From Candidatus Pacearchaeota archaeon (GTDB lineage: Archaea; Nanobdellota; Nanobdellia; Pacearchaeales; GW2011-AR1): a stretch of DNA of 24,000 nucleotides. The DNA lies in NCBI GenBank assembly GCA_041659945.1, contig JBAZXH010000001.1, forward strand, positions 28,363 through 52,362, read 5' to 3'. This document shows positions 1 to 24,000 of this stretch, one piece after another. The notes under the pieces were generated by a model. The model had not been told where the DNA came from. It saw only the letters and a program-made list of their open reading frames with translations, and did not search any database. How positions within the stretch are numbered: position 1 is the stretch's first letter; the number at the start of each line of letters is the position of its first letter. A program made the translations under genes and the position numbers.

Positions 1-156
1 AGCTATGGCCATTGGTTGAAATCTTCTTTCTTCAAGTTCTTCTTTATCAATATCAACTAAAAGCGGTGCATCCATTGCAATCTGTAATGCTCTAGCTCCA
101 AGAATTCTTGTTTTTTCGTATTTTGTGAGTTTATCACGAGCTATTGGTTTATCCAT
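1..156 (-). CDS. rpoK: DNA-directed RNA polymerase subunit K (Rpb6 homologue), N-terminal 52 codons; C-terminus lies beyond the window edge
   Basis: Absent from the ORF track because it is truncated. Minus-strand ATG at 154-156. My translation is [52 protein letters not shown]. The LTxYExxRIxGARALQIxMxAP core is the Rpb6/RpoK signature. It follows rrp42 after a 50-nt spacer. Confidence 0.75.
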
Positions 157-206
157 GTTGGTTATTTTAACTACTGTAATTTAATGAAGTTTAATGCTTT
201 TTAAAC

Positions 207-1070
207 CTATTCTTTTTTGTCTTTAGCTTTCTTTTTTATAGCATCATCGATAAGTTTGTTTATATTTGAGTACAAACCCTTATGTGCTTTTTCAACTAGG
301 TCTAACATTTCGCCAAATTTTTCTGGAGAAACTTGAATAGTATCACCCTTTTGCATGCTACATATCTTTAGGGGATTTGTGGGAATTACTGCAAGGATTA
401 ACCTTCCTTGACTTGCTGCTTCTTCTTCAATTGTTGGATCTAAAAATATAATGCTTCCTGCTTGGTAAATGCTAAAATTTAATGGCATATTTTCAGTTAA
501 AGGCATTTTTTCTTTTGATTCTTTTTCAAAGTCTACTTTTTCTGTTTTTTCATCATAGTAAGGAACTTTTGCTTCTCTCAATGCTGCAAGTGCTCCAATA
601 AATGCTGCATCAAGCAAATTACCGTCATCATTAATGGAGTAAATATCAATGTAAACTGCCCAAACTTTTTTGCCCTCTTCAATACATAATTTTTCAAAGT
701 CAATATAACCTGATTCTCTAATTCCTCTATCAACTAGTCTACCTAGTTCAATGGCTTCAAATTTTGGTGGTCCGTATTCGTATTTTCCGTGGCTCATGGG
801 CAATAATTCTGCTGTAACCATTAAATTTCCTTTATTAAGAGAATCTGGGTAGGGTTCAGTGGTATCCATTTTTACTCCAACCCAAACTTCTGTTTTACCA
901 ATCTTAACTCTAGCACTTCCCTCAGCTTTTTTTGATAGGCCTACTTCTATTGACATTGGTCTAAATTCTTCGGTTTTTCGATGATCAAATCTTTTACCTT
1001 CTGAAAGATATTCCTTTATTCTATCTGCTGTTAAGTTTGATGTTTCTATCATTTTATTCGTCTCCTCCAT
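207..1070 (-). CDS. rrp42: Exosome complex component Rrp42 (RNase PH-like, non-catalytic)
   Basis: RNase PH-fold motifs: AEGSARVKIGKTEVWVGVK, YGPPKFEAIELGRLVDRGIRES, DDGNLLDAAFIGALAAL. Sits directly after rrp41 as in the conserved archaeal operon. An alternative start is the ATG at 1052 (M7). That start lies 1 nt after the rrp41 stop, with GGAGGAG 9 nt upstream. Confidence 0.9.
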   Translation of the reverse strand: MEETNKMIETSNLTADRIKEYLSEGKRFDHRKTEEFRPMSIEVGLSKKAEGSARVKIGKTEVWVGVKMDTTEPYPDSLNKGNLMVTAELLPMSHGKYEYGPPKFEAIELGRLVDRGIRESGYIDFEKLCIEEGKKVWAVYIDIYSINDDGNLLDAAFIGALAALREAKVPYYDEKTEKVDFEKESKEKMPLTENMPLNFSIYQAGSIIFLDPTIEEEAASQGRLILAVIPTNPLKICSMQKGDTIQVSPEKFGEMLDLVEKAHKGLYSNINKLIDDAIKKKAKDKKE

Positions 1071-1767
1071 TATTTCTTACATCCTTAAGTGCTTGTTTTT
1101 GAGCTTCGTAAATTTTCTTGCATGCTTCACGACCAAATTTAATTGCTTCTTTAAGTTCCTTTGTTGAAATTTTTCCATCAAGTTGAATGTGTGTGATTCT
1201 TCCAGAATGATTTAGGAAAGACATTGCCATATCTGTAGCTCCTTCTCCTTCTTCATAATCTTCTTCTGCTTTATTAACATCAACAACTAGTTGCTTGTCC
1301 ATTTTTCCGATTGAAACACTTGTTATAAGATCTTTCATTGGGATTCCAGCGTGTGCTAGTGCAAGAGATGCTGCATTAATTCCTGCACATCTTGTTGATG
1401 CATCAGCCTGAGGAATTGCAATGTGAACATCAACAACTGTATTTGGAAATTCATCAATTAGTATTGCTGGATTTAGAGCCCATTCACTAACTTTACTAAT
1501 TTCTGTACTTCTTTTATTTGGGCCTGGTCTGATTCTATCACTTACTGAAAAACTCAGCATGCTGTAATTGCATCTTAAAATTCCTTTTTCTGGATTTTGA
1601 AGGTGTTGAGGATGTAGTTGTTTTGGTCCGTAAACTGCTGCATATGCTACGGTATCACCAAATGAGAACATTGCACTTCCATCAGCATTTGGAATAACTC
1701 CAACTTTTGCAGTTATTTTTCTTGGTTCATCAAATTTTCTTCCATCTAATCTTTTTGTGTATGCCAT
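1054..1767 (-). CDS. rrp41: Exosome complex exonuclease Rrp41 (RNase PH-like, catalytic subunit)
   Basis: Motifs RLDGRKFDEPRKI, ADGSAMFSFGDT, AAVYGPK, RPGPNKRSTEISKV, PQADASTRCAGINAASLALAHAGIPM match archaeal Rrp41. The track start at 1782 is a TTG. I prefer the ATG at 1767 (MAYTKRLDGR), which lies 1 nt after the upstream ORF's stop. Confidence 0.9.
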   Translation of the reverse strand: MAYTKRLDGRKFDEPRKITAKVGVIPNADGSAMFSFGDTVAYAAVYGPKQLHPQHLQNPEKGILRCNYSMLSFSVSDRIRPGPNKRSTEISKVSEWALNPAILIDEFPNTVVDVHIAIPQADASTRCAGINAASLALAHAGIPMKDLITSVSIGKMDKQLVVDVNKAEEDYEEGEGATDMAMSFLNHSGRITHIQLDGKISTKELKEAIKFGREACKKIYEAQKQALKDVRNNGGDE

Positions 1768-1768
1768 T

Positions 1769-2020
1769 TTATTTATATCCAATCTTTATTGTTAGTGTTA
1801 ATTCAACTAAAGTTGATTGACTATCACGTAATCCTTCTTCTTGTAACCTAGCTTGTTCTTTAACAAACTCTCTGTATGTTTCAATATCTCCAACGCATTT
1901 AGGCATTCCTGTACAATCAAGAGGATGTTCAATTACTTGAGTTAATTGGCCATTAGTTACTTCTGTTCTTACAACATATTTAAGTTCTTTTAAATCCTTA
2001 TCTTTATATTCATCAGCCAT
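1769..2020 (-). CDS. Hypothetical 83-aa protein inserted between rrp4 and rrp41
   Basis: Non-repetitive ORF. Its ATG lies 1 nt after the rrp4 stop and its stop lies 1 nt before the rrp41 ATG. No family recognised. Confidence 0.6.
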   Translation of the reverse strand: MADEYKDKDLKELKYVVRTEVTNGQLTQVIEHPLDCTGMPKCVGDIETYREFVKEQARLQEEGLRDSQSTLVELTLTIKIGYK

Positions 2021-2021
2021 T

Positions 2022-2717
2022 TTATCCTTTCATCTCCTGTTTTTCTTTGTCTAAAAATTCTTTAACTTTATCTGTTAAACCAGTTACAAATGACCTATCA
2101 GTAACAAAACCTATTGCTTTTTTTGCAAAAAGTTCATCATCAACGCTTTCTCCTTTTATCCAAACAATACCATTTTGTCCAATAGTCACTTTACAATTTG
2201 TTTCATCTTTAATAAGTTTAATCATGCTTCCTTCTTTACCAATAACTCTTGGAACCTTATTAGGGTTTATAAAAATGATCATTCCTTTTTCTAGCTTTCC
2301 AAGACCTTTTCCATCAAGTGTAAGATCAATTCCTTTTTGTTTTACAGAAGATATCTTTGCTATGAAAAAATCTCCAATATCTAAAAATTCTCCGAGATTC
2401 TTTTTATCAACAAATCTTGGTACTTCCATAACCGGAAGAAATGATGAGTAAGGGGCATTAATATCTGTCATCCAACCATTAAAGCTTATATCTGTAACCT
2501 GGCCAATTATAACATTTCCCCATCTAGGAATAAATACTCCTGAAAGTGGAATAACTTTTACAAGTTTTCCTGAATTTTCAACTATCCCATATCTTTCTGC
2601 AACTATTTCATCTCCATCTCGCTTTGTTCCTTCTCCAGGAAGATATTCTTGTCCTGATACAATTGTTTCTCCAGGTACAACGATTTGCCTTCCTTCTTCG
2701 CTTTCTTCTTTTGTCAT
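2022..2717 (-). CDS. rrp4: Exosome complex RNA-binding cap subunit Rrp4 (N-terminal domain + S1 + KH)
   Basis: VVPGETI N-terminal segment, an S1-like IPRWGNVIIGQVTDISFNGWMTDI, and a KH GXXG motif in VPRVIGKEGSMIKLIKDETNCKVTIGQNGIVWI. Conserved operon position. Confidence 0.9.
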   Translation of the reverse strand: MTKEESEEGRQIVVPGETIVSGQEYLPGEGTKRDGDEIVAERYGIVENSGKLVKVIPLSGVFIPRWGNVIIGQVTDISFNGWMTDINAPYSSFLPVMEVPRFVDKKNLGEFLDIGDFFIAKISSVKQKGIDLTLDGKGLGKLEKGMIIFINPNKVPRVIGKEGSMIKLIKDETNCKVTIGQNGIVWIKGESVDDELFAKKAIGFVTDRSFVTGLTDKVKEFLDKEKQEMKG

Positions 2718-2718
2718 T

Positions 2719-3045
2719 TTAATTTCCAGCTATTCTCCTTTTTGCAAATCCTCTTAAAAAAGTTACTGCATTACTTAACTCATCAAATTGATCTACTTCT
2801 CTTCTAATTTGAGTTTGAAATTCTTTAGCTTCTCCTCTACTAATATTTTCTCTAAGCTCTTGATAATAAGTCATAAGATTCCCAAGTTCAATAAAACGAA
2901 CTAGGTTAGGATTTCTTAGAAAAATAGCATACCCTTCATCATATTCGCTGTTGCCCATTAATCTTTTAAACTCTTCACAAGATGCTTTATCTTCTTCATA
3001 AGCTCTCTCATCAGTATATATTATTTTATCTAATGGGTCTGTCAT
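2719..3045 (-). CDS. Hypothetical 108-aa, predicted helical protein inserted between SBDS and rrp4
   Basis: ORF with 2-nt and 1-nt spacers to its neighbours and AAGGAAAA 8-13 nt upstream of its ATG. No family recognised. Confidence 0.6.
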   Translation of the reverse strand: MTDPLDKIIYTDERAYEEDKASCEEFKRLMGNSEYDEGYAIFLRNPNLVRFIELGNLMTYYQELRENISRGEAKEFQTQIRREVDQFDELSNAVTFLRGFAKRRIAGN

Positions 3046-3047
3046 TT

Positions 3048-3728
3048 TTATTTTTCCTTAATCTCTTCAGCTATTGCTGAACCGTGAGTCATTGAATTTA
3101 GTTTATCATAAAATTCCATTTGAAATCCTACAGGAATATTAAGCCTGCATTTTAAGTCTCCGTTAGACATCCATTCTTCTGATTCTTTATAAATCTGTAG
3201 TAAACCATATATCTGTCCGGTATAGGCAACTGGGATTGTAACCAAAATCTTTTTTGTTTCAATTTTTATTGGAATAATTAATCTTAGTTTATCAACAATT
3301 TCGGGTATTTGTGCTTCAACTGGTTTATTTGTTATGTTAGCTCCTGCTTCATCAAGAGATCTTTCGATTCTTTCTGGAGTGTAGGGTCTATTTGTTCGGG
3401 GATCAACTGCATTTCTAACTAAAAAGTCAACTATTTGTTTGAATTTTCCTTCTCTTTGCTTTTCTTTGTATTCGGCAGGAACTTGAACTTCTCCATTTTT
3501 AACAATCTTTGCAGCAATTTCATTAATATCTTCTGTTTTAAATGCATCCATTAAATCTTTTTGGGTTGGTTTAAGACCTTTTTTTGAATCTGTAAAAATA
3601 AAATCTGTTTCTAAAACACCTTGGATGTCTCCTTGGCCAGAGCGTTTAAATTCTAAAGCTTTATCTAAATCAACTAAGATTTCAAAATTTTTTCCATTGG
3701 TCTTAATTCTAGCTATAACATCAGTCAT
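3048..3728 (-). CDS. SBDS/Sdo1-family ribosome maturation protein
   Basis: The N-terminus VIARIKTNGKNFEILVDLDKALEFKRSG is typical of SBDS. About 226 aa, and sits between psmA and rrp4 as in the archaeal superoperon. Confidence 0.85.
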   Translation of the reverse strand: MTDVIARIKTNGKNFEILVDLDKALEFKRSGQGDIQGVLETDFIFTDSKKGLKPTQKDLMDAFKTEDINEIAAKIVKNGEVQVPAEYKEKQREGKFKQIVDFLVRNAVDPRTNRPYTPERIERSLDEAGANITNKPVEAQIPEIVDKLRLIIPIKIETKKILVTIPVAYTGQIYGLLQIYKESEEWMSNGDLKCRLNIPVGFQMEFYDKLNSMTHGSAIAEEIKEK

Positions 3729-3737
3729 TTTATTTTA

Positions 3738-4466
3738 TTAACTCTGGATAATTTTTCTTAAAGAAGTCTCATCAAGTTTAGTTACTTTTTTTTCTTCTTT
3801 GTCAACATAAGCAACATCAAATCTACTTAATTCAAAATTCTTTCCAAGAATCTCCTTAAATATATCTAAAGCAAGTTTAATTCCTCCGTTAATATTTGGC
3901 ATTTTTTCTAGTTTCATTCTAAGTATTTCTTTTATTTTTTCGTCATTTTCTCCAATTGACATTGCTTTATATGAAAAATAATTTCCAGTAATATCTGAAG
4001 AAAATATTTTTGGAGTTTCTCTGTCAATTCCAGCAACTAAAATAGCGACGCCAAAAGGTCTTGCTCCTCCATATTGAGTATAAAGTTGTTTTGTATTTGC
4101 AATTTCTCTTATTATTTCTTCGACTTCAACTGGAGAATCATAGGTAACTCTATTTTGTTGAGCAATAACTCTTGATTTTTCAATTAGTACTCTTGCATCA
4201 CTTAAAATTCCTGCTGCACTTGCAATTATGTGAGAATCAATTTCATAAATTTTGCTTGCAGAGTCTGGTAAAATTAATTTATCATTAACTCTTCTATCTG
4301 CAACTATTATCACTCCGTCTGTGCAAACAATTCCTATACTTGAGCTACCAAGGCGAACGGTTTTTTCTGCATATTCTACCTGAAGTAAATGTCCATCAGG
4401 TGAAAACATTGTTGCAGCACGGTCGTAACCCATTGCTTGATGCTGTATTTCACTTGGCATATCCAT
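3738..4466 (-). CDS. psmA: Proteasome subunit alpha
   Basis: MGYDRAATMFSPDGHLLQVEYAEK is the alpha-subunit N-terminal signature. Also GARPFGVAILVAG. Confidence 0.92.
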   Translation of the reverse strand: MDMPSEIQHQAMGYDRAATMFSPDGHLLQVEYAEKTVRLGSSSIGIVCTDGVIIVADRRVNDKLILPDSASKIYEIDSHIIASAAGILSDARVLIEKSRVIAQQNRVTYDSPVEVEEIIREIANTKQLYTQYGGARPFGVAILVAGIDRETPKIFSSDITGNYFSYKAMSIGENDEKIKEILRMKLEKMPNINGGIKLALDIFKEILGKNFELSRFDVAYVDKEEKKVTKLDETSLRKIIQS

Positions 4467-4620
4467 TTTGTTTTTCCTCTTTGCCCATTCAGGGCGTATA
4501 AACTTAGAAAGTTAATAATATATATCTACTTACTTTCTCTACCGTTTTTTAAAGGAAGCAAGGGTTTAAAAAGTTTTTGATGGAGAAATCTGCAAAACTT
4601 TTGGTGATTTTTACGAATTA

Positions 4621-4851
4621 TTATGACAATCTTTCAACTAAATCTAATCCTGTGAATCCTGCACAATTAGTCCCATCAGGTTGCCATCTTGTAATAGGAT
4701 TATTTACTCCCTCTACTTCTCCAGCATAATAATTATCTGGATGAACTTTGTCAAACTCTCTAAAGTCTATGTGATTTCCAACTAACGCTTCGCGTCCATC
4801 TCTTGTTCTGTATCTTGCTCCTTCTTCTAGTTCTTGTGTCATTTTAATCAA
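4621..4851 (-). CDS. Hypothetical 76-aa protein (Arg-rich, 7 R / 2 K) between pop5 and psmA
   Basis: ORF with a TATA-like box 20-26 nt upstream of its ATG. No family recognised. Confidence 0.5.
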   Translation of the reverse strand: MIKMTQELEEGARYRTRDGREALVGNHIDFREFDKVHPDNYYAGEVEGVNNPITRWQPDGTNCAGFTGLDLVERLS

Positions 4852-4867
4852 GAAATCGATATTAACT

Positions 4868-4879
4868 GGGTTTAAAAGG
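4868..4879 (-). promoter_or_regulatory. TATA-like box (minus sense CCTTTTAAACCC) for the 76-aa ORF; implies a leaderless or near-leaderless mRNA
   Basis: The TTTAAAA core at 4871-4877 is 20-26 nt upstream of the ATG at 4851. This spacing recurs at many genes in this window. Confidence 0.3.
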
Positions 4880-4883
4880 CTTT

Positions 4884-5171
4884 TTATGACTTTGTCTTTT
4901 CTCTCAATTTCTTCAAGGTCCCGCTAACTCTGACGACTTCTATGCTTTTGCCAGAATTCACTAAAATAAAACTCCCTCTAACCTGATTGACATACTCACG
5001 ATTAACTGCTAGAATATTATTGGTTATCCAAACTGGTGCAGCTTTTGCATAACCTAAAACACCAATAAACTTTAAAATAGCTTCTTCAACATCTTTTTTA
5101 GTGAAGTTGCCTTTGAGTAAAAGATATCTTTTGTTTTCTTTCATGCTAGGTTTTAGGGGTTTTAGGGGCAT
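4884..5171 (-). CDS. rnp2: RNase P protein component 2 (Pop5 homologue)
   Basis: LKPSMKENKRYLLL near the N-terminus and VRVSGTLKKL near the C-terminus match archaeal Pop5. Lies upstream of psmA as in the conserved superoperon. Confidence 0.7.
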   Translation of the reverse strand: MPLKPLKPSMKENKRYLLLKGNFTKKDVEEAILKFIGVLGYAKAAPVWITNNILAVNREYVNQVRGSFILVNSGKSIEVVRVSGTLKKLREKTKS

Positions 5172-5278
5172 AGATTAACAAAGAAAAAAGGATAATTAAA
5201 ACTTTTGTTTTTTAATTATTCTGTATAACATAAATCTATTTAAAGAAATCATATCTAAAATTTAATAGGTTAAATAAA

Positions 5279-5548
5279 ATGGCAGGCATTAGAATATCAG
5301 GAAGGGCGAGATTAAGAGAGGATTTTAGCAACCCTAAGAATGTTCGGTATTATGCAGTCTTAGATGTCTATGCAGATGAAGAAAGACAAGCAAGTATGCC
5401 TACACCTAACTTTATTGTTGAAGTACTCCTAGCCAAAAGTACTTATGATAAGTTAAGAAAAGATTTAGAAGAATCACAAGCTCAAAGCCCAGTTTTGCGT
5501 CTTAAAGGAGAATTAGAAATAGTTTTAGATTCTGAAAGCTTTGCTTAA
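5279..5548 (+). CDS. Hypothetical 89-aa soluble protein (8 R / 5 K)
   Basis: ORF preceded by an AT-rich, TATA-like stretch. No family recognised. Confidence 0.5.
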   Translation: MAGIRISGRARLREDFSNPKNVRYYAVLDVYADEERQASMPTPNFIVEVLLAKSTYDKLRKDLEESQAQSPVLRLKGELEIVLDSESFA

Positions 5549-5611
5549 GAAATAATTAAATGTTTTGAATTTTATACATAATTATTTAAAATCGCTTTTT
5601 TTGATTGAAAA

Positions 5612-5893
5612 ATGAAATTAAGCAAGATCCAAAACATTAGAAGAAATATTGCTTGTGTTGTTTTAGGAACTTCTGCATTATTTTTTGTTGTAGGTAATGA
5701 AGTTAGAGGTCTTGACCAACCAAATTATTCAGAAGTTAGAATTGACTATGAAGCAACATGGATGTTAAGAGAGCAACTAAAAGGAAATATGAAGGGAGAT
5801 TTTGTTATTCCAGAAAATAAGAGATATATTCCTGGGCTAAGAAACCCAGTTTTTTGTCATGAAAAGTATAGAGAGATTACTTCGTTTACATAA
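5612..5893 (+). CDS. Hypothetical 93-aa protein with an N-terminal membrane anchor
   Basis: Hydrophobic segment IACVVLGTSALFFVVG after a basic N-terminus. AATTATTTAAAA lies about 30 nt upstream. Confidence 0.5.
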   Translation: MKLSKIQNIRRNIACVVLGTSALFFVVGNEVRGLDQPNYSEVRIDYEATWMLREQLKGNMKGDFVIPENKRYIPGLRNPVFCHEKYREITSFT

Positions 5894-5989
5894 TTTTTCT
5901 AAAATTCCAGATCTAATTATTCCTACTAAAGTTTTATAAACCCGTTTATGATTCCTAACTAATTTTAAAACATATAAATTTTAAATTCA

Positions 5990-6301
5990 ATGAACTCATC
6001 AAAATTAAAAACTTCGTTAGCATTATTATCTTTAGTGATAGCTGGAGAATTAAGTTATGATGTTGGTTTAATATGGGATAATTATCGTGCTGCTAAAACT
6101 ACCGTTACAAGCACTGAAGCAAGAACTGAAAATTTTAGTCCGCTGGAAAAAATGCCTCAAAGTCAAATGTATGATACTTGGCAAGAGAGGGATAAAATTT
6201 TACCGGGACCATATGACCAACCGCAGGATAACAATTTAATGAAGGCGCCATATAGAGTTATAAAACTTGCTCCTGACAAGATAAATGAATTTAGAACTTA
6301 A
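5990..6301 (+). CDS. Hypothetical 103-aa protein with an N-terminal signal or anchor
   Basis: KTSLALLSLVIAG hydrophobic N-terminus followed by a P/Q/D-rich remainder. TATA-like TTTTAAAACATATAAA lies upstream. Confidence 0.5.
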   Translation: MNSSKLKTSLALLSLVIAGELSYDVGLIWDNYRAAKTTVTSTEARTENFSPLEKMPQSQMYDTWQERDKILPGPYDQPQDNNLMKAPYRVIKLAPDKINEFRT

Positions 6302-6348
6302 AAAAGTAATATAATAATCTTTTTAAACAATTAAGTTGAGTAATAATT

Positions 6349-6993
6349 ATGGATAATAAAACCAGACAACCTATATGGGAATTTGATAGAGGGTGGAGTT
6401 CATCTGCACCATGGGGAGATTATTGCTATGAAGTAGCTAGATCGATAGGACCTCAAAAAAGTAGTAGAGGATTTGAGTGGGGTGTCAATCCAGGAGAACT
6501 AATTCTTTTGGTGGAGCCAAGACCAATGCAATGGTATGGTTTACCATATCCGGTTGTTGCTGAGTTTTCAAGGCTAGAAGAATCAGATTATGATTTGTCT
6601 AAAGGAGTTGGTCCATTTTCACGTCCAAAAAACCACGAAGAAGATGAAGTACTTATTTCATTAGGAGCAAGTTATAGAGCAGTGGAATCAGCTTGGCTGG
6701 TTGCAAAAGAGGCTTTTTTTATTAAGCCTGCAAAAGAAATGGGAGGTATTAAGTTACCTAATTTTGAGTTTTTAAGAAAGGGAAGAAATTTTAATCATTT
6801 CGGAGCTAAGAGTCCGTATGGTTGGGCTAATGGAGATTTAAATCATTATAATTTAACAAGAGAGCATGCAGTGATTGTTTCGGGCGATGAATTAGTGACT
6901 GCCCTTAGAGATATTGGAGATACAGAAAGTCTAATCAAACTTTTAGAAAAAACGAAAAGAGGACATAAGATTAATTTAGCTGCTTTATCTTGA
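6349..6993 (+). CDS. Hypothetical 214-aa soluble Trp-rich protein
   Basis: Clean ORF with 7 Trp. TCTTTTTAAACAA lies about 20-30 nt upstream. No family recognised. Confidence 0.6.
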   Translation: MDNKTRQPIWEFDRGWSSSAPWGDYCYEVARSIGPQKSSRGFEWGVNPGELILLVEPRPMQWYGLPYPVVAEFSRLEESDYDLSKGVGPFSRPKNHEEDEVLISLGASYRAVESAWLVAKEAFFIKPAKEMGGIKLPNFEFLRKGRNFNHFGAKSPYGWANGDLNHYNLTREHAVIVSGDELVTALRDIGDTESLIKLLEKTKRGHKINLAALS

Positions 6994-7100
6994 TAAGAAA
7001 TTATAAATATAAGTATTTCTGTATAAAAATATGAGAGTTTTATCTGCAAAGTTATTTAAACCACTATTTATTACCTATTATATAAAAAGAGAAATTAAAA

Positions 7101-8438
7101 ATGTTTAGAGTATACACAGTTGGAGGGTACAATGAAGTTGGCCGTAATATGACGGTTATCGAATATAAAGAGGATGCTTTTATTTTTGATTTGGGCTTTT
7201 ATTTACCTGCAGTAATTGATCTACAGGAAACAGATAAAAATCCAACATATCAATCATTAAAAAGTATAGGTGCTCTACCGGATGACACTTATCTTGAGAA
7301 AATAAGACATAAAGTGAAGGCTATTTTCATAGGGCATGCACATTTGGATCATGTGGGTGCAGTACAATATGTTTCTGATAAGTACCCTAATGCTGAAATT
7401 TTAGGTACTCCGTTTACAATAGAAGTGCTAAAAACACTTATGCAAGATACTAGAATAACAATAAGAAACAAGATAATTACAGTTCAACCAAATAATTCCT
7501 ATGTTGTTAAGGGAAAGAGTGGAAACTATGAAGTTGACTTCATTAATGTGACTCACTCGACAATTCAAACTGCAATATTAGGTTTACATCTACCTGAAGG
7601 AGTTATTGTATATGCTAATGACTATAAACTTGATGATAACCCTACTCTTGGACTTCCTCCGAATTATTCTAAACTAAGAGAACTTTCTAACAAGGGAGTA
7701 AAATTACTAATAGTTGATGCTCTATATTCTGGGAGTGAAAGAAAGACGCATAGTGAAAAAATTGCTAGAGCAATGGTTGAGGAAGTTATGTTAACAATAG
7801 ATCATGATAACAAGGGAATTATAATAACAACTTTCTCATCACATATAGCTAGACTAAAGAGCATAGTAGAATTTAGTAAAAAATTAAATAGAAAACCAGT
7901 TTTTGTTGGAAGAAGTTTAACAAAATATGTTAGTGCTGCTAAAAAAATAAAAATGTGTCCTTTTGAAAATGATATAGACATGGCAAGTTATCAAAATCAA
8001 GTTAAAACAAAACTAAAGATAGTTAATAAAAATAGAAAAGATTATGTTTTGGTTTGTACCGGACATCAGGGAGAGCCAGGATCAATACTTGATCGAATAG
8101 CGGGTAAGAAATTGCCATTTATGTTTCAACCTCAGGATAGTTTGATTTTTTCCTCAAAGGTTATACCTTCACCAATAAATATATCAAATCGTGCTACTAT
8201 GGAAAAGAAAATAAGAAGTTCAGATGTAAGAATTTTTGATGATGTTCATGTTTCAGGACATGGTGGAAGAGAAGACCTTAGAGATATGATAAATTTATTA
8301 AAACCAAAGTACATAATACCTTCACATGGGAGTTTAGATCAGCTAACTCCTGCGGTAGAACTAGCAAAAGAGATGGGTTATCAATTTGGAAAAACATGCC
8401 ATTTATGCCAAAATGGGGGAATGTTAGAATTAAACTAA
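7101..8438 (+). CDS. rnj: Archaeal RNase J (metallo-beta-lactamase / beta-CASP ribonuclease)
   Basis: GGYNEVGRNMTVIE N-terminus, the HxHxDH motif in IGHAHLDHVG, and HVSGHGGREDL near the C-terminus. The roughly 445-aa length fits aRNase J better than aCPSF1, which is longer and carries KH domains. Confidence 0.75.
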   Translation: MFRVYTVGGYNEVGRNMTVIEYKEDAFIFDLGFYLPAVIDLQETDKNPTYQSLKSIGALPDDTYLEKIRHKVKAIFIGHAHLDHVGAVQYVSDKYPNAEILGTPFTIEVLKTLMQDTRITIRNKIITVQPNNSYVVKGKSGNYEVDFINVTHSTIQTAILGLHLPEGVIVYANDYKLDDNPTLGLPPNYSKLRELSNKGVKLLIVDALYSGSERKTHSEKIARAMVEEVMLTIDHDNKGIIITTFSSHIARLKSIVEFSKKLNRKPVFVGRSLTKYVSAAKKIKMCPFENDIDMASYQNQVKTKLKIVNKNRKDYVLVCTGHQGEPGSILDRIAGKKLPFMFQPQDSLIFSSKVIPSPINISNRATMEKKIRSSDVRIFDDVHVSGHGGREDLRDMINLLKPKYIIPSHGSLDQLTPAVELAKEMGYQFGKTCHLCQNGGMLELN

Positions 8439-8439
8439 A

Positions 8440-8901
8440 ATGGTAAGATATGACATAATTACTGCCATACGAAATGCTGTTGAAAGAGGTGAATCAATTG
8501 AAAAAGCAAGACAGGTGCTTATTAATTCTGGATATAATGTAAATGATGTAAACGAGGCAGTTAACTACTTAACTGGTGGAGCAAGTAATGAACTTCAAAA
8601 TGCCACCTATCAAAATCAGCCTACACAGCCTCAACAAACCCAACAACCCCAGATAGCTAATCAACCAAAGGTTGTTTCGCAATCAATTCCAACACAGAAT
8701 CAAAATGTTCCTCAAAAACTGCCCGTTCAAATGAATCATTTGGTTGTAACTTCTGGAGATGAGGCTCCCAACAAAAAGAAAAATACTGTGGCAATAATAA
8801 TTCTTGCTGTGTTACTTGTTTTGCTTTTTGCAACATTAATGCTTACTTTAATATTCCAAGAACAGGTAATCAGTTTCTTTCAAAAATTAATGGGAAGTTA
8901 A
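8440..8901 (+). CDS. Tail-anchored membrane protein: small helical N-domain, Q/P-rich linker, C-terminal TM
   Basis: The ATG lies 1 nt after the rnj stop. Q/P-rich YQNQPTQPQQTQQPQIANQP and a C-terminal TM, VAIIILAVLLVLLFATLMLTLIF. Confidence 0.6.
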   Translation: MVRYDIITAIRNAVERGESIEKARQVLINSGYNVNDVNEAVNYLTGGASNELQNATYQNQPTQPQQTQQPQIANQPKVVSQSIPTQNQNVPQKLPVQMNHLVVTSGDEAPNKKKNTVAIIILAVLLVLLFATLMLTLIFQEQVISFFQKLMGS

Positions 8902-8919
8902 TTTAAAATTAGCCGGAAA

Positions 8920-9519
8920 ATGACAATTGTTTATGAAGCTTCTGATGATTCATATTTTTTAGCAGAAATTGTGGATAAGTATTTAGTTAATTTGAAAAAA
9001 GAAAAAATAAAAGATATTAAGGTTCTTGACCTTGGAACTGGTTCTGGAATTCAATCAAAAAACTGCATAAAATTAGGAGTAAAAAAACAAAATATTCTTG
9101 CGATTGATATAAACTCTAGTGCTTTGGATAGAGTAAAAGAGCTTAAAGTTAAAACATTAAAATCTGATTTGTTTGAAGCATTTAAAAGGAAAGGTAGTGT
9201 TAGGAGAAACTTGGTTCTCCCACAAAAGTACAATTTAATTATATTTAACCCGCCTTATTTGCCTGAAGATAAGTATGACAAGCTAAAAGATACAACTGGT
9301 GGAAAAAAGGGTGATGAAACTATTGTTAGGTTTATTGGAAAATTAAATAAACACCTATCTGAAATGGGAGTTTGTTTTTTGCTTACTTCTTCTTTTACTC
9401 CTGAAAAGGCTTGGAAAGCTGAAGCTAAAAAACAAAAGCTAGAAGTTAAGAGGTTAGCTAGGAGGAAACTATTCTTTGAGGAATTGTATGTTTGGGAGAT
9501 AAAACTGAGTAATTCTTAA
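8920..9519 (+). CDS. HemK/Mtq2-like N5-glutamine (release factor) methyltransferase family protein
   Basis: VYEASDDSYFLAE N-terminus, SAM motif I VLDLGTGSG, and the catalytic NPPY in IIFNPPYLP. The roughly 200-aa length is typical of archaeal Mtq2. Confidence 0.7.
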   Translation: MTIVYEASDDSYFLAEIVDKYLVNLKKEKIKDIKVLDLGTGSGIQSKNCIKLGVKKQNILAIDINSSALDRVKELKVKTLKSDLFEAFKRKGSVRRNLVLPQKYNLIIFNPPYLPEDKYDKLKDTTGGKKGDETIVRFIGKLNKHLSEMGVCFLLTSSFTPEKAWKAEAKKQKLEVKRLARRKLFFEELYVWEIKLSNS

Positions 9520-9593
9520 GTACAATCATATTTATAAAAAGCAGTTTTATAGAGGTATATTATGGAAAAATATAATAAAGAGGTGCCAGAGGC

Positions 9594-10751
9594 GTGAAGT
9601 TTGCACATTTGGGAGATTGTCATTTGGGAGGGTGGAGATTTCCGGAAATTCAGGAATTGAATATGCAGAGTTTTTCTCAAGCTCTTGATGTTTGTATAAA
9701 AGAAAAGGTAGATATGGTTTTAATTGCCGGAGACTTGTTTGACTCAGCATATCCTCCAATAGAAATATTAAAAAGGACATTTGCAGAGTTTAGAAAGTTG
9801 AAAGATGCTGAAATACCCTGCTTTTTGATTGCTGGATCTCATGATTTTTCAGCTTCTGGAAAAACATTTTTAGATGTTTTGGAACATGCAGGGTTTTGTA
9901 GTAATATTGTGCAGGTGGAAGAAAGGAATGATAAATTAATTCTAAAACCAACAATATTTCAAAATTATGCAATCTATGGTTATCCTGGAAAAAAGGCAGG
10001 TCTTGAAATACCTGACTTGAGAAGAATTATTTTTGATGATGCTCCGGGGTTTTTTAAAATCTTTATGTTACATACTGCGTTAAAAGAAGCTATTGGAAAT
10101 TTGCCAATAGATGCAGTTTCTATGAAAGAGCTGCCTCAAGCAGATTACTATGCAATGGGACATTTACACATAGATTTTTGTAATAACAAATTTGTGTATT
10201 CTAGTCCAATATTTCCAAATAATTTTGAAGAGTTGGAAGAATTAAAGTATGGGGCGTTTTACATAGTTGAGTTTGATAAAATTTTAAGGTGTAGAAAAAT
10301 CCCAATAAGGCTCAGGGAAGTACTTGTTATTAATCTTGAACTTGATAATTCAATAACTGCAACTGAAAAAATAATAAAAGAACTTGATAAGGAAGTTTTG
10401 GAAGATAAGATAATTTTACTAAAACTAAAAGGCCAATTTACAAATGGAAAGATTTCTGATATAAGATTTAATGAAATAGAACAATTTGTTAAAAACAAAA
10501 AGGCTTATTCATTTATTAAGAATATTTCCAAGCTTTCTGTGGAAGAATCTCAAATAAAAATTGAAGCCAAAGATATGCATGAAGTAGAGGATGATATAAT
10601 GCACCAGTATTTTGAAGAAAATCCTTCAAAATTTGGAGACAAGGTACCTCTTCTTTTAAAGACATTGAGTATTGAAAAACAGGAGGATGAAAAAAACCAG
10701 ATATTCAATGATCGTCTTTTGGATGAACTATCAAAAATATTAAATTTTTAG
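9594..10751 (+). CDS. mre11: DNA double-strand break repair nuclease Mre11
   Basis: Phosphoesterase motifs GDCHLG, AGDLFD, AGSHD, MLHT and MGHLH, and an N-terminus MKFAHLGDCHLG. GTG start with GAGGTG 8 nt upstream. The in-frame stop at 9576 excludes a longer N-terminus. Confidence 0.88.
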   Translation: MKFAHLGDCHLGGWRFPEIQELNMQSFSQALDVCIKEKVDMVLIAGDLFDSAYPPIEILKRTFAEFRKLKDAEIPCFLIAGSHDFSASGKTFLDVLEHAGFCSNIVQVEERNDKLILKPTIFQNYAIYGYPGKKAGLEIPDLRRIIFDDAPGFFKIFMLHTALKEAIGNLPIDAVSMKELPQADYYAMGHLHIDFCNNKFVYSSPIFPNNFEELEELKYGAFYIVEFDKILRCRKIPIRLREVLVINLELDNSITATEKIIKELDKEVLEDKIILLKLKGQFTNGKISDIRFNEIEQFVKNKKAYSFIKNISKLSVEESQIKIEAKDMHEVEDDIMHQYFEENPSKFGDKVPLLLKTLSIEKQEDEKNQIFNDRLLDELSKILNF

Positions 10752-10773
10752 ACCATATTAACAAATTTAGAAA

Positions 10774-12822
10774 ATGATAATAAAAAGAATAAAAATCTCA
10801 AACATAAGAAGTTATGAAAATGCTGAGTTGGTTTTGCCTTCAGGCTCTACTCTTTTATCGGGAGATATTGGTTCGGGAAAAACATCTATCCTACTGGCCA
10901 TAGAATTTGCATTATTTGGTTTGCAACCCGGCCAAAAGGGAGCTTCTCTTCTTAAAAATGGCAAGGATGAGGGAAGTGTTGAGATTGAGATTGAGATTGA
11001 TAATCAAGATTTTATTATTACTCGTACATTAAAAAGGAAAAAGAGTATTGGGCAGGAGTCTTCATTTATAACAATTAATGGCAAAACTGAAGAAAAGTCT
11101 GTTAATGAACTTAAAAATTATGTTTTAAATTTGCTAAACTACCCGCCAGAATTTGCTAAAAAAACAAATCTTTTGTATAGATTTACTGTTTATGCACCTC
11201 AGGAAGAAATGAAACAGATTATTTTAGAAAATCCTGAGGTAAGACTTAATACTCTGAGGCATATTTTTGGCATAGACAAGTATAAAAGAATTAAGGAAAA
11301 TTCAACCATACTAATTTCTAGACTCAAAGAAATTTCAAAATTAAAACAGGGAGAAATCTCCGAGTTAGAGACAAAAAAAGACCTGATGAAGAATAGAATG
11401 GAAGAACTTGTTTTAACAACTAATAAAATACCGGAGATTGAAAAGAAATTAAAAGAGATTCTTGATTTGAGAGGGATAAAAGAAAAAGAGATAAAAGAAA
11501 TTGATGAGAAAATTGATGAGAAAAAGAAACTTGAAAATGAAGTGGATAAAGCGAGTATAATGTTGTTTACAAAAAAAGAGCAGTTGGTAAAAACTGAAAA
11601 GGAAATAGCTAATTTAAAGATGAGAGTTGAAGAAACAAAGAAAAGCTTTTCTCAGGAGGAGTTTGATGAACTTAATGAGTTGATTAAATCAAAGAGGCAG
11701 GAACAGGAAGGAATTAATAAGGAAGTAATACAGTTTTCTACAAAGATTACTTCTTTAGTATCAAAAAAATCTGACCTTGAATCTCTAAAGAATAAAATTT
11801 CAGGGTTAAAATGTTGCCCGACTTGCCTGCAGGATGTTGGAGATATGCATAAGAACAACATTCTTTCTCAAACAGAGGGGGAAATCGGTCTGATTAATAC
11901 TGAAAAAATAAATCTAGATAATGAACGTCAGCAAAAAGAAATTACCCTAAAACAACTTAATTCTGAACTTTTGGAGTTGGACAGAAAAAAGGGTTTGATG
12001 GATGTACTTAAAATAAGAATGTTGACCATTGAGGATGACCGTAAAAGGGTTGATGATTTGGAAAAACAAAAAAGTGCTCTGGACATTGATATGAAAATGC
12101 TTTCTGAACAAATAAATAGGTTAAAAGAAAGTGTTAGCGAAATGAAAAAGTTTGATATGGTGATGAAATCAAAGGAAAGTGAACTTGCTGAGATTATTAG
12201 AAAAGAAAGGGAAATTGAAATAAATAAGGCTGAAGTTGTTAAGGAGATTGAATTTGGTAAACGAGAAATTTCTAACCTTGAATTGGAGATTGAAAGAAAA
12301 GAAAAATCAAAACAGGAATTAATGTATCTCATGGAAATTGAAAGCTGGGTTTCAAACCAATTTTTAGAAATGATTAGTTTTATTGAAAGAAATGTTATGC
12401 TAAAGCTTAGAGATGAATTTTCTAAACTATTTAGCACCTGGTTTTCAATACTTGTGCCGGATAATTTTGAAGTAAGATTGGATGAAGAGTTTACACCAAT
12501 AATTGAGCAGCAGGACTTTCAATTGGACTATGATTATCTTTCTGGTGGAGAAAGGACAGCAATTGCCCTGGCTTATAGGCTTGCTCTGAACCAGACTATA
12601 AATTCTTTGTTGAGTGAGATTAAAACTAAAGGAATTGTTATTTTAGATGAGCCAACAGATGGTTTTTCTCAGCAACAGTTGGATAAGATGCGCGATGTTT
12701 TGCAGGAGTTAAATGTAAAGCAGTTATTGATAGTTAGTCATGACCAAAAAATAGAGTCTTTTGTTGAAAATATAGTACGCTTAAAAAAGGAAAATGGCCT
12801 TACGACCATAAGTCAGGCTTAG
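10774..12822 (+). CDS. rad50: DNA double-strand break repair ATPase Rad50 (short coiled-coil form)
   Basis: Walker A GDIGSGKTS, zinc hook CPTC (aa 348-351, nt 11815-11826), signature LSGGERTA, Walker B IVILDEPTDG, and VSHD. K/E-rich coiled coils flank the hook. Confidence 0.92.
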   Translation: MIIKRIKISNIRSYENAELVLPSGSTLLSGDIGSGKTSILLAIEFALFGLQPGQKGASLLKNGKDEGSVEIEIEIDNQDFIITRTLKRKKSIGQESSFITINGKTEEKSVNELKNYVLNLLNYPPEFAKKTNLLYRFTVYAPQEEMKQIILENPEVRLNTLRHIFGIDKYKRIKENSTILISRLKEISKLKQGEISELETKKDLMKNRMEELVLTTNKIPEIEKKLKEILDLRGIKEKEIKEIDEKIDEKKKLENEVDKASIMLFTKKEQLVKTEKEIANLKMRVEETKKSFSQEEFDELNELIKSKRQEQEGINKEVIQFSTKITSLVSKKSDLESLKNKISGLKCCPTCLQDVGDMHKNNILSQTEGEIGLINTEKINLDNERQQKEITLKQLNSELLELDRKKGLMDVLKIRMLTIEDDRKRVDDLEKQKSALDIDMKMLSEQINRLKESVSEMKKFDMVMKSKESELAEIIRKEREIEINKAEVVKEIEFGKREISNLELEIERKEKSKQELMYLMEIESWVSNQFLEMISFIERNVMLKLRDEFSKLFSTWFSILVPDNFEVRLDEEFTPIIEQQDFQLDYDYLSGGERTAIALAYRLALNQTINSLLSEIKTKGIVILDEPTDGFSQQQLDKMRDVLQELNVKQLLIVSHDQKIESFVENIVRLKKENGLTTISQA

Positions 12823-12903
12823 GAAAGTTTTAAAAGGAACAAACATCTTCATAAACGATTGTCATGTTTTAACTAAATACAATAAATTATATAACTAATA
12901 AAA

Positions 12904-13212
12904 ATGGATTTTTGCCCGAAGTGTGGATCTGTGTTGGAAATGAAAATGAAGAATTATGGATGTGTTAGGTGTGGTTATACTTCTAAAAATAGAGTAAAAA
13001 TTGAATCAAAAGAAAAAATTGAAGAAGCTAAGGAAATTGGTGTGGTAAAAGAGAAAGATACTGATGTTTTTCCAGTTGTTGCAAATACTTGTCCAAAGTG
13101 CAAGAACAAGGAAGCTTATTTCTGGACATCTCAAACAAGATCAGGTGATGAAGCTGAAACTCGTTTCTTTAGATGCGTTAAGTGCAAGCATACCTGGCGA
13201 GAGTATAAGTAA
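12904..13212 (+). CDS. tfs: Transcription factor S (TFIIS/RpoM-like transcript cleavage factor)
   Basis: N-terminal ribbon CPKCGS..CVRCG. C-terminal ribbon CPKCKNKEAYFWTSQTRSGDEAETRFFRCVKCKHTW with the acidic DE hairpin retained. Confidence 0.9.
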   Translation: MDFCPKCGSVLEMKMKNYGCVRCGYTSKNRVKIESKEKIEEAKEIGVVKEKDTDVFPVVANTCPKCKNKEAYFWTSQTRSGDEAETRFFRCVKCKHTWREYK

Positions 13213-13250
13213 ATCATCAGGAATTCTTAATATATCTTTGATAACACATT

Positions 13251-13266
13251 TATTTTTAAATAATAA
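13251..13266 (+). promoter_or_regulatory. TATA-like box (TATTTTTAAATAATAA) for the 222-aa ORF
   Basis: The core lies about 18-28 nt upstream of the ATG at 13282, consistent with a leaderless mRNA. Confidence 0.3.
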
Positions 13267-13281
13267 AAATACTAAGTTTAC

Positions 13282-13950
13282 ATGATAAGCTGGGAAAATA
13301 AATTCTTAGATGAAGGAATTTGCAGACAGACTGTAACAGAAGGTTTTATTCTAACTCAGGGAAGTTTACATTTAAATTTTGATGATAATCCTTTTGGCAA
13401 TGCAGCGCCTTATTTTCCATCATTTCAACTACTACAGGTACATGAAGGCCATCCTTTTCAAATTACAGATAGTGGAAGAATTATAGTTCGCCCTATAGGA
13501 GATGAAAGACTTTTAGGTCCAATACTAAGAGATGAAAACCTGCAGGTTTATGATGCTGCCTCATTTTTTCTAGCACCTTATGATATCCGGCTTCCAAAAG
13601 ATTTCCCTGGAAAGGTACTTGCTCAATTTGATAGTTTTATAGACCAAGAAGAAAGAAGAAATACAGCATCACTTGTTTATACTGGTGAAAGAGGATTAGA
13701 AATTGATGGGCAAGATATAAGTACTGTTTCAGTAGTCATGCCTTCACAAATACCTGCACATTTTTATAGCTGGCTTTATCATGCAGGCAGAGTTACGGCT
13801 TATGATGATAAAGCACCTTTTAATGAAATGTTAAAAGAGATTGGAAGATTTGATTTAAGAGATCTTGGAAGTGTTGCACATACTGCTGCACTAGAATTAG
13901 AAGAAAGGTTTGGAACGAGAATTTTAATTAAAGGAAGTAGTATTAAATAA
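13282..13950 (+). CDS. Hypothetical 222-aa soluble protein (14 R / 7 K)
   Basis: Clean, non-repetitive ORF with its own TATA-like box. No family recognised. Confidence 0.6.
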   Translation: MISWENKFLDEGICRQTVTEGFILTQGSLHLNFDDNPFGNAAPYFPSFQLLQVHEGHPFQITDSGRIIVRPIGDERLLGPILRDENLQVYDAASFFLAPYDIRLPKDFPGKVLAQFDSFIDQEERRNTASLVYTGERGLEIDGQDISTVSVVMPSQIPAHFYSWLYHAGRVTAYDDKAPFNEMLKEIGRFDLRDLGSVAHTAALELEERFGTRILIKGSSIK

Positions 13951-13972
13951 AAAGCTTAACATATCGGTAATT

Positions 13973-14245
13973 TTAACCGCCAAGAAATAGACTTTTTATA
14001 AAGAACTTAAGTGCCCATACATTTAGTAGGATAAAGTTAACTAATATTAGTATTAGGAATATGAACAATAAAGTCCAAAGAGCTGTTTTAATTGGACTTT
14101 TCTTTTTTGGTTTGTTTCTTGAGGTGACTCTATTCATAACATCTTTTATATCATCAGCTATTCTTTCCTTATTTTCTTCTCTTTCATTAGATGCTCGTTC
14201 TCTTTGAATATCATCAAGAGTTTTGATTTTACTTTTTCCGGCCAT
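13973..14245 (-). CDS. Tail-anchored small membrane protein (90 aa)
   Basis: Charged N-terminal half, then the TM segment ALWTLLFIFLILILVNFILLNVWAL. Confidence 0.5.
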   Translation of the reverse strand: MAGKSKIKTLDDIQRERASNEREENKERIADDIKDVMNRVTSRNKPKKKSPIKTALWTLLFIFLILILVNFILLNVWALKFFIKSLFLGG

Positions 14246-14278
14246 TTTATACTTTAACTATTTGTTCGATTAATTTTA

Positions 14279-14353
14279 TGGACTCGAGGGGATTCGAACC
14301 CCCGACACCTAGATTAAGAGTCTAGTGCTCTAACCAGGCTGAGCTACGAGTCC
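14279..14353 (-). tRNA. tRNA-Lys (anticodon CUU), 75 nt, no intron, CCA not encoded
   Basis: The reverse complement folds by hand as GGACTCG-TA-GCTC-AGCCTGGTTA-GAGC-A-CTAGA-CTCTTAA-TCTAG-GTGTC-GGGGG-TTCGAAT-CCCCT-CGAGTCC-A. It has a perfect 7-bp acceptor stem, the anticodon loop CT-CTT-AA, and a canonical T loop. Confidence 0.9.
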
Positions 14354-14411
14354 AAAAGGTATAATATTAGAAAAAATACAAACTTAAAAACCTTTAGATT
14401 CAAAATAGATT

Positions 14412-16124
14412 CTAACTTAGAAAGTTATTCCAGGCTTTGTAGCTAGAATAAACTTCACTAGAATATTGTAAACCTTTTGCACTTAGCTGCCCATCATTGT
14501 ACACACTTAAAATACATTTTATCTTAGTGTCACCAGTTTTATCATTGCAAATAGCATAATTTGGATTTTCATTATTAAATGCTGATTTTAGGGTATTTGA
14601 TGCGCCGTTTAGCTGGGGTTCTAGTCCGTAATTAGCTTTATTACTAACATCATAACCCATCAGATATGCATCAAATATTTCAGTTTGCCCATTGGGATGT
14701 CCGAGTGTAGATTCTTGCTGCGCAATTGCAACTAAAACAGACTTAAACTCACTTGAGCTAAGACCTTGTGGAGGAGATTGGGCAACTTTATCAAAATAAT
14801 CTTTTATTTGAGAATATCTGTCTTGCAAAATTGGTTGGGGCAAAGTTCCAGTTTTTTCAAGTTGAACAACACTAGCTGAATCTGAAACTACTAAGGGTTT
14901 TGATGCTGAACTTTCTGAATTTTGTGTTGATTTTGAATTTGTTATATATGAATTCTGATTAACATTGCCCATTAACCAAGGAGCTTGACCTTGGTTAATT
15001 GTAGAAATTACATTCCCTTCATTATCTTTGAGAACATATTGGTATTCATTTTGATCATTTTTTAGAAGGTCAAGTTGTTTTGCGTTTGATGAAGAAATTC
15101 TAGAGTAGTCTGCAAAAGAATCTTCTAGTGCTGTGCGCGTTTGTGTACCAACAATTCCATCTTCTAAAATTCCTTTATTTGTGCGAGCATTATAATCTTT
15201 TTGAAATTTTAATACTGCTTTTTTTGTTTCTTCATCATATATTCCATTCTGAGGAACATCATATCCTAACGATTTGAGGGATGTTTGAATTTGTTGATTT
15301 GTAAAAAAGTCTTTATTTGCAGAAGGACGGTCTAGAGTTAAATCTGCTTTGTTTCCAACTGTAATCTGTCTACTGTTATCAAGATTAAGATCATAGCTTT
15401 GGCCCTCTGATGACTTTGCATAAAGTTTATCATTTTGAAAAGAAACAGAGTTTGAAGAAGTACTTTTTAAAAGGGGAGAAATTTGGAGAAGTGCAGAACC
15501 TGTGTTTAAAATATTGACTCCATTAACTTTTGCAGTACTTCCTGGAGGAAGATACATTTTTCCGTCTTTGATTAGTAGATTATCATATTCAATTTGTCCG
15601 CTGAGGCCCGGAAGTTTAAATGCTCCATTTTCTAATTCAATTGGACCGTTTTTTGAAAGTTTGGAGAAATCAAGAGTAGAATAATCTTGATTTTGGGTTT
15701 TTCCTGGAAGTTTGACTAAAATTTTATCTTGTGTTATTGTAATCTCTGTGTTTACTGGAAGGGTCTTTACATCAAAAACACTGAGTTCTTTATTTGGAGG
15801 AGTAATTTTTCCCTCTGTAGAATATGTAATGCCGGCTAAAGAATTTTCAATTTTTATCACATACTTGCCTTCAAGTATTTCTTGACTATACTTATCTATA
15901 TTTCTTGAGATTAGTTCTTGATTTAAACTGTTAAAAATTGGTTTTGCTTCAACAAGATTAATTGCTTGAGGAGCTTTGTCCAGATACTCATTGATACAAA
16001 CCGGATTTTTATAATCTGGCAGACCCGTAGGTGGGCAGACAATTGGAAAAACAATTGAAAAAGCTAGAGAAATAAATAAAAAAACTAGACAAAATAAAAA
16101 TAGTATCTTACTTGTTAAGTTCAT
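14412..16124 (-). CDS. Secreted protein with a peptidoglycan-binding (PG_binding_1-like) domain and a C-terminal lytic-transglycosylase/lysozyme-like (SLT-like) domain
   Basis: I prefer the start at the ATG at 16124 (M14 of the track ORF), which has GGAGGT 7-8 nt upstream. The signal peptide is MNLTSKILFLFCLVFLFISLAFS. A PG-binding-like segment, LKSLGYDVPQNGIYDEETKKAVLKFQKDYN..DGIVGTQTRTALE, spans nt 15123-15302. The C-terminus carries AIAQQES, YLMGY and VYNDG, spaced like the ES / GLMQ / AYNxG motifs of family-1 lytic transglycosylases. Confidence 0.65.
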   Translation of the reverse strand: MNLTSKILFLFCLVFLFISLAFSIVFPIVCPPTGLPDYKNPVCINEYLDKAPQAINLVEAKPIFNSLNQELISRNIDKYSQEILEGKYVIKIENSLAGITYSTEGKITPPNKELSVFDVKTLPVNTEITITQDKILVKLPGKTQNQDYSTLDFSKLSKNGPIELENGAFKLPGLSGQIEYDNLLIKDGKMYLPPGSTAKVNGVNILNTGSALLQISPLLKSTSSNSVSFQNDKLYAKSSEGQSYDLNLDNSRQITVGNKADLTLDRPSANKDFFTNQQIQTSLKSLGYDVPQNGIYDEETKKAVLKFQKDYNARTNKGILEDGIVGTQTRTALEDSFADYSRISSSNAKQLDLLKNDQNEYQYVLKDNEGNVISTINQGQAPWLMGNVNQNSYITNSKSTQNSESSASKPLVVSDSASVVQLEKTGTLPQPILQDRYSQIKDYFDKVAQSPPQGLSSSEFKSVLVAIAQQESTLGHPNGQTEIFDAYLMGYDVSNKANYGLEPQLNGASNTLKSAFNNENPNYAICNDKTGDTKIKCILSVYNDGQLSAKGLQYSSEVYSSYKAWNNFLS

Positions 16125-16914
16125 TAAAACAACCTCCCGTGCTGTTACACTCTGGAAAATCATAAGTTCCTATGAACTTAAACTCATAGGGACTTGAGGT
16201 GAAGTTAGAATCGTAGTCAGTTAAGGTATAAAGAAATACATTATTTGAATCTAAAACTTTTAGTTTCATATTCTTTTCTTTAATAGAGTCAGAAACACAT
16301 GAAAAACAAAGAGTATTCTTACTTTTAACTTGTTTGTTTATCAATTGATTTACTGAATTTAGTATACTGGGTAATTTTAGTGGTTCGACTCTTGTGCTAA
16401 ACACGGATATTTTTGCCGTTGAACTACCCTTTTTAATTGTAAGAGGCATATTTAGGGTTACTTCTGTGTAATTTTCATTAATTTTTGTTGTTGCCTGAAT
16501 ATCTTTAAAACTAACAGAGATACCTTGATCTGTAAATTGCTGAAAGTCATCTAAACAATCTTTGATGTTATATTCTATAGAATGACTTATTTCTGTTTGA
16601 ATAGACTCTAATGTTGGTACATAGCTGTTATCATTTTGAATAAATACTGGATATTCATAGAGAAAGATATTTATTTTATTTGAGGTTAGGTTGAAATAAC
16701 CTCCTTTTTGGCCAATGCTTGTTATTGAAGTCTCGGATGTTGTCTTTAGACAAGATTCAACAAATAGCTTAATATTTTGTGCTTCTGGTATTTTATCTAA
16801 ATTTTCTTGATCTGGAAGAACATTATAGTTTTTAATTGCAAAGAAGATTATAACTGCAGCAATTATTACTATGGCAATTATAATAAAAATAGTAACCTGG
16901 CCTCTTTTGTTCAT
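16108..16914 (-). CDS. Class III (type IV pilin-like) signal peptide protein, 268 aa
   Basis: In MNKRGQVTIFIIIAIVIIAAVIIFFAI, the RGQVTI stretch fits the archaeal prepilin-peptidase pattern [KRDE][GA][ALIFQMVED][ILMVTAS]x3 and is followed by a hydrophobic helix. Its 3' end overlaps the downstream enzyme gene by 17 nt. Confidence 0.65.
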   Translation of the reverse strand: MNKRGQVTIFIIIAIVIIAAVIIFFAIKNYNVLPDQENLDKIPEAQNIKLFVESCLKTTSETSITSIGQKGGYFNLTSNKINIFLYEYPVFIQNDNSYVPTLESIQTEISHSIEYNIKDCLDDFQQFTDQGISVSFKDIQATTKINENYTEVTLNMPLTIKKGSSTAKISVFSTRVEPLKLPSILNSVNQLINKQVKSKNTLCFSCVSDSIKEKNMKLKVLDSNNVFLYTLTDYDSNFTSSPYEFKFIGTYDFPECNSTGGCFNELNK

Positions 16915-16934
16915 TAGAACAATAAAATAAAGAG

Positions 16935-16944
16935 ATATATAAAA
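16935..16944 (-). promoter_or_regulatory. TATA-like box (minus sense TTTTATATAT) for the pilin-like gene
   Basis: Lies 21-30 nt upstream of the ATG at 16914, in the 30-nt gap after the wHTH gene. Confidence 0.3.
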
Positions 16945-17211
16945 TTAACCTACAACTTGTTTTATATTTGAGATGTTGTCTGCAACATCAGTACCTTTTT
17001 TTGTTAGCTTGATAAGCTTTATTCTACCTTTTTTTTCAAAAGTTACAAGTCCAAGCTCTTCTAGTGTTTGAAGAATCTTAACTGCGTGACTATAGGTACA
17101 ATCAACTTCTTTGGCTAGAACAGAACCGTATCTTACTCGGGCTAGCTTTCTTAGAGCAATCATCATAAGTGCTGGCTTTCTTCTAAAAAAGATATCAAAG
17201 TTGTCTTTCAT
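16945..17211 (-). CDS. Small winged-helix-turn-helix transcriptional regulator (88 aa)
   Basis: GSVLAKEVDCTYSHAVKILQTLEELGLVTFEKKGRIKLIKLTKKG reads as helix-turn-helix plus a beta-hairpin wing (MarR/ArsR/TrmB-like topology). Assigned by pattern only. Confidence 0.6.
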   Translation of the reverse strand: MKDNFDIFFRRKPALMMIALRKLARVRYGSVLAKEVDCTYSHAVKILQTLEELGLVTFEKKGRIKLIKLTKKGTDVADNISNIKQVVG

Positions 17212-17377
17212 TTTTTTGATGTATATTAGTATGTTTTGGGTAGTATATGATACAACCTATATATCGGACTATATTTGTGGTCCTTTTAAATCTTTCGTGA
17301 TTTAAAAAGGTAAAAAAATTTAAAATTTTACTACTGGCGTATGGGGTGTTTTTTTAAAATTCTGATTAAAAAAGAGC

Positions 17378-17414
17378 AAAATCGACGGTTCCATAGGAAA
17401 AACAAGTCGGTTTT
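17378..17414 (+). other. Hairpin (9-bp stem including one G.U, 19-nt loop) followed by a T-run, in a 260-bp divergent intergenic region
   Basis: AAAATCGAC (17378-17386) pairs with GTCGGTTTT (17406-17414). The T-run continues to 17417. Confidence 0.3.
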
Positions 17415-17471
17415 TTTATTTCCTGTGGAGAGGTAGTAAGGTTTATTAAGGATTTGAAGGTATTTTAATAT

Positions 17472-18110
17472 ATGGCTCAAAATACAAGAAAATTTAGAAT
17501 TTTGGCTGCTGGTGACATACATGGAGACCAAAATCTTACAAAAAGGCTTGCAGAAAGGGCAAAAAAAGAAGATGTAGACCTGGTTATACTTACTGGGGAT
17601 TTGACTTTTATTGAACAATCAACTGAAAATATTATAGGTCCATTTGCAAAGGTTAAAAAAAAGGTTTTGCTAATCCCGGGAAATCATGAAACTATAGCTA
17701 CAGCTGATTTTTTAAGTCAGGTTTACCCAGATGTTAAAAATATTCATGGATATGCCGTGAAAATTGGAAATATTGGCATATTTGGGGCAGGTGGAGCAAA
17801 TATCGGACCGTTTACAAGACTAAAAGAATCAGAACTCTATGATTTGCTTTCTCAGGGATTTCAAAAGGTTAAAGACAGTAAAGTAAAGATTATGGTTACG
17901 CATGTCCATCCGGCAAATAGTGTTATTGAAAAGTTTACTCAATTTTTTAAGGGCAGTGAGGGTGTGGAAAAGGCAATTAAAAGATTTAAGCCAGACATAG
18001 CTCTTTGTTCTCATGTTCATGAGGCTGCGGGAATTGAAGAAAAAATTGGAAATACTAAAGTTATTGATGTTGGAAGAGAAGGAAAGATAATTGAGATTGA
18101 TAGGAATTAG
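17472..18110 (+). CDS. Calcineurin-like metallophosphoesterase (MJ0936/YfcE-like)
   Basis: Motifs AAGDIHGD, LTGDL, PGNHE, VTHVHP and CSHVHE, in canonical order. Confidence 0.8.
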   Translation: MAQNTRKFRILAAGDIHGDQNLTKRLAERAKKEDVDLVILTGDLTFIEQSTENIIGPFAKVKKKVLLIPGNHETIATADFLSQVYPDVKNIHGYAVKIGNIGIFGAGGANIGPFTRLKESELYDLLSQGFQKVKDSKVKIMVTHVHPANSVIEKFTQFFKGSEGVEKAIKRFKPDIALCSHVHEAAGIEEKIGNTKVIDVGREGKIIEIDRN

Positions 18111-18111
18111 A

Positions 18112-18444
18112 ATGGTAAAAGGAGAAAGACGACTTAAACAAATTGAAAGTTATGTTGAAGAGCAGTTAAGACTAAAGCTTCCATCGGGAGAGAATAGATA
18201 CTCAATAGTTACTAAGCCGGTGACATATCCAAATTCTGCAAGAGATCCGGATTATTACAGTTTTTGTTTAATTTCAAATGAAGGAGATCCTAGTCAAATG
18301 ATAGAGGTTATGCAACTTTCTCCAAGAATACTTAGGTTAAAGGCTGAGGAAGTTAAAACAACTATTGCGTTTTCTAGATTAAAATTAAGTTTACCACAAG
18401 CAATAGAAGATTTAAGATGGAGATCTAAAGCAATTTATAATTAA
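18112..18444 (+). CDS. Hypothetical 110-aa protein, start 1 nt after the phosphoesterase stop
   Basis: The track ORF starts at 18091. The ATG at 18112 lies 1 nt after the upstream stop (stop-N-ATG), the same pattern seen elsewhere in this window. No family recognised. Confidence 0.5.
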   Translation: MVKGERRLKQIESYVEEQLRLKLPSGENRYSIVTKPVTYPNSARDPDYYSFCLISNEGDPSQMIEVMQLSPRILRLKAEEVKTTIAFSRLKLSLPQAIEDLRWRSKAIYN

Positions 18445-18447
18445 GAT

Positions 18448-18687
18448 TTAGTGTTGATTTACTACGGCATCAATTTCGTCATGAGTTAGAACTGATGAGC
18501 TGATTAATATTTTATGGGGATTGCTTCTATGATCCATTCTAACAGAACAAATTGGTTTGCCACAGGGTATTTGTGAGGTATCTTTTGTATTAGTTAGCTG
18601 GTCTAAGCTACCATAGATTCTTTTTCCTTCACGGTCTATATTTCTATCAGCAGGCAGGATATATTCATATGCTACTTCATTTAACAT
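18448..18687 (-). CDS. Hypothetical 79-aa protein
   Basis: Non-repetitive ORF, convergent with the 110-aa ORF (3-nt gap). A palindromic TATA-like TATTTATAAATA lies upstream. No family recognised. Confidence 0.4.
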   Translation of the reverse strand: MLNEVAYEYILPADRNIDREGKRIYGSLDQLTNTKDTSQIPCGKPICSVRMDHRSNPHKILISSSVLTHDEIDAVVNQH

Positions 18688-18766
18688 TAAAAGAGTTAAA
18701 TTATGTTATTTATAAATATTTATGTAAAAGCTAAATATTTATAAACCAACAAATAATATTTTTAAA

Positions 18767-19114
18767 ATGATTATGGAAAATTTAAGAAAGAATGGACTGG
18801 CTTACGCAGTGGTTACATTAGCTGTAGGAGTGGCAGCTTTTGGAGCTTATGAAAGAACTCGTGAGTCTAGACAACCAGAAATAAAAATACATGATGCAGT
18901 TATAACAAGAATTGAACCTTATAGTCATCGTAGTGAATTAGGCTTAGGCTCATCAAAAGGAAATGATGTTAGAGTTGAGGGCGAGACAAGGCCGATTAGA
19001 TTTGATTTAGAAAACTGGGATGGAACAGTAAGAGTTGGAGATCGTGTTGATTTAACTGCTAGACAAAAGTATGATGGCGGATTAGAGGGCCTTCAAATAA
19101 ATGATAATAAATAA
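18767..19114 (+). CDS. Hypothetical 115-aa protein with an N-terminal membrane anchor (12 R / 5 K)
   Basis: TM segment LAYAVVTLAVGVAAFGAY followed by a beta-rich-looking domain. No family recognised. Confidence 0.5.
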   Translation: MIMENLRKNGLAYAVVTLAVGVAAFGAYERTRESRQPEIKIHDAVITRIEPYSHRSELGLGSSKGNDVRVEGETRPIRFDLENWDGTVRVGDRVDLTARQKYDGGLEGLQINDNK

Positions 19115-19140
19115 TTCTAACTGAATTTAATTAATTTAAT

Positions 19141-19563
19141 TTATATTCCAAAGCCAATTATTAAACTTAAGTAATCTAAGCTAAAATGGATTATTACTCC
19201 TAGGGAAATCCAAAATATCCACAGAAAGATTAATCTTGTTACATTTTTCTTTTGTTTGCTTTCTTGATGCTCTTTATTCTTTTTATGTTTTGATAACTTT
19301 CTTGAAAGAAGAAAGATACCGGAAGCTAGTACAAGGACTATTGCTGTAATAAAAACATAAATTGTGTGAAGAGGGTAAAATCCAAAACTACATTGCATTC
19401 CAATATGAGGACATGCGGACTCAAACCAACCAACTTTTCCAATAATTCTATAAAAAATATGATCTAAATCAATTAGATTTGCTAATATAAGCCCATAAAG
19501 CATTATCTTTTTTCTATAAAAATAGAAGATTACAAGAGGAATTATGTAGTGTAATGTAAACAT
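19141..19563 (-). CDS. Integral membrane protein (about 4 TM, 140 aa) with a conserved-looking LIDLDH motif
   Basis: Multiple hydrophobic segments. A TATA-like box (minus sense CTTTTTATAC, 19591-19600) lies 28-37 nt upstream. Confidence 0.6.
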   Translation of the reverse strand: MFTLHYIIPLVIFYFYRKKIMLYGLILANLIDLDHIFYRIIGKVGWFESACPHIGMQCSFGFYPLHTIYVFITAIVLVLASGIFLLSRKLSKHKKNKEHQESKQKKNVTRLIFLWIFWISLGVIIHFSLDYLSLIIGFGI

Positions 19564-19655
19564 TTTATCTGTTAGGATAAAATAAAAGATGTATAAAAAG
19601 GTTGTTATACAGATTTAGGATAATTGAGTTACTTTTTGTTCCTAAATCTCTAATA

Positions 19656-19696
19656 AGACAATTAGGAAAAGGACAGTATAATCAACCTAATTGTCT
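19656..19696. repeat. Perfect 11-bp inverted repeat AGACAATTAGG / CCTAATTGTCT with a 19-nt spacer
   Basis: Read directly from the sequence: arms at 19656-19666 and 19686-19696. Lies between the divergent membrane-protein and topA genes, inside a TTAGG/CCTAA motif array. Confidence 0.7.
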
Positions 19697-19793
19697 ATAA
19701 TGAGAAAACCTCAGTCTACCTAAACTTTATAAACATTTATTTATAGGAGATTACACTTATTCTATAATCAATAAATAGAATGAGACTGAAATC

Positions 19794-22121
19794 ATGGCAA
19801 AACTAAGCAAAAAGGCAGAGAAAATAAAGAATTACGAAGTAAATCAAATAAAAGAGAATTTTGTGCCTATTGATGAAAAAGATTTAGCTCATGCTGTGGA
19901 TGTGCCTGTAAAAGAAAAGAAGACCGAGGAGATAGAATTCAAATCTCCAAAGGCTAGGGCAATTAAAGAAAAAAGAGGAAAAAGAACAACTAAAAAGAAA
20001 GTCATAAAAAAGAGTGCAAACTGGGCTGAAGAATTTAAAGTTCCAGGTCCTGAAAAATTAAATCCAAAGGGAAGTATACTTATAATAACTGAAAAACCTC
20101 AGGCTGCAAATAAAATTGCTGATGCTCTTTCTCGGGGAAAATCTGTTAAAAAAAATCTTGAGGGTGTTTCTTACTATGAGTTTGAAAGAGATGGTAAACC
20201 AATAAATGTTGTTTGTGCAGTTGGTCATTTGTTTACTCTTGCGCAAGTGAAACCTAGAAATGTTTGGCCAACATTTGATATAAAATGGGCACCTAATTAT
20301 CTTGTTAGGAAAAATGATTTTACAAAGAAATACTATGATGTTATTGCAAGAATTGTGAAAAAGGCTTCAAGTATTATTGTTGCTACAGATTATGATATAG
20401 AAGGAGAGGTAATTGGTATGAACATTGTTAGGTATATTTGTAATCAAAAGGATGCTGAAAGAATGAAGTTTTCAACTCTTACTGCAAATGAAATTAGTGA
20501 GTCATATGAAAAACGTTCTAAAAGTTTGGATTGGAAACAGGGAATTGCCGGAGAAACAAGGCATTATTTAGACTGGATTTATGGGATTAATTTATCAAGA
20601 GCTCTGATGGATGCTGTGAAAAGTGCTGGCTCATTTAGACTAATGTCCATTGGGAGAGTTCAAGGACCTGCATTAAACATTATTGTGAAAAAAGAACATG
20701 AGATAATGAATTTTAAATCAGAGAAATATTGGGATGTTTCGCTTGATATTGATGATGGTAAAAACCTGTTGGAAGTAAAGTATACTAAAGGTATAACTAA
20801 GGAAAAAGACTTAGAAAAATTCAAGCATCTTGAGAAAAAAGAAGGAGAGGTTAAAACAGAAAAATCTCAGCAAAGAATTAATCCTCCAGTTCCTTTTGAT
20901 CTTACAACCTTGCAGATAGAGGCATATAAATTCTTTAAAATAACTCCGTCAAAGACCTTAGAAATAGCTCAGAGTTTATATCTTTCTGGAATAATCTCCT
21001 ATCCAAGAACAAGTAGTCAAAAGATACCTAAGGAGATTGGCTATGATGTAATATTGGATAGGCTCTCAAAAAGATTTAATTTTGTAAAATTTGCAGAGAA
21101 AACAGTTCCCATTGAGGGTAAAAAAACCGATCCTGCACACCCTTCAATATATCCAACTGGAGAGTTTCATAGTTTGGAAGGGGAAGAGGAAAGAATATAT
21201 GACTTAATTGTAAGAAGATTTGTTTCTTGTTTTTGCAATGAAGCAATACTTGACAATAAAAAAATAGAATTTGTTATTGATGGTATGAAATTTAACACTA
21301 AAGGTATGGCCATTGCTGATGCTGGATGGATGGAAGTTTATCGTTCAGAGGCAAAGGAAAGAGAATTGCCAGATATGAATGGAAAAGCTACTGTTAAAAA
21401 AGTAAAAATTGAAGAAAAAATGACTCAACCACCGCATAGATATACTCCTGCATCAATAGTTTCTGAACTTGAGAAAAAAAATCTTGGTACAAAGGCTACA
21501 AGAGCAAACATTCTGGAGACTCTTTATGATAGAAGTTATATAAAAGAAAAAAGTATTCAGGCAACAAGCTTGGGAATTTCTTTGATAGATACTCTAAATC
21601 AAAATTGTCCGATAATTGTTGATGAAAAGCTAACAAGAGACATAGAAAAACATCTTGATGCAATAAGAGAATCAAAAAATCCTTTGGATAGTGAAAAAAA
21701 AGTTCTTGATGAAACAAAAAAAGTATTATATAGGATTGGTGAAGATTTTGAAAAAAATAAGCTGAAGATAGGACAAAGCCTTATTGAGGCAACTACAAAG
21801 CTTTGGGAAGAGGAAAAAAAGCAAGGTCAAATTGGAGTATGTCCTGTTTGTAAAAAGGGAAATTTAACAATAAAATATGGTAAGAAGTTTAGTAGATATT
21901 TTGTAGCTTGTGATGCTTATCCAGATTGTAAAACCACCTATAGTTTACCGCCAAATGCCCTAATTAAGAAAACTGATAAAGTTTGTGCAGAATGTGGATT
22001 TCCTATGTTAATGTCTTTGAAAAAAGGAAAAAGACCCTGGATTTTTTGTTTTAATCCTAATTGTGCTAGTAGAAAAGAGAAAATAGTTAAAGAAGTTGAA
22101 TTGAATGATGAGACAAATTAA
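19794..22121 (+). CDS. topA: DNA topoisomerase, type IA, with a Lys-rich N-terminal extension and C-terminal zinc ribbons
   Basis: Toprim motifs LIITEKPQAA and ATDYDIEGE, and the active-site tyrosine motif ISYPRTSS. C-terminal ribbons are CPVCKKG..CDAYPDCKTTY and CAECGF..CFNPNC. Confidence 0.9.
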   Translation: MAKLSKKAEKIKNYEVNQIKENFVPIDEKDLAHAVDVPVKEKKTEEIEFKSPKARAIKEKRGKRTTKKKVIKKSANWAEEFKVPGPEKLNPKGSILIITEKPQAANKIADALSRGKSVKKNLEGVSYYEFERDGKPINVVCAVGHLFTLAQVKPRNVWPTFDIKWAPNYLVRKNDFTKKYYDVIARIVKKASSIIVATDYDIEGEVIGMNIVRYICNQKDAERMKFSTLTANEISESYEKRSKSLDWKQGIAGETRHYLDWIYGINLSRALMDAVKSAGSFRLMSIGRVQGPALNIIVKKEHEIMNFKSEKYWDVSLDIDDGKNLLEVKYTKGITKEKDLEKFKHLEKKEGEVKTEKSQQRINPPVPFDLTTLQIEAYKFFKITPSKTLEIAQSLYLSGIISYPRTSSQKIPKEIGYDVILDRLSKRFNFVKFAEKTVPIEGKKTDPAHPSIYPTGEFHSLEGEEERIYDLIVRRFVSCFCNEAILDNKKIEFVIDGMKFNTKGMAIADAGWMEVYRSEAKERELPDMNGKATVKKVKIEEKMTQPPHRYTPASIVSELEKKNLGTKATRANILETLYDRSYIKEKSIQATSLGISLIDTLNQNCPIIVDEKLTRDIEKHLDAIRESKNPLDSEKKVLDETKKVLYRIGEDFEKNKLKIGQSLIEATTKLWEEEKKQGQIGVCPVCKKGNLTIKYGKKFSRYFVACDAYPDCKTTYSLPPNALIKKTDKVCAECGFPMLMSLKKGKRPWIFCFNPNCASRKEKIVKEVELNDETN

Positions 22122-23776
22122 AACTTTTTATCAAATAATCTTTGTCCGCCCTGAGGGCCTACAAATTTAGTACTTGGTGGGCTTCCAGGAGAACCAGGAG
22201 GTCGAGGTATTGAAGAAGGTAATCTTCTTGGCGTTTTTGAACCACCTTTTTTCATAAGAATAAATGCAATTACTCCTATAACCGCAATTATTAAAATAAC
22301 TATAACTACAATAATTATAATCATTGTGCTACTTGATCCACAACTATCCTTGCAAGAACCATCATCACATAAAATCTGGCCTGAAGGGCAAACATCAGTA
22401 TCACAACTTGATTTACAAACACCATCACATAAAACTAATCCTTCATCACACTGAGCTTCTTGGTAATCACATTTTCCAGGAACTTTCATTGGTTCGGCCC
22501 ATTGACCGTTTATACATAAAATAATTTCCTGATCGTCTGTGCATCCGGGTTCAGCACCTTCATTACATTCGCCAGTATAATTTTGGTAGATAATTACATG
22601 TCCAGTGTTATTCTTTAGAACACAAATTCCACTGGAGCAAGCATAGTTTGTTGGACATAAATAAACTGAAGCATTTGGGTGATTGTTTATATCACAGTTA
22701 AACTCAAGCAAAATTTCTTCTCCCTCAACAGAACAAGAGTCATAATAATAACTATAATTTCCTACTACTGTGTTGTTGATTAAAGCAGTAAAGTTAACAA
22801 AGCCAGCTGAACTATAGTTTAAACCTCCAACCTTATTACAAAAATATGTTACATTACCTATGCAAGCTTTTTCACTACAACCATTTGGACATGTAAAACT
22901 ATTATGATTTACACTTGTTCCGTTACAATAATATTCAAGAAGTGCATTTGAATCTTCACAGGCATCTTCATAGAGAATTGGAACTCCATTAAAAGTAGTA
23001 TTTACTTTAGCTTGAATAAAGTATTGAACTGAAAGATTGTAATCTCCATCTGTATCTATGCAAAACGGATCAACAATAGTATTTGGAACAAAAGAATCTG
23101 CAAGTATTTCTTCAGCGGTTAGAGAGGTATTGTAGATCTTTATTTCATCTAGTGTACCGTTAAAGTATTGAAAGCTTTTAGAAAAATTTACCTGATCAAT
23201 GAAAGCACCGATTGTTAAATTTCCGGTAGGAGTTGTAAATAACACTGGAGTGCTTGTACCGATTAGAGTTTTATTTCTATATACTTTTGCAACACTACCA
23301 TTATAACTAACTGCAACATATTGCCAAGATTTTAAAGGAAAATCTGAGGTGTCAGTTACTTGAACATTGACTCCAGCACCATTTCCTATTGTGAACATTA
23401 GTTTGCTGTTGAAGATATTTAGGTAACCCCCATTGCCTCCAGTACCAGTACCATGGTTAATTAACATCATATTTCCATCTGCTGCTTTGTATACCCATGC
23501 TGACCAGGTGAATTTATTTAATGTAAGAGAATAATTTATTTTTGATTGGTTTATTGAAAGGTAACCATTAAATCCATCAAAGTAATCTGCTTTTCCTATT
23601 TTTCCTTGATCTATTGATGAAACTCCTCCATGGGAAGAGATTCCGTTTGCTAGAGAGTCACTAAAAGGAATATAAAAAAGCCTAGAACTTTCTTGAACAG
23701 CAAAAACAGTCAATGAACTTATAACTATTGCTAATAAAATTAAAGGTAAAACAACCAAAATCCTCTTTTTATCCAT
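22118..23776 (-). CDS. Surface protein: signal peptide, LamG/concanavalin-like domain, duplicated Cys-rich modules, TM anchor, Pro-rich cytoplasmic tail
   Basis: Signal peptide MDKKRILVVLPLILLAIVISSLTVFAV. LamG-type hallmarks are FTWSAWVY, WQYVAVSYNGS and FNGTLDEIKIYNTSLTAEEI. The two Cys-rich modules end LLEYYC..CPNGCSEKAC and LLEFNC..CPTNYACSSGIC. The TM is MIIIIVVIVILIIAVIGVIAFILM and the tail is PRRLPSSIPRPPGSPGSPPS. Confidence 0.75.
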   Translation of the reverse strand: MDKKRILVVLPLILLAIVISSLTVFAVQESSRLFYIPFSDSLANGISSHGGVSSIDQGKIGKADYFDGFNGYLSINQSKINYSLTLNKFTWSAWVYKAADGNMMLINHGTGTGGNGGYLNIFNSKLMFTIGNGAGVNVQVTDTSDFPLKSWQYVAVSYNGSVAKVYRNKTLIGTSTPVLFTTPTGNLTIGAFIDQVNFSKSFQYFNGTLDEIKIYNTSLTAEEILADSFVPNTIVDPFCIDTDGDYNLSVQYFIQAKVNTTFNGVPILYEDACEDSNALLEYYCNGTSVNHNSFTCPNGCSEKACIGNVTYFCNKVGGLNYSSAGFVNFTALINNTVVGNYSYYYDSCSVEGEEILLEFNCDINNHPNASVYLCPTNYACSSGICVLKNNTGHVIIYQNYTGECNEGAEPGCTDDQEIILCINGQWAEPMKVPGKCDYQEAQCDEGLVLCDGVCKSSCDTDVCPSGQILCDDGSCKDSCGSSSTMIIIIVVIVILIIAVIGVIAFILMKKGGSKTPRRLPSSIPRPPGSPGSPPSTKFVGPQGGQRLFDKKF

Positions 23777-23797
23777 ACATAACTTAATTTTTTTGGC

Positions 23798-23806
23798 TTA
23801 ATAAAC
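23798..23806 (-). promoter_or_regulatory. TATA-like box (minus sense GTTTATTAA) for the LamG surface protein gene
   Basis: Lies 22-30 nt upstream of the ATG at 23776. Confidence 0.3.
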
Positions 23807-23875
23807 TTTATTGTTAATCAGATCATATAACGAGAGACTAAAATATTTCCATATTTTGCTTTTTGTTCTTTCGAA

Positions 23876-23920
23876 TATAGCAATTGACAAACTGAGGAAT
23901 TACTAAAGTCAATTGCTATA
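23876..23920. repeat. Perfect 13-bp inverted repeat TATAGCAATTGAC / GTCAATTGCTATA with a 19-nt spacer
   Basis: Read directly from the sequence: arms at 23876-23888 and 23908-23920. Starts 5 nt after the stop of the partial upstream gene and about 100 nt upstream of the LamG gene's ATG. Confidence 0.7.
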
Positions 23921-23925
23921 CATTG

Positions 23926-24000
23926 TTAAATCCAGCCTTTCTTTTTTATACCTTCATTTGAAATAATAAATGAAAGAGTTTTTTCTGGCAGACTTCGGTG
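23926..24000 (-). CDS. Possible 3' end (24 codons plus stop) of a gene extending beyond the window
   Basis: The minus-strand frame is open from the window edge: HRSLPEKTLSFIISNEGIKKKGWI-stop, with TAA at 23926-23928. Too short to identify. Confidence 0.3.
   Translation of the reverse strand, partial: HRSLPEKTLSFIISNEGIKKKGWI

Follow-up and report, generated by a model that had tools for sequence, protein, structure and literature searches.

We analysed a 24-kb window (24,000 nt) of the Candidatus Pacearchaeota contig JBAZXH010000001.1, to which all coordinates below refer. On its minus strand lies a gene for a modular protein of 570 amino acids, and the 5' end of this gene overlaps an upstream partner gene. 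The features of the locus are given here one per line; conservation counts, here and throughout, refer to 48 aligned domain segments of the C-terminal family.

14412..16124, minus strand: gene for the 570-aa predicted-exported peptidoglycan-binding/GH23-like protein (CDS 14415-16124, stop codon 14412-14414)
16108..16914, minus strand: conserved upstream partner, 268 aa; its last 17 nt are shared with the 5' end of the enzyme gene
16132..16137, minus strand: GGAGGT, a Shine-Dalgarno-like hexamer 7 nt 5' of the ATG at 16124, within the terminal part of the partner gene
16038..16106, minus strand: hydrophobic segment, aa 7-29, predicted export signal or signal anchor (Kyte-Doolittle scan)
15315..16037, minus strand: N-terminal region, aa ~30-270, common only to two full-length orthologs (alignments)
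15126..15296, minus strand: PG_binding_1 (PF01471), predicted peptidoglycan-binding module, aa 277-333 (Pfam)
14865..15125, minus strand: linker, aa 334-420, partly Ser/Asn-rich and of low complexity (from sequence; no family match)
14415..14864, minus strand: diverged GH23-like (goose-lysozyme/lytic-transglycosylase superfamily) predicted catalytic domain, aa 421-570 (HHalign, AlphaFold and Foldseek)
14712..14714, minus strand: codon of Glu471 (in AIAQQES), predicted catalytic general acid (HMM and HHalign alignments)
14652..14663, minus strand: LMGY motif, aa 488-491, candidate GLMQ counterpart (M 43/48, G 45/48)
14490..14501, minus strand: YNDG motif, aa 542-545, AYNxG counterpart (Y 46/48, G 44/48)

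The original prediction of a 570-aa gene at 14412-16124 proved correct. The frame 14412..16163 on the minus strand is open for 583 aa from its first ATG, which provides an alternative upstream start at 16163. We favour the start at 16124 because the resulting 570-aa product is identical to an NCBI protein from a Pacearchaeota MAG (MFA5992126.1/MFA6452500.1), because the GGAGGT hexamer precedes it, and because the N-termini of the full-length orthologs P0007 and P0008 (32-36% identical to the 570-aa protein) are of similar length. The identical protein is labelled at NCBI merely as "peptidoglycan-binding domain-containing protein".

The same gene is present on an 832,568-bp ENA contig. The surroundings are archaeal, as had been proposed: the window contains genes for Rrp41, Rrp42, Rrp4, SBDS, proteasome alpha, Pop5, RNase J, Mre11/Rad50 and TFS, while RpoK, also claimed among the window genes, could not be located there. 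GC is uniform at ~0.33 and that of the gene is normal. Recent horizontal transfer or contamination was rejected on the basis of this uniform GC and the archaeal core genes on both flanks of the 832-kb contig, and is also opposed by the recurrence of the partner-enzyme pair in all three orthologous loci. The locus is conserved vertically and is resident in an archaeal genome. The contig of P0007 carries a TFS gene downstream, as in the window (32-37% protein identity). An 88-aa gene upstream on the same contig resembles the HTH gene of the window in size and position only. The window had appeared to hold no hint of murein synthesis, and indeed none of its 38 ORFs is a murein-synthesis gene; wall-synthesis genes were found neither in the 24-kb window nor in the 21.7-kb locus L001.

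The protein begins with MNLTSK followed by 23 hydrophobic residues, i.e., with the positively charged n-region and the h-region expected for Sec export. This stretch (aa 7-29) reaches a 19-residue Kyte-Doolittle mean of up to 3.03 and is the sole hydrophobic or transmembrane-like segment of the protein, and the orthologs have the same N-terminal layout. A Sec-type signal peptide had been proposed. The single N-terminal hydrophobic stretch with its n-region supports that proposal in part; 23 residues exceed the usual length of a cleaved Sec signal, and the h-region may instead be an uncleaved signal anchor. When the whole protein was modelled with single-sequence AlphaFold (pLDDT 40), a helix spanning residues 3-25 was the sole confident part. 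The region that follows (aa ~30-270) carries a conserved Cys pair close to its start and is strand-rich in this low-confidence model. The original prediction had left some 240 aa after the signal without assignment, and our searches leave them so: the region had no match in Pfam, NCBIfam or PHROGs, and its profile retrieved nothing below E 0.3 from the PDB sequences.

A segment at 15123-15302 had been read as PG_binding_1-like, with a check against PF01471 suggested. The Pfam model matched at 15126-15296 (aa 277-333) with an E value of 9.6e-10; the score of 38.9 bits exceeds the cutoff of 23, and the match covers profile positions 6-57 of 57. In the ortholog P0007 the module reaches 61.6 bits. 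PHROG endolysin families match the same residues. Searching the PDB with phmmer returned 4lpq and the phage lytic transglycosylase 3bkh/9xps, in each case through the PG-binding region, and no match outside the PG-binding region of the protein.

The C-terminal domain is far more diverged. The PF01464 (SLT) search suggested for it failed, with no match at E<=10 for the 570-aa protein and none at E<=1 for 38 family members. NCBIfam and PHROGs likewise matched the binding module alone and left the domain undetected, and a tblastn search of the domain against 50,697 phage records returned no match. We collected 53 homologous cluster representatives of the domain, 30 of them at E<=1e-10, and compared the family profile with known families using HHalign. 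For PF01464-annotated g-type lysozymes (sets of 120 and 30), the match probability was 95.0, 94.5 and 93.2% (P ~1e-8 to 3e-7) over ~120-130 columns at 16-20% identity; a reversed control reached 1%, and none of 30 block-shuffles exceeded 7.9%. The comparison with five E. coli lytic transglycosylase domains, a shallow alignment, brought the ES motifs together at a probability of 55% (P 1.8e-5). When the family HMM was run against the PDB, it produced a motif-consistent full-length alignment to the cod g-type lysozyme 3gxk at E 0.19, which is not significant alone; three RRM proteins that scored slightly above 3gxk were discarded, as they matched through a short spurious 'LP..eF..L' stretch.

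AlphaFold2 supplied with the family alignment predicted an all-alpha fold for the domain (pLDDT 94.1, pTM 0.90). The top Foldseek match, itself weak, was the GH23 chitinase 3w6e/3w6b (prob 0.97 and 0.92, TM 0.52, E 0.28, 16% identity, rmsd 5.9 A), and the other top matches were Slt Cj0843 and phi29 gp13, together with LT_GEWL and the PRD1 transglycosylase in BFVD. The structural comparison that had been proposed points in the expected direction, with GH23 or lysozyme-like wall enzymes as best, though weak, matches in two libraries. Since the top fold match is a GH23 chitinase, the fold leaves substrate specificity unsettled. By profile-profile comparison, the C-terminal domain belongs to the GH23 goose-lysozyme/SLT superfamily as a strongly diverged homologue.

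The order and spacing of AIAQQES, YLMGY and VYNDG had been likened to the ES, GLMQ and AYNxG motifs of lytic transglycosylases, and the distances agree: Glu471 lies 17 aa from LMGY and 71 aa from YNDG, compared with 16 and 74 in E. coli Slt70 and 24 and 78 in cod g-type lysozyme. The Glu471-Ser472 pair aligns with the E-S of AIISRES in g-type lysozyme and of ARQES in Slt70. At this position Glu is found in 42 of the 48 segments, and the next position is Ser or Thr in 44; the 570-aa protein and both orthologs keep the Glu-Ser/Thr motif. In the remaining six segments Q or N replaces the Glu, which may mean that not every family member is catalytic. Among the other conserved positions, Q84 and Y103 occur in 48/48, Y122 in 46/48 and G70 in 45/48. 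YNDG aligned with AAYNTG of g-type lysozyme in every profile alignment. LMGY aligned with GLMQ in two profile alignments but with GWGD in another, which makes the correspondence to GLMQ ambiguous. The position aligned with cod Asp101, the second acidic residue, is Asp in the 570-aa protein but in just 8 of the 48 members, no more than a hint as to the type of chemistry. The domain had been likened to family-1 lytic transglycosylases such as Slt70; the superfamily and the order and spacing of the motifs stand, but specific membership of that family is not supported, the profile being closer to g-type lysozymes (95%) than to the five E. coli domains (55%).

All informative genomic contexts of the C-terminal family are archaeal so far. 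Four GTDB loci, assigned to Nanoarchaeota, Pacearchaeota and an uncultured archaeon, have ThrRS, Rrp41/42, RpoK and enolase as neighbours; they were found with a strict pattern from seven close sequences and so represent close relatives only, not a census. Pelota, RFC, L34e and SecY surround the family member in L016, and S3Ae, TFIIB and S8e that in L017. In L012 a 249-aa neighbour (6760-7509) of a family member was suspected by eye to be a SleB-type wall hydrolase, and was dropped when Pfam gave no support. Several homologues combine the domain with wall-directed partners, namely PG_binding_1 (P0007), Peptidase_M23 (P0019, P0021) and LysM (P0036). One family member with an M23 fusion has a T2SSE/PilB-type ATPase encoded two genes upstream of it. 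Giant archaeal proteins (1,800-3,430 aa) contain the domain as well, e.g., P0024 (Nanoarchaeota, 2,126 aa) and P0036 (3,430 aa), and in three of four giants scanned it is the lone recognisable wall-related domain; P0036 had no match in the PDB.

Among known systems, the g-type lysozymes (GH23, cod 3gxk) are the best profile relatives. Glu-Ser, YNxG and a C-terminal Y-[AS]-x-x-V align, and both domains are all-alpha and ~150 aa long. In contrast to g-type lysozymes, the archaeal family does not conserve the hydrolysis-assisting Asp residues, and the archaeal protein is modular, with a predicted export signal, an additional N-terminal region and PG_binding_1. Family 1 lytic transglycosylases (Slt70, MltC, MltD, MltE, MltF) have the superfamily and motif order in common with the domain at an HHalign probability of 55% and no Pfam match; Cj0843, one of the top fold matches, is an Slt70 homologue. 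The bacterial enzymes act from the periplasm on the bacterium's own wall. Endolysins of the phiKZ gp144 type (3bkh, 9xps), which were matched via the PG-binding region, have the same module order of PG_binding_1 followed by a GH23-type domain. They differ in that SLT is readily recognised in their catalytic domain, and they are not known to have an export signal or a large additional N-terminal domain. The GH23 chitinase that was the top Foldseek match comes from Ralstonia sp. A-471, and nothing else in the protein or its homologues suggests chitin.

Two archaeal systems come closer in biology. The giant DPANN proteins of fam00969 (Castelle 2021), extracellular, up to ~3,000 aa, murein-transglycosylase-like and found in Pacearchaeota/Woesearchaeota, agree with the 570-aa protein in lineage and in proposed substrate and role, and may belong with it by type of domain; the 570-aa protein is compact and adds PG_binding_1. 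The M23 + PG_binding_1 proteins of Halogranum salarium (Strock et al. 2025, PMC12352652) are also archaeal, carry PG_binding_1 and come from a producer without murein, and they are exported, as is predicted here. These are M23 endopeptidases shown to kill bacteria, whereas the present protein is a GH23-like glycosidase as read from sequence, and its gene is chromosomal and syntenic whereas Strock-type genes are plasmid-biased. Nanoarchaeota are prominent among carriers of peptidoglycan hydrolases (PMC12352652). Seen against the modular hydrolase definition of Strock et al., the 570-aa protein has the binding domain and lacks a Pfam catalytic domain; as that survey required one, the protein would escape listing (PMC12352652).

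Taken together, the gene probably encodes an exported cell-wall glycosidase of modular build, either membrane-anchored or released, which this Pacearchaeota (DPANN) archaeon most likely uses on the walls of other cells. Both domain calls hold, and the molecular reading is thereby supported. The protein would be exported via its N-terminal hydrophobic signal and docked by PG_binding_1 on bacterial peptidoglycan, its presumed substrate. The C-terminal domain would then cleave the MurNAc-GlcNAc backbone with Glu471 as the predicted general acid. Cleavage may be hydrolytic, as in lysozyme, or of the lytic-transglycosylase type with a 1,6-anhydro-MurNAc product; sequence cannot decide between hydrolase and lyase chemistry. 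The target would most likely be the walls of other cells, so that the archaeon could adhere to bacteria, breach or lyse them, or gather fragments of their walls. We infer export, catalytic activity, peptidoglycan substrate and ecological role alike; the bacterial-wall target and a predatory or episymbiotic role agree with the literature.

The conserved overlapping partner is the sole new lead of the analysis. It lies directly upstream in all three orthologous loci, overlapping by 4 nt in the other two, and shares 37% identity with the L003 partner (E 7e-56); a fragment in L015 was also matched (E 1e-22), and the longer contig of P0007 has a 271-aa gene at the equivalent position. The partner had no match in Pfam, the PDB or PHROGs. 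Its N-terminus reads MNKRGQVTIF followed by a hydrophobic helix, and across partners KRGQVTIF or KAQVTIF precedes such a helix, a pattern that resembles an archaeal class III (type IV pilin-like) signal. The enzyme could be a wall-breaching accessory of a pilus-like apparatus that, with its partner, opens a local hole in the bacterial sacculus to allow attachment or the formation of a cytoplasmic bridge. It would then parallel the specialised lytic transglycosylases that belong to secretion, flagellar and pilus machines in bacteria, except that its target would be another cell. The recurrent overlapping or abutting arrangement, the apparent fit to the prepilin pattern and the T2SSE/PilB-type ATPase close to the M23-fused family member are consistent with this role. 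We nevertheless consider it unlikely, given that the partner has no family or structural match and its prepilin reading is a matter of sequence resemblance, that the window contains neither a prepilin peptidase nor a pilus ATPase, and that the small family members in L011-L014 are without such a partner.

The domain evidence for wall attack serves just as well for a scavenging enzyme that releases amino sugars and peptides for an auxotroph from free peptidoglycan debris (necromass), with no attack on living hosts. The window has no toxin or pore-forming gene, and muramoyltetrapeptide carboxypeptidase is abundant in Pacearchaeota genomes, where it has been read as a sign of wall-peptide use (PMC11537232). 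Nothing in the sequence separates use of debris from attack on living cells, and no muropeptide uptake or catabolic genes lie beside the gene; we regard exclusive scavenging as distinctly unlikely.

The chitinase at the top of the fold matches raises a further reading, in which the substrate is not murein at all but chitin or an archaeal wall glycan, made by the archaeon itself or, as pseudomurein, by an archaeal host. The PG_binding_1 and M23 partners point instead to murein. Pseudomurein has a known binding module that belongs to a different Pfam family, and its beta-1,3 linkages are not known to be cut by lysozyme-type enzymes, both of which count against this substrate. LysM, present in one homologue, can bind chitin (PMC12352652), and the known DPANN hosts are archaea (PMC8204110), but archaeal peptidoglycan hydrolases are nearly absent from pseudomurein producers (Strock et al., PMC12352652), and we judge a non-murein substrate improbable.

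The protein might also have lost catalysis, its lysozyme-like domain having turned glycan-binding so that it merely tethers the archaeon to bacterial walls. The six segments in which Q or N stands in for the catalytic Glu and a divergence beyond any curated catalytic model would suit such an adhesin, and attachment has been proposed as one role of large DPANN proteins (Castelle et al., PMC8204110). The retention of Glu-Ser/Thr in the 570-aa protein, both orthologs and 42 of 48 members, together with Q84, Y103 and YNxG, is however the pattern expected under catalytic selection, which renders this role very improbable. A housekeeping autolysin remodelling a murein-like wall of the archaeon itself is hardly credible: the vertically inherited core neighbourhood and normal GC, unlike the plasmid-biased 'weapon' hydrolases of other archaea (PMC12352652), would fit, but neither the 24-kb window nor the 21.7-kb L001 holds a wall-synthesis gene, and the metabolic capacities of Pacearchaeota have been called the most limited (PMC8204110).

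The preferred reading, a cell-wall glycosidase directed at other cells, has precedents in the literature. GH23/murein-transglycosylase proteins in Pacearchaeota and Woesearchaeota have been published and read as tools against bacterial hosts (PMC8204110, PMC9723730, PMC11537232, PMC10936187), and archaeal peptidoglycan hydrolases that kill bacteria have also been described (PMC12352652). The novelty implied by the original prediction was therefore overstated, and the protein is a better-annotated member of a known group rather than a discovery. Wall-degrading enzymes are the main genomic argument for some Pacearchaeota/Woesearchaeota living on bacteria, and the present protein refines this picture without changing it. 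At 570 aa it is compact and far more tractable than the published giants of 2,000-3,000 aa, and its NCBI name can be upgraded. Since the GH23-like family is missed by Pfam, NCBIfam and PHROGs, Pfam-based censuses (e.g., PMC12352652) undercount archaeal peptidoglycan hydrolases.

It is tempting to speculate, although we give the idea only a small chance, that the enzyme and its overlapping partner act together as a dedicated 'wall-opener' of Pacearchaeota with two components, in which a pilin-like surface partner would position the muramidase/transglycosylase on the bacterial sacculus so that the wall is pierced for contact. If true, this would be direct genetic evidence for bacterial rather than archaeal hosts, and would represent an inter-domain equivalent to the lytic transglycosylases that are specialised for bacterial trans-envelope machines.

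The enzyme gene, originally predicted to encode a secreted lytic-transglycosylase-like protein, occupies an open frame (14412-16163, reverse strand) of 583 aa from its first ATG, the version called on the 832,568-bp ENA contig. The start chosen in the original prediction, at 16124, gives a 570-aa product identical to NCBI MFA5992126.1/MFA6452500.1 (763,970-bp contig), and we preferred it because a GGAGGT hexamer precedes this ATG by 7 nt, the n-region is then short, as in the orthologs, and the NCBI start agrees. The protein is organized as follows:

aa 7-29, hydrophobic segment, the sole one in the protein
aa ~30-270, N-terminal region conserved in two full-length orthologs only
aa 277-333, PG_binding_1 (Pfam 38.9 bits against a cutoff of 23, E 9.6e-10)
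aa 334-420, linker, in part Ser/Asn-rich
aa ~421-570, diverged GH23-like domain, the predicted lytic-transglycosylase-like domain

The predicted peptidoglycan-binding segment was thus confirmed. A lone N-terminal hydrophobic segment is consistent with the proposed Sec-type signal peptide, although its 23 residues would also suit a signal anchor. The N-terminal region had no match in family libraries (Pfam, NCBIfam, PHROGs) or the PDB; over the whole protein, the full-length orthologs P0007 and P0008 are 36% and 32% identical to the enzyme.

A search of the enzyme with Pfam SLT did not recover the predicted C-terminal assignment, giving nothing on this domain at E<=10, and the NCBIfam and PHROGs scans matched the binding module only, leaving the C-terminal domain undetected. 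An exhaustive phmmer search with aa 400-570 against 1.84 billion representatives retrieved 53 proteins at E<=1e-3, 30 of them at E<=1e-10, and the domain is, as judged from its sequences, a real family. None of 38 aligned members matched a lysozyme-type Pfam family at E<=1. Over 48 aligned domain segments, Q84 and Y103 are invariant (48/48), the position of Glu471 is Glu in 42 and Gln or Asn in the other six, and the next residue is Ser or Thr in 44; the LMGY Gly is present in 45, and the Tyr and Gly of YNxG in 46 and 44, respectively.

The family profile matched cod g-type lysozyme (3gxk) over its whole length and with consistent motifs, but only at E 0.19, so the proper test was profile-profile comparison with g-type lysozymes, annotated PF01464.

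Profile-profile comparisons of the C-terminal domain family
120 lysozymes, global: 95.0%, P 9.6e-9
120 lysozymes, local: 94.5%, P 8.2e-8, score 49.2
Independent 30-sequence lysozyme alignment: 93.2%, E 2.8e-7
Five E. coli lytic transglycosylase domains, shallow alignment: 55%, P 1.8e-5, ES motifs paired
Reversed template, control: 1%, score 16.7
30 block-shuffled templates, control: <=7.9%, score <=22.9

The g-type lysozyme alignments place AIAQQES opposite AIISRES, the motif of the catalytic Glu, VYNDG opposite AAYNTG, and Y-S-S-E-V opposite D-Y-S-N-D-V. The LMGY correspondence is uncertain because its partner is GLMQ in the 3gxk and 120-lysozyme alignments and GWGD in the 30-sequence alignment. 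Glu-to-motif spacings are 17 and 71 aa in the enzyme; Slt70 has 16 and 74, and the cod lysozyme 24 and 78. The enzyme has Asp at the position of the cod auxiliary Asp101, as do only 8/48 members, so the chemistry of the domain may be that of a hydrolase or a lyase. From the 38-sequence alignment AlphaFold2 built an all-alpha model with high confidence (pLDDT 94.1, pTM 0.90), whose best Foldseek matches were, in the PDB, the Ralstonia GH23 chitinase 3w6e (prob 0.97, TM 0.52), the Slt70 homologue Cj0843 and the phi29 gp13 wall-degrading enzyme, and, in BFVD, LT_GEWL proteins, phi29-type morphogenesis proteins, PRD1 transglycosylase and phage tail lysozymes. Every fold match is weak taken singly (E >= 0.25), and the weight of the modeled fold would lie in the agreement among matches rather than in single scores. 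From profiles and predicted fold we concluded that the domain belongs to the GH23 lysozyme-like superfamily but has diverged strongly within it; the original prediction is supported at the level of the superfamily (93.2-95.0% against g-type lysozymes), and we do not place the domain in family 1 of the lytic transglycosylases in particular (55% against the E. coli domains).

Domain partners in the scanned homologues are all wall-directed: PG_binding_1 in P0007, Peptidase_M23 in P0019 and P0021, and LysM with DUF1615 in the 3,430-aa P0036. P0008 (L003 4484-6193) keeps an intact GH23-like domain and partner gene but has a degraded PG_binding_1 (19 bits, below cutoff, first helix deleted in the alignment), so some lineages can do without the binding module. 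Giants of 1,800-3,430 aa make up ~20 of the 53 phmmer matches, the domain often lying at the C-terminal end or close to it (P0014, P0024-P0027, P0031, P0032, P0034, P0036, P0039, P0040, P0042, P0045, P0050-P0053), and are probably the DPANN proteins of "up to 3,000 aa" in the literature; three of four giants scanned had no Pfam domain. The family is archaeal in every informative context. The P0036 gene (L017 4381-14673) lies between those for ribosomal protein S3Ae and TFIIB, with S8e also adjoining, P0047 adjoins Pelota, RFC, L34e and SecY, and P0024 is named Nanoarchaeota. Scanning the GTDB species genomes with a strict pattern, which reaches close relatives only, gave four loci, all titled Nanoarchaeota, Pacearchaeota or uncultured archaeon, beside genes for ThrRS, Rrp41/42, RpoK, enolase and a GatE-like protein.

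On the JGI 3300005573 contig (L004 3013-9797), within a run of genes without Pfam matches, a 785-aa T2SSE/PilB-type secretion ATPase is followed two genes later by P0060 (598 aa), a family member fused to Peptidase_M23. One small family member, from a Pacearchaeota genome, has as its neighbor a protein of 249 aa (L012 6760-7509, forward strand) that bears a twin-arginine-like signal (SRREFLATLGG...); the likeness of this neighbor, by eye, to a SleB-type wall hydrolase gained no support from Pfam.

The enzyme gene is set among the following features:

16108-16914 (-), partner gene, 268 aa, 3' end overlapping the enzyme start (L003 3693-4487 and L015 3-278 at the ortholog loci)
16945-17211 (-), 88-aa winged-helix protein (HTH_27, E 4.6e-6), immediately preceding the partner and enzyme genes on their own strand
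13973-14245 (-), 90-aa ORF just downstream of the enzyme gene, same strand
One flank: Rrp41, Rrp42, Rrp4, SBDS, proteasome alpha, Pop5, RNase J, Mre11/Rad50, TFS
Other flank: winged-helix protein, metallophosphoesterase, topoisomerase I
22118-23776 (-), 552-aa protein with a Laminin_G_3/concanavalin-like lectin domain (E 4.5e-21)

These neighbors bear out the predicted archaeal surroundings, and GC is flat at ~0.33 over the enzyme gene and its flanks. At each of the three ortholog loci a homologous gene of ~270 aa comes immediately before the ortholog, with 37% identity from locus to locus. Its product begins MNKRGQVTIF... or ...KAQVTIF..., followed by a hydrophobic helix, contains several conserved Cys residues and has no family, PHROG or PDB match; we take the N-terminus to resemble an archaeal class III, pilin-type signal. 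On the P0007 contig a TFS gene lies downstream of the ortholog, as in the window. The locus is, on this comparison of gene content, old, as the partner at 3/3 loci and the shared P0007 gene order argue against contamination or recent transfer.

The HTH_27 protein may be a local regulator, and an 88-aa gene occupies the same place on the P0007 contig (size comparison only). The 90-aa ORF, without any family match, is charged in its N-terminal half and carries a tail-anchor-like C-terminal hydrophobic segment; an 89-aa gene lies at a similar position near P0007, but its opposite strand and DUF4389 match make conservation doubtful. The 552-aa protein also has a signal-like segment at its N-terminus (MDKKRILVVLPLILLAIVISS...) and is a probable further surface glycan-binding protein of this archaeon.

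We consider it fairly probable, and the likeliest mechanism, that the 570-aa protein is exported and then anchored or released, that PG_binding_1 would dock it onto murein, and that the GH23-like domain would cleave the glycan strand, Glu471 acting as the acid. Neither the window nor L001, the 21.7-kb locus of the gene itself, contains wall-synthesis genes, and these organisms have a minimal metabolism (PMC8204110), so the substrate is most plausibly the walls of bacteria. The enzyme could serve attachment, breaching, lysis or scavenging, and in a rival reading it acts on wall debris, with the same modules in use. Another rival has a substrate other than murein, and has the murein-type binding module to account for. 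Gln or Asn replaces the catalytic Glu in P0032, P0034, P0035, P0037, P0040 and P0055, mostly large proteins (AIAQRQSNLG, AIAHQNSWG), which suggests that some copies may now be non-catalytic binding modules; in a further rival reading the enzyme itself would be a non-catalytic adhesin, although it keeps its Glu. The remaining rival, a housekeeping autolysin, would need a wall of the archaeon's own.

The biological idea is established rather than new. Murein-transglycosylase-like DPANN proteins are read in PMC8204110, with reference to Rinke 2013 and Castelle 2015, as tools to bind and degrade bacterial walls, the "vampiristic" Woesearchaeota proposal rests on GH23 genes (PMC9723730), and further surveys mention such genes in these archaea (PMC10936187, PMC11537232). 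Strock et al. showed by experiment that modular peptidoglycan hydrolases from archaea kill bacteria, with Nanoarchaeota prominent carriers (PMC12352652). What is added here is a catalytic-type GH23-like domain in a compact protein annotated only as peptidoglycan-binding, belonging to a family so far in archaeal contexts only and invisible to Pfam, NCBIfam and PHROGs, which Pfam-based censuses would therefore miss. The conserved, overlapping partner gene with its pilin-like N-terminus adds a candidate lead, in which enzyme and partner would form a putative surface "wall-opener".
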